A DNA stretch of 64,000 bases from positions 373,325 through 437,324 of the forward strand of contig JBAZJW010000001.1 of NCBI GenBank assembly GCA_041651055.1. The letters are read 5' to 3'. Of the stretch, positions 1-64,000 are shown one piece after another (positions within the stretch are counted from its first letter, which is position 1; each line of letters begins with the position of its first letter). The translations under genes and the position numbers were made by a program. Below the pieces are notes generated by a model. The model was not told the origin of the DNA. It saw nothing but the letters and a program-made list of their open reading frames with translations, and ran no database searches. This DNA is from Minisyncoccota bacterium (GTDB lineage: Bacteria; Patescibacteriota; Minisyncoccia; Phycocordibacterales; UBA5272).

Positions 1-2057
1 GTTTTGTGTTGTGAGAATCACGCTATCATCACCCTTCACGAACAATGCAGAGAGAAGCTCATCACCATCTTCGAGGCGAATAGCGATCAAACCATTTCGA
101 CGCACATCCTTAAAGCTCTCGGCTGATGACTTCTTAATCGTACCGTTCTTTGTCACCATCATGAGTGATATACCTTCACTTTCTCCACCCTTTGACTGCT
201 TCATATCCTTCGGCATTGGAAGAATACTTGTCACATGTTCACCATCGGTCAATTGAAGGAAGTTCATGATAGATTTTCCACGAGTAGCACGCTTACCTTC
301 TGGAAGGTCATACATCTTGATCTGATACGCCTTTCCTTTATCTGTAAAGAAGAGCATGTCGCTGTGTGTCGAGGTCGTGAGCGACATCGTTACGAAGTCC
401 TCTTCTTTGGTATTCAAATCCACCACCCCTACACCACCACGTTTCTGTGTGCGGAATTCATCTGGGTCAGTACGCTTTACATAACCACCTGAGGTATAAA
501 CGAGCACTTCTTCACGGTCTGGAATCAAATCTTCTGGGTTGAATTCCTTCGCTTTATGTTTCACGATTTTGGTACGACGAGCGTCACCGTATTTTTCTTT
601 GATATCCGTAAGTTCATCTTTAATGATGCTCATCATTTTCTTAACTGACGCAAGAATTATTTGAAGCTCTGCGATAAGCGCTTGTACTGCTTTCAAATCA
701 TCTTCGATTTTCTTTCGTTCAAGACCAGCGAGACGCTGCAACTTCATTTCAAGAATAGCTGTCGCCTGAATATCTGAAAACTTAAACTTCTTCACAAGGG
801 CAGAATGTGCCTCTGGTGTATCTTTCGACGCACGAATAGTCTTGATGATTTCATCGATGTGATCAAGTGCTTTCTTGAGACCAAGCAAGATGTGTTCCTT
901 TTCAAGTGCACGCTTCAAATCAAATTCCGTACGACGACGCACCACTTCTTTACGGTGTCCAATGAATGCTTCGAGTGCGCCTTTGAGTGCGAGTGTCTGA
1001 GGAACACCGTCGACAAGAGCTACCACGTTGTAATGGAATGTACTTTCGAGTTCTGTATGTTTATATAAATAGTTTAAAATCTTCTGTGGTTGTGCACCAG
1101 ATTTCAAATCGATAACAACACGAATGTCTTTTGTCGATTCGTCGCGAAGTCCTTTAATGCCTTCGATTTTCTTTTCACGTACAAGGTCTGCAATATTTTC
1201 AATCAAATTACTTTTAAGAACACGATATGGAATAGATGTGATAATAATTTGGAATTGTCCACTCTTTGTTTCAAAAATTTCCGCTTCACCACGCACCACC
1301 ACACCTCCACGACCTGTCGCATACGCCGCACGAATATCTGATTGACCAAACGCCACACCTCCTAGTGGAAAATCAGGACCCTTCACGAATTCACAGAGAT
1401 CCTCTGTCGTCGCCGTCGGATTATCAATCAAATGCACCGTTGCATCAAGAACTTCAGTGAGGTTATGTGGAGGAATGTTTGTCGCCATACCCACCGCGAT
1501 ACCAAGCGTTCCATTGAGAAGCAAGTTAGGAACAGCCGTTGGAAGCACGTGAGGTTCTTTTTTTGTACTGTCATAGTTAGGAACCATGAGCACCGTATCT
1601 TTTTCAATATCACGAAGCATTTCCATAGACAGCTTAGCCATCTTCGCTTCGGTATAACGCATAGCAGCTGCACCGTCACCGTCAATTGATCCGAAGTTAC
1701 CTTGTCCCATTACGAGTGGATATCGATACGAAAAGTCTTGTGCGGTTTTTGTCATAGCATCATACACAGAAGCATCACCATGAGGGTGATAGTTACCGAG
1801 CACTTCTCCGACAACGGTCGCGGACTTTCGGAACTTGGCCCCTGGTGTGAGGCCCATATTATTCATCGCAAAAAGAATACGACGGTGCACTGGCTTGAGA
1901 CCATCACGTGCGTCTGGAAGTGCACGAGATGTAATAACCGACATCGCATAATCCAAATACGCAGTACGCATTTCTTCTGCGATATTGACCTGCTGATGAG
2001 CACTGTGAGCTCGTGGTTCTACGGGGGATTCTGAAGAAGAAATAGTCTTTTTTGCCA
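1..2057 (-). CDS. gyrA: DNA gyrase subunit A, N-terminal ~685 aa. Start at 2057; the C-terminus runs off the window edge.
   Basis: Reverse-complement translation from ATG at 2055-2057 gives [62 protein letters not shown]...GNYHPHGD...AAMRYTEA, the type IIA topoisomerase A-subunit signature. Not in the ORF track because no stop lies inside the window. Confidence 0.85.
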
Positions 2058-2234
2058 TAAGAATCAGGTGATAATAATCATTTTAGTATAGCATAAAAGG
2101 GACCGAAAGACCATATGCTTCTACAAAAATATTCAATAAAACAATACTCGATAATTAATGAAATACATGAGAATTATGCATCGTTTAAATATTAAATATT
2201 GTTTTATTGAATATTCTTAATTATGGACGTTCTC

Positions 2235-2573
2235 CTATTTTATGTACGTCTCTTTTCCTTCCAAAAGTGAACCGCTTGATTTACCAATAGAATGGAATTG
2301 GTCGTACGCTTCATTCCAAAAACTGGACAAGGCCTCACCTGGAGATTCCATGTTTGAAGGAGTGCTCGTACTTTGTACAACGAGTGCTGAATCATCCCTG
2401 ACATACCTATCATGCCAAAATCCGTAATCCGTATACAAAATAATCCCCGCTATCAGCACAGTGATACTTCCCGAAAAAATAAATGCATACACATGTTGCA
2501 TGTGTTTCGGCTGTCGCCGCAAAAAATCTATATAATATGCAAGACTTGTATATCGTTTAAGATGACGCTTCAT
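2235..2573 (-). CDS. hypothetical small membrane protein
   Basis: 112-aa ORF with one hydrophobic segment (FIFSGSITVLIAGIILY). No recognisable family. Confidence 0.3.
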   Translation of the reverse strand: MKRHLKRYTSLAYYIDFLRRQPKHMQHVYAFIFSGSITVLIAGIILYTDYGFWHDRYVRDDSALVVQSTSTPSNMESPGEALSSFWNEAYDQFHSIGKSSGSLLEGKETYIK

Positions 2574-2586
2574 GTATCGTTATTCG

Positions 2587-2952
2587 TTAGGACGTTCTTC
2601 GTTCTTCGTTAAATTTCTTAATAAATGCACTCAACATTTTCATAACATCTTCGAGTTTTAATGCAATCATATTAAAATCTTCATCAGCTATATACCCTAA
2701 TTTATGAGCCAACAAAAGTTGTGTTTCTACTTCTGCACCAGACCCATGTGAAATTTTTAAAAACTGAAGAAACTCCTTTTGCCCCCTTTTGCTTCCTTCA
2801 GAAATATTAGAGGGTATAGAAACTGCAGCCCTGCGAATCTGAGATGTTAAACCATATAATTCTTCTTTAGGAAAAGACTTAGTTGACTGATATATATCAA
2901 AACAAACATCAAAAGACTTTTTCCATACATCAAGATCTTTATACGAACTCAT
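2587..2952 (-). CDS. four-helix-bundle protein of the 23S rRNA intervening-sequence protein family
   Basis: 121 aa. DVWKKS...IPSNISEG...EFLQFLKISHGSGAEVETQLLLA matches the TIGR02436 / S23-ribosomal-like family. The gene is bracketed by inverted CGTTCTTCGTTAGG repeats, and its last 8 codons are encoded by the repeat. Confidence 0.7.
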   Translation of the reverse strand: MSSYKDLDVWKKSFDVCFDIYQSTKSFPKEELYGLTSQIRRAAVSIPSNISEGSKRGQKEFLQFLKISHGSGAEVETQLLLAHKLGYIADEDFNMIALKLEDVMKMLSAFIKKFNEERRTS

Positions 2953-3135
2953 GATAGCGTTAGTATATCCCCCTAACGAAGAACGACCTAACGAAGAACG
3001 GATTATCTACATTCCTCTAGTTCAAAAAATTGTTTTAGCTACGAGAAGCGACAATTTTTTGAAAGAAGGCGTACGCATAGTACGACGACTGCCAAAAATG
3101 CAGTCGCGACAAAGCAGATGAAGCAATTTTTTGAA

Positions 3136-3771
3136 CTAGAGTTCGTGGAAGAGAACAATTTCACCAAGCTTCCCATCAATATCCTTCTTCTTAATCGTAA
3201 GCTTCTCCACTGGTTCCACTTTTTCGGACCCCGCTTCTTTCAAAAAGACTGGAAGTGATTGTTCATCATAGTCCATCGGAATAATAAGCTTCGGTTCGAG
3301 TGCGACAGCGAGCTTCTGCGCGTCGTACGCATTAAGAAGGAATCCATCATGTCCAACTGGAACAAAAAGAAGATCTGTCTCATCGATGATTTCTTTGTGC
3401 TCGGAAGCGAGTGCTTGTGAGAGCGCTCCTAAGAACGTAATACGAATACCGTCTAAGGTAAGTACATAACTTGTATTCTGATATTCCTTTTCTTTTTTGC
3501 CGTCCATCAACTTGGTAGTCGTACCGAATCCTTTAATGAAAATATCCTTCACTTCATACTCTCCTGCACCACGAATAACGAAAGGAACTTTTTCTCCATG
3601 CTCTGTCTGTTCAGCGCCGTTGTAATCTGGGTGGTTCGTCGTAATGAGCGTAATATCCGCTCCATATTTGGCAACTTTCCCCTTCCCTTCTTTTGATACT
3701 GGGTTTATAGCCACGACCAAATCCCCGACTGTTAATTTGAAATGCTCTCGTCCGAAATAAGTGATAATCAT
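3136..3771 (-). CDS. MBL-fold metallo-hydrolase
   Basis: ITYFGREHFKL...PVSKEGK...HPDYNGAE...HDGF pattern typical of beta-lactamase-fold Zn hydrolases. The ORF track begins at 3813, but the likely start is MIITYFG at 3771. Confidence 0.55.
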   Translation of the reverse strand: MIITYFGREHFKLTVGDLVVAINPVSKEGKGKVAKYGADITLITTNHPDYNGAEQTEHGEKVPFVIRGAGEYEVKDIFIKGFGTTTKLMDGKKEKEYQNTSYVLTLDGIRITFLGALSQALASEHKEIIDETDLLFVPVGHDGFLLNAYDAQKLAVALEPKLIIPMDYDEQSLPVFLKEAGSEKVEPVEKLTIKKKDIDGKLGEIVLFHEL

Positions 3772-3791
3772 AGATCGCAGTCTACCAAAAT

Positions 3792-3826
3792 TAGTCAAAA
3801 GAAAAAAGCCCACTTGCGCGGGCTTT
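3792..3826 (-). terminator. intrinsic terminator for the 3852..4181 gene
   Basis: On the minus strand, AAAGCCCGCGCAAGTGGGCTTT hairpin followed by TTTTTTCTTTT. Confidence 0.7.
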
Positions 3827-3851
3827 ATTGAACACTGACGAGGTGCAGGTG

Positions 3852-4181
3852 TCAGTGTTTCGCAAAGCAGGATGTCACCTGCTTTGTAACCCGATAGGTC
3901 TCGCGACCATATCGGCCTCTCCGATCAACGGACAGTTTGACAGCCTTCCCTGTCGTTGCAACGCATTCCTGGTTGTTAGCGTGGTAGAAACGGACACCCT
4001 TGATGGTTGCATAGTTTGACTCGCAACCGTCTGAGGTGAAACCGTTAACCACACCACCCTTTTCCTCCACCCACAAACAAGCGTTAGTGAAGTGAAGATT
4101 TGCCGGAGCTTGGAAGTACCAGGCATTAGCACTCGATGCCGCAACAACGAGAACCATCACAAGTGAATTTTTCAGCTTCAT
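3852..4181 (-). CDS. secreted cysteine-rich small protein. Signal peptide MKLKNSLVMVLVVAASSANA; mature part ~88 aa with 4 Cys.
   Basis: Likely start at MKLKNS (4179-4181). Hydrophobic h-region ending in ANA-W. Lies in a ~55% GC island. No family recognised. Confidence 0.5.
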   Translation of the reverse strand: MKLKNSLVMVLVVAASSANAWYFQAPANLHFTNACLWVEEKGGVVNGFTSDGCESNYATIKGVRFYHANNQECVATTGKAVKLSVDRRGRYGRETYRVTKQVTSCFAKH

Positions 4182-4192
4182 GATAGCCCCCA

Positions 4193-4528
4193 TTAGCGAC
4201 GAGGTGTCGCAATGACCTCGTAGAAGCTCCCCGTCTCCGTCTTGCAACGAAAGACCTTGAAGAGCGACGCGTCGAGAGTGTTCACAACCTCAGTCACAGT
4301 GGAAGTGTATTTCCCACCACCGAGGTACAACGTATCTCCGACGGTGACACCAGGGAAATCGTTGATTTGTGCCGTGAGAACCCCCAAGCTATGCGCTTGG
4401 GTACTCGGATGGTAGGTCCGAGAGATCACGGCCGTCATACCTTTGGCGTGACGGTGTACTGGGTTTTTAACGATGCCCCTCGCATCGGGCAACACTTCCA
4501 GTGTTGCCATACGGTTACCGAAGACCAT
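4193..4528 (-). CDS. hypothetical protein in the GC-rich island
   Basis: 111-aa ORF with an AGGAG Shine-Dalgarno 7 nt upstream. Co-directional with, and 11 nt upstream of, the secreted protein gene. Confidence 0.45.
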   Translation of the reverse strand: MVFGNRMATLEVLPDARGIVKNPVHRHAKGMTAVISRTYHPSTQAHSLGVLTAQINDFPGVTVGDTLYLGGGKYTSTVTEVVNTLDASLFKVFRCKTETGSFYEVIATPRR

Positions 4529-4774
4529 TTTGGTGCTCCTAGTTGGTTATGGACCCAAGAAATTTGGGACCAAAAATAATATATCACAAATAAACTGAAA
4601 AGTCAAGTTTAAGATAGCATTGTTGGTCAAAAATACCTGGCGTACATTACGCCGGCGGCTTTTTTATTTGTATATCCATCTCTCAATAACTTGACATTTA
4701 CACTTTATATGATAGTGTAATAAACGAACATTACACGGGCGTGTGATGAATATATTGAAAAAAGGAAAAAGGAA

Positions 4775-5035
4775 ATGACAAAAACAACAGCATGGGAAAC
4801 CTTCACCTGGGCGATCGTGAGCGTCGCGATAGCCTACCTAGCTCTAGCTCTGGGAAGCACGATCACCCCAGACAAGGAACCTGTCCTCAAACTGATTGCA
4901 GGCCTCCTCGGATTGGCGGCCAGCGGAGCCGTCTGCTCCTACATCGTCAAGATGTTCGCCAGTGCCATTCGTGGTACACAGAAAAAGGAGCGCTCGAAAG
5001 ACGACCCCTCGATGCATGGCTGGGGGCCATATTGA
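4775..5035 (+). CDS. small membrane protein, 2 predicted TM helices
   Basis: 86 aa; WAIVSVAIAYLALALG and LIAGLLGLAASGAVCSYIV hydrophobic segments. GC-rich. Confidence 0.45.
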   Translation: MTKTTAWETFTWAIVSVAIAYLALALGSTITPDKEPVLKLIAGLLGLAASGAVCSYIVKMFASAIRGTQKKERSKDDPSMHGWGPY

Positions 5036-5061
5036 AACCAAAACCAACAAAGGAGACCGCC

Positions 5062-5262
5062 ATGAAGGCGTTCAAAGCTATTTTCCAGATCGGAATTAAC
5101 GGACTTTTTGTCTTTCTCTTCTACAAATGGGTGATAGAGCCTTTATGGCAATTCTCGCCACGGCTGACCGTTCTTTTTGCGCTTGCAACACTCTTCGTAT
5201 TCTTGCTTGCAACGAAAGAAGACGAAAGTCCTCACAACGACAACGCGCGGGCCGGACAGTAA
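5062..5262 (+). CDS. small membrane protein, 2 predicted TM helices
   Basis: 66 aa starting MKAFKAIFQIGINGLFVFLFY. Preceded by AACAAAGGAGACCGCC-ATG. Confidence 0.45.
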   Translation: MKAFKAIFQIGINGLFVFLFYKWVIEPLWQFSPRLTVLFALATLFVFLLATKEDESPHNDNARAGQ

Positions 5263-5295
5263 GCCTTTGTGCTTCGCCCCCCTATTAACCGCCTA

Positions 5296-5326
5296 GCGCA
5301 TCACGCCGGCGGTTTTCTTATTTTTG
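5296..5326 (+). terminator. putative terminator: short GC hairpin plus T-run
   Basis: CACGCCGGCGG followed by TTTTCTTATTTTTGT. A near-identical module lies at 4648-4676. Confidence 0.4.
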
Positions 5327-5566
5327 TATTACTTTGTATTCATACTGTTATTCAAATTGAATATTGAATATTTGATTCATTAAATATTTTTGACCCCTAA
5401 CCCCTAACTGTTGACTCCTAACTGTATTTAAAGTAGTATTACTCCCATCTATTAATAGATAATCGTTCTGGCGTAATCCCCGACTTGTGTGTAGTAAACA
5501 ACAAGACGGAGCCCAGACCGCAAGGTTAGCCGCCTTTCGTGGGCGGCCATTTTTTTACCCAACTAT

Positions 5567-6649
5567 ATGACAACAAGTACAGAACAAGTAGTGGCACCGT
5601 TTGCTGTAGGTGCAGTATTCTTTAAGGAAGAAGATATTGTAGAAGGTATCGTCGTTGCTATTGAAAAGGCAGCGCTCTACGTCGACCTCGGTACATCAGG
5701 AACAGGTATCATTTATGGTATCGAATTCATGAATGCGCGAGACGTTATCAAGCGTATTAGTATCGGAGATACTATTTCAGCGAAGATTGTTCTTCGTGAA
5801 AATCCTGAAGGCTACGTAGAACTTTCTCTCAAGGAAGCTCGTCAGGCTCTTATGTGGAATGACGCAGAACAGGCCATCAAAGAGAAGCGTGTTATGGATC
5901 TCGTTGTTAAGGATGCAAACAAGGGTGGACTTATTATCGAATGGCAAGGTATGGCAGGATTCCTTCCAGCGTCACAGCTTAAGGAAGAAAACTATCCTCG
6001 TATCGAAGATGGCGATAAGGACAAAATCCTACGCGAACTTAAGAAGCTTATCGGTAAGCGTGTATCAGTAAGTATTATTTCTGCAATTCCAAAGGAAGGT
6101 AAACTTATCTTCTCAGAAAAAGATGGAGGATCATCAAAGGAAACCAAGGAAGTTGCTATGGGCAATTACCTCGTTGGTGATGAAGTAGAAGGTACAGTAA
6201 CTGGTGTCGTCGAATTCGGTATCTTCGTTAAATTAGAAGACGGTGTCGAAGGTCTCGTTCACAAGAGTGAAATTGACTGGGGGCTTGTTGAAGACACTAA
6301 GGCTCACGCTCGTGTCGGAGAAAAAGTTCGTGCCAAGATCATCGAAGTGAAGGATGGAAAGATTTCACTTTCACTCAAAGCTCTCAAGGAAAATCCTTGG
6401 AAGGAAGCTGCAAAGAAGTACAAGAAAGGAGATGAGGTCGCTGGTGTTGTGATTAAGTTCAACAAGCACGGAGCACTCGTATCTATTGAAGAAGGTGTAG
6501 CAGGACTTGTACATGTATCTGATTTCGGAGACGAAGCAGCACTACGTGCAACACTTTCACTTGGAAAGAGTTACAAGTTTTCAATCACCCTCTTTGATGC
6601 AAATGAAGAGAGAATGACGCTTACATACGGAGAAGTGAAGAAGGCGTAA
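5567..6649 (+). CDS. rpsA: 30S ribosomal protein S1-like, four S1 domains
   Basis: 360 aa with repeated S1-fold segments (GxV.G.V....fG.FV....g.eGLvH.Se). Short S1 as seen in reduced genomes. Confidence 0.7.
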   Translation: MTTSTEQVVAPFAVGAVFFKEEDIVEGIVVAIEKAALYVDLGTSGTGIIYGIEFMNARDVIKRISIGDTISAKIVLRENPEGYVELSLKEARQALMWNDAEQAIKEKRVMDLVVKDANKGGLIIEWQGMAGFLPASQLKEENYPRIEDGDKDKILRELKKLIGKRVSVSIISAIPKEGKLIFSEKDGGSSKETKEVAMGNYLVGDEVEGTVTGVVEFGIFVKLEDGVEGLVHKSEIDWGLVEDTKAHARVGEKVRAKIIEVKDGKISLSLKALKENPWKEAAKKYKKGDEVAGVVIKFNKHGALVSIEEGVAGLVHVSDFGDEAALRATLSLGKSYKFSITLFDANEERMTLTYGEVKKA

Positions 6650-6704
6650 AGATAGAAGCTCGAAGCTTAAGACTGGAAGCTGGAAGAGAAACACAACACA
6701 GAAA

Positions 6705-6738
6705 AAGCGGCGCCTACGGCGCCGCTCTTCCTTTTTAC
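6705..6738 (+). terminator. intrinsic terminator downstream of rpsA
   Basis: AGCGGCGCC-TACG-GCGCCGCT hairpin followed by CTTCCTTTTTAC. Flanked by inverted GGAAGCTGGAAG / CTTCCAGCTTCC arms. Confidence 0.6.
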
Positions 6739-6756
6739 TTCCAGCTTCCCTCTTCC

Positions 6757-6846
6757 AGCTGTTAGCTGTTAGCTGTTAGCTGTTAGCTGTTAGCTGTTAG
6801 CTGTTAGCTGTTAGCTGTTAGCTGTTAGCTGTTAGCTGTTAGCTGT
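6757..6846. repeat. tandem 9-mer repeat (AGCTGTTAG), ~10 copies
   Basis: Direct reading. It overlaps the last 5 codons and the stop codon of pth. Confidence 0.95.
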
Positions 6847-7376
6847 CCATTATATCTCTCCATCGCTTTCTGATATCCATCACTCGCGATAGTTTGCAGT
6901 GCACCTAATACACGAGAAGCAATTTCACGAAGTGATGTCTCCTCATCATCCCTAATCTTTCCCATGACATAATCCTGCACATCAGAACCTGATGGTGCGA
7001 GCACGACTTTACCATCGACATCATGTGGAGCAATACCGATACGAATACGAATAAAATCTTTTTTACCAAGAGACTCAATAATGTTTTTTACACCATTATG
7101 TCCACCATCTCCTCTATCAAATGAAATTCTAAATGTTCCAAACGCTAGATCTTTGTCATCATAAATAACAACAAGCTCGCGACCTTCGTGATAGCGTAAG
7201 TATTCACTCACCGCTTTGCCGCTTTCATTCATAAATGTTTCTGGTACGAATATTTCGTAGTCACTCATATGAGCAATGTCGCTTTCTATAGTCGCAAGCA
7301 TCACACGCGCAGCATTGTGACGTGTGCGCGCATACTTTTCACCAGGGTTGCCGAGCGGAACGAGTGTATAAATCAT
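6825..7376 (-). CDS. pth: peptidyl-tRNA hydrolase
   Basis: MIYTLVPLGNPGEKYARTRHNAARVMLA...HNGVKNII matches the Pth family N-terminal and catalytic-His motifs. Confidence 0.85.
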   Translation of the reverse strand: MIYTLVPLGNPGEKYARTRHNAARVMLATIESDIAHMSDYEIFVPETFMNESGKAVSEYLRYHEGRELVVIYDDKDLAFGTFRISFDRGDGGHNGVKNIIESLGKKDFIRIRIGIAPHDVDGKVVLAPSGSDVQDYVMGKIRDDEETSLREIASRVLGALQTIASDGYQKAMERYNGQLTANS

Positions 7377-7471
7377 ACTCGCAGTCTAGCATTAGCTAGA
7401 CTGCGAGTAAATTTTTAATTTTTAGTTCTTAATTTTTAATGAAACACGTAATGCAGGTATCGGTATTTACC

Positions 7472-7500
7472 TAAAAACTAAAAACTGGAAACTAAAAACT
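7472..7500 (+). promoter_or_regulatory. A-rich AAAACT box, copy 1
   Basis: TAAAAACTAAAAACTGGAAACTAAAAACT. It sits 32 nt before a TATACT -10 (7533-7538) and the lepB ATG (7548). Confidence 0.5.
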
Positions 7501-7523
7501 ATTCATGTGTTGCATAGCAACAC

Positions 7524-8276
7524 ATGAATCTATATACTGACCCCATAATGATTTCTTCTCTTGAACAAACACTGCTCGGTTCGCTCTCTGATGTTCTACA
7601 GAATCCTGTGTCGATGGTTATCTTTGGACTTCTTTCACTACTCATTATCGCTCTTATTTTTGCGAGCGTTTTTCCAACATGGAGACAAGGTCTCGTTGCC
7701 ATTAAAGTGCTCGAAAAAGAAGAAAAACCATCGTCACTCCTTCTTTGGATTATAGGAATAATTATTCTCGTAAAATGTATTCAAGGGTTTCTCATTCAAC
7801 CATTCATTGTCGATGGAGGATCCATGCTTCCAACGTATCATGATAAAGAGTTCCTCCTCGTCGATAAATTTTCATACATTTTTGGAGAACCAAAACGTGG
7901 AGAAGTTATGATTTTCAAACTCTACGAAAGCGACACCAATCCGTATCAAGGGAAACATCTCATCAAACGCGTCATTGGATTACCTGGTGAACGAATCGTT
8001 GTACAAAGTGGTGTGACCACCATTTACAACAAAGAGAACCCTAACGGATTTATTCTTGAAGAACCATACGTATCATACAAAGATTTACAAAAAGATACAG
8101 ATATTACCTTAGATGATCACCATTATTTTATGATGGGAGACAATCGCGCACAGAGTTATGACAGTAGATCGTGGGGAGCGCTCGATGCGAAAGATATCAA
8201 AGGTCAAGTGTTGTTCCGTGTGTATCCGTTCTCTACGGCTGCGTACGAGCCAGGAAGGTTTCTTTATACAAAATAG
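7524..8276 (+). CDS. lepB: signal peptidase I
   Basis: GGSMLPT...KRVIGLPGE...GDNR motifs of the S26 family. The functional start may be ATG 7548 (MISSLEQ...). Confidence 0.8.
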   Translation: MNLYTDPIMISSLEQTLLGSLSDVLQNPVSMVIFGLLSLLIIALIFASVFPTWRQGLVAIKVLEKEEKPSSLLLWIIGIIILVKCIQGFLIQPFIVDGGSMLPTYHDKEFLLVDKFSYIFGEPKRGEVMIFKLYESDTNPYQGKHLIKRVIGLPGERIVVQSGVTTIYNKENPNGFILEEPYVSYKDLQKDTDITLDDHHYFMMGDNRAQSYDSRSWGALDAKDIKGQVLFRVYPFSTAAYEPGRFLYTK

Positions 8277-8304
8277 TATTCGTAATTAATAACCGCCACA
8301 CTGT

Positions 8305-9639
8305 ATGAATGATGAAGTAAAAAAAGAAATAGCAAAAAGTGAGACGAAAGAAATAAAAAAAGAAACGCCTGTTTCTTTGAAAGGAATGGATGATCTTTTC
8401 GATGAAGACTACTACGCCTTCCAAGGTCTCTTTGAAAAGGCCCAAGAGGTCGCGGTGTACTATGGGTTCAAACCAATAGAAACCCCTCTTCTTGAGCAAG
8501 AAGAGGTCTTCGTTTCAGCTATCGGCGAAGGAACAGATATCATCGATAAAGAAATGTACACCTTCAAGACAAAAGGAGGTGAGCGTCTTGCTATTCGTCC
8601 AGAATATACCGCCGCTGTTATGCGCGCATACCTCGAGCACGGCATGCAAAATCTTTCACAGCCGATTCTCCTCTATTCATACGGACAAACCTTTCGCCAC
8701 GACAAGCCACAGCGCGGAAGATGGCGTCAGTTCAGACAATTCAACTTGGAAATTTTGGGTACAACAAAATCAATCGCTGATGCGCTGATTATTCGTACGC
8801 TCATGACTATTCTCGAAGAGTATGGATTCAAAGATCTCGTTATTGATATCAATTCAATGGGAGACAAAGAAACCCGTCCAGCGTTTATCAAAGAGCTCAC
8901 CAATTACTACAAGAAGCATCTCGAGACATTGTGTAAGGACTGTAATGAACGCATCAAAAATAATCCTCTTCGTCTACTCGACTGCAAGCAGCCACAGTGT
9001 CAGCCATTCAAAGAAAATGCACCATCATCGATTTCGTATCTTTCCAACGATGCTCGTAGTCACTTCAAGGAAGTGCTTCAGTACCTCGAAGAAATGGGTA
9101 TTCCGTATCGCGTAAATAATTCTCTTGTTCGTGGACAGAGCTATTACACACGCACAGTCTTTGAAGTTATCAAAGTTGACGTTGGTGAAGATGGAAAAGA
9201 AAAAGAAATCACTATCACAGGAGGAGGAAGATATGACAATCTCGCAAAGATGATGGGAAGCAAAAAGGATGTCCCTGCTGTCGGAACAGGTCTCAGTATG
9301 GAGCGTATTCGTATGTTCCCAGAATGTAAAGCCATCGCGCCGCGCATCATGAAGCCACCGAAAGTATATTTCATTCAGCTTGGGTTCGAAGCGAAGCTAA
9401 AGAGTCTCTGCATTATGGAAGTACTCCGCAAAGCTCGTATTCCAGTACACCAGTCGATCTCAAAAGACTCACTTGGTGCACAGTTAGCTAGTGCTGAAAA
9501 AATGGAAGTGCCTTACTGTATTATTTTCGGACAAAAAGAAGCAATGGATAATACGGTGATTGTGCGCAACATGTCAGTGCACTCACAAGATACCGTGAAG
9601 ATTGATGCTTTGAGTGATTATATTAAACACTTGAAATAG
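8305..9639 (+). CDS. hisS: histidine--tRNA ligase
   Basis: RPEYTAAVMRAY (motif 2 region) and GGGRYDNL (motif 3) of class II HisRS. The K/E-rich N-terminal 27 aa may not be translated; an alternative start is at 8386. Confidence 0.85.
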   Translation: MNDEVKKEIAKSETKEIKKETPVSLKGMDDLFDEDYYAFQGLFEKAQEVAVYYGFKPIETPLLEQEEVFVSAIGEGTDIIDKEMYTFKTKGGERLAIRPEYTAAVMRAYLEHGMQNLSQPILLYSYGQTFRHDKPQRGRWRQFRQFNLEILGTTKSIADALIIRTLMTILEEYGFKDLVIDINSMGDKETRPAFIKELTNYYKKHLETLCKDCNERIKNNPLRLLDCKQPQCQPFKENAPSSISYLSNDARSHFKEVLQYLEEMGIPYRVNNSLVRGQSYYTRTVFEVIKVDVGEDGKEKEITITGGGRYDNLAKMMGSKKDVPAVGTGLSMERIRMFPECKAIAPRIMKPPKVYFIQLGFEAKLKSLCIMEVLRKARIPVHQSISKDSLGAQLASAEKMEVPYCIIFGQKEAMDNTVIVRNMSVHSQDTVKIDALSDYIKHLK

Positions 9640-9666
9640 TCGGTGGTCTATGGCTAATAGACAAAT

Positions 9667-9703
9667 ACGAGCGGCGCCGAAGGCGCCGCTCGTATTTACT
9701 TTA
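9667..9703 (+). terminator. intrinsic terminator after hisS
   Basis: ACGAGCGGCGCC-GAAG-GCGCCGCTCGT hairpin followed by ATTTACTTTAT. Confidence 0.55.
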
Positions 9704-9750
9704 TACCCAAAGGTGATAGTATCTCAGTAAACCAACCAAAGGAGACCATC

Positions 9751-10251
9751 ATGGCCACCCCGCTCATTCAATACGTCGCGCAACCCAACGCTCGCGCTCA
9801 GAAACCAGAAGACACATGTCCCGCGTGTGGAAATCCACACGAAGAAGGAGAACCCCTCGTACCGTATCCAGTCACAGAAAAAGAAGCGGAACTCGTACTC
9901 CCAATTTTCCGGAATATAGGAGCAAAACTTCGTGTGGTTTTTGTTCCAGAACAAATTCCGAAATACCTCGCACGAGGTGTCAAAATCGAAAACGGCGCCG
10001 CTGTTTTTTCTGGGGATTTTCAAATGTTCGAAAACTCCAAGCCGTGTTTCAAGCTTTGGGCAAGTACAGAGGTCGAGGTCTTCAAAGAATTCAGATATGT
10101 GAGTGTTGATCTTGACTGGGACCCTGCAGACATTCTTTCCGTTGGATGGGCTTTTAATCCGAAAGACATCTACTGGAATTCCAAATGGACCGCTGAGGAT
10201 TTCCTTCGTGTCCACGGTCATAGAAACGGCCATCGCCAAAACAGTCAATGA
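9751..10251 (+). CDS. hypothetical protein, GC-rich orphan
   Basis: 166 aa. Strong SD ACCAACCAAAGGAGACCATC-ATG. ~52% GC versus ~40% for neighbours. The overlapping minus-strand ORF 9724..10296 is judged spurious. Confidence 0.5.
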   Translation: MATPLIQYVAQPNARAQKPEDTCPACGNPHEEGEPLVPYPVTEKEAELVLPIFRNIGAKLRVVFVPEQIPKYLARGVKIENGAAVFSGDFQMFENSKPCFKLWASTEVEVFKEFRYVSVDLDWDPADILSVGWAFNPKDIYWNSKWTAEDFLRVHGHRNGHRQNSQ

Positions 10252-10373
10252 ACCAACTGCACAACAACAGCAAGTCCACTCCGCAATCGCCCACACAAGT
10301 GGGCTTTTCTTTTGTCTTACCGTCTTCTAGCTTCTTGCTTCTGGCTTTTTTCTGTGCTAGAATTGTCAAACAT

Positions 10374-10622
10374 ATGTCAAACGTAAACGTAGAAGTAAAA
10401 AAGAACCCGAGCGAAAACGCTCTTTCTCTTGTTCGTCGCTTTCAGAAGCGTGTTCAGGAATCAGGCATCCTTCCTCGTGTTCGTGGAATCCGTTACAGTG
10501 ATCGTCCACTCTCAGAATTAAAAACAAAACGTGCCAAGCTAAAGAAATTAAAGAATCTTGCAAAGTACGAACAGGACAAGAAAATGGGTAAGGTTGTGGA
10601 ACGAAAGAAAGGCCGCAGATAG
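10374..10622 (+). CDS. rpsU: 30S ribosomal protein S21
   Basis: MSNVNVEVKKNPSENALSLVRRFQKRVQESGILPRVRGIRYSDRPLSELKTKRAKLKKL matches the S21 family pattern (ALRRFKR...G.L.E.RRR..YEKP...RKR). Confidence 0.7.
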   Translation: MSNVNVEVKKNPSENALSLVRRFQKRVQESGILPRVRGIRYSDRPLSELKTKRAKLKKLKNLAKYEQDKKMGKVVERKKGRR

Positions 10623-10726
10623 AAATTAGCCAATAGGGTGTAGGGTATAGTAAAATGCATAATACCGAACGTGTTATGCATTTTGCATTTCACTATTGGC
10701 TATACCCTAGTGGCTAACAACTAAAA

Positions 10727-11125
10727 ATGTCTATACTAGAAAAAAATAACTTAACAGTAATTCGTAAGAACGGAAAAATTCCCGCTCTTCCTTTTTTAGA
10801 TCTCAAAGAAAAAATTCTTGGGAAAAGCTACGACCTTACGATTGTTTTTTGTTCACCAGAAGAATCTCGTGAACGAAACAAAACGTATCGAGACAAAGAC
10901 TACCCGACGAATATTCTTTCATTCCCCCTTTCAGATACAGAAGGAGAAATATACATATCGCTCATAACAGCGAGACGTGATGCTCACACATTCGAAATGT
11001 CATACCAAAAATTCCTACATCTCCTTATCATCCACGGCATGCTTCATTTGAAAGGACACGATCATGGTAGTACAATGGAAGAGCTAGAAGATTCGTATGT
11101 ACGCAAATTCTTCGCGATAAACTAA
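10727..11125 (+). CDS. ybeY: rRNA maturation endoribonuclease YbeY
   Basis: HGMLHLKGHDH metal-binding motif (H..LHL.G.DH). Confidence 0.85.
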   Translation: MSILEKNNLTVIRKNGKIPALPFLDLKEKILGKSYDLTIVFCSPEESRERNKTYRDKDYPTNILSFPLSDTEGEIYISLITARRDAHTFEMSYQKFLHLLIIHGMLHLKGHDHGSTMEELEDSYVRKFFAIN

Positions 11126-11152
11126 TACTCTGTGGCACGAACTATACAAGAC

Positions 11153-12298
11153 ATGATTGTGGGTATCGATATCGGAAGCGGAAGCTTGCGTGCAATTGGT
11201 GCGATTCAACAAGAAGGCGTCAGGTTCCCTGTCGTTGTCGCTACTTACAAAAAAAGTATTGAGGGTATTGACCGCGGCACCATCACGGACAGTGCAGAAG
11301 TTACTCATGCTATCATCGATGCCGTTACGACACTCGAAGAAGAGTCTGGTCGCAACACCCTTCACACACTCATCTCTCTCGGAGCGGCGGGTCTTTCATC
11401 ACACCATGCAAATGGTCACGCCCAAGTGTCTCGCGGCGACGCATCAGTGACTGATTTAGATATTGAAAATGCAATTAAAGATGCCAACCGTGGGGTACCA
11501 GACATTCGCAACAAAGCCGTCATACATACGATTCCCATGAAGTACAAGTTAGACGGTGTCGATGTTCCTGGAAATATTATCGGTGTACGCGGTAATAAAC
11601 TTGAAGTACGAACCCTCTTCGTAACCTATCCACTACAATGCATGACCGTGCTCAAAAAAGCCCTCGCTGATGCCGGTGTACGCATCACAGACATCGTTGC
11701 TGGCCCTGTTGCTGAAAGCATTCCCCTTCTTACCAAGAAGCAGAAGGTCGCAGGTGTCGCCCTCATCAATATAGGTGCTGGTGTCACTTCTATTCTCGTG
11801 TATGAAAATAATATTCCCCTCCTTGTCTCCACTATTCCTGTTGGAGGCGATGACATTACCAAAGACATTGCCCTTGGGTTAAAAGTCACACTCGAAGAAG
11901 CTGAAGAAATAAAATGTAGACGAGCACAAACACATTTCGAGCGTCGTGTAGAAGAAATTATCGAAGCACGTCTAGAAGATTTGTGTGTAAAAATAAATAA
12001 AGAACTCTCGCGCATCGGTAGACAAGAACTACTTCCTGCTGGCATCGTCGTGTGTGGTTCTGCCTCACTTGTCTCTCGACTTGAATACGTCTTTCGTAAC
12101 GAACTCAAACTACCAATCAAACTCACCACCAATGAGCTTGTACGGCTAACCAACGATGCGCTTCGCGACAGTGGATGGGCACGTGTTTATGGTCTCACAT
12201 TCCTCGCACCGAACGACAGTGAAAATGATGTTATTCGTGAACTTTTCGCATCGTTCATCACGCGTATCAAAAAAATGGTTACTCAGTTTTTGCCATAG
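11153..12298 (+). CDS. ftsA: cell division protein FtsA
   Basis: MIVGIDIGSGSLRA actin-like ATPase N-terminus; located directly upstream of ftsZ. The ORF track starts at GTG 11132. Confidence 0.8.
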   Translation: MIVGIDIGSGSLRAIGAIQQEGVRFPVVVATYKKSIEGIDRGTITDSAEVTHAIIDAVTTLEEESGRNTLHTLISLGAAGLSSHHANGHAQVSRGDASVTDLDIENAIKDANRGVPDIRNKAVIHTIPMKYKLDGVDVPGNIIGVRGNKLEVRTLFVTYPLQCMTVLKKALADAGVRITDIVAGPVAESIPLLTKKQKVAGVALINIGAGVTSILVYENNIPLLVSTIPVGGDDITKDIALGLKVTLEEAEEIKCRRAQTHFERRVEEIIEARLEDLCVKINKELSRIGRQELLPAGIVVCGSASLVSRLEYVFRNELKLPIKLTTNELVRLTNDALRDSGWARVYGLTFLAPNDSENDVIRELFASFITRIKKMVTQFLP

Positions 12299-12427
12299 GG
12301 CCCAGTTAGGGGTTAACCGTTAGGAGTTAGGGGTACACATAAAAGCCTTATTTTGTTTACTGTTTTCTTACTCCTAACCCCTAACCGCCAACCCCTAACG
12401 GGGTTGGCAACAACACAAATTTTTTCT

Positions 12428-12457
12428 TTGCACAAGCCCTCACTGGTTTGCTATAGT
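12428..12457 (+). promoter_or_regulatory. putative sigma70-type promoter for ftsZ
   Basis: TTGCAC (12428-12433), an 18-nt spacer, then TATAGT (12452-12457), 27 nt before the ATG. Confidence 0.4.
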
Positions 12458-12483
12458 TTTAGTATTAATCAACACATATTCCT

Positions 12484-13752
12484 ATGGCAAAAGTAAATCC
12501 AGAAATTGAAAGCTTCGCTCGTATTAAGGTCATCGGTATCGGTGGTTCTGGTAAAGGTGCACTCAATCATATGATCAATTCAAAACTCCAAGGAGTTGAA
12601 TTCATCGCGATGAACACAGACACACAAGATCTTCATCACTCTCTCGCTGAGAAGAAAATTCATATCGGTAAAAATCTCACCAAAGGACTTGGAGCAGGAA
12701 TGGACCCGGAAATTGGAAAACGTTCTGCTGAAGAAACTCGTGAGGAAGTCCAAGATGTTATTAAAGGGGCAGATATGGTATTCATTGCAAGCGGTATGGG
12801 TGGTGGAACGGGAACAGGCGCCGCGCCTGTGATCGCATCTATTGCAAAGAACGAAGGCATTCTTACTATCGGTGTCGTGACCAAACCATTCTTCTTTGAA
12901 GGAGCGTCCCGTATGAAGCTTGCAGAACGCGGTCTTGAAGAACTCGAGAAGGAAGTGGATGCACTTATTGTTATTCCAAACGATCGACTTCTTTCTGTCA
13001 TTGATAAAAACACATCTGTGAAGCAGGCTTTTGAAATGTGTGATGAAGTTTTGAAACAAGCAGTTGAAGGTATTTCTGATATTATTCGTACAGCCGGAAC
13101 AATCAACCTCGACTTTGCTGATATTAAGAGAATTTTGAAAGACTCAGGAACGGCTCTTATGGGTGTAGGGCGAGGCATGGGTGAAAATCGCGCACGTGAA
13201 GCAGCTACGGCAGCTGTAAATTCCCCTCTTCTTGATGTTTCTATTCATGGAGCAAAGGGTGTACTCTTTGCTATCTACGGAGCAGAAGATCTTGGAATGC
13301 TCGAAGTACAAGAAGCTGCGAAGATTATTACAGAATCAGTTGATAAGGATGCAAAGATTATTTTTGGTATCGCAACAGATCCAACTCTTAAAAAGGATGA
13401 GATCAAGGTGACTGTTATTGCAACAGGATTTCCAAGTGGATTTTCTACACGCGGACATTCTTCCCCTTCATCTCCTGTTATTGAAACACGACGAGAGACA
13501 GAAGCCCTTCACCCAGAACCACGTATCGAAAAGACAGAAACAATTCGTGAGGCAGTAAAGGAAGCCCGTGAATCACATGTCGCACCGACAGATAGACGTA
13601 TTGATCTTGAAATAGGAAATGAAGAAACAAAAGAAGACGAAGATGCGAAGAAACCAAAAGTAGAAGCAAAGAAAACAGTATTTAAATTTGATGACGATGA
13701 AGAGGATGATGAATGGGAAGCATTGCCACCATTCCTCAGGCGAAAGAAGTAA
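12484..13752 (+). CDS. ftsZ: cell division GTPase FtsZ
   Basis: GGGTGTGAAPVIA tubulin signature. Long E/K-rich C-terminal linker. Confidence 0.9.
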   Translation: MAKVNPEIESFARIKVIGIGGSGKGALNHMINSKLQGVEFIAMNTDTQDLHHSLAEKKIHIGKNLTKGLGAGMDPEIGKRSAEETREEVQDVIKGADMVFIASGMGGGTGTGAAPVIASIAKNEGILTIGVVTKPFFFEGASRMKLAERGLEELEKEVDALIVIPNDRLLSVIDKNTSVKQAFEMCDEVLKQAVEGISDIIRTAGTINLDFADIKRILKDSGTALMGVGRGMGENRAREAATAAVNSPLLDVSIHGAKGVLFAIYGAEDLGMLEVQEAAKIITESVDKDAKIIFGIATDPTLKKDEIKVTVIATGFPSGFSTRGHSSPSSPVIETRRETEALHPEPRIEKTETIREAVKEARESHVAPTDRRIDLEIGNEETKEDEDAKKPKVEAKKTVFKFDDDEEDDEWEALPPFLRRKK

Positions 13753-13885
13753 AACAAATAAAATTACTTCATCTGCTTCGTTGCACAAGATTTTTGTTCC
13801 CGCGAAGTACTATTCGTACATCTTGGTCACAAAAATCTTGTGCGCCTTGCATCTAAAGCAATTTTCTTAGTTTTGGTAATTAAAA

Positions 13886-13914
13886 AACCGAGTCGTACGA
13901 CTCGGTTTTTTTAT
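13886..13914 (+). terminator. intrinsic terminator after ftsZ
   Basis: AACCGAGTCGTACGACTCGGTT perfect hairpin followed by TTTTTTTATT. Confidence 0.8.
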
Positions 13915-13989
13915 TACTTCTTTCGGCATCATCAGGTGAATTGATAATTTAAAATTTTTAATTTTTATTAAACACTACCAAAAACGATG

Positions 13990-13998
13990 TGATATAAT
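13990..13998 (+). promoter_or_regulatory. extended -10 element TGATATAAT
   Basis: TGnTATAAT lying 8 nt upstream of ATG 14007, implying a leaderless or near-leaderless transcript. Confidence 0.5.
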
Positions 13999-14006
13999 TG
14001 ACTTCT

Positions 14007-14966
14007 ATGCCCACCACATCCACTCTCTCCTCTTCCCTCTCACCTCTTGCCTACGATTTAATAATCGTAGGAGGTGGTCCCGCTGGTACTGCTGCGGCCG
14101 TCTATGCTGCTCGTAAGCAATTACGCTCGCTTCTCATTGTAAAAGAATGGGGAGGTCAATCAACGGTCTCAGATGATATTCAAAACTGGATTGGCACACC
14201 ACACATTTCTGGTGCGAATCTCGCAGCATCATTCAAGTCTCATATCGATGAATACAGAGGTGATATTCTTTCTGTTGCTGAAGGTTCTGGTGTCACCGCT
14301 ATTACAGGCACAGACGGCGACTTCACCGTCACTCTAGAAAACGGAAACGAACACAAAGGAAAGACCGTGATCATTGCCACAGGATCATCTCGTAGGAAAT
14401 TAGACATACCTGGTGCAGATATTTTCGAAAACAAAGGCATCACCTATTGTGCTTCATGCGATGGGCCACTTTTTTCTGGCATGGATGTAGTTGTTGTTGG
14501 TGGAGGAAATGCAGGCTTTGAATCTGCAGCTCAACTTCTCGCTTACTGTAAATCCGTCACACTTCTTTCACGAAGTGAGCCTCGGGCAGACGCCATTACC
14601 GTTGCAAAATTAAAGCAGCGTGAAAACTTTACCCTCGTTACCAATGCCGTTCCCAAGAATGTGCAGGGTTCAGTCTTTGTAGAATCTATTACCTACACCA
14701 AGTCAGAAACAAACGAAGACGTCACACTCCCTGTAGCTGCTGTCTTTGTCGAAATAGGACAACTTCCAGCCACAGACTTCGCGAAAGCTATTGTGAATCG
14801 TGATGCGACGAATCACATCATCATCAATCCACGTACACAAGAAACCTCTACTGTTGGCATCTGGTCAGCCGGTGACTGTACGGACGTGCTCTATCATCAA
14901 AACAATATCGCAGCTGGAGATGCTGTGCGAGCCTTAGAAGATATCTACCTCCATATTCACGCCTAA
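14007..14966 (+). CDS. trxB: thioredoxin-disulfide reductase-like FAD/NAD(P)-dependent oxidoreductase
   Basis: YDLIIVGGGPAGTAAAVYAAR FAD-binding Rossmann fold, CASC redox-active disulfide, VVVVGGGNAGFESA NADPH site. The ORF track starts at TTG 13998. Confidence 0.7.
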   Translation: MPTTSTLSSSLSPLAYDLIIVGGGPAGTAAAVYAARKQLRSLLIVKEWGGQSTVSDDIQNWIGTPHISGANLAASFKSHIDEYRGDILSVAEGSGVTAITGTDGDFTVTLENGNEHKGKTVIIATGSSRRKLDIPGADIFENKGITYCASCDGPLFSGMDVVVVGGGNAGFESAAQLLAYCKSVTLLSRSEPRADAITVAKLKQRENFTLVTNAVPKNVQGSVFVESITYTKSETNEDVTLPVAAVFVEIGQLPATDFAKAIVNRDATNHIIINPRTQETSTVGIWSAGDCTDVLYHQNNIAAGDAVRALEDIYLHIHA

Positions 14967-15023
14967 GTCGTTAGTCGTTAGTCGTTAGTCGTTAGTCGTT
15001 AGTCGTTAGTCGTTAGTCGTTAG
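14967..15023. repeat. tandem 8-mer repeat (GTCGTTAG), ~7 copies
   Basis: Direct reading. It begins immediately after the trxB stop codon. Confidence 0.95.
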
Positions 15024-15100
15024 GTAAATTGTAATGCGGGATAATTTGCTTTGCAAATTATCCCGCATTACCTAACGAAGAACACCCTAACGTCCTAACT
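15021..15100 (+). repeat. 80-bp hairpin module, copy 1
   Basis: Perfect stem GTAATGCGGGATAATTTG-CTTTG-CAAATTATCCCGCATTAC, followed by CCTAACGAAGAAC-ACCCTAACGTCCTAACT. Confidence 0.9.
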
Positions 15101-15141
15101 GCAAAATGGTCAACGGCTGTCCATTTTGCTATGCTTGAAGG

Positions 15142-16884
15142 ATGCAAAAATATCTCTCTCTTATTGTTCGTCTCTGGAAAATGCTTAAACCTTTCCACAA
15201 AGACTTCTACTTACAGCTCTTCTCAACAATTATTCAACAAGGAATAACCGTATACGTTATTTACCTGACAGCAAAAGTTCTCGACAATCTCATTCATAAA
15301 AATTTTGAGGTAGCTCTTACTTTAGTGGGTATTACCACTACAATTTCTCTTGCGAAAGTCATCATTGCTTACTTCACCGAAATACATGCCCAGAACAATC
15401 TAGACTTTGCAATACAACAACACCTTCAAGAATATTCATTTAAGAAAATATTCAAATTAAACATTTCTCAATACACAGAAGATCACTCAGCAGTTAAACA
15501 GCAAGTTATAGACCGCGGTGAAGCAGCGATAGACACTATCATCTCTACGCTCATACTAAACCTTCTCCCGACAATAACCCAAGTGCTCTTTGCTATTATT
15601 GCTATTTCATTTTACTCAAAAATAGTTGGTATATGGACCTTTACCTCGCTTCTTATTGTGGTTTTGTGGAGTAACTACTTTGCGAAATATCATAGACCAT
15701 TCATAAAACAAGATATTGAAAATGGTGACAGACAAAAGAGAGTGCGAACAGAATCATTCCAACATCTAAGCCTCATTCGAACCCTTGGTGCCGAAGACTT
15801 CTATCTTGAAAAGTACCTCAACAGTAGACAAAAGGTTATGGACTACAAAAAGTTTGTGTGGAACATTGCCATAAAACATGGCCACAGAAGGTATGGATTC
15901 TTCACGGCATCCAGATCCTTTAGCACCGTCATTATTATTTACTTGGCATACATGGGGACAATAACCGTCGGATCAATCTACGCTGTTTGGGCGTATATCA
16001 GCGAAGCCAATAGTCAGATATTTAGTATTATTCAAGCAATACGACAAATGCCGCTTCGCTTTAGTGAGCTCGAAAAGTACCTAGACATTGTCGACAAAGA
16101 AGCTCTCTTTGACGAGCACGGAAAGAAAACAAAACTTGTTGGTGATATTGTTTTAAACAAGCTCACCTTCAAGTATCCACAGGGAAATATCGAGCTCTTC
16201 AATAATCTTTCTCTCACCATCCCCTACGGTAAAAAAGTTGCTTTCGTAGGTTCATCTGGTTCTGGAAAGTCCACCATTGTTAAATTGCTTCTTCGTATAT
16301 ATACCTACGATGAAGGCTCTATCACTATCGGTGGAGTGGAACTAAAAAACATAGAGGGTAAATATCTTCGAGAGAGTATTGGGTATGTTGAGCAGCACGT
16401 AGATCTCTTCGATGAAACCATACGAGAAAATATTTTAGTCGGTATAAAAAATAAAGACAAAAAAAGTGCAGAGAGAAGGTTGGGTGAAGTTGCAGAACAA
16501 TCTCGCATTTCTGAATTCTACCATCGCCTCGGTAAAGAAAAGTTCGACACGTACATCGGTGAACGTGGTGTGAAATTATCAGGTGGCGAACGTCAGCGTA
16601 TCGGTATCGCACGCGCAATTATCAAGAATCCAGACATCCTCATCTTCGACGAAGCAACGGCATCACTGGACGCAGAGAATGAAGCAAAGGTAATGGAAGC
16701 TATCAACGACGTCTCTCATGGAAAAACATCCATCATTATTGCCCATAGACTCTCTACCGTACGAGATGCTGATAAAATCATCGTCATGGATAAAGGGCAC
16801 GTTGTTGGTGAAGGAACTCACGATGAGTTGATGCAATCGTGTGACATATACCAAAATCTCGTCGCACACCAGTTATCAAGTTAA
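15142..16884 (+). CDS. ABC transporter, fused permease/ATP-binding protein (exporter type)
   Basis: Six N-terminal TM helices, then Walker A GSSGSGKST, ABC signature LSGGERQRIGIARA and Walker B ILIFDEATASLD. Confidence 0.8.
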   Translation: MQKYLSLIVRLWKMLKPFHKDFYLQLFSTIIQQGITVYVIYLTAKVLDNLIHKNFEVALTLVGITTTISLAKVIIAYFTEIHAQNNLDFAIQQHLQEYSFKKIFKLNISQYTEDHSAVKQQVIDRGEAAIDTIISTLILNLLPTITQVLFAIIAISFYSKIVGIWTFTSLLIVVLWSNYFAKYHRPFIKQDIENGDRQKRVRTESFQHLSLIRTLGAEDFYLEKYLNSRQKVMDYKKFVWNIAIKHGHRRYGFFTASRSFSTVIIIYLAYMGTITVGSIYAVWAYISEANSQIFSIIQAIRQMPLRFSELEKYLDIVDKEALFDEHGKKTKLVGDIVLNKLTFKYPQGNIELFNNLSLTIPYGKKVAFVGSSGSGKSTIVKLLLRIYTYDEGSITIGGVELKNIEGKYLRESIGYVEQHVDLFDETIRENILVGIKNKDKKSAERRLGEVAEQSRISEFYHRLGKEKFDTYIGERGVKLSGGERQRIGIARAIIKNPDILIFDEATASLDAENEAKVMEAINDVSHGKTSIIIAHRLSTVRDADKIIVMDKGHVVGEGTHDELMQSCDIYQNLVAHQLSS

Positions 16885-16888
16885 ATGT

Positions 16889-16976
16889 TAGTCGTTAGGT
16901 AAACTGTAATGCGGGATAATTTGCTTTGCAAATTATCCCGCATTACCTAACGAAGAACGCCCTAACGTCCTAACTT
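16889..16976 (+). repeat. 80-bp hairpin module, copy 2
   Basis: Near-identical to 15021-15100 and in the same orientation, so the two copies flank the ABC gene as direct repeats. Confidence 0.9.
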
Positions 16977-17306
16977 CCCCTTCGGTAACTTCGCAACCGT
17001 TAGCGCCACATCCAACCATACCTCTCTCTTTGTTCTGTCTTCGTATATTTCTGATGGTACAAGGAAATAATATAAATGCGCATCTTTCCCTTCCTTTGTG
17101 TAGGTAAACTGTTTACTTCCTCGATCTAGATACCATGATGCCAATTCTTTTGATCCCTTGAAATACACTTCGTCGTTTTCGACGAGAGCAAAGGCCTTCC
17201 CTTCATAGTACAAAATATGCGCGCCCATCATGGCGCGAAAGGTAATCGGTTCAGATTCACCGAATATGTCATATACGATATATTCGAGAAAAGGTGTCGT
17301 CTTCAT
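16962..17306 (-). CDS. TfoX N-terminal domain-like protein
   Basis: RAMMGAHILYYEGKAFALVENDEVYFKG resembles the TfoX_N pattern (FGGYGLY.DG..FALI.D..LYLK). Confidence 0.4.
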   Translation of the reverse strand: MKTTPFLEYIVYDIFGESEPITFRAMMGAHILYYEGKAFALVENDEVYFKGSKELASWYLDRGSKQFTYTKEGKDAHLYYFLVPSEIYEDRTKREVWLDVALTVAKLPKGKLGR

Positions 17307-17386
17307 AACGACCAGTCTATAAAGTTAAAAGCAAAAAGTCCATAAAGGGATAAGGGCGGCCACTTCGTGGCCGCCCGTGTTCTCTT

Positions 17387-17413
17387 AAAACTAAAAACTG
17401 GAAACTAAAAACT
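17387..17413 (+). promoter_or_regulatory. A-rich AAAACT box, copy 2
   Basis: AAAACTAAAAACTGGAAACTAAAAACT, 23 nt upstream of TGCTATACT (17437-17445), which lies 7 nt before ATG 17453. Confidence 0.5.
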
Positions 17414-17452
17414 ATTTCATAGACTTTCCACTCTGCTGCTATACTATCTGGT

Positions 17453-18715
17453 ATGAACAATTTAATTGCGCGTTTCAAGAAAGCCATTGGCCCAGGAGTT
17501 ATTACCGGTATCGCAGACGATGATCCGTCCGGCATCGCTACCTACGCTCAGACAGGTGCTATGTTTGGATTTTCTCAACTCTGGCTCGCGCTTTTCTCGT
17601 ACCCTTTTATGGTCGCCATTCAAGAAATGTGTGGACGCATTGGTATGGTCACAGGTAAAGGTCTCGCCGGAGTTATCAAAAAATATTACAGCCGAAAGAT
17701 ACTCTTTGGAGCAGTTGCCGTGCTTGCCATTACAAACATCATCAATATCGGCGCTGACCTGGGTGCCATGGCCTCTGCCACACAACTCATCCTCCCTGTA
17801 ACTTTTGTTCAGGCGCTTTTTGTTCTTACCGCCATCACTATCTTCACTGAAGTATTCATTCCCTATCCGACATATGTTGGTATTCTCAAATATTTAGCAC
17901 TCACAGTGTTTGCGTATGTCATTGCAGCTTTTGCGGTTCATCAAGATTGGCCAAAAATATTTCATCTCACTATTATTCCTCACATTACATGGACAAAGGA
18001 ATATATTTTAAACGTGACAGCGATGCTCGGTACAACCATTTCACCATACCTTTTCTTTTGGCAGGCAGATGAAGAAGTGGAAGAAGAACTTATTAGCAAT
18101 AAGCTTCGCACTATGGGTAAAGGTACTCCCAAGATTCAATCTGAAGACTTGCAACAAATGCGTACAGATACTGCTACAGGCATGCTTATTTCTAATGTCG
18201 TCACCTTTTTCATTATCATCACTACTGCGAGCACTCTCGGTGCACATGGACTCACTACTGTCACCTCTGCGGCCCAAGTAGCTGAATCACTTCGTCCTTT
18301 TGCTGGAGACTTCGCATCGCTACTCTTCACCCTCGGTATTGTCGGCACAGGATTACTCGCGGTGCCCGTACTCGCAGGATCTGCAGCATATGCTATTTCG
18401 GAAATGTTCGGATGGAAAGAAGGGCTTGGCAAAAAGTTCTCTCAAGCAAAGGCGTTTTATGCGGTGATTATTATCTCTACACTCGTCGGACTCCTCGTAA
18501 ACATCTCGTCCATTTCACCAATGGTCATGCTCTACTACGCGGCAATATTAAACGGCCTTCTCGCCCCACCACTTATGATTCTCATTCTCTTGATTGGAAA
18601 TAATAAAAAGATTCTTGGTGATAAAGTAAACGGAAGACTAGGAAACATTCTTGGTATCATCATCACGACTGTTATGTCACTCCTTACACTCTACTTCCTC
18701 TACGGATTATTCTAG
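17453..18715 (+). CDS. NRAMP-family divalent metal cation transporter
   Basis: DDDPSGIATYAQTGAMFGFSQLW resembles the NRAMP DPGN...QAGA motif region; about 11 TM segments. Confidence 0.65.
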   Translation: MNNLIARFKKAIGPGVITGIADDDPSGIATYAQTGAMFGFSQLWLALFSYPFMVAIQEMCGRIGMVTGKGLAGVIKKYYSRKILFGAVAVLAITNIINIGADLGAMASATQLILPVTFVQALFVLTAITIFTEVFIPYPTYVGILKYLALTVFAYVIAAFAVHQDWPKIFHLTIIPHITWTKEYILNVTAMLGTTISPYLFFWQADEEVEEELISNKLRTMGKGTPKIQSEDLQQMRTDTATGMLISNVVTFFIIITTASTLGAHGLTTVTSAAQVAESLRPFAGDFASLLFTLGIVGTGLLAVPVLAGSAAYAISEMFGWKEGLGKKFSQAKAFYAVIIISTLVGLLVNISSISPMVMLYYAAILNGLLAPPLMILILLIGNNKKILGDKVNGRLGNILGIIITTVMSLLTLYFLYGLF

Positions 18716-18770
18716 GGTTTACCCTAAAGTATCGCTATGGTTTCTTTAGATTTTTCGTGTATATTTTTCT

Positions 18771-18798
18771 AAAAACTAAAAACTGGAAACTAAAAACT
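18771..18798 (+). promoter_or_regulatory. A-rich AAAACT box, copy 3
   Basis: Same 27-mer. It lies 39 nt upstream of TGATATACT (18838-18846), which is 6 nt before ATG 18853. Confidence 0.5.
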
Positions 18799-18852
18799 TT
18801 CATGGACGTTCTCCACTTTCACACCATATACCACATGTGATATACTTTTCAT

Positions 18853-20367
18853 ATGCCTCCAAATGACCAAGAAAAGATAGGACTTTTCATCAAGAAACTC
18901 CGTGAAGAAAAAGGAATGACCCAAGGTGAGCTTGCCAAAGCTCTCAAGACTTCCCAGCCCGCAGTGGCCCGTATTGAGTCTGGAAACCAAAATTTGACCA
19001 TAGAGCACATCGAAAAGATAAGCGAGGTACTTGGGCAACAAATCGTAACATTAAACGATACTATTGATTTTAAGGTTCATGGTGGCCGAAAATTATCCGG
19101 CTCTATCACCACCAACACCTCCAAAAATGGCGCAGTTAACATGATGGTCGCTGCCCTTGTAAACTCGGGCACTACCGTACTCCGCGACATTCCCCATATC
19201 GAAGAAGTGTACCGCTACAAAGAGCTTCTCGAGAGTTTGGGTGTGAAGATACGCTGGACACACGATGACACAGCACTTTCTATTACACCACCAAAGAAAC
19301 TTCTGTTTTCAAAAATGAACAAAGACGTCGCTACACGCATCCGGTCATTTACCTTTGCTGGTGCATTCATTCACTTCAGTGATCAGTTCACCCTCCCTCA
19401 TTCCGGTGGATGTAAAATGGGAGAACGCACCGTCGCGTCACATAAGTACGCGCTCGACTATCTCGGCGTTTCAATAGACACCAAAGAAAATCATTACGCT
19501 ATTTCCTACAAAAAATTACATACTGGAACTATTCCTTTATACGAATCATCAGATACAGGTGCCATCACTGCACTCCTCGCGGCATCTCGTATCGAAGGTA
19601 CGACGACAATTATGTTTGCTCCGCCGAACTACCAAGTGCAAGATGTGTGTTTCTTACTTGAACATTTTGGTGTAAAGATCGAAGGTATCGGAAGTACAAC
19701 GCTTATCGTACATGGCAAGAAAGACATTAATGTCGATGTCGAACATTACAATAGTGAAGACCCTATCGAAAGTATGTTTTTCTTGGCTGCCGGAATTGTT
19801 ACAGGATCGAAACTCACCATCACACGTTGTCCGATTGAATTCCTTACTCTTGAAATAGAAAAATTAAAGCGCATGGGATTGAAATATTCTCTTTCAAAGA
19901 AGTACCTCGCGAAGAATGAAAGAACATCTCTCGTTGATATTACTATTTCACCTTCGAAGTTAACCGCACCGACAGACAAAATCCACGCGCAACCTTTCCC
20001 TGGAATCAACAATGATAATCTCCCCTTCTTCGTACCAATTGCATGTTTTGCAGAAGGTCAAACTCTCATCCATGATTGGACATGGGAAAATCGCGCCATC
20101 TATTTTACAGAATTGAATCGCCTCGGCGCTGATATCAAATTACTCGACCCACACCGAGCCCTTGTGACGAGTGTGAAGAAATTACGCGGTGCACAAATCG
20201 TCTCCCCTCCTGCGCTTCGTCCGACCGCTATTATTTTGATCGCTATGCTTGCCGCTGAAGGCACATCATTACTTCGCAATGTGTACTCCATCAAGCGCGG
20301 CTACGCAGACATTGCTGAACGATTAAATTCTATCGGCGCGAAGATTGAAGTGTTAAGAGGAGTGTAA
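18853..20367 (+). CDS. murA: UDP-N-acetylglucosamine 1-carboxyvinyltransferase with an N-terminal XRE-type HTH domain (fusion)
   Basis: Residues 1-60: LRKLREEKGMTQGELAKALKTSQPAVARIESGNQNLTIEHIEKISEVLG (HTH_XRE). From residue 75: KVHGGRKLSGSITTNTSKNGAVNMMVAALV...HSGGCKMGERTV (MurA/EPSP-synthase fold with the active-site Cys). Confidence 0.75.
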   Translation: MPPNDQEKIGLFIKKLREEKGMTQGELAKALKTSQPAVARIESGNQNLTIEHIEKISEVLGQQIVTLNDTIDFKVHGGRKLSGSITTNTSKNGAVNMMVAALVNSGTTVLRDIPHIEEVYRYKELLESLGVKIRWTHDDTALSITPPKKLLFSKMNKDVATRIRSFTFAGAFIHFSDQFTLPHSGGCKMGERTVASHKYALDYLGVSIDTKENHYAISYKKLHTGTIPLYESSDTGAITALLAASRIEGTTTIMFAPPNYQVQDVCFLLEHFGVKIEGIGSTTLIVHGKKDINVDVEHYNSEDPIESMFFLAAGIVTGSKLTITRCPIEFLTLEIEKLKRMGLKYSLSKKYLAKNERTSLVDITISPSKLTAPTDKIHAQPFPGINNDNLPFFVPIACFAEGQTLIHDWTWENRAIYFTELNRLGADIKLLDPHRALVTSVKKLRGAQIVSPPALRPTAIILIAMLAAEGTSLLRNVYSIKRGYADIAERLNSIGAKIEVLRGV

Positions 20368-20446
20368 GAGATAGCTTAGAGTCAACAGTTTATAGTTGAT
20401 AGAAAATACAATTACAAGGTGAGGTCTTGTATTAAAAAAGACAGAA

Positions 20447-20512
20447 CTGTCATAGACGGGATTAGAACTCAGGTGGGTGGAAAATAATTTACCTCACCTC
20501 TATTTACATAGT
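20447..20512. repeat. 65-bp dispersed repeat, copy A
   Basis: CTGTCATAGACGGGATTAGAACTCAGGTGGGTGGAAAATAATTTACCTCACCTCTATTTACAT is about 80% identical to 25391-25455. Confidence 0.8.
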
Positions 20513-20516
20513 AGCT

Positions 20517-21056
20517 TTATATTAATTTTAATAATAAAGGAAATTCTTTATAGGGTTGGTTATATGTAGTAGACCCCATATGTCCTTCACCTTTGAGTAC
20601 TATCAGTTCGCCTCCAAGTTTTTCTTTCATAATCTTTCCTTGTACATCATCACAACCCCAAGGGTCATTGTCTGAATTTATGAAAATAAATTCTTCGGAA
20701 CGTTGTTTAATCTTCCCCCAATCAAGTTCTGGTTTATTTTCTGAAGTTGTACTTTCTCTTAGAGACTCTGCATACCCAGAAACCAAAATAGCTTTTTTAA
20801 TTTTAATCTCAAGATTTTCAAGGATGCTTAAAATTAATTGTGAACCAGCTGAGTGCCCGATAATAATAGTTTCTTCATTAAATTTTTCTTGCCCCAAGAC
20901 GAAAGGAATCCATTCTTGTAAATTGGGAATATCTTCATTTGGAAGCTGGGGGAGCCAAACTTCGTAACCTTTTTCTTCTAACTTTTCTTTTATGTAAGGA
21001 AACCAAAAATCTGTATTTTTTGTTCCTGTCCCATGAAGTATGGTAGCGTTTTTCAT
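20517..21056 (-). CDS. alpha/beta serine hydrolase of the RBBP9/YdeN-like family
   Basis: GHSAG nucleophile elbow; ~180 aa in the size and pattern of PF06821. Confidence 0.55.
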   Translation of the reverse strand: MKNATILHGTGTKNTDFWFPYIKEKLEEKGYEVWLPQLPNEDIPNLQEWIPFVLGQEKFNEETIIIGHSAGSQLILSILENLEIKIKKAILVSGYAESLRESTTSENKPELDWGKIKQRSEEFIFINSDNDPWGCDDVQGKIMKEKLGGELIVLKGEGHMGSTTYNQPYKEFPLLLKLI

Positions 21057-21100
21057 TGTCTTATAGTATATCAGTTCCAGTCTTCCTTGTACTTCTCTTT

Positions 21101-21544
21101 CTATTCCAGAGTTTGGCGCGCTGAGGCCAACAAAATCATAGGTTTTGCGATTGGAGAAATTTCTACATCGTCCAATGCATCGAGACTAACAAATTCTGCT
21201 CCGAGAGAATCCTCTCCATCGGGAATAACTTTAATATCATCCGAAGAAAGGGATACTATAAAATACGTACCGAAATGACGAAAAGGTTTACCCATATAAT
21301 TCTCTGTTGTGTATTCATTCTCAGATAAAAATGTCTGTGTAGAAATTTCACACCCAACTTCCTCAATGAATTCTCTTGTAAGCCCTTCTTCCATTGTTTC
21401 CCCTGCTTCCATTCTTCCACCTGGTAAATCGTACATTCCTTTGTATGGTCCACGAGATTTCTTTATCAACAATACTGCATTATCTTTGATGTAAATTCCG
21501 TACACTCCTTTATGCGAATACTCGGGGGTAGTTTCTTGGTTCAT
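21101..21544 (-). CDS. NUDIX hydrolase
   Basis: Canonical Nudix box GGRMEAGETMEEGLTREFIEEVG. Confidence 0.75.
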   Translation of the reverse strand: MNQETTPEYSHKGVYGIYIKDNAVLLIKKSRGPYKGMYDLPGGRMEAGETMEEGLTREFIEEVGCEISTQTFLSENEYTTENYMGKPFRHFGTYFIVSLSSDDIKVIPDGEDSLGAEFVSLDALDDVEISPIAKPMILLASARQTLE

Positions 21545-21565
21545 AGGAACAGTATAGAAGAAATA

Positions 21566-21594
21566 CTTTTTAGTTTCCAGTTTTTAGTTTTCAG
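21566..21594 (-). promoter_or_regulatory. A-rich AAAACT box, copy 4 (minus orientation)
   Basis: Reverse complement of the 27-mer. On the minus strand it is followed after 10 nt by TATACT, then 5 nt, then the NUDIX ATG. A partial extra copy lies at 21631-21647. Confidence 0.5.
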
Positions 21595-21636
21595 AAGATA
21601 CAAATACAAGGCGAGGCCTTGTATTAAAAATAGTTT

Positions 21637-22374
21637 TTAGTTTTTAGAATCAAGCAGAATGGTAGACGAAGGATTGAATCCTTTAACGACGAGCCAGATA
21701 CCGAGTGAAAATTCAAAGAGTGCTACGAGTAATGCAAATAATCCTGTGATTGGTGCATGTTGTCCGACGACGCCGAATAATATCGCAAGATACCCCACGA
21801 TAAGCACAGGTCCTCCGATGATTCCAATCAAAGAAAGGCCGCGAGGCACGAGGCGTGATTGATACAAAAGGACACCCAACAAAATGTCATTTATTGCTGG
21901 TAAGAAACTTTGACCAAGAAGGAAGATGCGATCATATAATATGGCGAGTGTGTGACCAGTAACGAGAGCCGCTGCTCCCGCACCCTCTTGTCGCAAAGCA
22001 ACAATCGACAAAAGAAAAGCTACACCGACAAACATAGTGCTTGCTTCTAGAATTCTGGATGCAACGAGACCTAATGCGAGTGTTTCATTCTGCTTTTTGA
22101 GCAATGGGAATAATACAATAGCCGTACCGATACCAGCGAGAGCCACGATGATTTCCGAAATACCTCCGATGATCATTGCTGTATCGGGGCCAACGCCGAG
22201 AATATAGCCAGCACTTTTTACTTGTCCATAGAGTGCAAGTGTTGGTATCGAAACAAAAGTGAGTAGATATAGCAAGCCTGCCGTTAATGATATTTTTCTT
22301 GAGGGTGATAAAACTTTCTTATATACCCCTTCCGTTCCAACAGTCTTCTCATTTCCAATTATTTTTTGTTCCAT
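21637..22374 (-). CDS. multi-pass membrane protein, possibly DUF4386-like
   Basis: 245 aa with about 7 hydrophobic helices. Family assignment is tentative. Confidence 0.4.
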   Translation of the reverse strand: MEQKIIGNEKTVGTEGVYKKVLSPSRKISLTAGLLYLLTFVSIPTLALYGQVKSAGYILGVGPDTAMIIGGISEIIVALAGIGTAIVLFPLLKKQNETLALGLVASRILEASTMFVGVAFLLSIVALRQEGAGAAALVTGHTLAILYDRIFLLGQSFLPAINDILLGVLLYQSRLVPRGLSLIGIIGGPVLIVGYLAILFGVVGQHAPITGLFALLVALFEFSLGIWLVVKGFNPSSTILLDSKN

Positions 22375-22436
22375 ATATCAATGGTAACACAGTTCAAATG
22401 AATATGCTGATATGGGATATTTGATATAATCATTGT

Positions 22437-22688
22437 ATGATAAAGAAAAACATCAGTAACGGTGTGGCACATAAAGTGCCGACGGACCTACGAAGCATCA
22501 TCACTTCTATCTCAGATGTACATGAAGTGTGGGAAGATATCACTCCTCTCGCGCGCAATGAATGGATATGTTGGATTGAGTCTGCTAAAAAAGTAGAGAC
22601 CAGAGCTCGCAGAATAAAGACACTCGGTGAGAACCTGAGGGCCGGAAAACGGAGACCTTGTTGCTGGGCGGGGTGCATGCATCGGTAA
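22437..22688 (+). CDS. YdeI/OmpD-associated family protein
   Basis: PLARNEWICWIESAKKVETRARRI...GKRRPCCWAGCMHR matches the OmdA-domain C-terminal motif. Confidence 0.55.
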   Translation: MIKKNISNGVAHKVPTDLRSIITSISDVHEVWEDITPLARNEWICWIESAKKVETRARRIKTLGENLRAGKRRPCCWAGCMHR

Positions 22689-22910
22689 TTTGATCCATTG
22701 CGTACAATACACAGCAGGAGGAGTCGGTCACCACTAGGGTATTTTTGTTTTGCACTTCGTGTTCACAAAAATACTCCTAGTCCTGACCACGGGAAAAACC
22801 GACAAAATTATTTAATAGAGGAGTCGGTCACAAAATCAGCTCCTTTGTCGCAGATGATTTTCCGACCCGTATTCGACTCCTCTCGAAAGCCAAGCAGTTG
22901 GCTTTCTTAT

Positions 22911-22970
22911 CGCCCACTCATATACAAAAAGAAACATCGTATGATGTTTCTTTTTGTATATGAGTGGGCG
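22911..22970. terminator. 60-bp perfect palindrome; terminator hairpin immediately 3' of tRNA-Val
   Basis: CGCCCACTCATATACAAAAAGAAACATC-GTAT-GATGTTTCTTTTTGTATATGAGTGGGCG. One arm includes the tRNA acceptor 3' strand, and T-runs flank both sides. Confidence 0.6.
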
Positions 22971-23037
22971 ATAGAGGAGTCGAACCTCTGACATCCACAA
23001 CGTCAATGTGGCGCTCTACCAACTGAGCTAACCGCCC
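22965..23037 (-). tRNA. tRNA-Val (anticodon GAC)
   Basis: Reverse complement GGGCGGTTAGCTCAGTTGGTAGAGCGCCACATTGACGTTGTGGATGTCAGAGGTTCGACTCCTCTATCGCCCA folds as a cloverleaf with anticodon loop TTGACGT. Confidence 0.85.
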
Positions 23038-23118
23038 TTATTAATATCTCTACTACCTGCAGGTCTTGTACACGTTTTGATATATCTACCAACTGTATCG
23101 AAAGTTTACTAACTTTCG

Positions 23119-23202
23119 GCATCTTCGCGCAATTACACGTCTCGTGTCCTTCGTCTGGTGACTACGGACATCTTCGGTGCTCTTCGCACCTCGAGCTAAC
23201 CG
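23119..23202. repeat. 84-bp exact repeat, copy 1 (partner at 53875-53958)
   Basis: CATCTTCGCGCAATTACACGTCTCGTGTCCTTCGTCTGGTGACTACGGACATCTTCGGTGCTCTTCGCACCTCGAGCTAACCGC is identical at both loci. It ends in a tRNA 5'-end fragment (GCGGTTAGCTCGAG on the minus strand). Confidence 0.95.
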
Positions 23203-23341
23203 CCCCTCCATCATCTCTAACTGTCCTAATACACTAAACTATACCATACAAAAGGAGAGGTCCAAAAGTTGAAAGAAACGACTTTTTGTGGTAGTATATT
23301 TTTTACTTGGCCACCATCTTTTCTGATATGGACAAGAAGAC

Positions 23342-23413
23342 GGCCCCATCGTCTATCGGTTAGGACACCGGCTTTTCATGCCGGTAAGCGGAGTTCGACT
23401 CTCCGTGGGGTCA
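23342..23413 (+). tRNA. tRNA-Glu (anticodon TTC)
   Basis: GGCCCCATCGTCTATCGGTTAGGACACCGGCTTTTCATGCCGGTAAGCGGAGTTCGACTCTCCGTGGGGTCA; anticodon loop TTTTCAT; T-loop TTCGACT. Confidence 0.85.
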
Positions 23414-23695
23414 TGGTACAAAAATGAGCTAAGCAGAAATGCTTGGCCATTTTTGTTCATGACCCCAAGAAAGACAACTGCTTGTCTTTCGACGGAGAGT
23501 CGAAAGGGCACAGTTCAAGGAGCGAAGAGCACCGAAGATGTCCGTAGCCAGCAGGCGTAGGGCAAAAATAGATAGAGCAAGCGAAACCACGAGCGGCGGC
23601 CGGCGAACTTTTTGAGCGGCGGCGAGAAAAGATTTGTCGGAGACTCTCCGTGGGGTCACAATAAGCAAAGTTCATGGTAAAATAAGGTTATATAC

Positions 23696-24388
23696 ATGAT
23701 TAGTTTTTTAGTCACACATCCGTATTTTACGTCCACTTTAATTCTTATTCCTTTTTGGGTAACACTATTCATCACAAGAAAAGAATCCCGTGCAGAAATG
23801 CTTACAATGGGAAAATATTTAGGTCTTTGCGGGTTTATACTTTCTAGCACTTCTTTGAGAGACTACTGGCACCCAGCATTTATCTTTGGGCCATTTCATA
23901 TGGAAGAAATTCTATACGGTTTTTTGTTTGGTGGTGTTTGTGTTGAAGTAGCAAAGATTTTTTTTAAAGAAAAATATAGACACCACCCCAGACGTTTATC
24001 TTTTTTATTTTTTACTATTATTATTTCTTACGTTATGCTGAAAGTTGGTATAACCTACTTGCAGATAAACTCTATCTATATATATTGTATAGTTTTAGTT
24101 TTTATGGGACTTGCCTGCTACACGCTCGACAGAAAAATCTTACCTCTGCAGTTAACATCAGGACTGCTGGCATTGATTCTAACTTTCACAGTTTTTAAGA
24201 TAGCTCTTTTAGTAAGTCCTAATTTTATACATGACACATGGAAACTAGAAAATATTTCTGGAGTACTCTTTTCTGGGATCCCTTTAGAAGAATACATCTT
24301 TGCTTTTCTACTGGGCTTTGGGGGTTCTAGTTACTATGAAACTTATGAGGGGATTGATGTTACTTCTACAAAACTAAGATTCACTTAA
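23696..24388 (+). CDS. lycopene-cyclase-domain-like membrane protein
   Basis: Two repeats carry the PxEE motif (GPFHMEEILYGFLFG and GIPLEEYIFAFLLGF) on a ~7-TM scaffold. Tentative. Confidence 0.35.
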   Translation: MISFLVTHPYFTSTLILIPFWVTLFITRKESRAEMLTMGKYLGLCGFILSSTSLRDYWHPAFIFGPFHMEEILYGFLFGGVCVEVAKIFFKEKYRHHPRRLSFLFFTIIISYVMLKVGITYLQINSIYIYCIVLVFMGLACYTLDRKILPLQLTSGLLALILTFTVFKIALLVSPNFIHDTWKLENISGVLFSGIPLEEYIFAFLLGFGGSSYYETYEGIDVTSTKLRFT

Positions 24389-24485
24389 GTTTATACAGAA
24401 TGCCGTAAAGCCTCTTAAATCTCCAACAATAGCTTTCCAATTTTGGATACATACACATCCCCCTTTGTGCTACCATATCCATATC

Positions 24486-25367
24486 ATGAAAAAAGGTTGG
24501 ATTATCTATAATGGAAACTTGGCGAATCGGCCAGTATTCACTTCTCATGTGAAGTGGTTTATCGATACCGCCAAAGAGCACAATATTCTTCTCGAAGCAA
24601 AGAAGAACACGGATATTTTGTACACGTTATCTAATGACGTAACGACAAATAGTTTCAAAGAATACAAACCGGACTTCGTCATCTTTTTCGATAAAGATGT
24701 CAGACTCGCACAGTCTCTGGAAAATCTAGGAGTAAAAGTCTTCAACACAAGTCGTGCTATAGAAATATGCGACGATAAAACACTCATGCATATTGTCTTA
24801 GCAAAAAATAACATACGAACACCTCGCACCATACTCTGCCCAAAAGCTTTTCGCACATTCACCGAATCAGAGCTTGGATTTTTGAAGGATGTCGCATCAC
24901 AACTCTCCCTCCCTCTCGTGATCAAAGAAGCTTTTGGCTCTGCAGGCAATGAAGTGTATTTGATACACACCAAAGAAGAACTTATACGAAAAACAATAGA
25001 CCTCTCCCCTTCGCCCATATTATTCCAAGAGTACATACAGGAAAGTAAGGGCAAAGACATCAGAGTGTATATCGTAGGAGGAGAATTCGTCGGTGCGGTT
25101 ATGAGAAGCAATACGAATGACTGGAGGGCGAACGCTCCGAGTGGGTGTACCATGACCTCATATACACCAAGTGAAGAAGAAATACTCCTCGCACAAAAAG
25201 CGTGCAAAGCTATCGGGTTGGACTTCGCCGGCGTTGATATTCTTTTCGGGAAAGACGGACCTATTGTGTGTGAAGTAAACAGTAATGCTCACATGCAACG
25301 ATTTTATGAATTCACCGGCATCGATGTGGTCAGAAAAATTGTTGAATATGTGCTTCTTAAAGTCTAG
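24486..25367 (+). CDS. RimK-family ATP-grasp ligase
   Basis: DIRVYIVGGEFVGAVMRSNTNDWRANAPSGCTMTSY...GVDILFGKDGPIVCEVN resembles RimK (DIRVLVVGGEVVAAMKR...DFRSN...G). The ORF track starts at TTG 24465. Confidence 0.65.
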   Translation: MKKGWIIYNGNLANRPVFTSHVKWFIDTAKEHNILLEAKKNTDILYTLSNDVTTNSFKEYKPDFVIFFDKDVRLAQSLENLGVKVFNTSRAIEICDDKTLMHIVLAKNNIRTPRTILCPKAFRTFTESELGFLKDVASQLSLPLVIKEAFGSAGNEVYLIHTKEELIRKTIDLSPSPILFQEYIQESKGKDIRVYIVGGEFVGAVMRSNTNDWRANAPSGCTMTSYTPSEEEILLAQKACKAIGLDFAGVDILFGKDGPIVCEVNSNAHMQRFYEFTGIDVVRKIVEYVLLKV

Positions 25368-25390
25368 AAAACTTACGAAAGATGTGTGTA

Positions 25391-25455
25391 CTGTCGTAGA
25401 CGGGATCAGAACTCAGATGATGAGGAAATAATTTACCCTACTCTTGTTTACATTG
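25391..25455. repeat. 65-bp dispersed repeat, copy B
   Basis: CTGTCGTAGACGGGATCAGAACTCAGATGATGAGGAAATAATTTACCCTACTCTTGTTTACAT. Confidence 0.8.
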
Positions 25456-26011
25456 TATCTTTAATAAATACTTTCATCATCAATATAAATAAAATATGGA
25501 GTATTACTGGCACGACTAAGCTTGTGGTGATATAAAAACTTAGTCCTAAAAAAATACCAGCCAAAAAAGTCATAGCGACTAATTTCCAATTCCAATTTCT
25601 TAGACTGAGACCTTTAGCTCCATTCAGGATGTGGGCAACTCCAAAAATTAGTGAAGATATGACTATGATGGAAATAGTGCTTTGAAAAAACAAGGACAAG
25701 TGTGTCTGGATAATACCCCTAAAAAGAATTTCCTCTGGAACTGCAATCAGTAAACTTGCATACAAAATAATTATAGGTAACCTAGATAAGTTTCTTTTAT
25801 TAAAACCAACTGTTCCAAACTTCAAAAGATAGTTGGCAACAAAGAATACAATTAGTGACACAGCCAACAAAAGAAACAGTACGATTAAGTCCTTAGCATT
25901 AAAAGCAAAGAGTGTTCGTGGTAATTCAGTAAAAAAGAAAAAATATATACAGAAAAGTAAATAGAAAGAAACTATGATTGCATGGTATTTGGACTTAAGT
26001 AGAGCCTTCAT
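25448..26011 (-). CDS. CPBP-family intramembrane glutamic endopeptidase (CAAX protease / Abi)
   Basis: VPEEILFRG...FGVAHILNG, motifs 1 and 3 of the CPBP family; several TM helices. Confidence 0.65.
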   Translation of the reverse strand: MKALLKSKYHAIIVSFYLLFCIYFFFFTELPRTLFAFNAKDLIVLFLLLAVSLIVFFVANYLLKFGTVGFNKRNLSRLPIIILYASLLIAVPEEILFRGIIQTHLSLFFQSTISIIVISSLIFGVAHILNGAKGLSLRNWNWKLVAMTFLAGIFLGLSFYITTSLVVPVILHILFILMMKVFIKDTM

Positions 26012-26135
26012 TTTGAAATAAAGTATACCAGTTCCAATCCTCTTTGTTTTTCTAAACGGTATACGAGAGTAGGCCGTATTCCTTTATAGACTTTCAACTT
26101 TATGAACTTTTCACTCCTCTTGGTATACTCTCTCT

Positions 26136-26390
26136 ATGATTGAACCAGAATTACAAGCACACCTAGAAAGCATCGAAAAAGAAATTATCGCCTTTCGAAA
26201 TGAATCCAACGGACTCGCTAGCACATTTACGCGTGGCGTTGTTCATGGTGCAGGATACGTCATCGGCGTTGTCCTCATCATTATCGTCATCGGATGGATT
26301 TTGAATATTGTCGGCGTTATTCCTGCCCTTAATACACAAGTATCAGAATTCCGTGCAGCACTCGATCGTATTGGTGGCCCAGTGAAATAG
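26136..26390 (+). CDS. small single-TM protein flanked by direct repeats
   Basis: 84 aa; hydrophobic core GAGYVIGVVLIIIVIGWILNIVGVIPAL. GACTTTATRGACTTT-type direct repeats lie at 26083-26125 and 26418-26456. Confidence 0.35.
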   Translation: MIEPELQAHLESIEKEIIAFRNESNGLASTFTRGVVHGAGYVIGVVLIIIVIGWILNIVGVIPALNTQVSEFRAALDRIGGPVK

Positions 26391-26456
26391 TAAATATTTA
26401 TTTGTATTTATTGTATTTCCTTTATGGACTTTCGACTTTATAGACTTTTAACTAGT

Positions 26457-26903
26457 CTAGTTATGGTGGTACTTCTCTCCTTTTAGAATAGTAAAGGCTC
26501 TGTAGAGTTGCTCCACGAGAATCACTCGCACAAGCATATGAGGAAAAACAAGGTTGGATAATTTCCATGTGTAATTCGCACGTTCCATGATCATGTCTGA
26601 TACACCGTAGGCCCCACCAATAATAAATAGCATTCGTCTCACAGAATCCACCATGCGATTTTCCACCAACTCTGCCAAGGCTTCACTTTTTATATCCCTC
26701 CCTTTTTCGTCAAGCAGCACCACATAATCTTCTTTCTTAAGGAGTGACATTATTTTTTCCCCTTCTTTTTCCTTCGTACTATCGTGTGGGATATATATCC
26801 ATTCAATGGGCACATATCGTAAAATACGCATTTCAAAATGCTTAATTATTTCCTGCGACAGGTCATCTTTTTCTTTTCCCACGCTCATTATGGCGAGTTT
26901 CAT
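26457..26903 (-). CDS. rlmH: 23S rRNA (pseudouridine1915-N3)-methyltransferase RlmH
   Basis: SPOUT-fold C-terminus IIGGAYGVSD...WKLSNLVFPHMLVRVILVEQLYRAFTI. Confidence 0.8.
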   Translation of the reverse strand: MKLAIMSVGKEKDDLSQEIIKHFEMRILRYVPIEWIYIPHDSTKEKEGEKIMSLLKKEDYVVLLDEKGRDIKSEALAELVENRMVDSVRRMLFIIGGAYGVSDMIMERANYTWKLSNLVFPHMLVRVILVEQLYRAFTILKGEKYHHN

Positions 26904-26945
26904 TATGCTATACTCTACGACATATAGACGAACTAGGCAACCCCT

Positions 26946-27962
26946 ATGACACGACGAATCACCCTTTCATTCACCTTTTACACGATGATCATAAGCACTA
27001 TGATTATTCTTATTTTGTTCATAGGAATGAGTTTTGCTGGATACAAACTGTACAAAAAAGTACTCGCTACCGAGGCAGCGCAAAAAGCAATTCTCGAAAC
27101 ACAAGATAAAGAACGCCTCGCCCAAGAACAAAAAGCTGAAAGCCTTTTACAGACACAACAGCAAGCCCTTGATCAAGCAAAGGCAGAACTTGTACAAACC
27201 AAAACAGAAGCAGCCAAGACAAGCGCTCAAATAAAAACACTCAGTAAGACATTGGATGAACAAGTAAAAGCTCCAAAAGATATTATCATCTCATCGTCTG
27301 ATCTCTCATCCTATGTGACAGGCGTCGTACAAGTAATCTGTGCGAACCCAACAGGTATATCAAGTGGTAGTGGTACTTTGTGGACATTTAAAGAAGTACC
27401 ACATGCTGTCGTCACGAATTATCATGTAGTGAAGGATGCGACCAAGTGTGCTATTTCTATCACCAACAGTGCGAACGCTACGACAGGACTCTTCGCTGTA
27501 AAAGGCTCAATACTGACATTTAATAAAAATACCGATGAAGCTATTCTTGAAATAGGGGCATCTATCTCACCGACGAGCGTGCCACTTGATAATTACAATT
27601 ACGCACTCTCCAAGCTTCGTCAGTGCACCACAAATATGGCCGTCGGCTCCCCTACCGTTATCATAGGTTACCCCGCATATGCAAAGAGAGATTCAACTAT
27701 CACAGTGGACTCTATCGGTACGGTTAATGTAATTTATCGTACGACAACCAACGGGATTATTTCTGGATACGATACATCACAAAAAGGAGAGCCGAACTAT
27801 TTCGTCTCTGCAAAAATAGATAACGGAAACTCAGGCGGTATGGCTATTGCTAAAGATTCTTCTGGCCTCTGTATCTTGGGTCTTCCAACATGGCTCACGG
27901 TGGGTAATTACGAAACGCAAGGTCTCGTTCAAAATATAAAAAATATACTTCCCGCAAATTAA
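26946..27962 (+). CDS. membrane-anchored trypsin-like (S1) serine peptidase
   Basis: N-terminal TM helix, Q/A-rich coiled segment, then TNYHVV (catalytic His), D.AIL, GNSGG (catalytic Ser). Confidence 0.65.
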   Translation: MTRRITLSFTFYTMIISTMIILILFIGMSFAGYKLYKKVLATEAAQKAILETQDKERLAQEQKAESLLQTQQQALDQAKAELVQTKTEAAKTSAQIKTLSKTLDEQVKAPKDIIISSSDLSSYVTGVVQVICANPTGISSGSGTLWTFKEVPHAVVTNYHVVKDATKCAISITNSANATTGLFAVKGSILTFNKNTDEAILEIGASISPTSVPLDNYNYALSKLRQCTTNMAVGSPTVIIGYPAYAKRDSTITVDSIGTVNVIYRTTTNGIISGYDTSQKGEPNYFVSAKIDNGNSGGMAIAKDSSGLCILGLPTWLTVGNYETQGLVQNIKNILPAN

Positions 27963-27988
27963 AATATAGATTCTGGTATACTGCTCTT

Positions 27989-29170
27989 ATGATTTTACTC
28001 GCCATTGAAACAAGTTGCGATGAGACCGCTGTGTCCATTGTAAAACGAGTACGAGGTAATCGTCTCCGTTTTGAAGTACTGTCACACAAAGTACTATCTC
28101 AAACAGATCTCCACGCAGAATACGGAGGAGTTTTTCCCATGCTCGCAAAACGTGAACATGCGAAAGCGCTCACCCAGCTCATAGCGGAATGTCTCGAAGA
28201 GGCAGACCTTCTTGTTGAACGTGCGAATACCTATCACATTCCAAACACCGAACGTAAAAAATTAGAAACACTTTTTGAACGTGAACCGGATATGCTTGCA
28301 GCTATGAAGATTCTTTTTGAAGGAATACAAAAACCAGCAATCGACGCGATAGCGGTCACCCAAGGACCAGGACTTGAGCCAGCGCTATGGGTGGGCATCA
28401 ATGGTGCTCTTGCACTCCATATGGTGTGGGATGTCCCATTGTATCCAATAAATCACATGGAAGGCCATATTATGGCCAGCACGTTATCTCACAAGGACGG
28501 TGTGTACGAAATGCCAGAAATCGCCTATCCGGCCTGTGCGCTTCTCATTTCTGGAGGACATACAGAGCTCGTACGTATTGCTAAACTTCGTTCATATAAA
28601 GTGATAGGAAAAACACGTGATGATGCTGTTGGTGAAGCGTTTGATAAAGCAGCTCGCATGCTTGGACTACCTTACCCTGGAGGCCCAGAAATATCTCGCC
28701 TTGCCGAACATGCTCGTAATGAAAGTCTTGTCGTTGATGAAGACCTTCGACTACCTAGGCCCATGCTACACAGTGGCGACCTAGCCTTTTCATTTAGTGG
28801 ACTGAAAACTGCGGTACTTGTGCGTGTAAATAAGAGGCAACCCCTTAATGATGCGACGAAGAAAATGCTCGCACTTGAATTTGAAAATGCAGTAACCGAT
28901 GTGCTTGTTACAAAAGTAAAACAAGCTATGTATGAATTGCGTGCCGAGACACTTATTGTCGGTGGTGGGGTGAGTGCGAATACACACATACGAGAAGCAC
29001 TGCTGTCGCTTTCTGAAAGCGAAAATTTTACACTCTTTGTTCCAGAAAAATCCCTATCGACAGACAACGGCCTTATGATCGCAGCAACAGGGTTACTTCA
29101 CGTCGCCGTAGATGTCGAATCAAAAGTAAAGCTGAAAGCGAACGGAGCGTGGTCAATAGAGAACAGTTAG
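27989..29170 (+). CDS. tsaD: tRNA N6-adenosine threonylcarbamoyltransferase TsaD (Kae1/YgjD)
   Basis: ILLAIETSCDETAVSIV N-terminus, HMEGHIMAS metal site, GGGVSAN. About 40 aa of insertions relative to the typical length. Confidence 0.85.
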   Translation: MILLAIETSCDETAVSIVKRVRGNRLRFEVLSHKVLSQTDLHAEYGGVFPMLAKREHAKALTQLIAECLEEADLLVERANTYHIPNTERKKLETLFEREPDMLAAMKILFEGIQKPAIDAIAVTQGPGLEPALWVGINGALALHMVWDVPLYPINHMEGHIMASTLSHKDGVYEMPEIAYPACALLISGGHTELVRIAKLRSYKVIGKTRDDAVGEAFDKAARMLGLPYPGGPEISRLAEHARNESLVVDEDLRLPRPMLHSGDLAFSFSGLKTAVLVRVNKRQPLNDATKKMLALEFENAVTDVLVTKVKQAMYELRAETLIVGGGVSANTHIREALLSLSESENFTLFVPEKSLSTDNGLMIAATGLLHVAVDVESKVKLKANGAWSIENS

Positions 29171-29174
29171 GGGA

Positions 29175-29204
29175 AGTTTTTAGTTTCCAGTTTTTAGTTT
29201 TTAG
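29175..29204 (-). promoter_or_regulatory. A-rich AAAACT box, copy 5 (minus orientation, no downstream -10 found)
   Basis: Reverse complement of the 27-mer, directly after the tsaD stop and facing back into tsaD. No TATACT follows on the minus strand. Confidence 0.4.
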
Positions 29205-29222
29205 AAAAATACACAGACTAAT

Positions 29223-29270
29223 AACAAGGGGTACCCTTGTAGTCCAAATTTACAAGGGTACCCCTTGTTA
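29223..29270. terminator. bidirectional hairpin between convergent genes
   Basis: AACAAGGGGTACCCTTGTA-N9-TACAAGGGTACCCCTTGTT, a 19-bp perfect inverted repeat. Confidence 0.5.
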
Positions 29271-29742
29271 TATGATACAGAGACGAAAGAAAAGCGATAT
29301 CTTACGATATCGCTTTTCTTCTGCCTCGCACCCAATTGTGGTGAGCGTGGCATGCTCCAAAGATAAATGCCTTATGTGAGCGCGGTCGCCCACCGCAATT
29401 GCTTGCGAGGGGGTTCCACAGGATCCAGTTTACAATTTTTAGTTTCAAGTTACAAGTAAGCTAGTCCATAAAGTCCTTAAGGTTTGTAAAGTCTACAAAG
29501 TAATACAAATACTTTAAGCGCCATTTCAGGTCTAAAATTGTACCGAATACGAGGCGGTGAATATTTTTTCGACTAAGACGTACAAGAGTACGTTGCATGG
29601 AGAAAAAAATATTCACCAACAAAGTAGGCGGTATGATTTTAGACCTGAAACGTAAATGGCCATCTTTCGATGACCATTTGCGCAGGCATTCATTTATCTT
29701 GTAAGCACACCGTTTACGCGGCTCACGTATATGAGTGTACTA

Positions 29743-31962
29743 CTACTTTTTACCTGGAGCAAGTAGTTGCTTGATATACGCATCTACCTGAGCACTGTAT
29801 TCTGGATTCGTACGCTTCACTTCTGCAAGAAGCTCGAGAGCAAGAGGTATCTGTCCTGTTGTTACGACGGCGTTTAAGATGTCGCCATCAAACGGTACAG
29901 TAAGTCCACTTTCTTTAATGTGCGCACGAGCATCTTTGAATGAACCCGCATATACAGCTGTTAGGACATACCACTTTTGTGCATCAGGATAGATTGGCTG
30001 AAGATCATACACTTCACGTGCGAGTGCGTACGCTTCCGTATACTTACGTTGCATCAAGTACGAACGAATAAGATCAAAAGATATGAGCTGTTTTTTCGGA
30101 GCAATTACGTGCGCCATTCCGATGACCTGTTCTCCAGAAATCGCATCTCCAATACCGTTGTAAAACATTCCATAAATAGTAAGCATGCGCACATCTTCTT
30201 TGTGTGCAGAAAGTGATGCTGTCACATCATCACGAACGGCTTTGATGAAATTATTAATCGCCTGAGTACCTGCTTGCTTGTCAGCAGCTGGTGTTTCTGC
30301 TGGAATATTCACCTGAGAAAGACGCACACCCATTTGAAGAAACTGTTCGCGTGATTCTTCGCTACCAAGTGTATGGAGAGCGATGGCACTTGTGAACGCC
30401 TCCTGCTGTATTTTTATCGCATCCGCAAACGGCATCTTTTGCACAAGCTGACCAACGCTCATCCCTTGAATGAGAAGTGTATTCACAAGGTATGGACGAT
30501 AGTTAACGAAGTATAGTGTCACGAGGAGAACGACACCAACAATTGGCATCCAGATATAATTCATCTGTTCTTCTGTTACAATCCCTTTACTGTGATGCGC
30601 CACCTGTCCACCTTTTGTTCTCATCACGATGTATGCAAGTAATGCGAAGAAAAGAATGTAACTTGTTAAGTTATCAAACACGAAAATGTTGTGAACAAAG
30701 TATCCAACAAGCGCACCTGTAAGGATTGCTTTTTCACGAGTAGGCATATCGTGTTTCTTACTTCTCCACATAAGCGAAAGTGCTACGACGTACAGCGACA
30801 AGTATGAGAGTAGGCCAAGGATTCCAGCTGCAACAAGCCAGTCGAAGAACACGTCATGAGAACGGTCATACCATGGCTCGAGATTCCACATCTTTTCAGG
30901 CATAAACTTTCGAGCATAAATATAACTAAAATTATCTTGTCCGTATCCGAGTATTGGTCGTTCAAGAAACGCTTCATAACTAATCGTCCAAATAGAAAGA
31001 CGACTCATGCTTGTAAGTTCTGTTGGTGAAATACTTGCGAGACGAGCAAGTGTCGGTGTTGATTGTACAAATGAACTATTCTTAAATGTTACGAGTGATC
31101 CCACGAGAATAACAACAGCAACAAGCACTCCGGCAAAAACTTTTCGTGCATGCCCTTTTTCTCGCCATGCAATAAGCCCAATCGTTACCATTACACCTGC
31201 GACGAGTCCGATCATCGTCCCTCTCGTACCAGAGTAAAAGAGTGCAATCAAGTTAAGTGCGATAAGTACCGGATATCCCCATGCACGTTTTGCATTCGGT
31301 GTCTGTGACCAGAGTAGTGCTGCAATAAATGCGAACATGAGACAATAAATAGCAAAGTATGCGGAGTTTCCAATCGTTGCATCGAGTCGGTTTTCACTTT
31401 GGTGAATCGGGAATCGTGCAGAGAACCATGCTCCAAGTTCTGGGAGTTTTTGTGCAAAGATGTATCCTTTCGCTCCGAACATTTGTCCGTAACCATAAAT
31501 AAGCACGAGAAGGTTTGAGGCAAAGAATACCTTAAACATTTTCTGCCAGTCCTTAAGTGTTGGGAGCATTGCCGTAAGTACAAAGAAATATGCAAAGAAG
31601 TGAATGTGGCCAACGAATCCTTCCATGCGTTCATAATTACTCCACATACTTCTTTCTCGATCGACACCGAAAATATCCGCAAGCAAAAGTACAACCATGA
31701 AAATCGCATACGCAATAGTCAGTGGTGACTTCTTGAGATTCGGACGGTAGGACACATCACGCAGTGCGAGCAGTGCCCATCCAGCAAATGCAATTTCTAC
31801 AAGAACTCTAAAAACGAGATTCTTGCCAGAAATAAATGGGAAGTAAAGTCCCGATGTTCCCCAGTTGAGAAAATCAAAAGTTCCTCCGTCGGCTACATAG
31901 AGCGCCAAAAATGGAATAAGTGCAAGCGAAACCCAAACTATTTTTTTAATAATACTTTGCAT
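29743..31962 (-). CDS. O-antigen-ligase-like polytopic membrane protein with a C-terminal TPR/soluble domain
   Basis: 739 aa with more than 12 TM helices, including a Wzy_C-like segment (YSGTRGTMIGLVAGVMV), then a ~250-aa hydrophilic tail with TPR-like repeats. Confidence 0.5.
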   Translation of the reverse strand: MQSIIKKIVWVSLALIPFLALYVADGGTFDFLNWGTSGLYFPFISGKNLVFRVLVEIAFAGWALLALRDVSYRPNLKKSPLTIAYAIFMVVLLLADIFGVDRERSMWSNYERMEGFVGHIHFFAYFFVLTAMLPTLKDWQKMFKVFFASNLLVLIYGYGQMFGAKGYIFAQKLPELGAWFSARFPIHQSENRLDATIGNSAYFAIYCLMFAFIAALLWSQTPNAKRAWGYPVLIALNLIALFYSGTRGTMIGLVAGVMVTIGLIAWREKGHARKVFAGVLVAVVILVGSLVTFKNSSFVQSTPTLARLASISPTELTSMSRLSIWTISYEAFLERPILGYGQDNFSYIYARKFMPEKMWNLEPWYDRSHDVFFDWLVAAGILGLLSYLSLYVVALSLMWRSKKHDMPTREKAILTGALVGYFVHNIFVFDNLTSYILFFALLAYIVMRTKGGQVAHHSKGIVTEEQMNYIWMPIVGVVLLVTLYFVNYRPYLVNTLLIQGMSVGQLVQKMPFADAIKIQQEAFTSAIALHTLGSEESREQFLQMGVRLSQVNIPAETPAADKQAGTQAINNFIKAVRDDVTASLSAHKEDVRMLTIYGMFYNGIGDAISGEQVIGMAHVIAPKKQLISFDLIRSYLMQRKYTEAYALAREVYDLQPIYPDAQKWYVLTAVYAGSFKDARAHIKESGLTVPFDGDILNAVVTTGQIPLALELLAEVKRTNPEYSAQVDAYIKQLLAPGKK

Positions 31963-32069
31963 ACGTAATAACTATTTTTAATAAAGATTACCTTTTAGTG
32001 TAACATATATAGCTCGTTGCAAGCAGTACGTAAAAGACCAAAAAGAGCCTGTAATGGTATACTGAAACC

Positions 32070-32111
32070 TAGCAAGGCGAGGCCTTGTAGCTACAAGGCC
32101 TCGCCTTGCTA
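32070..32111. promoter_or_regulatory. 42-bp perfect palindrome in a divergent intergenic region
   Basis: CTAGCAAGGCGAGGCCTTGTAG|CTACAAGGCCTCGCCTTGCTAG, ending 11 nt upstream of the GT32 ATG. Confidence 0.5.
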
Positions 32112-32121
32112 GACTACCATC

Positions 32122-32820
32122 ATGATTCCCAAAATAATCCATTACTGTTGGTTTGGTGACAATCCTAAAAATGAGGAGATTCTTGACTGTATCGAAAGTT
32201 GGAAAAAAACCTGCCCAGATTTTGAAATAAAAGAATGGAACGAACTCAACTTCCCTCTTGAGCAATTTCCTTTCGCTAGCCGCATGTACAATGAAAAAAA
32301 ATGGGCCTTCGTTGTGGACTACGTACGTCTCGATATTCTGTATCGTGAAGGCGGCTTCTACCTTGATACCGATATGTTACTCTTGCAGTCTCTCTCACCC
32401 CTCACTGAGCACACCTGCGCGCTCGGTGAAGAATCTGTCGGAGTGATCAGTGCAGGAATGATAGGGGCAGAAGCAAAGAACCCTTTTATTGCTGCGTGTA
32501 AGAAATTTTATGATGAAGATCCGAAAGGTCTCGTCACTATTCCCCGCGTACTTTCAACGGTATACGAAACATACACCGACAAAGAATCTCTCACTGTCTA
32601 TCCACCGAAAACATTTTATCCATTTAACAGCGAGCACATCAAAGAATTTCATGGGCAAAAACTCGGACCAGATGTTGTCGGTGTACATTTATGGCACTAC
32701 TCATGGGGAAGCCCACTGAATAAGTTTTTCAAAAAAATTGGCATCTATAGTTTTGGTAAAAGAGTCACAGAAATTCTTGGTATTAAACCTTTGCTTAAAA
32801 AGCTCTTCGGTTTTATCTAA
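32122..32820 (+). CDS. glycosyltransferase, GT32-like (DXD sugar-binding region)
   Basis: IPKIIHYCWFG...W.....P.FE..EW N-terminal signature of PF04488; LDTDM DXD motif. Confidence 0.65.
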   Translation: MIPKIIHYCWFGDNPKNEEILDCIESWKKTCPDFEIKEWNELNFPLEQFPFASRMYNEKKWAFVVDYVRLDILYREGGFYLDTDMLLLQSLSPLTEHTCALGEESVGVISAGMIGAEAKNPFIAACKKFYDEDPKGLVTIPRVLSTVYETYTDKESLTVYPPKTFYPFNSEHIKEFHGQKLGPDVVGVHLWHYSWGSPLNKFFKKIGIYSFGKRVTEILGIKPLLKKLFGFI

Positions 32821-32825
32821 TACCC

Positions 32826-33596
32826 ATGCGATTCTCCATCATCACCCCCACCTACAAACGTGCAGATCTTTTGACTCGTGCAGTCGAGTCTCTTCTTCGT
32901 CAAACCTACACTGATTGGGAAATGATTATTGTGAACGACTCCCCTACTGATATGTCGTACACAGCGTTTGCTTCATCTATTAATGACGCCCGCATTCATT
33001 ATCACGTCAATGAAATAAATAGCGGTGTGAACTTCAGTCGCAATCGCGCGCTTGATAATATCACCATAGACTCTGATTGGATTATTTTCTTAGACGATGA
33101 TGACTACCTCGCACCAGACGCACTAGAAACATTCTATGATCTCATTCTTTCAAAACAAGAAGCAAAGTGGCTCGTGACCAACCGTGCAAAAAAAGATGGC
33201 ACACCGCTTACACTCTTCCCTAAAGACGATAACTGGTACTCATACGCATGGCAGTACCTCATTCTCAAACGCTGTAAAGGCGATGCAACACACTGCATCG
33301 ACACCAAGACGGTCAATGCCATCAGATTCTCAAAGCATGTAAAACAGGCTGAGGAATGGTTCTTTTTCTATCAACTCGGACTCCACCAGAAGTTTTTCTA
33401 CCATTCACACAACAGTACCATCACTGATGGTTATGATGCGAAGGCCGGCCTCAATTTCCGCAAGCGCACTCGTGGCGAACAGTTCGAAACACTTTCCATT
33501 CTCGGCTACGAAGGCCTCGCTCTTGGCATTCTCTACCATCCATCCTTCCTCGTCTACCTCACCCTTCGTCTTATTCGTATTGCATTAAAGCCGTAA
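32826..33596 (+). CDS. glycosyltransferase family 2
   Basis: FSIITPTYKRADLLTRAVESLLRQTY...DDDD. Confidence 0.7.
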   Translation: MRFSIITPTYKRADLLTRAVESLLRQTYTDWEMIIVNDSPTDMSYTAFASSINDARIHYHVNEINSGVNFSRNRALDNITIDSDWIIFLDDDDYLAPDALETFYDLILSKQEAKWLVTNRAKKDGTPLTLFPKDDNWYSYAWQYLILKRCKGDATHCIDTKTVNAIRFSKHVKQAEEWFFFYQLGLHQKFFYHSHNSTITDGYDAKAGLNFRKRTRGEQFETLSILGYEGLALGILYHPSFLVYLTLRLIRIALKP

Positions 33597-33705
33597 ATAA
33601 TTACGGAAGTTGCGCCTCTACAAGGAAACCACAGATCTCCTAAAACTCTATTTCTGAAAAGAAATAAGCTATACTCTTCTAGAATAATAAACAACATAAC
33701 GCACC

Positions 33706-34530
33706 ATGAACCAAGAGCCTCTCAAAGTTAGAATCAAGCTTCTTTTAAAGAAAATATTGCCTGTAATTATTTTTAGTTTAATTCTAAAAATATGGCGATC
33801 TACACTTTCAAAGATATCTAGTTCTGGTGATACGAAAATTGTTGAAACATATACAAAAGAATTTTTAGCAATTCATGGATACAGTGTTGTTGGTGGGCCA
33901 TTTAAAGGTATGAAATACATACATGAAGCTGCTGGCAGTGGATATCTCATAAAACTCATCGGGGTCTACGAAGAAGTGCTTCACCCAATAATTAATTTGG
34001 CTGTATCTAGGGAATACACTACGATGATCGACATAGGGTGTGCTGAGGGGTATTACTTAGTCGGTATTGGAATGAAAAGCAAAAAGACAAAACTGGTAGG
34101 GTATGATATAGACAAGAAAGCCTTAGATCTTACAAAAGAACTCTATACTCTTAACAGGCTTACAAACGAACTCCTTCTTCTAGAAGACTGTACTCCCAAG
34201 GACTTAAACAGTCGCATCGACGATAAGACGTTTTTGATATGTGATGCGGAGGGTTTTGAAGAAGAGATACTCAACCCTACGAGTTCCCCTGCCCTTCTTG
34301 AGGTTCAAACACTACTCATCGAGCTTCATGAATTCGTTGTCCCTAATGTTAAAAAGGTACTCATACATCGTTTTGAGAAAACCCACAGCATTGAAACCGT
34401 TGTATTTAAAAATGGCAACCCTAATAATTATCCATTTCTAAAAAAGATTACCAATAAAACAGACCTCTATACCCTCCTCCGTGAACGAGGTGAGCAAGAA
34501 CAAGAGTGGCTAATCTTAGAAAAGAGATAA
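33706..34530 (+). CDS. class I SAM-dependent methyltransferase
   Basis: MIDIGCAEGYYLVGIG (motif I) ... VGYDID (motif II). Confidence 0.5.
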   Translation: MNQEPLKVRIKLLLKKILPVIIFSLILKIWRSTLSKISSSGDTKIVETYTKEFLAIHGYSVVGGPFKGMKYIHEAAGSGYLIKLIGVYEEVLHPIINLAVSREYTTMIDIGCAEGYYLVGIGMKSKKTKLVGYDIDKKALDLTKELYTLNRLTNELLLLEDCTPKDLNSRIDDKTFLICDAEGFEEEILNPTSSPALLEVQTLLIELHEFVVPNVKKVLIHRFEKTHSIETVVFKNGNPNNYPFLKKITNKTDLYTLLRERGEQEQEWLILEKR

Positions 34531-34620
34531 TTCTGAATATACTAAAAGTTGTGTTAAAATTAAGACCACATTAGTGAAATAAAGACAATTTTGTACTCCC
34601 TTGCCTAAACAAAAACTACT

Positions 34621-35421
34621 ATGAAAAACAATCTCGTCATCGGTTCTGATGGTTTTATTGGAAAGCCTTTTTGTGATTTTTTAGAAAAAAAAGGTGAAGC
34701 AGTAACTCGTTTTGATATAAAGCGTGGAGCAGAAGAAGATGCTCGAATATCCATATTACCCCTTGAAGACATTGACTGTGTTTATTTTCTTGCGTGGGAT
34801 GTTGGTGGTGCAAAATATTTATACAAAGAAGATGCCCAGCTCGGTCAATTAGACTGGAATCTGAAACTTCTTTCCAACGTAATGACACAACTAGAAAAGA
34901 GTAAAAAACCTTTTCTTTTTATCTCGAGTCAACTTGCAGAAGAGCATGATACGGTTTATGGTGTAACAAAAAGATTAGGTGAAGTTTGGACCAGAATTAT
35001 TGGTGGCACGTTCATTAGGCAGTGGAATGTATACGGGCCAATGGAAGAAGAAAGTCTTCGAAGTCACGTGGTTGCCGATTTTGTCCACCAAGCATTAACT
35101 ACAAAAGAAATAAAAATGATGACGACAGGTGAAGAAAAGAGGCAGTTTATATATATTGACGATGTTTGTGAGGCTTGGTACAAAGCCCTAAATGAAAAGC
35201 ATAAAGGAATACATGATGTCACAAGTTTTGAGTGGGTAAAAATTATAGATATTGCAAATATTATAGGCAAGTTAACAGGTGCAAAAGTAATACCAGGAGA
35301 AAAAGTTGGATCCACGCCAATAACACCGATAAAAGGCAAGATTCCGGGATGGTCCCCTAAGGTAGAACTAGAGGAGGGTCTGAGGAGAACTATTGAGTTA
35401 TACAAAAAAATAAATGAATAA
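34621..35421 (+). CDS. NAD-dependent epimerase/dehydratase (SDR)
   Basis: LVIGSDGFIG Rossmann motif; YGVTK catalytic YxxxK. Confidence 0.7.
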   Translation: MKNNLVIGSDGFIGKPFCDFLEKKGEAVTRFDIKRGAEEDARISILPLEDIDCVYFLAWDVGGAKYLYKEDAQLGQLDWNLKLLSNVMTQLEKSKKPFLFISSQLAEEHDTVYGVTKRLGEVWTRIIGGTFIRQWNVYGPMEEESLRSHVVADFVHQALTTKEIKMMTTGEEKRQFIYIDDVCEAWYKALNEKHKGIHDVTSFEWVKIIDIANIIGKLTGAKVIPGEKVGSTPITPIKGKIPGWSPKVELEEGLRRTIELYKKINE

Positions 35422-36223
35422 AGTAATATCAATTATCACTCCAACTTTTAACAGTGAGAAGGCTCTCGAAAAATGTCTTCTCAGTGTTAAAAAACAGACA
35501 TACCAAAACATTGAACATATTGTTGTGGATGGTCTTTCGACAGATGGCACTGTGGAAATTTTAAAAAGATATGAAGGCACCTATAATTTAAAATGGATAT
35601 CAGAAAAAGACTCTGGAGTTGCCGATGCGATGAACAAAGGTTTTAACCTTGCGACCGGGGAAGTTTTTACATGGATTGATTCTGACAACTATTACTTAGA
35701 GGGTACTTTTATCGCAGAAGTGATGGCGGCTTACAACAATGACCAAGACGTTAACATGGTCTTAACAAACTGCCTATCTCAGTATGAAACCTCTGAAAAA
35801 AGAACTCTTGTAAATCCACAAAAAGTAACGTATGCCAAACTCTTAGCGGAAGGCAGTATGTTTACCCCAGAGTGTGTTTATTTTAGCAAAGATCTATTTT
35901 TTAATGCTGGAGGATTTAACCTTAAGAACAAGCTTCTTGCGGACTATGAGTTATGGCTAAACATATTCAAACAGAACCCGAAGTACGTAAAGTTACCAAT
36001 ACTTTCTACGGTGTATGTTTCAAATGAAGATTCATTACTTCACAGAAAACCCATTCTTGCCTACAAAGAAATGCTTAGAATAGGAAAAGAATATCACAGA
36101 GAAAGATTGCCTCAGATAATAATCTGGATAAACTACTATATATTTTTAACAAAATACCCATTTCTAAAATTTATCAAACGCCACAAGATTTTAAAAGATT
36201 TTTTTGTAAAGTATTTCCGGTAA
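35414..36223 (+). CDS. glycosyltransferase family 2
   Basis: ISIITPTFNSEKALEKCLLSVKKQTY...VVDGLSTDGT. Confidence 0.7.
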   Translation: MNKVISIITPTFNSEKALEKCLLSVKKQTYQNIEHIVVDGLSTDGTVEILKRYEGTYNLKWISEKDSGVADAMNKGFNLATGEVFTWIDSDNYYLEGTFIAEVMAAYNNDQDVNMVLTNCLSQYETSEKRTLVNPQKVTYAKLLAEGSMFTPECVYFSKDLFFNAGGFNLKNKLLADYELWLNIFKQNPKYVKLPILSTVYVSNEDSLLHRKPILAYKEMLRIGKEYHRERLPQIIIWINYYIFLTKYPFLKFIKRHKILKDFFVKYFR

Positions 36224-36334
36224 AAGCAGAAAAACTATTAAAGAGAAGTTTTTTGGGTACTGATTAAGGTTGACATTAATCAGAATACATGCCATAGTTT
36301 TATTCGTAAGTTCAATAAAGAAAGGAGAGCAACT

Positions 36335-36820
36335 ATGTGCTTCAAGGGCTTGGTTACAGGTAGACTTCCTCGCGAGGTATATATCTCAGGTCTCGAAAAT
36401 TTCATCATCTCCACAGTCGACTTCGTTCTCAGAAGAGGTCTCCAGTTCTTTCTGATTAAACGAAAAGGTGGGGCTTTCTCTGGCGAATGGTTCGTCGCTG
36501 GCGGCCGCCAAAACCGTGGAGAGGAAGAATTGACGGCTCTCCACCGCATCGCCAAGCGTGAGCTTGGTGTAAACGAAAAAGATGTCGTCACCGTCAGATT
36601 CTCTCATTGCCAGGATGTATGTAATCCTGCCAGCAAAAATGATGAAGGATCTCTTCCTGAATGGCATTCGAAGTGGCACTTCTACGTGGTCGAAGTGACC
36701 CCTGATTTCAAGCTGAAGCTTGATGAAACCTCTAGCGAGGGGCAATGGTTCACAGAACTTCCAGTCGAAGGGGTCCCGGAGCCCGTCATTCGCGCTCTAA
36801 GAAAATCAGGAATGATTTAA
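36335..36820 (+). CDS. gmm: GDP-mannose mannosyl hydrolase-like Nudix enzyme
   Basis: VDFVLRRG.LQFFLIKRKGGAFSGEWFVAGGR...EELTALHRIAKRELG aligns with E. coli Gmm/WcaH (LDFIVEN..GEFLLGKR...GYWFVPGGR...ETLEAAFERLTMAELG). ~52% GC. Confidence 0.55.
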   Translation: MCFKGLVTGRLPREVYISGLENFIISTVDFVLRRGLQFFLIKRKGGAFSGEWFVAGGRQNRGEEELTALHRIAKRELGVNEKDVVTVRFSHCQDVCNPASKNDEGSLPEWHSKWHFYVVEVTPDFKLKLDETSSEGQWFTELPVEGVPEPVIRALRKSGMI

Positions 36821-36850
36821 CAGGAACAAGGTCCACCTCAGTGGACCTTT

Positions 36851-37642
36851 TTATATAAGATACTGAATTGATTTTCCTGTAAAGATAACTTCTACCGCCA
36901 TGCCTGGATCTATACCCTGATACCCTTTTTTCGTATATTCAAAAATCAAATACTTACCGACGGGACCCATTGCCACAAGCAAGACCACATCCTTTACTAT
37001 TGCGTGTTCTAATTCCCTGTCTAGCTGTTTAGTGATTTCATCATACGAAGCAATAGCGTCAGATTCTGGTGTTTCTATGTAGACAATATTCTTCCACGGA
37101 AGGCTGCCATTACTTTTCAAGCGCTCAGTTGTTTCTCGTCTCGTTATACAAATAATTTTCTTATCTTGTATAACAGGGGCAATTACGTTCTCAAAATACG
37201 TATCATAATAAAAGTTATGGGCATCCATGTAACCTATTTTCTTAGGAAACATAAGAAAGAACATTACCTTAAGAGGTAACCACACGTTGAACTTTCCAAT
37301 CTTTTTTAATTCCTCATTTGAAAAATTAATAAACTGTGGGACAGATAATACATAGTTACTTTCTTGTTTGTACGATGTAACTATTTCCTTGATCATCGTC
37401 TTCAATCTCGGATTAAATGTATGATAGTGATTGTTTAAATCTAGTAGTAGGTTTATTTCCCCATCACCAAGACGGATAATAGATTTACCCTCCTGTGCTA
37501 ATTTAATAATTTCTTCTTTTGTATAAAAATGTTCACTGAAAGAAAAGCCCTTTAGAAAATACGTACACACATACACAATCACATAGAGGGGGTGTTTAAA
37601 TACATACCTTGATAAGAAATTAAAAATTCTTGTAACTGACAT
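36851..37642 (-). CDS. GT-D type glycosyltransferase (DUF1792)
   Basis: SIIRLGDGE matches the DUF1792 hallmark S.IR.GDGE. Confidence 0.55.
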   Translation of the reverse strand: MSVTRIFNFLSRYVFKHPLYVIVYVCTYFLKGFSFSEHFYTKEEIIKLAQEGKSIIRLGDGEINLLLDLNNHYHTFNPRLKTMIKEIVTSYKQESNYVLSVPQFINFSNEELKKIGKFNVWLPLKVMFFLMFPKKIGYMDAHNFYYDTYFENVIAPVIQDKKIICITRRETTERLKSNGSLPWKNIVYIETPESDAIASYDEITKQLDRELEHAIVKDVVLLVAMGPVGKYLIFEYTKKGYQGIDPGMAVEVIFTGKSIQYLI

Positions 37643-37652
37643 GGCGGAAGAC

Positions 37653-39416
37653 TTAGCTTCGTTTTGAAATTAAATAATTACCTAACGCTACATGTGGAAG
37701 ACCTGAATGTTCGAAAGTACGAAGTGCGTCTTCTGGCGTTTCTACGTTTGGTTCACCGTGCAAGTTAAAGCTGGTATTAAGAATACCACCTGAACCCGTT
37801 AATGTCTCATAGTGAGTGATGAGTGCATGATAGTCAGGGTTTACATCCTTCTTAACCATTTGTGGACGAGAGGTAAGATCGTATGGATGAAGTGCCGCAA
37901 TAAGTTCTGTATGTGCTAATTCTTTTGTCGGAAAAGTGATAGCCATAAATGGCGCATACTCATCTTTTTTCAAAACAAGGTAATCATGTCGTCGTTCATA
38001 GAGCATTGACGTAGCAAACGGCATCCAAAAGTCACGACCCTTTATCATTTCATTGATAAGCTTCACATTATCACGCGACGACGGATTCGCAAGAATAGAG
38101 CGGTTACCGAGGGCACGTGCACCCCATTCTGATCTTCCTTTCAATCGTCCGACGACACTGTTATTTGCAAGCAATTCTGCTACTTTTTTCTCCACAGTTA
38201 TTTCACTTTTTGGATCAAAATATTCTACGTCACAATGTTTACAAAACTCGTATTCATCTATTACCTTTTTTATTTCTTCATCAGAATATTCTGACCCAAG
38301 GTAGAGATTATTTATTTTCTTTAAACCTGACAAATCGTGATCATGTAACTTCGCATATCCATGCACCACGTCTCCAATGGCGATTGATTCATCTCCACCT
38401 GATGGCATAACAACGAGGGATCTCACTTCTTTCATCTCGGAAAGATATTGATTTGCCTTCACATTCATAAACACACCACCACCAACAACAATATCAAAAC
38501 AACCGTACTTCTTAATTGAAGCTCTAGCTAAATCTTTTATGATTTCTTCAGTTAACTTTTGTATTCCGTATGCAAGAGAATCGAAGCGGTGCTGATGATA
38601 ATCATGAGCGATAAGATATGGGGTCGCACGACGCATATCTATCGTTGCAACGAGCTGCATCGTATCTTCATCAAACCAGATTAACTCTTTCAACTTCTCA
38701 TATACTTTTTCACCGGAGGATTTTTTTGCATATGGTGCGAGACCCATCACTTTAAATTCATGCTCATTACGAGACATGCCCAGCAAATCTACAAATGACG
38801 CATACAGTAGCCCGAGAGAATTCTCACGTGCAAATCGATGCAGAACTTTAATATCTCCATTTTCAAAAAGATTGATTGATCCACAAAATGTATCCCCTTC
38901 ACCATCTAAAATAAGAATAAGCCGACGAGTGCGTACATCGTCAAGAAGCGGAATAGATGCCCAAGCATGAGAATCGTGATGTGCCATATTTACTATTTCA
39001 GCCCCAGGAAATTCATGAGCCAAAAACTTCTGAACAACTCCAGCAGGATTCTTAAGAGAGAGTCTCCAAGAATTAAGAGTTTCGTTTATCGTATATAATA
39101 AACCACTCAGTGGAATACGATCAATAACGGCTCGCATGAACCACACATTTTGTGTTGGTCGATTTCTATACTCGATAACATCTTGCTTTGTATTCGTTAT
39201 ATGAAGACCCAAGTCCATCCCATCAATAAAAACAAGCCTGAAATTCTCAATGCCATATTTCTTAATAAGGTATGCCAGTGCTTCATGTGGAAATCCTATG
39301 TACTTTTTTACACGAGTAATACGCTCTTCCATCATTGCTTCCACAATTTCACCATCCTTCATCAAAACGACTGTTGCGTCGTGACCAAAATTAACCCCAA
39401 GGAGATATTCACTCAT
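37653..39416 (-). CDS. carbamoyltransferase (NodU/CmcH family)
   Basis: YLLGVNFGHDATVVLMKDGEIVEAMMEERITRVK N-terminal Kae1/YgjD-like domain plus a C-terminal carbamoyltransferase domain. Confidence 0.8.
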   Translation of the reverse strand: MSEYLLGVNFGHDATVVLMKDGEIVEAMMEERITRVKKYIGFPHEALAYLIKKYGIENFRLVFIDGMDLGLHITNTKQDVIEYRNRPTQNVWFMRAVIDRIPLSGLLYTINETLNSWRLSLKNPAGVVQKFLAHEFPGAEIVNMAHHDSHAWASIPLLDDVRTRRLILILDGEGDTFCGSINLFENGDIKVLHRFARENSLGLLYASFVDLLGMSRNEHEFKVMGLAPYAKKSSGEKVYEKLKELIWFDEDTMQLVATIDMRRATPYLIAHDYHQHRFDSLAYGIQKLTEEIIKDLARASIKKYGCFDIVVGGGVFMNVKANQYLSEMKEVRSLVVMPSGGDESIAIGDVVHGYAKLHDHDLSGLKKINNLYLGSEYSDEEIKKVIDEYEFCKHCDVEYFDPKSEITVEKKVAELLANNSVVGRLKGRSEWGARALGNRSILANPSSRDNVKLINEMIKGRDFWMPFATSMLYERRHDYLVLKKDEYAPFMAITFPTKELAHTELIAALHPYDLTSRPQMVKKDVNPDYHALITHYETLTGSGGILNTSFNLHGEPNVETPEDALRTFEHSGLPHVALGNYLISKRS

Positions 39417-39494
39417 AATTATTCAATTATACCATACGCATGTTGGTCTGTATGAATTAAAGGTTTGAACAAAACCACACAGAGAAGCAGCCTT

Positions 39495-40286
39495 TTACCT
39501 TACAACTTTTGCCCAATCTTCCTCTGATTTTCCCGTACCCGTCTCAAAATCAACAGTGTTCTGTTTAACAATAAGAGGCACATACCCGTACAAATTAAAG
39601 TTAGTCTTAAATCGCGCCACGTTCGGTACCTGATCTGCCGTAAGACGAAGTGGTTGTGTAAATGGAAGAAGTTTCTTTGCTCCTTCAAGGGTCAAAATAT
39701 ACGCTCCAGCGTTGTACAATGGACGATAAAATCTTTTTCCAGAAGCATACCAGCTTATTTTCCTAGCAAAAAAGCTCCTGACTTCTTCGAAAATGGAAAG
39801 CGCAATTATGTACGGCGCTTTTATTATTGCATACAAAAAGAATAATGGTTTCTTTTGTATTGTTATGATAGTCGCAATAAACCAGTGATACAAAAAAGTA
39901 ATTCCGTCATAGCGATAATCAAACGACAGCCAATCCCATTTTTTATTCTTAGTATTAATTTCTTTTTCTATGATCAAAATAAAATCCGCGGGTAGCATAA
40001 TATCATCTTCCAGAATAACAGCGTATGGAATTTTTTCTTGTACAATTCTCTCATACACTAACGCATGAGCCACTGCACACCCCTTCTCACCAAAGTAGAG
40101 GGGTTTACCATGCTCCTCTATAGCACGCACAGCGTCATACCTTTCCACAACACGTGCGTCATCTCCATAAATACCATCAACAAATTCGTACTTCGCACCA
40201 AGTGCTTGTAGCTGCTTTTCGACAGCTTCTTTTTTCTTTACATCTATCGGCAAGTTGATGACAAAAATGGGAAATGATTGAATCAT
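39495..40286 (-). CDS. glycosyltransferase family 25 (LPS-type)
   Basis: FPIFVINLPIDVKKKEAVEKQL...YEFVDG matches the GT25 N-terminal pattern. Confidence 0.65.
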   Translation of the reverse strand: MIQSFPIFVINLPIDVKKKEAVEKQLQALGAKYEFVDGIYGDDARVVERYDAVRAIEEHGKPLYFGEKGCAVAHALVYERIVQEKIPYAVILEDDIMLPADFILIIEKEINTKNKKWDWLSFDYRYDGITFLYHWFIATIITIQKKPLFFLYAIIKAPYIIALSIFEEVRSFFARKISWYASGKRFYRPLYNAGAYILTLEGAKKLLPFTQPLRLTADQVPNVARFKTNFNLYGYVPLIVKQNTVDFETGTGKSEEDWAKVVR

Positions 40287-40292
40287 ATATCT

Positions 40293-41579
40293 CTATTTCT
40301 TATTAAGATTAAAGTAAAACAGCAGGGCGGAAAACGTATACGCAATGACTGTCGCAGATGCCGTCCCAACAATACCATATATAGGAGTTAACATATAAAT
40401 TAAAACTACATTTACGATTAAAGAACTGCCAAAAATCATAACCTGATGATGGTATTTATCTTTAACCCCATAAACGTTAATAAAAAAAGATATTAAAAAC
40501 ATAGCGGGTATAGAAAGAGAATAGACACGCAAAACTGGGACAGACTCAATAAATTTACTACCGTACAAAATTTTAACAGCTAACGGTGCGAATATTAAGA
40601 AAATAAAAAATATGAAAAATCCAATTCCTACATAATAAAACATTATTTTTTTTAAATTACTTTTTGACTCATCATTATCTTTAGTGGAAATATAAGCTAT
40701 ACGCGAAACCAGCGCGTTAGACAAAACACCAGCTAAAAAATTTGGAACATCCGAAATTCTAACTGCGGCAGAATAAATACCCAAAGTGTAAGCATTCGAC
40801 ACTGTCGCAAGAATTAATTGGTCAATACGAAGTAATAATTGCCAAAATATCAAAGAGGCAATACTTAAACGAATAGAATACAAAAAAATAAAAGAACTAA
40901 TAAGAGAAGGTAACCTAAAAGAATAAAAAACTTTTCTCCACTCTGACGATTTCAAAAAATACGTGCTAAAAATAAGACCGGCTAAAATTAAATCAAACGC
41001 TGAAATAACAATAAACCAAATTAGAGGAGCTTTGAGAAGCACAAAAGACACTTTCAAAATAAGCATGATGCCTGCATTAAGCATTTGTACAATTGAAACC
41101 AATTTTGCACGATTATTTACAATCGCATAAATTGAAAAAGTATTTAAGGACTGTAAAGAAATTGTGACAAGGATTATACTAACAAAAGTTGCAACGTCTT
41201 TTGGCAATACATACCATGCAGAAATAAGACCCATCAAAGACAATACTATATAAATATTAAACTTGTGCCCAAGGTATACTTTAAAATCTTCATGTTGGTG
41301 CTGACTTCTTACTAATTTCCAACCAAAGTAAAAATCCATTCCACTGATCACTGTCAAAAAAGCCCCAACATAATTTATAACGAAACTATAAAGACCTAAA
41401 TTTGTAGGGCCGAGATACCGGGAAACAATAATTACACTAATAAAGCTGGCTCCTTGTATAAAAACTTGAGCCAAAGTATACCAAGACAACTCCTTAAAAA
41501 GGGGCCTTAATAAAAGATTTTTAACACTAGAAACTAGTTTTGTATACATAATTACCTTCTTATACGCACATTGTAGCAT
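40293..41579 (-). CDS. oligosaccharide flippase (Wzx / MOP superfamily)
   Basis: 428 aa with about 12 TM helices; polysaccharide-biosynthesis-protein-like pattern. Confidence 0.6.
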   Translation of the reverse strand: MLQCAYKKVIMYTKLVSSVKNLLLRPLFKELSWYTLAQVFIQGASFISVIIVSRYLGPTNLGLYSFVINYVGAFLTVISGMDFYFGWKLVRSQHQHEDFKVYLGHKFNIYIVLSLMGLISAWYVLPKDVATFVSIILVTISLQSLNTFSIYAIVNNRAKLVSIVQMLNAGIMLILKVSFVLLKAPLIWFIVISAFDLILAGLIFSTYFLKSSEWRKVFYSFRLPSLISSFIFLYSIRLSIASLIFWQLLLRIDQLILATVSNAYTLGIYSAAVRISDVPNFLAGVLSNALVSRIAYISTKDNDESKSNLKKIMFYYVGIGFFIFFIFLIFAPLAVKILYGSKFIESVPVLRVYSLSIPAMFLISFFINVYGVKDKYHHQVMIFGSSLIVNVVLIYMLTPIYGIVGTASATVIAYTFSALLFYFNLNKK

Positions 41580-41617
41580 TTAGACTTGAATAAGGACTAT
41601 CTTTACAAATACCCTTC

Positions 41618-42430
41618 TTAAATTAAAGATTTTAATAAACCTCTTATTTTTTTACCCAAAATAACTAAAAAGAAAAACCCTCTCTTCCAGAGCTGAATAT
41701 GATTACTCAAAACTAAACTCTTAAGAAAGAAAAGGTTGCTACCAATAGCCAAAGATTCTGTACCATGTTTTCTGAGTCCTGTTACATTATTCAAATGCTG
41801 TCTGTAATCTTGTAAATATTCATCTATAAAAAATGGTTTAGCTGGCCAAATCGCTAACTGAATCCAAGAATCATGACTCGGTGTGTGTGGAGGGGCTGGC
41901 CAAATATTTTTTAAAAGGGAAGCTCTAAATGATGTAGCACATCCTAATATGCATGAACCCCATGTATAATACGAAAGCCTTCTTCTTTCCTTGTCATAAT
42001 AATTACTACCTATAAAATCTTTTAAGCACCCTATTGGTTTATTTTCTTCATTAGTAACCACCACTTTATTGTATACCCACTGGATTGATTTATCCTTATA
42101 TTTATCCATATGAAGTTGTATTTTATTTGAATACCAAACATCGTCGCAATCGCATAAAAAAATGATCTCACCGTTACAACGAGATATGGCTTCTGTAAAA
42201 TTCGAAAGAACTCCACGTTCTCGAAGGCTAGCAGACCAACGAATTCTTTTATCCTTACCCGCATATTCTGATAAAATATTTTGAGTATTATCCGTACTAC
42301 CATCATCACTAATAACAACTTCAATATTTGAATAAGTCTGAGAAAGCAGTGAATCTAACTGATCACGTATAAACCGTTCACTGTTGTAAACAGTCATAGC
42401 AACTGAAACAAGTGGATTTTTAATGCTCAT
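41618..42430 (-). CDS. glycosyltransferase family 2
   Basis: VSVAMTVYNSERFIRDQLDSLLSQTY...VVISDDGSTDNT. Confidence 0.7.
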   Translation of the reverse strand: MSIKNPLVSVAMTVYNSERFIRDQLDSLLSQTYSNIEVVISDDGSTDNTQNILSEYAGKDKRIRWSASLRERGVLSNFTEAISRCNGEIIFLCDCDDVWYSNKIQLHMDKYKDKSIQWVYNKVVVTNEENKPIGCLKDFIGSNYYDKERRRLSYYTWGSCILGCATSFRASLLKNIWPAPPHTPSHDSWIQLAIWPAKPFFIDEYLQDYRQHLNNVTGLRKHGTESLAIGSNLFFLKSLVLSNHIQLWKRGFFFLVILGKKIRGLLKSLI

Positions 42431-42469
42431 ATTTTATGATTTATAGACATGAACTCATACGTTCATATG

Positions 42470-43480
42470 TTACTGACGACACATTGTTACACAGATAATA
42501 TTAGATTTTCTCAAACATAACGATGAGTTAGAAAAAAGAATATTCAGGAATTCACGAACTTTCTTTATCATATGAAGTATCATTTTCAAAAAGACATACA
42601 TATGAAATTTTTCTGTTAAAATTCGTAATTTTGATTTTACATAACGAGGATATAAAACATCTCCATTTTTTGTAAAAAAACTTGTTCGCACAGAAAGATT
42701 TGGTATCTCTGGTTTTAATAAAGTACCAAAAAAAATATTATAAAAACCAAATGAGAAGAAAGAAGCTTTCAAGCCCAACATCTCAGCAAAGGAACTAATA
42801 CCTTTTTCAGAAAACCATGTCAAATGAACAGGAGGTAGATCTGTTCCCCATAATGTTTTATCGGGATGCCATGAACGGTTCGGAGTAGTAAGAATTAATA
42901 TACCTTCTGGACTAAGCAAAGTCATGGCATGTTCAATATATTTCTTAGGGTCATGAACATGTTCTATTAACTCAAGCATACAGATTGCATCATAACCACC
43001 CCCTATTCCTTTAAAACTAAAAAAATTTTCGCATACAAAATAATCACCGTACCTGCTGGTGGCTTTCTCTATAGCATTACTGGAAATATCTAAACCTGTG
43101 GCTTTATATCCTCCTTTAACTAAGGCATATGTCATGTAACCAAGACCACAACCAACATCTAAAATGTTACCGTTTTTCGTTATGTTTTTATCAATACTTT
43201 TTACAACGCTGTAATACATCTCCTCTTTAAACTTCAAAAACCTAAGAGGGTTACTTGAATAAAGAATTTCTTCAGCATATTCGTTATACCTCATATACCC
43301 TGGCGTATCTTTTTCTGAATAAATAAGATTATACACAGAACTCTCTTCTGTGTGTGGCGAAGACCATTTTGTGCCACAGGAAAAGCAAGAACATATAAAA
43401 TAAAAAGCCCCTTGAACATATCCTTCTATTTGAGATTCTTTTAAGATATTTTGACTGCCGCACGCTATACAAGTTTCCAT
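42470..43480 (-). CDS. class I SAM methyltransferase with an N-terminal Zn-ribbon
   Basis: CIACGS...CSCFSCG ribbon; ILDVGCGLGYMTYAL motif I. Paralog of 44564..45568. Confidence 0.65.
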   Translation of the reverse strand: METCIACGSQNILKESQIEGYVQGAFYFICSCFSCGTKWSSPHTEESSVYNLIYSEKDTPGYMRYNEYAEEILYSSNPLRFLKFKEEMYYSVVKSIDKNITKNGNILDVGCGLGYMTYALVKGGYKATGLDISSNAIEKATSRYGDYFVCENFFSFKGIGGGYDAICMLELIEHVHDPKKYIEHAMTLLSPEGILILTTPNRSWHPDKTLWGTDLPPVHLTWFSEKGISSFAEMLGLKASFFSFGFYNIFFGTLLKPEIPNLSVRTSFFTKNGDVLYPRYVKSKLRILTEKFHMYVFLKMILHMIKKVREFLNILFSNSSLCLRKSNIICVTMCRQ

Positions 43481-43626
43481 AATTAACCAACAGTATAAAA
43501 CAATAATTCATTTATCGCTATTATCGTCACATTTCTTTTCATTATTATATTAATACGAAAGTAGTTTTACCCATTCATAACATTATGGCATTAGTCTAAT
43601 TGAATATATGGTAAAATTAAAGCACA

Positions 43627-44574
43627 ATGAAAAACATAGCTCTCGTAACAGTAACCTACAACGCCGGTAAAAACCTCCCATTTTTCCTCCCCTCTCTCGT
43701 GCAAAATAAAGAGATAATCTCTCATGTTTACTTTGTCGATAACAATTCTAAGGACACTACACTCTCGACACTTGAGACGTTTAAAAAACTAGAAGAAGAA
43801 AGTTTTGATGTACATATTATTTCCAATAGAAAAAATTACGGGTACACACATGCGGTAAACAGTGGTATTCAAAAAGCTCTTGATGATGGATTTAAATATA
43901 TCTGTGTAACCAACAACGACATTGCTTTTGAACATGGATTCTTTGCCAAAATGCTAAGCGAGTTCACAGAAAACACCATAGACGCTCTCGGTGTACCAGC
44001 AAGTATCAATGAACACGACCTTGGTCTCGGCTATAGTTTGGACAGCACAACGTATGCGCCGAAAAAAGATCAACCAATAAAAAGAAAAGATATACAGAGA
44101 GAAATTCTCAAAAACCCCCTACCTTCAATCGACTTCCCTCATGGTGGCACCATTCTTTTCAGCAGATACTTTTTTGAAAATATCGGCCTCTATGATCACC
44201 ATTTATTCTTCGGTGGCGATGAACTAGATTTTTTGTATCGTGTCACCGCATACAATGCTGCACATGATACAAAAATAAAATGCGCCGTCTCGCTTACTTC
44301 TTTTTTAAAACTAGACAATCTCTCTCATCATAATAATGGTAATAAATTCATAAAAGCCAGAGGCATGCTACAAGGAAATGCTCGTGTACATTTGAAACAC
44401 ACATCCACACCATTTCAATCAAAACTTTATAGAGAGCAGCATTCGCTCATTCAATCATTAGCAAAAGGAAGCCTCATGAGATACATTGCACTTTATCTCT
44501 TTGCACTTCGTGGACTCTGTATAGAAATATATAGGTACTATCGAGATTCTATGGTACAAAAAATTACTTCGTAA
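43627..44574 (+). CDS. glycosyltransferase family 2
   Basis: IALVTVTYNAGKNL...YFVDNNSKD. Confidence 0.6.
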   Translation: MKNIALVTVTYNAGKNLPFFLPSLVQNKEIISHVYFVDNNSKDTTLSTLETFKKLEEESFDVHIISNRKNYGYTHAVNSGIQKALDDGFKYICVTNNDIAFEHGFFAKMLSEFTENTIDALGVPASINEHDLGLGYSLDSTTYAPKKDQPIKRKDIQREILKNPLPSIDFPHGGTILFSRYFFENIGLYDHHLFFGGDELDFLYRVTAYNAAHDTKIKCAVSLTSFLKLDNLSHHNNGNKFIKARGMLQGNARVHLKHTSTPFQSKLYREQHSLIQSLAKGSLMRYIALYLFALRGLCIEIYRYYRDSMVQKITS

Positions 44575-45568
44575 TTACAATACACATCGAGGAAGATCGT
44601 GAAGAAGGTGTCTTGTGTTTCAATCGAAGCTTTATGTACGCTAACAGCGAATGTAATCTTACACCGAGTAATTTCGATTTCCAACTATACACGACTTGCT
44701 TGGGATCAACGTCTCCACTCGCGAGCAGACGTGGCAAACTTGCCTGTATCTGCTCCATGGAAGAGTCTGCGCCATAGTCGAAGAACTTTGTTGTGTATGG
44801 AGTAAAATCAATAAACTCACATTTCTTACCAAAACTCTTTGCGACAGTAGAGAGACTTTCTTCGGCAAACCACCATAAGTGAACGGGCGGCACATCACTC
44901 TGCCACACGGTTCCTTGTTTAGATTTATTTTTATTTGGTGTCGTCATTATCAACGTACCTCCGTCTTTAAGCAGAGAAAGTGCGGCTTCTATAAAAGCTT
45001 TAGGATCTTCTACGTGCTCTATCAATTCTGTCATGATTACACAATCAAATAATTCTTTTTTATTCTTAGCCACCACAAACAAATCCCCTGCTTCATAAAA
45101 GTTTCCATATCGTTCTGTTGCCTTTGCCACAGCTTCTTTAGAAAGATCTAAGCCTGTCGTCGCATACCCCGCTTTATTCAAGCTGTAGGTTAAATACCCC
45201 AAACCACTTCCTATTTCCAAAACAGAAATATCTTTTTTATTTGGAAAGCTTTTTTGTAATGCTTCTCGTACTGCCCAGTAGGTATTCTCTAAATTAGCTA
45301 AAACATCAAGTGGGTTCTTCACTTTTTTTACAAGCTCCGCAAACCGGTGATACCTCATGTATCCTGGAATAATCTCGACTTGTCGATAAATGTGATTATA
45401 TATTCTTTCGTCTGATTTTGCAGGATCCACAAAACTCGCCTTACAATTTACACATTCATAAATATCAAACTTTGAATTTTCAATATAGCCAAGCATTCCT
45501 ATATACGTACGTTTTACTTCACCGTCACACAAAGAGCATTTTTTAGTATGCATAATAGTATTATTCAT
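44564..45568 (-). CDS. class I SAM methyltransferase with an N-terminal Zn-ribbon (paralog)
   Basis: CSLCDG...CVNCKA ribbon; VLEIGSGLGYLTYSL motif I. The domain order is shared with 42470..43480. Confidence 0.65.
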   Translation of the reverse strand: MNNTIMHTKKCSLCDGEVKRTYIGMLGYIENSKFDIYECVNCKASFVDPAKSDERIYNHIYRQVEIIPGYMRYHRFAELVKKVKNPLDVLANLENTYWAVREALQKSFPNKKDISVLEIGSGLGYLTYSLNKAGYATTGLDLSKEAVAKATERYGNFYEAGDLFVVAKNKKELFDCVIMTELIEHVEDPKAFIEAALSLLKDGGTLIMTTPNKNKSKQGTVWQSDVPPVHLWWFAEESLSTVAKSFGKKCEFIDFTPYTTKFFDYGADSSMEQIQASLPRLLASGDVDPKQVVYSWKSKLLGVRLHSLLAYIKLRLKHKTPSSRSSSMCIVITK

Positions 45569-45601
45569 GGGAATGATTATACCAATATTTTTTGGTCTAC
45601 A

Positions 45602-46948
45602 CTATCTCCCAAACAACCCCTTAAACCATGCGACGATTCGGGTGTCTTTTTGTGTGTGGACAACTCGTGTGACAGATGTAGTGCTGGCGACGATAGTGGA
45701 TGTCGCAGCAGATGCGTGGGGCACTGTTTTCACTATAACCTTTTGATATACACGAGCAGGTGCTTGTATGAGAATGCTTTTTATCGGCATGGTCGTAGCA
45801 ATCGTCGTAGTCGCAGCACCCAACACCAACCCTTCATCTTTAATGTATTTCGTCACTTCTTCTTGATTCGGAAAAAGAATTTGAACAACCGTGCCAGACG
45901 AAATAGTACTACTTGCGAATCCCATCGCTACACCAGAAAAATGTGTTACACCACCGGCAGCGAGTAATGTGTTTTTTGGAAAAGGAAAAGCAGAACCATT
46001 TATCAAAAGTTTCCATTGAGAAAAATCTAAGTCGTACGGGTTCGGATTCGTAATATCTACATACGTGCCATATTTGCCAGAAGCAATAGCACTGATGGCA
46101 ATATCTGGAGGCACGACACGCACCGTCATACGACCTGTACCAGCCACGTATCCATTCGTACCTTCCACTTGCGCGACGTACCTGCCGGCATACGCATACC
46201 GATACTTTGTCGACGTGCCGACGGCTTGTCCCCCATCACCAAAGGCCCATGTGCATGTGAGTCCATCAATAGTTTTGCCAGCGCGCGTCATACCATACGT
46301 ACTGAATTCTGTTTCAGCACCAGCGACGACGGTTTTTTCAAACGGCATATACAAAATAATATCAGGCGATGGTGGAGACATTTGTGCGACGGTCACTTGA
46401 TGCTCTGTCGTTGTGGTCGCTGTCGTATCTGTCGGAGTCGTTGTGTCGACGACAGCTGGCGCACTATTTTCTGATCCCGGTGTCGGCGTCGTTTGAATAA
46501 AGCTTCCGTTCACACGTGATAAAGTCATACCCTCTTTTGCTGCCGTATAGGACGAAAGAATGTCTAAGGAGACACCGTTTAGTTTTATTTCAATCGATGT
46601 AACACCAGTGTTCACTAAACTTATAGAACTTTTAAAAAGTGAACCATTGTATAGTGGGTAGTCCTGCAAAAATTTCGTCACCCCACTTACGGTCGAAGCA
46701 ATAATCGCATACTCTCCCGCATTAAGCGTCGTACCCCCTGAAAGGGGTGTAGTCACGATTGCTGCACCTCCTTTTATGGAAATAGTAAGCGCAGAAATAT
46801 CCACCGGTACTGTCGTATCGTTATACAATTCCACCCACTCTCTCCCTCCATCATCTCCTGTCGGATTAGACATAATCTCACTTATCAAAAGCGCATGTGT
46901 ACTCATGGTGCCGCTCATAAAAAGTGAAAGGATGAGGAGTTTTTTCAT
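45602..46948 (-). CDS. secreted lamin-tail-domain (LTD) protein
   Basis: Signal peptide MKKLLILSLFMSGTMSTHA. Two LTD-like segments (LISEIMSNPTGDDGGREWVELYN...ISALTI and YVDITNPNPYDLDFSQWKLL) and a T-rich linker. Confidence 0.6.
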   Translation of the reverse strand: MKKLLILSLFMSGTMSTHALLISEIMSNPTGDDGGREWVELYNDTTVPVDISALTISIKGGAAIVTTPLSGGTTLNAGEYAIIASTVSGVTKFLQDYPLYNGSLFKSSISLVNTGVTSIEIKLNGVSLDILSSYTAAKEGMTLSRVNGSFIQTTPTPGSENSAPAVVDTTTPTDTTATTTTEHQVTVAQMSPPSPDIILYMPFEKTVVAGAETEFSTYGMTRAGKTIDGLTCTWAFGDGGQAVGTSTKYRYAYAGRYVAQVEGTNGYVAGTGRMTVRVVPPDIAISAIASGKYGTYVDITNPNPYDLDFSQWKLLINGSAFPFPKNTLLAAGGVTHFSGVAMGFASSTISSGTVVQILFPNQEEVTKYIKDEGLVLGAATTTIATTMPIKSILIQAPARVYQKVIVKTVPHASAATSTIVASTTSVTRVVHTQKDTRIVAWFKGLFGR

Positions 46949-46952
46949 AGTG

Positions 46953-48788
46953 TTATGACTCCTCTTCTATAAGTTTACGCAAAACTTCTTCGGCTATTTC
47001 TTTTTGCACACGCTTATTTTCTTCTACCACCGTTTCTTTCTTTGTATCATGCGTGCGATCTGTATTTTCTGTTATCTGTCGACTGTCAGCTGATGACTGT
47101 CTATTCTCTTCCATTGCTTTTGCTAGAGCTTCTTTGAGTGATAGCGCCGGCTTTTCATCAAAGGTTTTTGGATATTCTATGCGAGAACGTTCTTCAGGTA
47201 CACCTTTTGTTGGTTGGGTACGCACTTGCTCTTGTGGCACACGCCTCTCTTCCGTATGCTGACGAGGTCTATCTTCTTGATGGCCACCTCTTTGGCTATT
47301 TGCGTGTGAAGGAGTGTCTCTTCGTGGATCCTGACTTCTTTCTCCTTGTACGCTCCCTTTTCCATTATCTAATGGCCTACTTTCTGGTTGTCTTCGTGGT
47401 GCAGGTGCATCGTGTCGGATTTCGCGCACTTTCATATCTCGCTCATCTCGTGGTTTTCCTTCGTCTCTTTTTGTTTCAGCTTTTTCTATTGGTTTGTAGA
47501 AGGCATTAATTTCTTCTTCAACTTCAGCGATTGGTTTACCATAGCTTTTACGCGAATAGGCAATAACCTCATCACTAAATGAGCGTGCAGGCTTTTGTAT
47601 TGGACCAAGAGTGTGTGCTGAGAACGGCTTCGAGCCTTGCCCATCAATCATCAAGCGAAGATAAATTTGAAACGCGGAGAGGTTCACAATGTCGTCCAAA
47701 ATGAAATATGGCGCAAATTCTTTTTCAAAAATTTCTGCATCAGTCGCACCAACACGAAATACAATCATGGTACCTACGTTTCCAAAGACGGCCGCCTTTA
47801 CCTCGTCTGTCATTTGTTCGACATACTGATGTGCAACGGTGAGAGCAAGATTGTACTTACGCGCTTCCGAAAGAATGTTTGCAAAAGATTCATTGGCAAA
47901 GTTTTGGAATTCATCTACGTACACATAAAATGGTGGTAACTTTTCTAGTTCGTATGGACCGACATCGGCACGAGACATGGCTGCAAGGTATATTTTTGTA
48001 ATCAAGAGTGAACCGATCAAATTCGCATTTCCTTCTCCAACTTTTCCTTTAGAAAGGTTCACGATAATAATCTTTTTTGTATCCATCGCATCACGCAAAT
48101 CAATAGATGTTTTTTGTTGTCCGACAATATTTCTAATCAGTGGATTGCCGACGAATTGTCCAACTTTGTTCTGGATGGCAGGTGCAGCTTCTGCTGCGAA
48201 CTTCTCTGTATAGGACGCATATTCTTTTTCCCAAAAATCTTTCACCGTCGGATCTGTCACATTCGAAACAATAAACTTACGATACTCTTTATCTACCAAC
48301 ATTCTATTCACACCGAGCAGACTTTGATTATCATTTTCAAGAAGAGCGAGGATAATGTTCGTCAAAATATATTCCATACGCGCACTCCATGCATCAACCC
48401 AAATCTTTTTGAAAGCCGCCATGATACCGTTTGCCACCAAGTGACGCTTTTCTTTTTCTACTTTTTCAAGAACGTTCAATCCTATAGGACTATCGACATC
48501 AAACGGAGCAAAGTAGATAACATCTTTTACACGAGATTCTGGTATGTGGTCGAGCAACTTTTCAGCAAGTGATCCGTGTGGGTCAATAACACAAACACCT
48601 TCACCGTTGTTGATATCTTGAATAATGAGATTCTCGAGAAGGGTTGATTTTCCCATACCTGTCTTTCCAATGACATAAGTGTGGCGAGTGCGATCGTTTT
48701 CTTTGATGCCGAAAGTAAGCTGTTTATTTCTGTAATCAACCTTACCGATGTAGGTTACTTTTTCTTTATGCGGCTCTTGATCTGACAT
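46953..48788 (-). CDS. VirD4/TraG/TraD-like P-loop ATPase (TraM-recognition/TrwB family) with a ~170-aa disordered R/E/Q-rich C-tail
   Basis: Walker A VIGKTGMGKST, DEFQNF Walker B region, HQYVEQ motif. Tail from residue ~440 is low complexity. Confidence 0.55.
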   Translation of the reverse strand: MSDQEPHKEKVTYIGKVDYRNKQLTFGIKENDRTRHTYVIGKTGMGKSTLLENLIIQDINNGEGVCVIDPHGSLAEKLLDHIPESRVKDVIYFAPFDVDSPIGLNVLEKVEKEKRHLVANGIMAAFKKIWVDAWSARMEYILTNIILALLENDNQSLLGVNRMLVDKEYRKFIVSNVTDPTVKDFWEKEYASYTEKFAAEAAPAIQNKVGQFVGNPLIRNIVGQQKTSIDLRDAMDTKKIIIVNLSKGKVGEGNANLIGSLLITKIYLAAMSRADVGPYELEKLPPFYVYVDEFQNFANESFANILSEARKYNLALTVAHQYVEQMTDEVKAAVFGNVGTMIVFRVGATDAEIFEKEFAPYFILDDIVNLSAFQIYLRLMIDGQGSKPFSAHTLGPIQKPARSFSDEVIAYSRKSYGKPIAEVEEEINAFYKPIEKAETKRDEGKPRDERDMKVREIRHDAPAPRRQPESRPLDNGKGSVQGERSQDPRRDTPSHANSQRGGHQEDRPRQHTEERRVPQEQVRTQPTKGVPEERSRIEYPKTFDEKPALSLKEALAKAMEENRQSSADSRQITENTDRTHDTKKETVVEENKRVQKEIAEEVLRKLIEEES

Positions 48789-48875
48789 GAAAATAGTATA
48801 CCAAGAATAGGTTTTAGGTGATAGGTTTTAGGCTGTAGATAGGGGTAGGAATATTCAATGAAACAATATTCAACA

Positions 48876-50093
48876 CTAGTTAGTGTGCAGTGCTGCCGGA
48901 GTGTAATGATTTGCAGGATCCCATAGCATCCATGAATCTATTCCAAGCCTCTCCCCTGCTGTTATCTGTGCTCGAACCATTTCTGCTGTATAGGTCGCCC
49001 CCATATCAAAGTCCTGATACCATGGTCGATACTTCGCACGAATAGTCGATGTCGCCTGCCCTGTACTACTTGCCACTTCATCTGCTATCTCTATTCCTTT
49101 TTTCATTGAATACGAAATGATTGGCCCAGGATTTGCTGCAGGGTTTTGATATCCCGCAGTGCCTGCATAAAAATGTGAAGGATAAATCATCGGGGCGACG
49201 TAATCAAATGTTTCAAGTGCTGTATGCATATCTTGACCGAGCACAGCGATGTCTACCTTGGTCACCATGATGATGCCGAACAAGTCTCCGGACACAGGTA
49301 TGCCGTCTTTACGAAGTGAGTCAGTGATGTAGTGATAAAACTCAGACACGATGCCAGGCTTATCAACTTTTGCCCTCTCCCCACTAATTGGAAATGTCAT
49401 ATCTGAAAGCGCTCCATCTGTAGGGAAGCGGATATAATCCAGATTCACCTCATCGAATCCACGAGCGTAAGAATCTTTTGAAATATTTTCCAAGTATCTC
49501 CACATTTTTTTTGAACCAGTATCTACCCATGGAATACCCTTATGATCTTTCCATATATCCCCTGTCTTCTTGGAACGAACAGCTTCTTCTGGATATCTCT
49601 TTACATACAAAGGATCCTGGAATGCTGCGATGCGTGCAATAACATAAATATTTTTTGCATGAAGTTCATCTAAAAATGCATCAAGGTCACGTATTCTTCC
49701 ATCCCACGAAACAAGCCCTGTATTATCTTTGACGTCAATAACCACTGAGTTGATTTCAGTATCGTCGATAAGTTTTACAAGTTTTGTTCGCACAGAAGGT
49801 GAGCCCGCCACCCAGCTCGACATATATATTGCCTTCACATGCTCTGGAGTTTTGATATGCGTAACGACACGCACAGCTTCTGTGGTTGTAGGTGCCGACA
49901 CTGTTTCATCTTTTACATTTGTTTGTGCAAATGCTTTAGCCATTGAGGATGTAGATGTCGCCAGATCTCCTCCATGTTTACTATACGCAACAGTTCCTAA
50001 CCCCTTTGAAAAAGGAAGATACTGATAACCACTATCTAATATCCAGAAAAAGGCTAATAATCCCGCCACGAGTCCTGCTGTTACTATCTTCAT
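48876..50093 (-). CDS. putative glycoside hydrolase of the DUF4015/GH-like TIM-barrel family
   Basis: N-terminal signal anchor; GFDEVNLDYIRFP motif typical of DUF4015 proteins. Confidence 0.5.
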   Translation of the reverse strand: MKIVTAGLVAGLLAFFWILDSGYQYLPFSKGLGTVAYSKHGGDLATSTSSMAKAFAQTNVKDETVSAPTTTEAVRVVTHIKTPEHVKAIYMSSWVAGSPSVRTKLVKLIDDTEINSVVIDVKDNTGLVSWDGRIRDLDAFLDELHAKNIYVIARIAAFQDPLYVKRYPEEAVRSKKTGDIWKDHKGIPWVDTGSKKMWRYLENISKDSYARGFDEVNLDYIRFPTDGALSDMTFPISGERAKVDKPGIVSEFYHYITDSLRKDGIPVSGDLFGIIMVTKVDIAVLGQDMHTALETFDYVAPMIYPSHFYAGTAGYQNPAANPGPIISYSMKKGIEIADEVASSTGQATSTIRAKYRPWYQDFDMGATYTAEMVRAQITAGERLGIDSWMLWDPANHYTPAALHTN

Positions 50094-50311
50094 GCCGATA
50101 CCGTTGTGTGCATTACAGGAGTGCTTTCGGTTTCTTGGTGTTCTGGATGGTCTCCGTGATGAATAACTTTCTTACGTAAATCAAGAGTGCTAATGAAAAG
50201 AAGAACGCCTGCGACAATAAAAGCAACATCTTTGAAAAGTCCTGGTATAAAAATCCATGGAGAGAGAACAAGGAGGATGGCGACTGCGCGTTTGATTCCG
50301 AGAGGTGACAT
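50090..50311 (-). CDS. small membrane protein, 2 TM helices
   Basis: 73 aa. Its stop overlaps the start of the downstream GH-like gene. On the minus strand the sequence runs TATACT, 10 nt, then ATG. Confidence 0.4.
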   Translation of the reverse strand: MSPLGIKRAVAILLVLSPWIFIPGLFKDVAFIVAGVLLFISTLDLRKKVIHHGDHPEHQETESTPVMHTTVSA

Positions 50312-50334
50312 AGTGAGACCAGTATACCTTAACT

Positions 50335-50364
50335 AGTTTTTAGTTTCCAGTTTTTAGTTTTCAG
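50335..50364 (-). promoter_or_regulatory. A-rich AAAACT box, copy 6 (minus orientation)
   Basis: Reverse complement of the 27-mer, 5 nt upstream of TATACT, which lies 10 nt before ATG 50311. Confidence 0.5.
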
Positions 50365-50559
50365 AGAATGCGAAAAGCGAAATCGGCAGATTTCGCTTTT
50401 AGTTTCCGCATTTCCTAACGAAGAACGACCAACGATTAACGAGTAACGAGAGCCTTCTATAATAGTCAGGAATATTCAATAACTTAATATCTAATATTCA
50501 AATCAAATGCATTGCATTTCTTTGAATATTGGTTATTAAAACATTGAATATTGTTGTTA

Positions 50560-51243
50560 TTATTTTCCAGAAATAATAACAACAAACTCCCCTCGTATAT
50601 GATCCTTGTTGGCCTCGAAGTAAGCTTTCACTTCTTTCGCGCTGCCGCGGACCACTTCCTCATGCATCTTGGTCAATTCTCGTGCAATAACAATGAGACG
50701 AGTGTCCTCGAGAATGGTTGCGAGCGATTCCAAATTCTTTTCGATGCGATGCACAGACTCATAGTACACAGAGGCCATGTCGCTTTCGGCAATTGTCTTG
50801 AAAAGTGTTTCTCTCCCCTTCTTATGTGGAAAGAATCCGTAGAATGTAAATGTGGCCGACGAAATACCAGAAGCAGATAGTGCGGTCGTAAGTGCTGCCG
50901 CACCAGGAAGTGCCACCACGGTCACGTCCGGTAATTCTTTTCGCACTCTATCGACGAGCAATACTCCAGGATCGGAAATGGTCGGAGTACCTGCATCTGA
51001 TACGAGAGCTATCTGCTTTCCTTCTTCGAGCAACTGCAATGTCTTCTCAATATTTTTGATCCCTGTGTTGGCATAAAAAATACTTGTCTTGGTCGTGATG
51101 TCGTATTCTTTGAAAAGTCGCTGCGTGACAGATGTATCCTCACACAATACTAAATCTACTTCTTTCAAAATACGAATAGCACGAAGTGTCATATCTTCGA
51201 GATTTCCAATTGGTGTCGGTACGACGTAGAGGGTTCCGTTCAT
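50560..51243 (-). CDS. rsmI: 16S rRNA (cytidine1402-2'-O)-methyltransferase RsmI
   Basis: LYVVPTPIGNLEDMTLRAIRILKEVDLVLCEDT, the tetrapyrrole-methylase-fold RsmI signature. Confidence 0.85.
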   Translation of the reverse strand: MNGTLYVVPTPIGNLEDMTLRAIRILKEVDLVLCEDTSVTQRLFKEYDITTKTSIFYANTGIKNIEKTLQLLEEGKQIALVSDAGTPTISDPGVLLVDRVRKELPDVTVVALPGAAALTTALSASGISSATFTFYGFFPHKKGRETLFKTIAESDMASVYYESVHRIEKNLESLATILEDTRLIVIARELTKMHEEVVRGSAKEVKAYFEANKDHIRGEFVVIISGK

Positions 51244-51334
51244 ATAAACCTGATACTACCACAAAAAAGAAAAACCGCGACAGCAAAAGCTGCGCGGCGG
51301 TAAAGGCGGTAAAAACCGCGAATGTCCTGGTCGA

Positions 51335-51625
51335 TTATTCGAACGAGTCGAACTGGTCGAGTGGGAACCAAAACACATGTTCCGGATGAAGGAATGGCAA
51401 AATGCCGAAATTCACAACGATGGCGTCCTGCAGTGTGCAAACCCCACAGACGACCAACCCTTCACGAAGAGGCAGCAGGGTTTTCCCGTTCGCCTCAACG
51501 ATCACAGAAGATACTGTGTGTGCCTTGAAAAAGACAACAGGTCTTCGCATTTCCGGTAAACGAAGAACATCGCCGACTTGAACACCTTGTTGGGTGGTGC
51601 TCGCCCCACTTCTCGATAGTTCCAT
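51335..51625 (-). CDS. hypothetical protein, GC-rich
   Basis: 96-aa ORF at ~50% GC. No family recognised. Confidence 0.35.
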   Translation of the reverse strand: MELSRSGASTTQQGVQVGDVLRLPEMRRPVVFFKAHTVSSVIVEANGKTLLPLREGLVVCGVCTLQDAIVVNFGILPFLHPEHVFWFPLDQFDSFE

Positions 51626-51752
51626 GATGGACTCTCCTTTTCTGGCGCCATTGTACTAGTGAATAAAGCCTAGGTCAATTATATGGTGTTTGAATATAAA
51701 AAAGCCGCCAGGATTCTGGCAGCAGAAAAGGATCACCTTCTAAGAGACATCT

Positions 51753-52163
51753 TCATCTCGCCGCACGGCATTTACCCCGGCGAGGAGAGATACGGTGACC
51801 GTATCTATTCATGACATGTTCCGGCAGGATAAGTCCTTGCCTGTTCCACTCACAAACAACGAGCCATTTTTTTATCCCTCTTTCTGTTATCACAGAGAGG
51901 AGAGAATACCGGAGCCCATTCGGCCCATACAAAAAAGTCAGGCCTTGCTTCGGTACCTGGAGGTTGACCTGCCTTCCCGTTCCCGCATAAGAGCAGTGAA
52001 CCGGAAACAAGTCTTCTTTGTCGGCGCAACGAGCGATCGTCACAATCTTCGGCCCTTCGCAAAGCTTTGCAGTTGCAAAGGCTTCAAACAAGATAATTTT
52101 AAAGGTCCCGTTTTCGGACATGCCGTGTATTGATGGCACATGTTTCAGTTCATCCATACCCAT
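51753..52163 (-). CDS. hypothetical protein, GC-rich
   Basis: 136-aa ORF at ~50% GC. No family recognised. Confidence 0.35.
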   Translation of the reverse strand: MGMDELKHVPSIHGMSENGTFKIILFEAFATAKLCEGPKIVTIARCADKEDLFPVHCSYAGTGRQVNLQVPKQGLTFLYGPNGLRYSLLSVITERGIKKWLVVCEWNRQGLILPEHVMNRYGHRISPRRGKCRAAR

Positions 52164-52330
52164 TTTTTACTCCTTTTCTTCTGGAAAACAAAATTCGCAC
52201 TAGAAGTATTTCAGGTGCGACACTTTCTAATAATAACACGAAAAGACACTTTTTGCAAGCCCTCTCTTTTTGTCCAGATCTTGCCTAGATTTCATAGTTT
52301 TTTCTTACATAGGGCCACCCTATGTAAGAA

Positions 52331-53356
52331 CTACCCGATAAAGTTCACTTCCCTTTCCAGATGAATATCCGTTGCTTCGGAAACTTTTTCGGTAATTAAT
52401 GTAGCAAAAGCGTCAAGTTCCTCATACGTCGCATCGCCATAATTTACGATTACAAGCGGCTGTGCTGGCCATGTGCCGACATTTCCCACTGTCACCCCTT
52501 TCATCTGTGTCACGTGCTCTATAAGCCATGCTGAGGGCACCTTGTATCCGCCCTCTACATCGTGAATAGGCATATCACACCACTTCGCACGCATAGCATA
52601 TGCTTGAGACCTCGTTACAATAGGATTCTTAAAAAATGACCCCGCATTCGGATAGGTTTTGTAATCTGGAAGCTTCTCGGCACGTGTACGGAGAACAAGA
52701 TCTCGCACGTCGTTCGGTGTCAGGTCTTGTTTTAAAGTAAGTGTATCGAGTGGCTTGTAGGTAAGTTTTGGATTCTTGGTTTTGGAAAGTTTCATCGTTG
52801 CCTCTGTGATGATGTATCTCCCTTTTTCACGCTTGAATAGTGAATCGCGATATCCGAACTGACACGCATCATTTGAAAAAGAAACGAATTCCATGGTTGT
52901 GATGTCATATGCGCGGAGTGATACGAATACATCTTTAAGCTCCACTCCATACGCGCCGATATTTTGTACAGGAGAAGCACCGACTGTCCCTGGTACACCA
53001 GAAAGATTTTCTATTCCCCACAAATTAGCATCTACGGAAAACTTCACCACATCATCCCACTTCTCCCCTGCTCCGACAGTGAGAAGCACCTCGTCGGCTT
53101 CTGTTTTTTCTGTTGACTGCTGATTGCTGACTGTTGACTGTTTTTTAATTTCCATTTTTACAATCAACAGGTCCGGAAGTATATTTTTAAAAACAGTGTT
53201 CGTTCCTTCACCGAGAACATGAACGCGTAGATTGTTGGCCTTCGCATAATCACACGCTTCACCGAGAGAAACCTCCGAGGTCACGGTCACCATATCTGCC
53301 TCTCCACCAATGTGAAGCGATGTGTAATCTTTAAGAGAGACGTGCTGTATATTCAT
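52331..53356 (-). CDS. murB: UDP-N-acetylenolpyruvoylglucosamine reductase
   Basis: LKDYTSLHIGGEADMVT...VLGEGTNTVF FAD-binding PCMH N-terminus; C-terminal MurB domain. About 20 aa Q/S/T-rich insertion. Confidence 0.8.
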   Translation of the reverse strand: MNIQHVSLKDYTSLHIGGEADMVTVTSEVSLGEACDYAKANNLRVHVLGEGTNTVFKNILPDLLIVKMEIKKQSTVSNQQSTEKTEADEVLLTVGAGEKWDDVVKFSVDANLWGIENLSGVPGTVGASPVQNIGAYGVELKDVFVSLRAYDITTMEFVSFSNDACQFGYRDSLFKREKGRYIITEATMKLSKTKNPKLTYKPLDTLTLKQDLTPNDVRDLVLRTRAEKLPDYKTYPNAGSFFKNPIVTRSQAYAMRAKWCDMPIHDVEGGYKVPSAWLIEHVTQMKGVTVGNVGTWPAQPLVIVNYGDATYEELDAFATLITEKVSEATDIHLEREVNFIG

Positions 53357-53376
53357 ATCTCCATGATATCAAAACA

Positions 53377-53404
53377 AATACACTTCGTATACGAAGTGTA
53401 TTTG
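53377..53404. promoter_or_regulatory. 28-bp perfect palindrome 21 nt upstream of the murB start
   Basis: AAATACACTTCGTATACGAAGTGTATTT. Confidence 0.5.
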
Positions 53405-53607
53405 TTGGTGGTGCGCGGTCCTGGATTCTCCGACAAGTTTCGTCTCGTCGCCACTCAACGAACTCGCCGGCCGCCGCTCGTGGTTTTTCTTGCTAGAAAA
53501 ACATCACTGCGCCCTTTCGAATCCAGACGAAACATGTGCAGACATGTTTCTGACCGCGCACTAAAAAGAAAAACCCCTCCTCTGTCGAGGGGGATTTTTC
53601 TTTTTAG

Positions 53608-53680
53608 TGCGCGGTCCTGGATTCGAACCAGGGACCGCTCGAGTATCAGTCGAGTGCTCTACCAGCTGAGCTAACCGCGC
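53608..53680 (-). tRNA. tRNA-Ile (anticodon GAT)
   Basis: Reverse complement GCGCGGTTAGCTCAGCTGGTAGAGCACTCGACTGATACTCGAGCGGTCCCTGGTTCGAATCCAGGACCGCGCA; anticodon loop CTGATAC. A terminator hairpin (CCCCTC..GAGGGGG plus T-run) follows at 53560-53607. Confidence 0.85.
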
Positions 53681-53874
53681 TTTTTTATATTACTACCTAC
53701 CGACTTTGTGCACGTTTTAACAATCTACCACCTGTGTCAAAAGTTTGCTAACTTTTGACATCTTCGCGGCCGAGCCATCTCGAGCTAACCGCGCATATTT
53801 TATTTAACTACCCACACACTTCATACACGTTTGAACAATCTACCAGCTTGCGTCTTGTTCTTGCTGAACCAAGA

Positions 53875-53958
53875 CATCTTCGCGCAATTACACGTCTCGT
53901 GTCCTTCGTCTGGTGACTACGGACATCTTCGGTGCTCTTCGCACCTCGAGCTAACCGC
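53875..53958. repeat. 84-bp exact repeat, copy 2 (partner at 23119-23202)
   Basis: Identical sequence, in the same relative position upstream of a minus-strand tRNA. Confidence 0.95.
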
Positions 53959-54107
53959 ACTCTCCCAGATAAAACATAACTTTCAACGCACGTGTCACAA
54001 AATACTACCATAAAAATGACGAAGTAGAAAGCCCTTGGGCACGACTTGATTAATATGATATTTTGTTGTAGAAATAGACCACAGTTCATTCAACTAAGGA
54101 GACCACT

Positions 54108-54524
54108 ATGGCAACGGGATTCCAAAAATCAACGACCAAAACAAAGAGGGCTGCAACCGCAATAACACAGCAAAGCAATCAAACAATGGAGCACCACATT
54201 TGGTGCATACATACGGAGGACGATATAACCCAAAACGAAATCACTGTCTATTTCTCAAACAAAGGAGAGTCCGGCTTTAGCAAGACAAGAATTTTCTACA
54301 ACTGCAAAGAGCTTCATGTGTTCATGGTTTCATTTGCATTTGTCATGCACTTAAACAAAAATGAAGCTCAGAGGCCATACAAATTCACAGCCTATCATAA
54401 AGAAAGCAAAGGGAGACCTTGGGCGTTATGGAAAGGCGGAGAGAAGACAGTGCCGAAACAACTCAGAAAGGTTACACACCTCATCTTCGGCAAAGGTTCT
54501 CCTCTCAAAACAAAAAATGGATAG
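54108..54524 (+). CDS. hypothetical protein
   Basis: 138 aa. Strong SD CTAAGGAGACCACT-ATG. Sits between the 16S and tRNA-Ile genes on the opposite strand. Confidence 0.45.
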   Translation: MATGFQKSTTKTKRAATAITQQSNQTMEHHIWCIHTEDDITQNEITVYFSNKGESGFSKTRIFYNCKELHVFMVSFAFVMHLNKNEAQRPYKFTAYHKESKGRPWALWKGGEKTVPKQLRKVTHLIFGKGSPLKTKNG

Positions 54525-54799
54525 GCAAGAACGGAGAAAGCCGGATCGCAATGACGCGTCCGGCTTTTATATTAGTTTACACTAATACATATCGCAAGTA
54601 TTCAAACTATGAGGGTTCATAATTAAGATACTTCTGATATCTATTAAGGAAAACATCTTTCTACACAAAGACAAGGGTAGGCCACGTTTTTTGTAGTGAT
54701 TGTTTTATACATTACTAACATTGTGCTTTCTATTGATCTTTCTTTTGTCACACTCTAGCGCTTGCGCGACTTTTGTTACATTTCGTAGTAACACGAACT

Positions 54800-56633
<1,834 letters not shown>

Positions 56634-56944
56634 ATTTAATAGAGTGTGACAAAAGAAAAAACAAAAAAATGCACAATGTTTATGTAATGTATTGTGAAGC
56701 GTCACTTCAGTTCTTTTTTATGTTTAGAATTTCTAAAACAAAAAAGGAGCTGAACAGCTTCTATTAAAATTTCAAATGACTACAATTACTGCTCACTGCT
56801 TATGAGTAAGAAGTAGGACTATTCTATACTGTGCAGCACGTAAAGTCAAGCTTCTAATCAACAACACAAGCCATAACAGACAAACTTTTACAATATCCAC
56901 AGATATGCTTGCCATTTAAGGCTATTTTGATTAAACTCGTAGCA

Positions 56945-57622
56945 ATGAATCCCCATCCGATTCCTATCATAGCTATCGATGGGACAACTGCCTCTGGGAA
57001 AGGAACCATCGCTTACAAGCTTGCTCAACATTTTGGATTCAATTACTTAAATTCAGGAGCACTCTACAGACTCGTTGCATATGAAGCAATGACACAAGGA
57101 GTGGCACTTGATGATAAAGAAGGTCTTATTGAAATAGCAAAACATATCGACCCACATTTTCATAACAAAGAAGTTATTATTAATGGTGACGATGTGTGGC
57201 CAATCATAGGAACACAAACCTATGGAAACCCTGCGAGCATTGTGAGTCGTATCCCTGAAGTCAGAGATGCTATTTTCGGTAGGCAGCGCGACATGATACA
57301 GCCCCCAGGTCTTGTGGCTGAAGGACGAGATATGTGCACAAACGTATTTCAAGATGCTGGTATAAAAATTTACTTCGATGCAGATGCAAAAATTCGCGCA
57401 GAAAGACGATATAAAGACGAACAGGAAAGTAAAAGCGGAAAAACCTTTGAACAAATACTTGAAGAAGTGCACTCGCGAGACGAACGAGACAAAAACAAAC
57501 CTGTTGGAAGGCTATACCCTGACCCAGAAGCTCTTATTCTCGACTCTACACGCATGACACGAGAAGAAGTACTGGAAGCATGTATCGGGTGGTGTGAAGA
57601 GAAAGGTTTGGTTAAGTCTTAA
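56945..57622 (+). CDS. cmk: cytidylate kinase
   Basis: IIAIDGTTASGKGTIAYKLAQHFGFNYLNSGALYR P-loop plus CMP-binding signature. The ORF track starts at TTG 56909. Confidence 0.85.
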   Translation: MNPHPIPIIAIDGTTASGKGTIAYKLAQHFGFNYLNSGALYRLVAYEAMTQGVALDDKEGLIEIAKHIDPHFHNKEVIINGDDVWPIIGTQTYGNPASIVSRIPEVRDAIFGRQRDMIQPPGLVAEGRDMCTNVFQDAGIKIYFDADAKIRAERRYKDEQESKSGKTFEQILEEVHSRDERDKNKPVGRLYPDPEALILDSTRMTREEVLEACIGWCEEKGLVKS

Positions 57623-57680
57623 AAATAAAAACACAAAGAGCGGCCACGAAGTGGCCGCTCTTTGTGTTTTTACCTATAAA

Positions 57681-58136
57681 TTATTTACCTTTTGTTTGAT
57701 AAAAACGCACACTCATAATCATGAGTACACTGAGAAACCCGAATAGTACAAACGACATGAACGGGAAGGTTACGAAGCCATATTCAACGAACGATGGCTT
57801 GGCACAATCAACAGCAAACGGTGCCGTAGAGCATGGTTTGTAAATGTTGTAGCCCAATTGAAGTATGTGGTGATACCCTGCCAAAACAAGTCCTAAAACC
57901 GAAAGCAAAAGCGTATACGGAATAACAGCTCTATCCTTTCGCAACCATGCATAGCCAAACAAGAACATTTGAGGGTACAAGAATATTCTTTGATACCAGC
58001 ACAGTTCACACGGAGCGTAATGAAATACTTCAGAGTATACAAGAGAAAGAACAACACCGAGTAGCGATAATGCGAAACCAAGAGGAAGAATGTTTTTTGC
58101 GACGCATGAGAAATAGTTGTTTTCTTTTTTGTTCAT
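57681..58136 (-). CDS. dsbB: disulfide bond formation protein B (DsbB/BdbC family)
   Basis: TM1 followed by PCELCWYQRIFLYP (redox-active CxxC). The ORF track extends to 58316, but a start at MNKKENNYF fits BdbC topology. Confidence 0.55.
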   Translation of the reverse strand: MNKKENNYFSCVAKNILPLGFALSLLGVVLSLVYSEVFHYAPCELCWYQRIFLYPQMFLFGYAWLRKDRAVIPYTLLLSVLGLVLAGYHHILQLGYNIYKPCSTAPFAVDCAKPSFVEYGFVTFPFMSFVLFGFLSVLMIMSVRFYQTKGK

Positions 58137-58340
58137 AATCGCGTAGATAACAAACAAAAATAAACCTGCGACAAATACAGCCCCGGCAACTGTAACACCC
58201 GATAGAAAATGAGTAGCAGCCAAATCAAACGCGGTATGTTCTTGCATATGGGGTAAGTATATAGCAAACAGCGGGAAGCTGGAAGCCAAAAGATAGAGGC
58301 TGAAAACTTGGAACACAAAAACACACTGAAAGATTATGTA

Positions 58341-58868
58341 CTAAACAGCAAGAGATTCTTTTATGAATGTAATTTCTGGAGCAATGTGTTTACCGAGAAG
58401 AAGCACTTCTGCCACAAATTTATCACCAGATAACATTTTCTCAAAAAGAATTTTATCTGCGGGCATCATTTCTTCATATGGCATATCCTGTGGTGCGAAA
58501 AATAGAGGAGGACCCATTTCCCTTCCCTCCACCATATCGCCAGACCATGTATGTAAGAAGAAAAAAGATACTGTCATAAAAGGAGAGGTCGTTTCTTCTT
58601 TTTGTATATAAAAGTATGCACGAAATGCAAGATCCAAATCTTCTTTCTTTGCATTCACTCCGGACTCATCGTGCAACTCACGGATAGCAGTGTCAAAAAT
58701 ATCTCCGTCGATATCTTCCTTCTTCCCTCCATAGCCGTTGTAAAGTCCGAGACTGTATTCTATTTCTCCACTTTCGTGATGTATGGCCTGCTTTTTACGA
58801 GCCAGACACACCTGCCCAGACTCGTTTACGAGAAGCACGACGGTAGCTTCTGTTTTTGGGCGTTCCAT
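58341..58868 (-). CDS. NUDIX-like hydrolase
   Basis: GGKKEDIDGDIFDTAIRELHDESGV, a degenerate Nudix box. Confidence 0.55.
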   Translation of the reverse strand: MERPKTEATVVLLVNESGQVCLARKKQAIHHESGEIEYSLGLYNGYGGKKEDIDGDIFDTAIRELHDESGVNAKKEDLDLAFRAYFYIQKEETTSPFMTVSFFFLHTWSGDMVEGREMGPPLFFAPQDMPYEEMMPADKILFEKMLSGDKFVAEVLLLGKHIAPEITFIKESLAV

Positions 58869-58889
58869 GTCTTGTAGTGTACTCTATTG

Positions 58890-59111
58890 TTAAAAAATAT
58901 CCTTATCCAATCTTGACTGGCGAACAATAGATAAAAAAGTTCCTACTGGTATCTCTCTTTTGTTCATCGGAACAATAACCACATATGATAATGACACATT
59001 GCAAAACTTTCCATGGCTCCCCTTTTGGGAAACAAAAATAAACCCATGATTCTCAAGAGTTTTTATGATTTCTTTAGATGATTTTAGCCTAGGCATACAA
59101 AGAAGTTTCAA
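58890..59111 (-). CDS. hicA: type II toxin-antitoxin system HicA-family toxin
   Basis: SKEIIKTLENHGFIFVSQKGSHGKF matches the HicA/YcfA-like motif. Confidence 0.65.
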   Translation of the reverse strand: MKLLCMPRLKSSKEIIKTLENHGFIFVSQKGSHGKFCNVSLSYVVIVPMNKREIPVGTFLSIVRQSRLDKDIF

Positions 59112-59307
59112 AAATAGCCGGAGTCCCTATTTTTGTTATCTTCTTAAGAGCGCTTATATCTTCAAAATAAAGCTCTAACGCTTCTTGTAAATTATTCTCT
59201 GCAGTTTTTTTAGTAGAACCAAAAGAAGAAACATCTACGTTTAGACACTGTGCAACGTAGTGCTTTCCTTCTTTCCAAACGACATTTCTTAAACTGATTT
59301 TTTTCAT
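59089..59307 (-). CDS. hicB: HicB-family antitoxin (UPF0150)
   Basis: KEGKHYVAQCLNVDVSSFGSTKKTAENNLQEALELYFE. Overlaps hicA by 23 nt. The start is probably MKKISL. Confidence 0.6.
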   Translation of the reverse strand: MKKISLRNVVWKEGKHYVAQCLNVDVSSFGSTKKTAENNLQEALELYFEDISALKKITKIGTPAIFETSLYA

Positions 59308-59561
59308 AATGTTATTATACAATAATAACCAACAGCCCACAAAAGCGCGACCCTTCGGGTCGCGCTTTTGTATTGTATCTGTATTCTAAAAAGTCAGAAA
59401 TTGTTTTAGCTACAAGGCACAGAAAATTTTTACGACTAAGGCGTACACCTAGTACGACGCATGTCTAGGAGCGAAGAGCGACGAAGAGTTCTGGGGCTAG
59501 CAAGCAAAAGAACACGAAAAATTTTCTGTAACGCAGTAGATGAAATAATTTATGACTTTTT

Positions 59562-60434
59562 TTACTTTTTACTGTTCCAGACGGTTAGTAGTGGTGAAGC
59601 CACAAAGATTGAAGAATATGTTCCCACAATCATTCCCACAATGAGTGTTAAAGTAAACCACTTCGTCATTTCAGGACCAAAGAAGAAGAGAGCGAGAAGC
59701 GCAAGAACCACAGTCACCGATGTGTTAATCGACCGTGTGAAAGTCTGCCTCAAACTCATTCCCACAATCTCTTCGAAGGAAGATTTCTTACTGCCATTCT
59801 TTAAGTTCTCACGAATTCTATCGAACACCACAATTTTATCCGAAATAGAAATACCGATAATAGTAAGGAGCGCAATAATAAACAATGTATCTATCTCTGC
59901 TCCATACTTGTGCGAGAGAAGTACATACACCCCTGTCGGCACCGTGATGTCATGAAGCAGTGTCACCATAGCAATCACTCCATATTTCCACGATGAAACC
60001 GGCTCTGACACTTCACGGAACGAGAATGCGATGAAAGCGAGAATTGCCAAGACTACGACAATAAGTGCAATGATGGCTTTCTTTGTCATTTCAGCACCAA
60101 GTGTTGGGCCGACAGTGTTTACCTGTGTGAACTGGAATGGAGTCCTATTGTTCACATTTCCAAGTGAAGAAATAATAGGACTGATGGCTTCGTATGTCTT
60201 TGCAGATACGAAACGATATGTTGTGTCTCCTGTTTTGTAGAGAGTGATGCCGTCTGCTTCAAATGATGAAGAAGAAAGTGCAGGAACTTCTTTCTCATAC
60301 GTAATATCAACAACAGATCCTCCTGTAAAATCGATGCCACGTTTTATTCCATATGAAGACATAAGGAATAAAGAACCGATAACAAGGGCGATTGAGAGAC
60401 CGATGAAGAATGTTTTATATTTAAGGATGTACAT
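59562..60434 (-). CDS. secF: protein translocase subunit SecF
   Basis: GIDFTGGSVVDITYEKE SecF N-terminus; 6 TM helices. Confidence 0.8.
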   Translation of the reverse strand: MYILKYKTFFIGLSIALVIGSLFLMSSYGIKRGIDFTGGSVVDITYEKEVPALSSSSFEADGITLYKTGDTTYRFVSAKTYEAISPIISSLGNVNNRTPFQFTQVNTVGPTLGAEMTKKAIIALIVVVLAILAFIAFSFREVSEPVSSWKYGVIAMVTLLHDITVPTGVYVLLSHKYGAEIDTLFIIALLTIIGISISDKIVVFDRIRENLKNGSKKSSFEEIVGMSLRQTFTRSINTSVTVVLALLALFFFGPEMTKWFTLTLIVGMIVGTYSSIFVASPLLTVWNSKK

Positions 60435-60488
60435 AATGTTAGGAGTTAAGGGTTAGGAGCTGTGAGCAAATACATGCAATACACACGA

Positions 60489-61778
60489 TTACTTTGTGTG
60501 AAATCCTGAACTAAAGAAGAACTTCATCAATCGACTTGTTGATTTATTTGCTATCGCTCGCATAAATACGCGAGTAACTAACTGTGCTGAGATAAGTGAC
60601 ACGACAGCACCCAAGAAGAACGTAAAGGCGAAACCTTTCACAACGGATGTTCCCATCCAGAAAAGAATTACCGATACGATAATCGCCGCAATGTGTGAGT
60701 CACGAATAGACGTCCACGCTCGTGCGAAGCCTGCCTCCACCGCATCAATAAGTCCTTTACCATTTCGTATTTCTTCTTTCATACGTTCGAAAGTGAGAAC
60801 GTTCGCGTCCACTGCGAGCCCTACCGAAATAATAAATCCTGCGATACCTGCTGAGGTAAGCGTAACGGGAATCACCTTAAAGAGCGCAAGCATAATCGCA
60901 GAGTAGGTTACAAGACCGAGTGACGCCATTACACCTGGCAATCTATACCATACAATCATGAAGATAATAACGAGAAGGAATCCGATAACCGCAGCCTTCA
61001 CACCAGCGTCCACTGCAGACGTACCAAGTGTCGGACCGACAATAGTCGTACCTGAAAGTGTGATCGGAAGTGGAAGAGCTCCAGCATTCAATCGTCCGAC
61101 CAAGGTGCGAGCCTCTTCTACGGTAAAGCTTCCAGAGATGACGGCTTTACCTCCCGTAATTTCTTCATTAACGGTTGGAGCTGAAATTGGCATACCGTCC
61201 AAGAAGATGGCTACCTGCTTACCGATATTTGCTTTTGTAATTGCTGCAAAAAGATTACTTCCTTCATTGTTGAACTGAAGAGAAACTTGTGGCTTGTTCG
61301 TTGTCTGATCAAAAACAAGTGTTGCCTTATCCAAGTAACGACCAGTAAGTGGTGATGGTTCGAAACTTTGAATGAATTCTAAAGTCGAAGTCCCTGTTGT
61401 AGCTGCACCCTTCTTTGGTGTACGGAATTCAAGCACTGGAGTCTCTCCGATCATCTTGGAAGCCTGTGCGACGTCAGTCACGCCAGGAAGTTCTACGATT
61501 AGACGCCATTCACTTGAAAGTCGCGAATACTGCGTAGTCACCGTCGGTTCACGCACACCGAAGAGATTCACACGACGTTCCACCACGTCACGAAGTGATG
61601 AAACACTTTCTGTGACATCAGTACCCTCCGGTAATGTTCCTGTTTCTATTTTATAGGTAAGAGCAGAACCTCCTGCGAGATCAAGCCCTAAAACGAAATC
61701 CTTTCCTCCTTTTACTAAAAAATATCCAATCGCAACCGTTGCCAAAATAACCCATACTGCCTTGATTTTTTGCTTCAT
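60489..61778 (-). CDS. secD: protein translocase subunit SecD
   Basis: LGLDLAGGSALTYK periplasmic-domain motif; C-terminal 6-TM SecDF core. Confidence 0.8.
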   Translation of the reverse strand: MKQKIKAVWVILATVAIGYFLVKGGKDFVLGLDLAGGSALTYKIETGTLPEGTDVTESVSSLRDVVERRVNLFGVREPTVTTQYSRLSSEWRLIVELPGVTDVAQASKMIGETPVLEFRTPKKGAATTGTSTLEFIQSFEPSPLTGRYLDKATLVFDQTTNKPQVSLQFNNEGSNLFAAITKANIGKQVAIFLDGMPISAPTVNEEITGGKAVISGSFTVEEARTLVGRLNAGALPLPITLSGTTIVGPTLGTSAVDAGVKAAVIGFLLVIIFMIVWYRLPGVMASLGLVTYSAIMLALFKVIPVTLTSAGIAGFIISVGLAVDANVLTFERMKEEIRNGKGLIDAVEAGFARAWTSIRDSHIAAIIVSVILFWMGTSVVKGFAFTFFLGAVVSLISAQLVTRVFMRAIANKSTSRLMKFFFSSGFHTK

Positions 61779-61843
61779 ATGGGATGTATTCTAGCACAAA
61801 AACTACCGCAAAAAAATAGACCAAATACTATACCGCATATCTA

Positions 61844-63475
61844 CTATTCTGGTATATATTTCCCTGGCGACAGAATATTTTGTGGATCAATTGCTTTTTT
61901 TATTCTTTTAAGAAAATTAAAGAAATTTTGAGAGTCACCTTCAAGAAACTTCATCGAATGGTTCCCGGCGCGATACAAGATATATCCATTTTTTATCAGC
62001 ACGGCAACCACGTCGTCATGACACTTTTTCGCTCTTTCACTCTCCTCTTTATTTCTTGCATCAAAACAAATCGTCATAACGGCGCACACAGACCTGTCAG
62101 ATACCATCGATATGGTTTGTAGCAGATCAAAATTATAGGTATTAAAAATAGGCTCGACCAACACAGTAAGGGTGTGAATGTCATCGCCCCTCATTGGCAA
62201 GATGGGAGAAATCCAATAAAAACCGGAACCATACTCGTACAAATCTTTTTTTCCACCTTCACTTCCATGAGAATCTTTCTTTATACGCCATAGCCCTCCT
62301 AACAAACTCGACGGAGGAGTCTTTCCTTTAAGGAGATCAAATGCCATTTTTACCTTTCTGGACAAATGCATGCTGTTTTTAGAAAAACCGAACCTTCTCA
62401 TCACATAAACATATTTCTCAAAAAGAAATAACCGAAACTCATCCATAATCAAAAGATGTCTTACCCCTTCGACATTCTTGAGTTTCTTCATAACTTTTAG
62501 AAGGTCTGCTTTATTTTGCTCTTTTGAACCATAAAATCCAGCAGTACCAGTCCAAAAACCAACACCATGTCTATCTCGCAATTCCCTTCTTTTCTCTTTG
62601 GAAAGATATGACCCTGAAGCCACTTCATCAAAAGGAAAGCGCTGTAGTGTAGAAATAGTACGCAAATCATTACTAATATGAACGACGGATTTTAACGTAC
62701 CGTCTATTTTAAGTGATCGGATATTCTCTATGAATGCGATGATGTCATTTTCTTCCTTTAAGACAAAGAAAAGAACCTTAAAATCTTCTGGTTTAGGAAG
62801 TAGCCATATAGTCATCTTTGTTACAACTCCGAGATTCGACTGCGTAAAAAGTCCATCTATGGACGGACCAACACCCCACTTGTAAACCTCGGAGACTTTA
62901 GAGTTTTCGTAGTGGCCGAACCCTGTATGTAATACCTCTCCAGTGGGAAGAACGACCTCGTAAGCACAACTGTGCGCGTACCTATCACCGTGTGGAGAAT
63001 GACCGAATCCTCTTTCCATTATATTTCCGATAATGCTCGTATCTGGACCTGCACCTGTGGCATCCATCCATACATTTACATGGTTATGTTCAAGATACTC
63101 ATACAGCTGCCCTTGCGTAACACCTGGCTCAATTGTTGCATAACACAATTCTTCATTGACCTCGATAATAGAGTTCATTCTGCTCAGGTCCAGTATGAGA
63201 TTCCCGTCATTCGGAGCGCACGCATCCGAATATCCCCAATTTTTACCTGTACTTATGGTGTGAACTTTTAATCCATGCGCGGAGGCAATTTTCAAAATAC
63301 TTTCTATTTCTTCTCTTGTTCTTGGTTTAACAATGGCACTTGGCACTGTACCTGTAGACAAGGTGCTACGAGAATACATCTCCCTGCTCTTTATATCAAT
63401 AAGGAGAAAAGATTTGCCAACAATATCTTCCAATTCTTTAATTGCCGCATCCAACATAGTGTGCTCGTGTCTCAT
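61844..63475 (-). CDS. FAD-binding oxidoreductase (PCMH-type, FAD-linked oxidase family)
   Basis: VPSAIVKPRTREEIESILKIASAHGLKVHTISTGKNWGYSDA FAD-binding-4 domain. Confidence 0.6.
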   Translation of the reverse strand: MRHEHTMLDAAIKELEDIVGKSFLLIDIKSREMYSRSTLSTGTVPSAIVKPRTREEIESILKIASAHGLKVHTISTGKNWGYSDACAPNDGNLILDLSRMNSIIEVNEELCYATIEPGVTQGQLYEYLEHNHVNVWMDATGAGPDTSIIGNIMERGFGHSPHGDRYAHSCAYEVVLPTGEVLHTGFGHYENSKVSEVYKWGVGPSIDGLFTQSNLGVVTKMTIWLLPKPEDFKVLFFVLKEENDIIAFIENIRSLKIDGTLKSVVHISNDLRTISTLQRFPFDEVASGSYLSKEKRRELRDRHGVGFWTGTAGFYGSKEQNKADLLKVMKKLKNVEGVRHLLIMDEFRLFLFEKYVYVMRRFGFSKNSMHLSRKVKMAFDLLKGKTPPSSLLGGLWRIKKDSHGSEGGKKDLYEYGSGFYWISPILPMRGDDIHTLTVLVEPIFNTYNFDLLQTISMVSDRSVCAVMTICFDARNKEESERAKKCHDDVVAVLIKNGYILYRAGNHSMKFLEGDSQNFFNFLKRIKKAIDPQNILSPGKYIPE

Positions 63476-63591
63476 CGTATAGTAAGTTTACAGGTATTGC
63501 TCCACTCTGCAAACATAAAGTGTATGTCCCTGTATGCATGCACGACTACTGCTATTCATGTAATACTGTGGAGAAGATTACACAAAAAACC

Positions 63592-64000
63592 ATGTCCCAG
63601 AAATTTTGGCAAAATGTATCAACTAATGCGTGGGAAGAAACTCCGTATCCATGGAGACCATGTTACAAAGACCTGGCTATTTTTATGTTTTATGTTCTAA
63701 GAAAAACAACAAAGAAAAAAGATGCTGTCGTGCTTCTCATAGGAGCAACCCGAGAGCTACGTTTTCTATTGTCATTTTTTAAAATAAAATATGACCTTAT
63801 CGATTACAGTGAAAATATGATAGCAGTAACCACTCCCAAACATGATGCCTCCGTGCGTGCGATATATCACCAGGACTGGTTCGAGACAATTCCTTCGCCG
63901 ACAAGGTATGATGTAATTTTAGGAGATCTCATTTTGAACCTCATACATAAAGAGGGTGTTGCCACCTTTTTCTCCATCTATAGAGAGCATATGGCGAAAG
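63592..64000 (+). CDS. hypothetical protein, 5' partial (continues beyond the window)
   Basis: Open frame from ATG 63592 to the window end (MSQKFWQNVSTNAWEETPYPW...). Possibly a methyltransferase. Confidence 0.3.
   Translation, partial: MSQKFWQNVSTNAWEETPYPWRPCYKDLAIFMFYVLRKTTKKKDAVVLLIGATRELRFLLSFFKIKYDLIDYSENMIAVTTPKHDASVRAIYHQDWFETIPSPTRYDVILGDLILNLIHKEGVATFFSIYREHMAK

Follow-up and report, generated by a model that had tools for sequence, protein, structure and literature searches.

The RtT RNA (RF00391; rttR) of the E. coli tyrT/tyrV operon lies in the tRNA trailer, on the tRNA strand, as a tandemly repeated 178-nt unit. The unit ends in a direct copy of the 3′ end of tRNA-Tyr that starts in the T loop (AATCCTTCCCCCACCACCA, from A58 to an encoded CCA), and an internal antisense stretch, GGGGAAGGAT, pairs with this terminal copy and closes the Rfam consensus fold. 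The antisense stretch is contiguous and covers only the T-stem strand and 3 nt of the acceptor; a GCGAAGC motif is also present in the units, as are small hairpins, of which one has the loop GCAG. RtT is known for one tRNA only, that for tyrosine. The passages on RtT in PMC3318445 (citing Bosl and Kersten 1991) and in bioRxiv 10.1101/2024.07.17.603846 report that it is released from the tyrT primary transcript and describe its role as unresolved. A second RNA, sX4 of Xanthomonas (RF02223), was detected by Northern blot as a 280-300 nt species from the tRNA strand (PMC3300014). Its description was that of an orphan sRNA and not of a module linked to a tRNA. The Rfam model of sX4 consists of a tRNA-Ser, a spacer hairpin and two antisense halves placed around a hairpin, and in its consensus structure these halves are base-paired to the 3′ strands of the acceptor and T-stem of that same tRNA; the model has no sense copy and represents a single isotype.

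Copies of tRNA 3′ ends also arise at the DNA level. At att sites of the T-loop class the 3′ end of the tRNA gene is directly repeated from the T loop, the gene being restored, and arrays are possible; crossover in the T loop by a tRNA-targeting integrase leaves a direct repeat of this extent. Sites that act as folded single strands, such as CTXphi attP(+) and integron attC, consist of two inverted copies with a short spacer, which fold into a mimic of the target duplex. Integration of the latter type would leave the order site, spacer, inverted site and, further on, direct site.

We analysed a 64,000-nt stretch of DNA from a Minisyncoccota bacterium (hereafter the window), for which an initial annotation had reported duplicated tRNA 3′-end fragments at tRNA-Val and tRNA-Glu and an 84-bp repeat shared with tRNA-Ile, interpreted as att-site scars or small non-autonomous elements. 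The observation is real: every one of these repeats exists, within 1-9 nt of the positions first given. Moreover, the Val, Glu and Ile tRNA genes of the window share one layout (3/3), in which the tRNA is followed by a terminator-like hairpin, a split antisense copy, a scaffold and a sense copy. The antisense copy corresponds to the 3′ strand of the tRNA acceptor and T-stem (positions about 54-73) and is split at the 65/66 junction by a hairpin, P4, of 24 nt with 9 bp and a CUGC loop. The scaffold is made of one or two hairpins (P3, P2), and the sense copy covers tRNA positions 56/57-74, that is, from the T loop to just beyond the discriminator. The pattern TTCGA-N7/8-CGAAA-N5-GCAG-N5-TTTCT has three matches in the window, one per tRNA, and none in 100 shuffles. 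The parts of the tRNA-Val locus are the following.

22964-23037, minus strand: tRNA-Val (GAC), found by ARAGORN and Rfam RF00005 (67.7 bits)
22917-22963, minus strand: spacer between tRNA 3′ end and antisense copy, an A/T-rich hairpin (repeat analysis and fold)
22908-22916, minus strand: acceptor half of the antisense copy, TATCGCCCA (TGGGCGATA on the tRNA strand), complement of tRNA positions 65-73
22884-22907, minus strand: P4 hairpin, 24 nt, A-GAAAGCCAA-CUGC-UUGGCUUUC-G on the tRNA strand
22872-22883, minus strand: T-stem/T-loop half of the antisense copy, TTCGACTCCTCT (AGAGGAGTCGAA on the tRNA strand)
22826-22871, minus strand: scaffold, with the junction UACGG and the P2 hairpin (GGUCGG...GUGACC)
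22815-22825, minus strand: truncated sense copy, GACTCCTCTAT, tRNA positions 57-67
22717-22800, minus strand: second, degenerate unit, a P2-like hairpin and then a partial sense copy, GACTCCTCC (22717-22725)
23038-23206, minus strand: upstream unit, with a copy of tRNA-Val positions 1-13 at 23193-23205

A perfect 31-bp palindrome (22908-22938 / 22943-22973) has the Val spacer as its core and extends over the acceptor 3′ strand; P4 is inserted where acceptor meets T-stem within the antisense copy. In the predicted fold the truncated sense copy pairs with the T half of the antisense copy as helix P1b. The hairpin-interrupted copy of the tRNA-Val 3′ end had been recognised before, but it is inverted with respect to the gene, not direct, and its hairpin measures 24 rather than 23 nt; the equivalent interrupted inverted copies at tRNA-Glu and tRNA-Ile had been overlooked. 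Similarly, the AGAGGAGTCGGTCAC fragments are genuine, but the exact one is at 22817-22831 and the other, with one mismatch (GGAGGAGTCGGTCAC), at 22717-22731, instead of at 22808 and 22718; they are direct partial copies of tRNA-Val positions 57-65/67.

The tRNA-Glu and tRNA-Ile loci are organised as follows.

23342-23413, plus strand: tRNA-Glu (TTC), found by ARAGORN and Rfam
23414-23459, plus strand: Glu spacer, a terminator-like hairpin and T-run (23428-23447 followed by CATTTTTGTT)
23460-23504, plus strand: Glu bipartite antisense copy, made of TGACCCCA, the P4 hairpin (23468-23491) and ACGGAGAGTCGAA
23505-23641, plus strand: Glu scaffold, with AACCACGAGCGGCGGCCGGCGA...TTGTCGGAGA in common with the Ile element
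23642-23658, plus strand: Glu sense copy, GACTCTCCGTGGGGTCA, tRNA positions 57-73 (17/17)
53607-53680, minus strand: tRNA-Ile (GAT), 3′ of the 16S rRNA gene, found by ARAGORN and Rfam
53561-53606, minus strand: Ile spacer, a G+C-rich hairpin flanked on both sides by A- and T-runs, terminator-like on both strands
53516-53560, minus strand: Ile bipartite antisense copy, made of TGCGCGGTC, the P4 hairpin (53528-53551) and TCTGGATTCGAA
53430-53515, minus strand: Ile scaffold, with the P3 and P2 hairpins
53413-53429, minus strand: Ile sense copy, GAATCCAGGACCGCGCA, tRNA positions 57-73 (17/17), followed by CCACC
53681-53960, minus strand: two tandem units upstream of tRNA-Ile

The 17-nt copy of the tRNA-Glu 3′ end is exact and sits at the annotated 23642-23658. 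The sequence that the Glu and Ile flanks had been said to share is indeed present, as CCACGAGCGGCGGCCGGCGA at 23587-23606 (plus strand) and 53464-53483 (minus strand), where none would be expected by chance. In the Glu scaffold P3 is disrupted, a 53-57 nt insertion (23512-23564) standing in place of its 5′ strand. A hairpin and T-run also lie 3′ of the Ile element on the tRNA strand. An intrinsic-terminator scan was positive for the Glu spacer (23428-23447, plus strand) and the Ile spacer (53574-53593, both strands) and did not flag the A/T-rich Val hairpin. A terminator accounts for the spacer only, not for the copies or the scaffold.

The pieces upstream of the tRNAs, the 84-bp repeat included, are a separate, related phenomenon, that is, pseudo-copies of the tRNA 5′ part that are broken by small hairpins and arranged in tandem with promoter-like sequence. 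The Val upstream unit contains inserted hairpins including the 84-nt repeat, a small hairpin (23098-23119), a D-arm remainder (CAGTTGGTAGA) and a promoter-like stretch. Each of the two Ile units opens with a copy of tRNA positions 1-13 (53782-53794 and 53948-53960), and the distal one carries the second repeat copy. The identity of the two 84-nt copies was borne out at 100% (23120-23203 versus 53875-53958, one base away from the original start), and it is best read as recent copying between two leaders with a common GCGGTTAGCTC. An inverted piece of this repeat does recur at tRNA-Glu, but it is longer than the 30 bp claimed, with 53 nt at 23512-23564 and 85% complementarity; the insertion in the Glu scaffold belongs to the same module as the 84-nt repeat. 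Among the fetched loci, the 5′ part of the tRNA is copied upstream in 22/180 tRNAs. A conserved TGGTAGA upstream of tRNAs, tRNA-Glu among them, was considered as a promoter motif and ruled out by three further loci (L091, L080 and L076), in which the upstream units are pseudo-copies of the tRNA 5′ part that extend to the D arm or anticodon arm. The 26-nt core of the repeat had no match in metagenome contigs, and the contig scan found no relatives of the neighbouring 230-aa protein.

Set against the described systems, the window modules resemble RtT and sX4, both poorly understood, more than they resemble an integration scar. Like RtT, they lie in a tRNA trailer on the tRNA strand and end in a direct tRNA 3′-end copy (17/17 for Glu and Ile, truncated for Val), and in the predicted folds, and in consensus helices 1 and 3, the antisense copy likewise pairs with this terminal copy; in contrast to RtT, their antisense copy is split by P4. 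With sX4 they share the order of tRNA, spacer hairpin and two antisense halves around a hairpin. RtT and sX4 follow the same logic as the window modules, but the window reaches neither Rfam model. The RtT model, which scored 133-137 bits on E. coli tyrT/tyrV as a positive control, had no match in 22600-23750 (E<=10), in the whole window (gathering threshold, 45 bits) or in seven related loci (E<=1), and since the window elements give no RtT match at E<=10, shared ancestry with RtT is not demonstrated. The sX4 model (gathering score 70 bits) likewise had no match in the window; sub-threshold matches to a tRNA-Ser plus its module occur in L098 (the best, 41.5 bits), L026 and L064, where much of the score comes from the tRNA itself. 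In comparison with att sites, the window elements (100-250 nt) contain no integrase or cargo, have an extra inverted copy with a conserved hairpin and a covarying structured interior, involve all isotypes and are absent from viral contigs. The order of site, spacer, inverted site and direct site recalls what integration of the CTXphi/attC type would leave, but the target here is a tRNA 3′ end rather than dif or attI, no XerCD- or IntI-type enzyme is implicated, and the scaffold has RNA-like constraints.

The design appears to be shared by hundreds of genomes of the candidate phyla radiation (CPR); its split antisense pattern occurs at at least 119 genome loci. Among the matches listed, the titles are almost all those of Patescibacteria, with a few Oxalobacteraceae/Burkholderiaceae and Chlamydiae; in most cases the nearest tRNA lies at a distance of 15-45 nt and converges with the matched strand, and the tRNAs adjoined are of 19 isotypes, every copy fitting its own tRNA. 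In the fetched loci, a bipartite antisense copy accompanied 63/180 tRNAs versus 4 in a control with swapped tRNAs, with a P4 insert of 24-25 nt in 55 of the 63 and the loop CUGC in 53 of the 59 hairpins whose loop could be read, including those with unrelated stem sequences. A sense copy was found downstream of 69/184 tRNAs versus 2 upstream, and even tRNAs with no adjoining pattern match had one in 14/60 cases (23%), with 0 upstream and 0 in the swapped-tRNA control. The left edge of the direct repeat is at C56/G57 in 46/60 cases, and its right edge is at most 2 nt past position 74 in 36/60. The sense copy is mostly exact even when the scaffold has diverged; it is truncated at the tRNA-Val of the window and in L109 and L076. 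In tRNA-Val orthologues both copies track the tRNA's own changes and the changes in P2 are compensatory. The middle of the Val scaffold is identical at 45/46 positions to that of the tRNA-Ser element in L064. Scaffold type varies among orthologous tRNA-Glu loci; the element is present in the window, L114 and L088 and absent in L076, these genomes being too diverged for precise excision to be called. Tandem and mixed-type arrays occur in L107, L057, L114, L087 and L091. Elements of 100-250 nt leave no room for a gene, and only one direct copy in the fetched loci, a 2-mismatch match at 1617 nt (L018), is distant enough from its tRNA to enclose a gene. In 2.9 million viral contigs only 2 chance matches were obtained, far from any tRNA and with unpaired 'stems'. 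A literature search brought up no direct earlier description of tRNA-flanking repeats in CPR bacteria.

Across 25 elements, 90.1% of the cells were paired, versus 65.9% after shuffling and 38-49% in slid controls, and double-change cells numbered 211 versus 69 in the shuffled set, indicating strong covariation. The tRNA-sense strand folds better by about 6 kcal/mol in 53-54 of 62 elements, whether the whole element or the scaffold alone is considered (p about 1e-9); on this strand the elements have more G than C and more A than T, and the pair adjoining the foot of P2 is G·U in 15/19. The tRNA-derived helices show no such strand bias of G·U pairs (43 versus 41 in P1, 8 versus 4 in P4). Counts in the P4 hairpin and the tRNA-derived helix were for this reason dropped as a strand test, the scaffold alone being informative. 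The tRNA copy pairs with the antisense copy at 91% Watson-Crick and with many perfect arms, the palindrome of tRNA 3′ end and antisense copy often being perfect over about 30 bp, whereas pairing between the antisense and sense copies is 83%. The minimum-energy fold of a read-through transcript is the strand-swapped form, with the module as a T-loop insertion.

We infer the strand and the RNA nature of the module from its thermodynamics, from base composition and from a single wobble pair that is conserved. Our preferred reading, held tentatively and with slightly less than even confidence, is that it would be a co-transcribed tRNA-trailer RNA, a conserved attachment of tRNA genes and not a leftover of phage integration. 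The module would act as RNA on the tRNA-sense strand and would be made by read-through only, because a strong terminator-like hairpin separates it from the tRNA. Its antisense and sense copies could then pair to form a closed, Y-shaped fold, whose main helix would copy the acceptor/T-arm stack of the tRNA with a 3′ strand that is continuous as in the genuine tRNA. Alternatively, the antisense copy may pair with the tRNA's own 3′ strand in a long hairpin, in many cases without a mismatch, that has the terminator as its cap, which is the state that the sX4 consensus depicts, while the sense copy would pair with the tRNA 5′ strand. The closed fold is not always possible, because the sense copy is truncated at the tRNA-Val studied here and in L109 and L076. 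This two-state strand swap might control the fate of the read-through pre-tRNA, or the tRNA end-processing enzymes might cut the module out as a separate small RNA, as reported for E. coli RtT. Several observations, besides the intervening terminator-like hairpin and the truncated sense copies, count against a trailer RNA: identity to the cognate tRNA is not something that mimicry towards a protein would call for, the symmetric A/T runs of the spacer suit a convergent transcript equally well, the often perfect palindrome of about 30 bp suggests copying of DNA rather than selection on RNA, the tRNA-copy helices lack a G·U strand bias, P3 is disrupted in the Glu element, and the tRNA-Glu of L076 has no element at all.

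A serious rival, although on balance rather unlikely, is that the module is a miniature non-coding insertion element in the tRNA T loop. Such an element would replace the tRNA 3′ end with one of its own and bring along a terminator and the antisense copy, the original 3′ end being displaced downstream to become the sense copy, and would be moved by a recombinase encoded elsewhere or via a folded single-stranded or RNA intermediate; once it is excised as a circle, its only tRNA 3′ copy would form a single rod-like duplex with the antisense copy. A direct repeat that begins in the T loop (C56/G57) and stops shortly beyond the 3′ end is what T-loop crossover predicts, and the tandem and mixed-type arrays, the differing scaffold types at orthologous tRNA-Glu loci, the absence of the element in L076, the near-identical scaffolds at different tRNAs and genomes (as for Val and the Ser element of L064) and the patchy distribution across phyla point in the same direction. 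So do the better-kept pairing of tRNA with antisense copy and the minimum-energy fold. However, in agreement with the initial annotation, the Pfam content of the neighbouring genes revealed no integrase, nor is there a transposase, within several kb of either locus; the L018 match excepted, no direct copy in the fetched loci is distant enough to enclose a gene, and viral contigs gave no real match. For its ends to be matched at 19 isotypes, either they would have to be copied from the target or a structure-specific enzyme would have to be at work, and no enzyme of that kind is known for tRNA genes. Furthermore, copies that track tRNA changes and compensatory changes in P2 imply long residence under constraint, and the scaffold, with its G·U bias and its excess of purines, is consistent with RNA. 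A plain att scar is disfavoured, because the most conspicuous copy is inverted and split by a hairpin of constant geometry and because a covarying scaffold with RNA-like strand asymmetry separates the copies; one site-specific integrase would be insufficient, since each copy is matched to its own tRNA in 19 isotypes, and a sense copy that is usually exact despite a diverged scaffold argues against a decaying scar. The other half of the initial interpretation, a small non-autonomous element, is compatible with the T-loop-bounded direct repeats, the tandem units and the lineage-specific gain and loss. Reverse transcription of a mature tRNA and a retroviral-type primer-binding site were both dropped, because CCA after the sense copy is not general (about 6/55 copies versus about 3 expected). 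The Ile sense copy is followed by CCACC although its gene has no encoded CCA.

That DNA metabolism at strongly transcribed tRNA genes gave rise to the copies as neutral by-products, without a function of their own, seems improbable. Template switching at the terminator palindrome would lengthen this palindrome as far as the tRNA 3′ end, and partial 5′ and 3′ copies would result when short repeats slip or cross over unequally, which agrees with perfect arms of about 30 bp that differ in sequence between related genomes, with tRNA-derived helices free of G·U bias, with the existence of tandem units and with partial direct copies on both sides of tRNAs. Such processes do not account for a fixed-size CUGC hairpin at one exact junction (53-55/63), for the conserved scaffold sequence with its strong covariation and strand asymmetry, or for the recurrence of the design in CPR bacteria, Chlamydiae and Betaproteobacteria. 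We consider a small RNA gene on the opposite strand, one that runs towards the tRNA, ends at a shared bidirectional terminator and thus has a 3′ part equal to the tRNA 3′ end, to be a very improbable explanation of the module. Convergent genes with a common terminator are frequent, the A- and T-runs of the spacers are symmetric and the terminator scan was positive for both strands of the Ile spacer, but on that strand the scaffold folds worse in 53/62 elements and the conserved G·U would become an A·C mismatch; no promoter-like site was found there at the Val/Glu loci (22600-23800), or on either strand at the Ile locus (53300-54100), and the analogues RtT and sX4 are both tRNA-sense. Finally, parts of missed tRNA genes or collapsed-repeat assembly artefacts, the two explanations named as possible refutations at the outset, are effectively refuted by scans and independent assemblies. 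Neither ARAGORN nor the Rfam tRNA model (E<=10) detected an additional tRNA on either strand, the latter finding in 22600-23750 just the two that were already known; the copies form no cloverleaf by ARAGORN or RF00005, and no T-stem 5′ strand adjoins the copied T loop. This repeat does break assemblies, one Logan contig stopping at the very edge of the 53-nt module that is repeated, but the 559-kb contig and an independent Logan assembly (SRR8542065) agree base for base, being identical across 3.8 kb, and the same architecture is found in more than 100 other independent assemblies, among them isolates and one complete genome. Two further ideas were set aside: TIGR-Tas dual-spacer guide arrays, a lead from the literature with 36-nt units, two non-pairing 9-nt spacers and adjoining Tas genes, do not fit, and a bipartite antisense acting in trans in an H/ACA-like or external-guide-like manner has no supporting protein and is an idea only.

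Under either the trailer-RNA or the insertion-element reading these regions matter for annotation: assemblies break at them, and they can be mistaken for att sites. If the module is a tiny insertion element, non-coding and able to rebuild the tRNA 3′ end, it would be an unusual form of mobile DNA, with target-matched ends. Going beyond the trailer RNA of the window, it is possible, though doubtful, that Patescibacteria and, sporadically, Chlamydiae and Proteobacteria carry an unrecognised, phylum-wide class of tRNA-coupled structured RNAs, of which RtT and sX4 would be proteobacterial members. Each such RNA would be fitted to its own tRNA by the antisense and sense copies of the tRNA 3′ strand and would make up, jointly with that tRNA, a two-state strand-swap device for its maturation, quality control or regulation. 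If the module is a functional RNA, it would connect RtT and sX4, orphans since their description in 1991 and 2011, respectively, and would offer hundreds of sequences for comparing a structure that pairs with itself or with the tRNA 3′ strand, and a sizeable share of the tRNA genes in a huge, little-studied radiation would have a dedicated partner RNA.

The repeats listed in the initial annotation around the tRNA genes of the window were all found in the sequence, with coordinates off by 1-9 nt. Alignment of the three regions downstream of the tRNAs revealed, in addition, a flanking architecture common to all three that had been overlooked. The tRNA genes and their associated copies are as follows:

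22964-23037, minus strand: tRNA-Val-GAC gene (ARAGORN and Rfam)
23342-23413, plus strand: tRNA-Glu-TTC gene (ARAGORN and Rfam)
53607-53680, minus strand: tRNA-Ile-GAT gene (ARAGORN and Rfam)
23642-23658, plus strand: Glu sense copy, 17 of 17 nt identical to the tRNA 3′ end
53413-53429, minus strand: Ile sense copy, 17 of 17 nt identical to the tRNA 3′ end
22815-22825, minus strand: Val sense copy, truncated to 11 nt
22717-22800, minus strand: second Val unit, degenerate

Read on the tRNA strand, each tRNA is first followed by a spacer of 16-47 nt, which in most cases forms a hairpin with an A-run on one side and a T-run on the other; terminator scores were obtained for the spacers at Glu and, on both strands, at Ile. 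Beyond the spacer, the 3′ strand of the tRNA is copied in antisense as two halves, complementary to tRNA positions 65/66-73 and 54-65, respectively, with a hairpin (P4) placed between them. The antisense copy is followed by a scaffold, made up of hairpin P2 alone at Val and of P3 and P2 at Glu and Ile, and by the sense copy. The pattern TTCGA-N7/8-CGAAA-N5-GCAG-N5-TTTCT, which describes the split antisense copy with P4, has three matches in the 64 kb, one per tRNA, and none in 100 shuffles. In single-sequence folds, helices form between the antisense halves and the sense copy, with P4 emerging at the acceptor/T junction. That is, the closed fold on the tRNA strand is predicted to have the topology of the acceptor/T-arm stack with a continuous 3′ strand, like a real tRNA. 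In the Glu element, the 5′ strand of P3 has been lost to an insertion of 53-57 nt. The last bases of the Glu sense copy fall within a promoter-like site (GTCACA-17-TAAAAT with TG; 23655-23683, plus strand). The start codon of the next gene (23696) follows 13 nt further on, so that the Glu module may overlap the promoter of that gene.

The tRNA-Ile gene is located downstream of a 16S rRNA gene (54893-56640, minus strand) and is followed by murB, not by a 23S gene. The 16S gene measures 1748 nt against a model of 1533 positions, implying about 215 nt of insertions, and is flanked by a 41-nt inverted repeat (54717-54757 and 56640-56680, 88% complementary) resembling an RNase III processing stem. 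The interval between the 16S gene and tRNA-Ile holds, on the opposite strand, an ORF of 138 aa without Pfam match (54108-54524, plus strand).

A second type of unit occurs upstream of tRNAs. In 22 of 180 tRNAs, positions 1-13 are directly repeated 70-470 nt upstream, with no inverted and no downstream copy among the 180. These units are pseudo-copies of the 5′ part of the tRNA, reaching the D arm or the anticodon arm, interrupted by small hairpins and followed by ~45 nt of promoter-like sequence (loci L076, L080 and L091 from other genomes); in the window, tRNA-Val has a single such unit and tRNA-Ile a tandem pair. The 84-nt repeat reported near tRNA-Val and tRNA-Ile is exact (23120-23203 and 53875-53958) and runs from GCGGTTAGCTC, which is common to both tRNAs, through inserted hairpins to GCGAAGATG. 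The insertion in the Glu scaffold is a third copy of its core (85% similar), and all three copies are in tRNA-sense orientation. We read this repeat as a small lineage-specific module copied between tRNA flanks; a search of the JGI metagenome collection with its 26-nt core gave no exact match. A contig of an independent assembly of the same strain (Logan SRR8542065_107050) starts at 23570, a few bases past the 53-nt insert (23512-23564), suggesting that the repeat interferes with graph-based assembly. For the octamer CGAAGATG, 14 sites were counted in the window (e.g. 66, 699, 1639, 2646, 6004, 13638, 16641 and 54482) versus ~2 expected; six are in tRNA flanks and eight elsewhere.

In a collection of species-representative genomes the pattern matched at least 119 loci. 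Among the match titles shown, almost all were from Patescibacteria (Paceibacterota, Yonath-, Kaiser-, Campbell-, Lloyd- and Nomurabacteria, and MAGs labelled Saccharibacteria), with a few from Undibacterium, Oxalobacteraceae or Burkholderiaceae, cultured isolates among them, and a few from Chlamydiae. In most matches the closest tRNA called by ARAGORN lies 15-45 nt away, in convergent orientation relative to the matched strand. The tRNAs concerned belong to 19 isotypes, and each match reproduces the T-loop, T-stem and acceptor sequence of its own adjoining tRNA. The sense copy (on the tRNA strand, i.e. the complement of the tRNA 3′ end on the matched strand) was found 55-190 nt beyond the pattern match in 62 of 122 cases. 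Allowing ≤2 mismatches, it was present downstream of 69 of 184 tRNAs in the fetched loci versus 2 upstream, and for tRNAs located >400 nt from any pattern match the figures were 14 of 60 versus none upstream and none when another tRNA's sequence was used as query. A search blind to the P4 sequence detected the two antisense halves at 63 of 180 tRNAs, versus 4 with swapped tRNAs; in 55 of the 63 the halves were separated by 24-25 nt, and 53 inserts held a CUGC-loop hairpin, usually with a 9-bp stem, including stems that do not fit the search pattern. Since the fetched loci were picked via the pattern, these frequencies hold for module-rich genomes and not for bacteria at large.

An alignment of 25 two-hairpin elements on the tRNA strand gave an RNAalifold consensus of 32 pairs in six helices, with at least one double change in 26 pairs. 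Standard pairs occupied 90.1% of the cells versus 65.9 ± 1.1% after shuffling, cells changed on both sides numbered 211 versus 69 ± 7, and sliding the partners by 1-3 columns lowered pairing to 38-49%; the search pattern itself dictates the P4 loop and the four P4 pairs that are invariant, but not the five variable P4 pairs, P3 or P2. Conserved unpaired junctions precede P3 (UCGAA-AGNCGGAGC-AUG) and follow it (CGAG-NCGGGGUCGCGA), and a GAGCGAAGCGAG-like motif caps P2 and also forms the spacer loop in some loci. The two strands are not equivalent. Folding energies favour the tRNA-sense strand for the whole element in 54 of 62 cases (mean 6.1 kcal/mol; Wilcoxon p = 8e-10) and for the scaffold alone in 53 of 62; this strand contains more G than C (0.30 versus 0.22) and more A than T (0.26 versus 0.21). 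Furthermore, in 15 of 19 parseable cases the base pair adjoining the P2 foot is G·U when read on the tRNA-sense strand and would be A·C on the opposite one, whereas no G·U strand bias was seen in the helices built from tRNA copies (P1, 43 versus 41; P4, 8 versus 4). This suggests RNA-like evolution of the scaffold on the tRNA strand. The tRNA-derived parts are held matched to the tRNA by something stricter, possibly selective pressure to remain fully complementary to the tRNA, possibly copying at the DNA level. The tRNA 3′ end, spacer and first antisense half often form a perfect palindrome (12 of 26 arms of ≥20 bp are mismatch-free), reaching 30-32 bp, unusually long for bacterial chromosomes, at tRNA-Val of the window and at L015, L076, L103 and L025. 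Palindromes of this length in these four loci and in L030, L050, L089 and L094 have loops of 3-5 nt and include the last 9 nt of the tRNA.

The tRNA-Val-GAC loci (the window, L109, L076, L114, L088, L091, L080, L087 and L023) were compared. Both copies track the T-stem and acceptor sequence of each tRNA, while the P2 and spacer stems vary by compensatory changes, which points to long residence under constraint. At the neighbouring tRNA-Glu, L114, L088 and the window differ in scaffold type, and the element is absent from L076; tandem units, some of mixed type, are present in several loci.

The flanking regions gave no Rfam family at threshold, only spurious hairpin matches at E ≤ 10. Still, the window modules share their logic with two Rfam families. 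The tyrT/tyrV trailer of E. coli K-12 holds 178-nt RtT units (RF00391); Rfam detects four of them (NC_000913.3, 1286600-1287700), including one that separates tyrT from tyrV. Every unit terminates in AATCCTTCCCCCACCACCA, the 3′ end of tRNA-Tyr from A58, is closed by an antisense stretch in the Rfam structure, as in the window modules, and contains a GCAG-loop hairpin and a GCGAAGC motif, a vocabulary similar to that of the CPR scaffolds. In the sX4 model (RF02223), a tRNA-Ser precedes antisense halves located on either side of a hairpin, and the structure drawn pairs these halves with the 3′ strand of the tRNA itself; the model gave sub-threshold matches on three fetched loci, and sX4 has been detected in Xanthomonas as a 280-300 nt RNA (PMC3300014). 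The covariance models place the window elements in neither family; by analogy, they would work like both.

Read-through transcripts of tRNA-Ile and tRNA-Val were folded separately, and in both the minimum-energy structure was strand-swapped: the tRNA 3′ strand pairs with the antisense halves in a long terminator-capped helix with P4 as a branch and, for Ile, there is additional pairing between the sense copy and the 5′ acceptor strand of the tRNA. The other state, an ordinary cloverleaf plus the closed module, has an equal number of base pairs by our helix count, indicating a built-in isomerism rather than predicting the form present in the cell.

Other repeats were noted in the window. The intergenic motif AAAACTAAAAACTGGAAACTAAAAACT occurs at least six times with 84-98% identity (7464-7500, 17377-17413 and 18762-18798, plus strand; 21560-21595, 29175-29212 and 50331-50368, inverted) and may be a promoter, terminator or protein-binding signal. 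Tandem heptamer arrays, (AGCTGTT)n and (AGTCGTT)n, are found at 6743-6854 and 14966-15021, and a 96-nt repeat (15005-15100 and 16880-16975, 95% identity) holds a 41-nt palindrome (GTAATGCGGGATAATTTGC...). The ~1.1 kb between an RsmI-like gene and murB (51244-52330) contains only two ORFs, of 96 and 136 aa, both without Pfam match, and no Rfam hit.

The initial observation was thus confirmed and extended, and its interpretation as integration scars is partly supported. The edges of the direct repeats are those expected of a crossover in the T-loop, and the pairing between tRNA and antisense copy is better conserved than that between antisense and sense copies, which fits an element carrying its own hairpin. 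For these reasons a non-coding insertion element stays the main rival, although we consider it less likely than an RNA module. As originally stated, no integrase gene was found by Pfam content among the neighbouring genes, all of ordinary kinds (hydrolase, NUDIX, DUF4386, OmdA, lycopene-cyclase-like, ATP-grasp, Rce1-like, SPOUT, MurB, Cmk, DsbB and RsmI-like), a pattern search of a viral collection returned only two chance matches, and 19 isotypes are too many for one integrase.

With the anatomy, distribution, covariation, strand asymmetry and agreement of each copy with its cognate tRNA all observed, the best-supported account, which we put forward tentatively, is that of an RNA module of the tRNA trailer, similar to RtT and sX4 and widespread in Patescibacteria. 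Such a module would be transcribed by read-through, may be processed by tRNA enzymes, and may have a regulatory role.

Follow-up and report, generated by a model that had tools for sequence, protein, structure and literature searches.

A family of small structured cassettes on tRNA flanks as the best explanation for the repeats around a Paceibacteria tRNA-Ile gene

An intact tRNA gene surrounded by copies of its own two ends raises the question of what produced those copies. We analysed a 64,000 nt stretch of DNA (the window) from a Minisyncoccota bacterium, in which an intact tRNA-Ile(GAT) gene without an encoded CCA lies on the minus strand at 53607–53680 (ARAGORN; Rfam tRNA, 72.5 bits). An initial annotation had described tandem units upstream of this gene and an att-like duplication downstream of it, next to murB. 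The odd repeats proved to be real, with small corrections, and their best explanation is that the tRNA-Ile locus represents one case of a family of small, non-coding, lineage-specific cassettes that occupy both flanks of tRNA genes in Paceibacteria.

On the 5′ side, a canonical extended −10 promoter, TGGTAGTAT (minus strand, 54010–54002), lies upstream of the outermost tRNA 5′ fragment and is followed by two units, both on the minus strand. The distal unit (166 nt, 53795–53960; repeat family D2, alignment and predicted fold) opens with GTGCGGTTAGCTC (53960–53948), which matches tRNA nt 1–13 at 12 of 13 positions, and continues with GAG, a hairpin cassette termed S1, AAUUGCGC, GAAGATG, a hairpin with a UCAGCAA loop, TGGTAGAT (53845–53838) and a leader of approximately 45 nt; its predicted fold pairs nt 1–8 with AAUUGCGC. 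The proximal unit (114 nt, 53681–53794; families D1 and D2, inverted pair I7 and fold) opens with a perfect 13 nt copy, GCGCGGTTAGCTC (53794–53782), followed by GAG, a short hairpin closing on CCGCG, GAAGATG, an AAAAGU-UAGCAA-ACUUUU hairpin, TGGTAGAT (53730–53723) and a leader ending in TAGTAATATAAAAAA. Both tRNA 5′ fragments are followed by GAG, hairpins and GCGAAGATGTC, then by a hairpin with a UAGCAA-type loop, TGGTAGAT and an AT-rich stretch. The promoter aligns with the TGGTAGAT motifs of both inner units, so that each unit consists of promoter, leader, tRNA nt 1–13 and filler, and the promoter-leader-fragment parts of the three units (U0, U1 and U2) align head to tail as tandem repeats (D1, 80 % identity across 51 nt; D2, three copies), with fillers of unequal length.

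The proposal that the tRNA promoter and 5′ region were repeatedly duplicated is borne out by this alignment, which includes the extended −10 element. The unit sizes first given (123 and 169 bp) are replaced by the D2 spacings of 114 and 166 nt, and the consensus A(C/T)ACAG(G/T)TGGTAGAT holds for the proximal tRNA-Ile unit and the tRNA-Val unit but not for the distal tRNA-Ile unit, which reads GCAAGCTGGTAGAT. The sequence TGGTAG is common to the promoter and the tRNA D-loop. Closed by their hairpin cassettes, the extra 5′ copies look like internally deleted mini-tRNAs. Judging from the sequence, the small ORFs that start at GAAGATG and the 93 aa ORF at 53808–54089 are probably spurious.

The same unit precedes tRNA-Val(GAC) (minus strand, 22964–23037; ARAGORN and Rfam), as had been noticed at the outset: CGGTTAGCTCGAG, which occurs exactly three times in the window, is shared, and an 84 nt block at 53875–53958 (minus strand) is 100 % identical to 23120–23203 upstream of tRNA-Val (E=7e-42). 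This block contains the sub-element S1, GCGAAGAGCACCGAAGATGTCCGTAG, and accounts for two of its three copies in the window. By sequence and alignment, the tRNA-Val 5′ flank (minus strand, 23038–23250) comprises a promoter, TGTATGGTATAGT (23250–23238), and a single 168 nt unit (23205–23038) that opens with GGGCGGTTAGCTC, nt 1–13 of tRNA-Val itself. The third tRNA gene of the window, tRNA-Glu(UUC) (plus strand, 23342–23413; ARAGORN), has a simple promoter (TTGAAA-17-TAGTAT with TG, 23269–23297) and no 5′ unit. A TGnTAGTAT/TATAGT-type promoter is found 10–30 nt upstream of tRNAs that lack 5′ units.

On the 3′ side of tRNA-Ile, an 18 nt sequence corresponding to tRNA nt 57–74, GAATCCAGGACCGCGCAC (family D3), is found within the gene at 53607–53624 and again at 53411–53428, 196 nt start to start, leaving 178 nt between the copies. 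The repeat had originally been read as 19 nt plus CCA. The distal copy does read on as CCACCA, counting its last C (53411), but among approximately seven full-length copies, leaving aside that of a tRNA-Cys gene which encodes CCA (L104), CCA follows the distal copy at tRNA-Ile only and is not a general feature. At the gene end lies T1 (53552–53616), a palindrome with 26 bp arms (inverted pair I1, 96 % complementary) that begins within the tRNA at nt 65–74 and contains a predicted bidirectional intrinsic terminator, with a stem at approximately 53574–53593 plus U/A tracts. A scan of both strands predicted intrinsic terminators at five sites against 0.8 expected, and on both strands at T1 of tRNA-Ile and at 23428–23447. 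Beyond the distal copy, C-A-CCA leads into T2 (minus strand, 53373–53410; inverted pair I3, 100 % complementary), where a perfect 17 bp hairpin (53373–53406) and a U-run form a second terminator just upstream of murB (minus strand, 53356–52331; ORF list).

The 151 nt at 53411–53561 (minus strand) constitute the 3′ cassette, identified by its fold, RNAalifold and CM R1. Read along the minus strand, it comprises an inverted copy of tRNA nt 74–65 (53561–53552), a variable stem with a CUGC loop termed HP2 (53551–53527), an inverted copy of tRNA nt 64–54 (53526–53516), a conserved core (53515–53429) and the direct copy of tRNA nt 57–74 (53428–53411). No gene, integrase or cargo remnant was found in the 178 nt interval; the sole ORF overlapping it (plus strand, 53312–53674, 120 aa) also spans the tRNA gene, and no Pfam family was found for the neighbouring ORFs of 138 and 136 aa. 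The adjacency to murB is incidental: no tRNA lies there in the closest relative, whose MurB is 93 % identical. In a MurB synteny comparison most relatives lacked a tRNA-Ile upstream of murB, and a single orthologous locus (L084) was informative.

The interval is a conserved, strand-specific fold and not a decayed island. Cassettes are 110–220 nt long and lie between T1 and the second terminator, and their tRNA-sense strand folds as a multi-helix junction in which two closing helices are formed between an inverted copy of the last ~20 nt of the tRNA, split at nt 64/65 by HP2, and a direct copy that begins at nt 56/57 and reaches the gene end. Inside the helices lies a conserved core, of which there are a few kinds (M2, M3, M4 and M5). 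The core at tRNA-Ile is M4, and M4 sequences compared across tRNAs and genomes share about 87 % identity. The tRNA-Ile cassette has a minimum free energy of −73.9 kcal/mol (z=−6.4) and scores 167 bits with CM R1. RNAalifold found compensatory changes at 29 of 50 pairs among five sequences. In an alignment of 14 distinct sequences, which was fitted to the model that it supports, 93.8 % of cells pair and double (compensatory) changes are present at 43 of the 50 pairs; none of 500 shuffles paired as well, and slid controls reached 39–49 %. One core pair switches from G:C to U:A. Read on the tRNA-sense strand, two G-U pairs never vary. Compensatory changes on one strand are what a conserved structured RNA would show.

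These cassettes are exclusive to tRNA 3′ flanks. CM R1 gave exactly three matches in the window, one after each of its three tRNAs and none elsewhere, and it also found cassettes after tRNAs in other cassette-bearing Paceibacteria loci. The tRNA-Val 3′ flank (minus strand, 22718–22973) carries a T1 palindrome (22908–22973), a type M2 cassette (R1 match 22808–22917) and, by sequence comparison, a truncated M3 remnant in which the T-arm 3′ strand is directly copied once more. The tRNA-Glu 3′ flank (plus strand, 23414–23659; CM R1 and fold) carries T1, with its terminator stem at 23428–23447, and a type M4 cassette (23458–23659; z=−6.0) with an S1 insertion at 23522–23547, and its arms match tRNA-Glu (TGACCCCA / ACGGAGAGTCGAA / GACTCTCCGTGGGGTCA).

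Beyond the window, the same architecture is present in about ten other genomes assembled by different projects, and the hosts of homologous cassettes include tRNAs for Ile, Val, Glu, Leu (three isoacceptors), Lys, Cys, Ser, Arg and Phe and a pseudo-tRNA-Gln. Across 30 tRNAs in 11 loci, an inverted copy that covers 9 nt or more of the tRNA's own last 22 nt accompanies 21, at offsets that cluster at +42–48 and +77–85 from the tRNA, and 20 have a direct copy of their own end; at other tRNAs these direct repeats are 17–21 nt long and always extend to the gene end. Arm junctions are found at TTCGAA and at the terminator palindrome, T1 always reaches exactly tRNA nt 65, and arrays and truncated copies are common (for example, at the tRNA-Leu(UAA) of L088 and at tRNA-Val in the window). 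Cassettes are present at the CCA-encoding tRNA-Lys of L102 and tRNA-Cys of L104, and absent from the CCA-encoding tRNA-His and tRNA-Arg of L027. Some tRNAs, including most of those in L027, have no cassette, and this, with the decay described below, indicates that the cassettes are dispensable. We estimate that cassettes occupy approximately 2 % of a 0.6–0.8 Mb genome.

Close relatives differ by insertion and replacement of cassettes. The tRNA-Leu(UAG) gene is identical at 83 of 83 positions in L088, L099 and L104, yet its flanks contain, respectively, M2 plus M3, M4, or M2 with three 26 nt hairpin mini-insertions. The tRNA-Cys genes of L102 and L104 are identical save for the encoded CCA, with one cassette layer in the former and two in the latter; the indel of approximately 140 nt starts at the T-loop GGTTCGA and is bounded by tRNA-end repeats. 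L088 and L099, two relatives that share 96 % identity in a neighbouring protein, have the tRNA-Lys/Cys pair in opposite orientations. L084, the orthologous locus linked to murB, has an inner layer that matches the present tRNA-Ile and an outer layer that matches the tRNA-Ile version of the window at 18 of 18 nt. Some arms track recent changes in the tRNA (X'acc at the tRNA-Lys of L099 and, between L102 and L088, the 5′ fragment at tRNA-Cys). Decay is also visible: orphan or degenerating cassettes lie beside dead tRNAs in L086, where a 138 bit cassette is kept, and in L096, where a pseudo-tRNA-Glu contains a core-like cassette inside its T-loop. In several genomes nearly all tRNAs retain a cassette of some kind even where the type changes.

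What the cassettes are is a separate matter, and we see an even chance that they are selfish, non-autonomous elements, duplicative or mobile, that regenerate the tRNA end. Under such a model, 3′ cassettes would enter or be copied at the T-loop and 5′ cassettes after nt 13, and the stretch from the entry point to the gene end would be duplicated, so that an intact tRNA with promoter and terminator would always be restored. Older gene ends would be pushed outward as fragments while layers built up, and cores may be exchanged by recombination between loci. The tRNA-matched arms would be copied from the local gene, probably by template switching or gene conversion at the palindromic T-loop TTCGAA and the terminator hairpin. 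Insertion would presumably involve a trans-acting factor, and the relevant folded form may be RNA or single-stranded DNA.

Selfish elements are favoured by the exclusive association with tRNA 3′ flanks, arms that match the adjacent tRNA, fast turnover and layering; by the position of the canonical promoter next to the outermost 5′ fragment and of the terminator next to the outermost 3′ fragment; and by nested small repeats (S1), decay and the L096 pseudo-tRNA-Glu with a cassette in its T-loop. Against this count the lack of any linked transposase, integrase or reverse transcriptase and of any known free or circular form, and the observation that core conservation and compensatory stems fit purifying selection on a functional RNA at least equally well. 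The retention of some cassette by nearly all tRNAs could mean a host function that any type serves, a passive relic would not track recent tRNA changes, and the indels between relatives are also explicable by unequal recombination among repeats without transposition.

A less probable but serious alternative is that the tRNA transcription unit includes the 3′ cassette as a functional structured RNA, produced by read-through of T1 and ended at T2. Its inverted arms could pair with the distal copy or with the 3′ half of the tRNA itself, which would continue the T1 hairpin into the acceptor strand, and it could handle read-through precursors, for example as an RNase III/P/Z substrate, a folding switch or a decoy for tRNA-binding enzymes; the 5′ units would then be stacked promoters with a structured leader. 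The strand-specific fold and strong covariation, the G:C to U:A switch and the two invariant G-U pairs are consistent with this, as are cores conserved beyond the expectation for neutral DNA in genomes whose proteins are only approximately 55–60 % identical, the constant distance from the tRNA, the fixed nt 65 limit of T1 with T2 present after the cassette, and a junction whose topology resembles a tRNA in its coaxial acceptor/T helices and has a side arm at nt 64/65. The L086 cassette retained beside a dead tRNA also speaks for a function. However, T1, a good predicted intrinsic terminator, precedes the cassette, so that expression would need read-through; many tRNAs and some genomes do without cassettes; type, number and order differ between close relatives at identical tRNAs; and arrays and truncated copies are common. 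Furthermore, the discriminator base and nt 74 are paired, leaving no free NCCA end for tRNA enzymes. More doubtful again is the proposal that the cassettes are ‘programmable’ structured RNAs, with a conserved core and arms templated on the last ~20 nt of the neighbouring tRNA, which might guide their own T-loop insertion by base-pairing or act in trans on the cognate tRNA or on acceptor/T-helix enzymes.

We consider it unlikely that the arrangement is purely a mutational by-product, neither element nor function. In that case replication at highly transcribed tRNA genes would have switched template by fold-back, with the terminator hairpin and the T-loop palindrome as partners, and the TGGTAG microhomology of promoter and D-loop would have given rise to the tandem duplications. 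Such a process would account for a tRNA end present in three copies with the middle one inverted, which is seen on the 3′ side and likewise on the 5′ side of the tRNA-Leu of L027, the tRNA-Cys of L088 and the tRNA-Phe of L090, for junctions at TTCGAA and the terminator palindrome, and for direct copies that run 2–5 nt into the trailer (the tRNA-Ser of L089, and L084). It may explain the origin of the arms but not the cassette, as homologous covarying cores with HP2 at unrelated tRNAs of different genomes, and the fixed nt 64/65 split of the inverted copy, are left unexplained.

The att-like reading of the initial annotation, in its strongest form attL and attR of a decayed prophage or island inserted by a tyrosine integrase at the tRNA-Ile T-loop, now seems very improbable. 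A direct repeat from the T-loop to the gene 3′ end, sometimes reaching a few nucleotides beyond, is a typical identity block of T-loop-type attB/attP sites, and tandem layers resemble the accretion of integrated elements; to this extent the repeat was correctly recognized. The reading fails on the interval, since cassettes are found after each of the three window tRNAs and, in relatives, after most tRNAs of other identities. Instead of an integrase or cargo, the 178 nt hold a covarying fold and the att segment again in inverted form, and no single integrase specificity fits a homologous ‘island’ after tRNAs of at least ten identities. Core patterns gave no matches in viral contigs and BLAST gave none against phage and plasmid records; a 19-mer core scan of genome contigs was dominated by chance matches in G+C-rich genomes, with L020 and L027 the only relevant ones. 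That the region is a collapsed or chimeric multi-tRNA array, as the initial annotation had allowed, is barely credible: although other short-read assemblies break at these repeats and palindromes (L082, L085 and L098), the architecture recurs at three window loci and in about ten other genomes from different projects, an independent Logan assembly (L098) reproduces the 3′ half of the window tRNA-Glu cassette exactly, separate records (L020 and L088, L084 and L085) are 100 % identical across such cassettes, and misassembly cannot generate covariation.

Several narrower candidates were also rejected. A group I intron gave no RF00028 match at E≤10, and the tRNA is colinear and intact; tRNA introns known so far from Patescibacteria lie in the anticodon loop (PMC13011429). 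A hammerhead-like three-way junction would contain CUGAUGA/GAAA, which these junctions lack. A retroviral-type primer-binding-site or tRF origin does not fit an inverted copy that matches the genomic trailer, not CCA, or direct copies that enter the trailer, and encoded CCA as a sign of an RNA-derived copy fails with one case in approximately seven full-length copies, the L104 tRNA-Cys aside. The cassette is not a copy of the tRNA 5′ strands but a true complement of the 3′ strand: where tRNA-Glu has G2-U71 the cassette has A, and T-loop nt 59–60 are complemented.

If a family of cassettes on tRNA flanks is the correct explanation, most tRNA genes in some ultra-small CPR genomes would sit in a dynamic layer of structured, tRNA-templated cassettes. 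This layer would be a source of promoters and terminators, would cause inversions and the replacement of flanks, and would break assemblies. For annotation, this would explain tRNA fragments, pseudo-tRNAs and the estimated genome share; for CPR evolution, the cassettes would represent an engine of rearrangement in otherwise streamlined genomes. RNA biology would gain a new, well-supported fold with arms that follow the neighbouring gene, and a natural system would be available in which to learn how the sequence of a gene is templated into its flanks. Should the functional-RNA alternative hold instead, the cassette would count as a new, widespread component of the way bacteria handle pre-tRNAs.

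By sequence comparison, the cassettes appear to match no RNA or mobile-element family described in Rfam, phages, plasmids or the literature searched, where nothing relevant to such tRNA flanks in CPR/Patescibacteria was found. At gathering score, Rfam (release 15) detected tRNA and SSU rRNA only in the window, and permissive scans of 53300–54900 and of L088 2900–6500 returned hairpin noise alone, far below threshold. One close comparison is with the T-loop att sites of tyrosine-integrase elements and their integrase-less, cis-mobilizable remnants flanked by att sites; mycobacteriophage Ms6, for example, integrates in the tRNA-Ala T-loop (PMC1762012). The cassettes share with these a direct repeat from T-loop to 3′ end, a restored tRNA, an old end displaced downstream and tandem layers that resemble accretion, and differ in an interval of just 110–220 nt without integrase or cargo, many tRNA identities with homologous cores, an added inverted copy and covarying fold, and a mirror-image arrangement on the 5′ side.

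Like MITEs, REP/BIME and IS200/IS605-derived palindromes, the cassettes are small, non-coding, hairpin-forming, multicopy, nested, variable between close relatives, substrates for recombination and prone to break short-read assemblies. Unlike them, they lie strictly on tRNA flanks in one orientation, and in place of fixed TIRs and a constant-length TSD they have ends that are locus-specific copies of the neighbouring tRNA gene and a duplication of 17–21 nt; neither a short fixed target duplication nor a cognate transposase was identified for them. Coaxial acceptor- and T-stem helices with a side arm at the junction recall tRNA-like structures (the tmRNA domain, viral TLS, YrlA and mascRNA), although the cassettes have no T-loop, single-stranded NCCA or Rfam match. 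They have instead perfect helices of 10 and 8–11 bp, a core of ~90 nt at the T-loop position and nt 73–74 paired with the inverted copy, and their specificity follows whichever tRNA adjoins. The split, permuted and multi-intron tRNA genes of Archaea and algae also have fragments with complementary flanks and D- or T-loop insertions (compare L096), whereas every cassette locus has an intact colinear tRNA, the fragments lack anticodon arms and the host is bacterial. Lastly, template-switch inverted triplications (DUP-TRP/INV-DUP and quasipalindrome correction) share the sense-antisense-sense order, short-palindrome junctions and perfect arms, but the cassette arrangement is repeated with the same nucleotide positions at dozens of genes and invariably surrounds homologous structured cores.

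The stretch studied here comes from a Candidate Phyla Radiation (CPR) bacterium. On its minus strand a 16S rRNA gene (56640-54893, from an Rfam scan of the window) is followed by an opposite-strand ORF of 138 aa (54108-54524, plus), the called tRNA-Ile(GAT) gene (53680-53607) and murB (53356-52331). The 16S match covers 1748 nt against a 1533-position model, which implies an insertion of about 200 nt; 16S insertions are common in CPR bacteria. No 23S rRNA gene follows it, and tRNA-Ile lies 1.2 kb downstream with the opposite-strand ORF between. This ORF and a 136-aa ORF downstream of murB (51753-52163, minus), both called by the assembly's gene caller, have no Pfam family. The only other tRNA genes called in the 64 kb are the divergent pair tRNA-Val (23037-22964, minus) and tRNA-Glu (23342-23413, plus).

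The 3′ flanks of all three tRNA genes contain the same six parts in identical order. Outward from the tRNA, the first is T1, a long near-perfect palindrome whose start lies at tRNA nt 65 and which includes a predicted intrinsic terminator. At about +45 comes the reverse complement of nt 74-65, then HP2, a hairpin of 8-9 bp whose loop is of CUGC type. The reverse complement of nt 64-54 stands at about +80, and a conserved core and a direct copy from nt 56/57 onward complete the series. These copies of the gene end, the cassette arms, differ by tRNA, being GTGCGCGGTC / CTGGATTCGAA / GAATCCAGGACCGCGCAC for Ile and TGACCCCA / ACGGAGAGTCGAA / GACTCTCCGTGGGGTCA for Glu. The arms are genuinely complementary to the 3′ strand, and their origin as copies of tRNA 5′ strands was rejected. 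Relative to shuffled sequence, fold energies give z = -6.4 for the Ile cassette and z = -6.0 for the Glu cassette.

The initial annotation had noted repeats on both sides of tRNA-Ile, an observation that is upheld with minor corrections to unit lengths, repeat length and one motif consensus. The repeat near murB is a copy of nt 57-74 (18 nt), 196 nt downstream of the original when measured start to start. After it come C-A-CCA (CCACCA if the copy's final C is counted), a perfect hairpin of 17 bp with its U-run, and then murB. The repeat had been described as an att-like duplication, but the interval is not an empty att interval: a conserved cassette lies between the copies at all three window tRNAs. 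At tRNA-Glu, the distal direct copy is overlapped by a promoter-like site (GTCACA-17-TAAAAT with TG, 23655-23683, plus) for the downstream lycopene-cyclase-domain gene. Across the examined loci most tRNA genes end in N73-C74-A (e.g. GCAC followed by A) and not CCA; full CCA is encoded by a few, namely His and Arg in L027, Lys in L102 and Cys in L104 (all loci from relatives).

On the 5′ side, two further copies of tRNA-Ile nt 1-13 stand upstream of the gene, at 114 nt (13/13 matches) and at 280 nt (12/13), confirming that the units start with the tRNA 5′ end; the tandem units themselves measure 114 and 166 nt, not about 123 and 169 bp as first stated. Past each copy come GAG and small hairpins, then GCGAAGATGTC, a hairpin whose loop is of UAGCAA type, ..TGGTAGAT and finally AT-rich sequence; the reported motif is present, with one consensus in need of minor correction. 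The same unit does precede tRNA-Val, with an 84-nt block 100% identical between both loci and first three bases that track tRNA-Val (GGG, not GCG or GTG). When the three stretches preceding each nt 1-13 copy at tRNA-Ile are aligned, both TGGTAGAT motifs match the canonical extended -10 promoter TGGTAGTAT (54010-54002) 5′ of the outermost fragment, and the ~45 nt after the promoter (..ACGTG..) are homologous as well. The array thus consists of two units of promoter, leader, nt 1-13 and filler, then promoter, leader and tRNA. At tRNA genes that lack 5′ units, a promoter of this type lies 10-30 nt upstream.

In the predicted fold of the extra copies, nt 1-8 pair with a downstream complement like the acceptor 3′ strand (AAUUGCGC or CCGCG) directly before GAAGAUG, and the copies resemble mini-tRNAs with an internal deletion. 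The bases immediately 5′ of TGGTAGAT track the local tRNA D-loop (Val CAGTTGGTAGA, Ile AGCTGGTAGA), and TGGTAG, which occurs in both the promoter and the D-loop, could plausibly have provided the microhomology for the 5′ duplication. The filler also holds a ~48-nt hairpin sub-element, S1 (GCGAAGAGCACCGAAGATGTCCGTAG...), found in the 5′ units of tRNA-Ile (53917-53942, minus) and tRNA-Val (23162-23187, minus) and inside the tRNA-Glu 3′ cassette (23522-23547, plus), all three window copies being in tRNA-sense orientation. A contig of an independent assembly (L098) ends beside S1.

A 19-mer of the core found two Paceibacteria genomes amid chance matches, a longer core pattern found four further metagenomic loci, and protein-anchored look-ups added L084, L096, L099, L102 and L104. 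Among 30 tRNAs at 11 loci, 21 are followed by an inverted repeat of 9 nt or more taken from the gene's own last 22 nt, with offsets clustering at +42-48 and +77-85, and 20 have a direct copy of their own end; matches to the ends of other tRNAs are mostly shorter, except between related tRNAs with common sequence. The recurring core types are M2 (..GAATAGGGGTCGCGAA-hairpin-TTGTGACC), M3, M4 (..GAA[A/T]GG[G/T]CGCAGTGATG-hairpin-CACGAG[C/A]GGCGGCCGGCGA-hairpin-TTGTCGGA) and an M5 variant, which have in common a GCGA/UUGU helix containing two G-U pairs, as well as UAGCAA-loop hairpins.

RNAalifold predicted 50 pairs for five M4 cassettes, 29 of them with compensatory changes, including one core pair that switches between G:C and U:A. 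The covariance model built from these five has exactly three matches in the 64-kb window, one 3′ of each tRNA and all on the tRNA-sense strand, and also picks up M2 and M3 types at other loci. In an alignment of 14 distinct sequences, which was fitted to the model and so is biased toward the structure, 93.8% of cells pair and double changes occur at 43 of the 50 pairs; none of 500 shuffles paired as well, and sliding the partners reduced pairing to 39-49%. Because the two G-U pairs are nearly invariant, the fold is that of the tRNA-sense strand. RNA is therefore the likelier folded molecule, with single-stranded DNA as a less favoured possibility.

Cassettes are replaced rapidly. In L084 as in the window, murB is preceded by tRNA-Ile, here with a different acceptor and T stem; the inner cassette is M2 with arms matching this tRNA, and the arms of an outer cassette have the sequence of the window tRNA-Ile (TGCGGTCCTGGATTCGAA ... 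GAATCCAGGACCGCGCAC), followed by a terminator and murB. In a conserved four-tRNA cluster compared across four related genomes (neighbouring protein 79-96% identical to that of L088), tRNA-Leu(UAG), identical in three genomes, is flanked by M2+M3, by M4, or by M2 with three 26-nt hairpin mini-insertions, and the tRNA-Lys flank is M3, M4 or M2. tRNA-Cys, with a single cassette layer in L102, carries two in L104; the ~140-nt difference starts within the T-loop, and gene-end repeats delimit it. Some arms follow recent tRNA changes, as do the inverted acceptor-end copy of L099 tRNA-Lys and the tRNA-Cys 5′ fragment (L102 versus L088), and some outer copies retain the old tRNA sequence. The 26-nt mini-insertion (..TGATTAGTAAATCACGTCGGGAGACGC..) occurs three times within one M2 cassette (L104 5930-6190, relative to the L088 orthologue) and again in the HP2 loop at tRNA-Cys (L104 ~960-1000); it looks like a tiny hairpin element landing in hairpin loops.

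Cassettes also decay, and adjoin degenerate tRNAs in L086 and L096. A full-length pseudo-tRNA-Glu in L096, directly 5′ of intact tRNA-Glu(CUC), has three insertions (D region, anticodon stem and T-loop), that in the T-loop being a core-like cassette; an orphan cassette lies by a decayed tRNA-Glu 3′ end ~1.7 kb away (L096 features at 60-270 and 1990-2264). In L027 only one of four tRNAs has a cassette. L099 (2468-2715) has the divergent tRNA-Lys/tRNA-Cys pair in inverted orientation relative to L088 (4696-5068), beside a DUF2238 protein 96% identical between the two, with breakpoints within oppositely oriented 3′ cassettes, which suggests that recombination between cassettes produced the inversion. 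In the closest relative (L083 1-330 against window 53340-53400; MurB 93% identical), homology stops ~25 nt upstream of the murB start, at the exact start of the second terminator hairpin beyond the cassette, and a protein gene replaces the tRNA-Ile/16S block; the cassette edge marks a rearrangement breakpoint. At another locus (L089), an ORF with a terminal HNH-like motif (..CEVCGY..HHKN..LLCPNCHYEEH) lies ~30-200 nt upstream of tRNA-Ser (7206-7293) and stops just 5′ of its promoter.

There is no statistical doubt that the feature is real. The cassettes are shown to be exclusively associated with tRNAs, with a defined anatomy, matching arms and a common fold. On the basis of rapid replacement, layering, nested mini-hairpins, decay and dispensability, we lean, with evenly balanced confidence, towards selfish, non-autonomous, duplicative cassettes. 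They would enter or be copied at the T-loop on the 3′ side and after nt 13 on the 5′ side, each event regenerating the gene end plus a terminator or promoter. Junctions lie at the terminator palindrome and at the T-loop's palindromic TTCGAA; at such places template switching during replication, or gene conversion directed by hairpins, could copy the local gene into the flank and so template the arms.

The main rival, a functional RNA of the flank that would handle read-through precursors, is a tentative possibility; the strong conservation of the core across genomes, its constant spacing from the tRNA and the invariable reach of T1 into the acceptor strand argue for it, and it is compatible with selfish cassettes. 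A pure mutational by-product is improbable and a plain integrase att relic very much so, both being contradicted by specific results, as is misassembly, whose probability is negligible.

The initial reading was partly right, and what was found is more general, and also more unusual, than first noted. No Rfam family matches the cassettes, nothing similar was found in viral contigs, phage records or plasmid records, and full-text literature searches returned no description of them; a recent survey of tRNA introns in Patescibacteria covers anticodon-loop group I introns only (PMC13011429). The cassettes seem to form a family not described before, to which att-type tRNA duplications and miniature palindromic repeats come closest.
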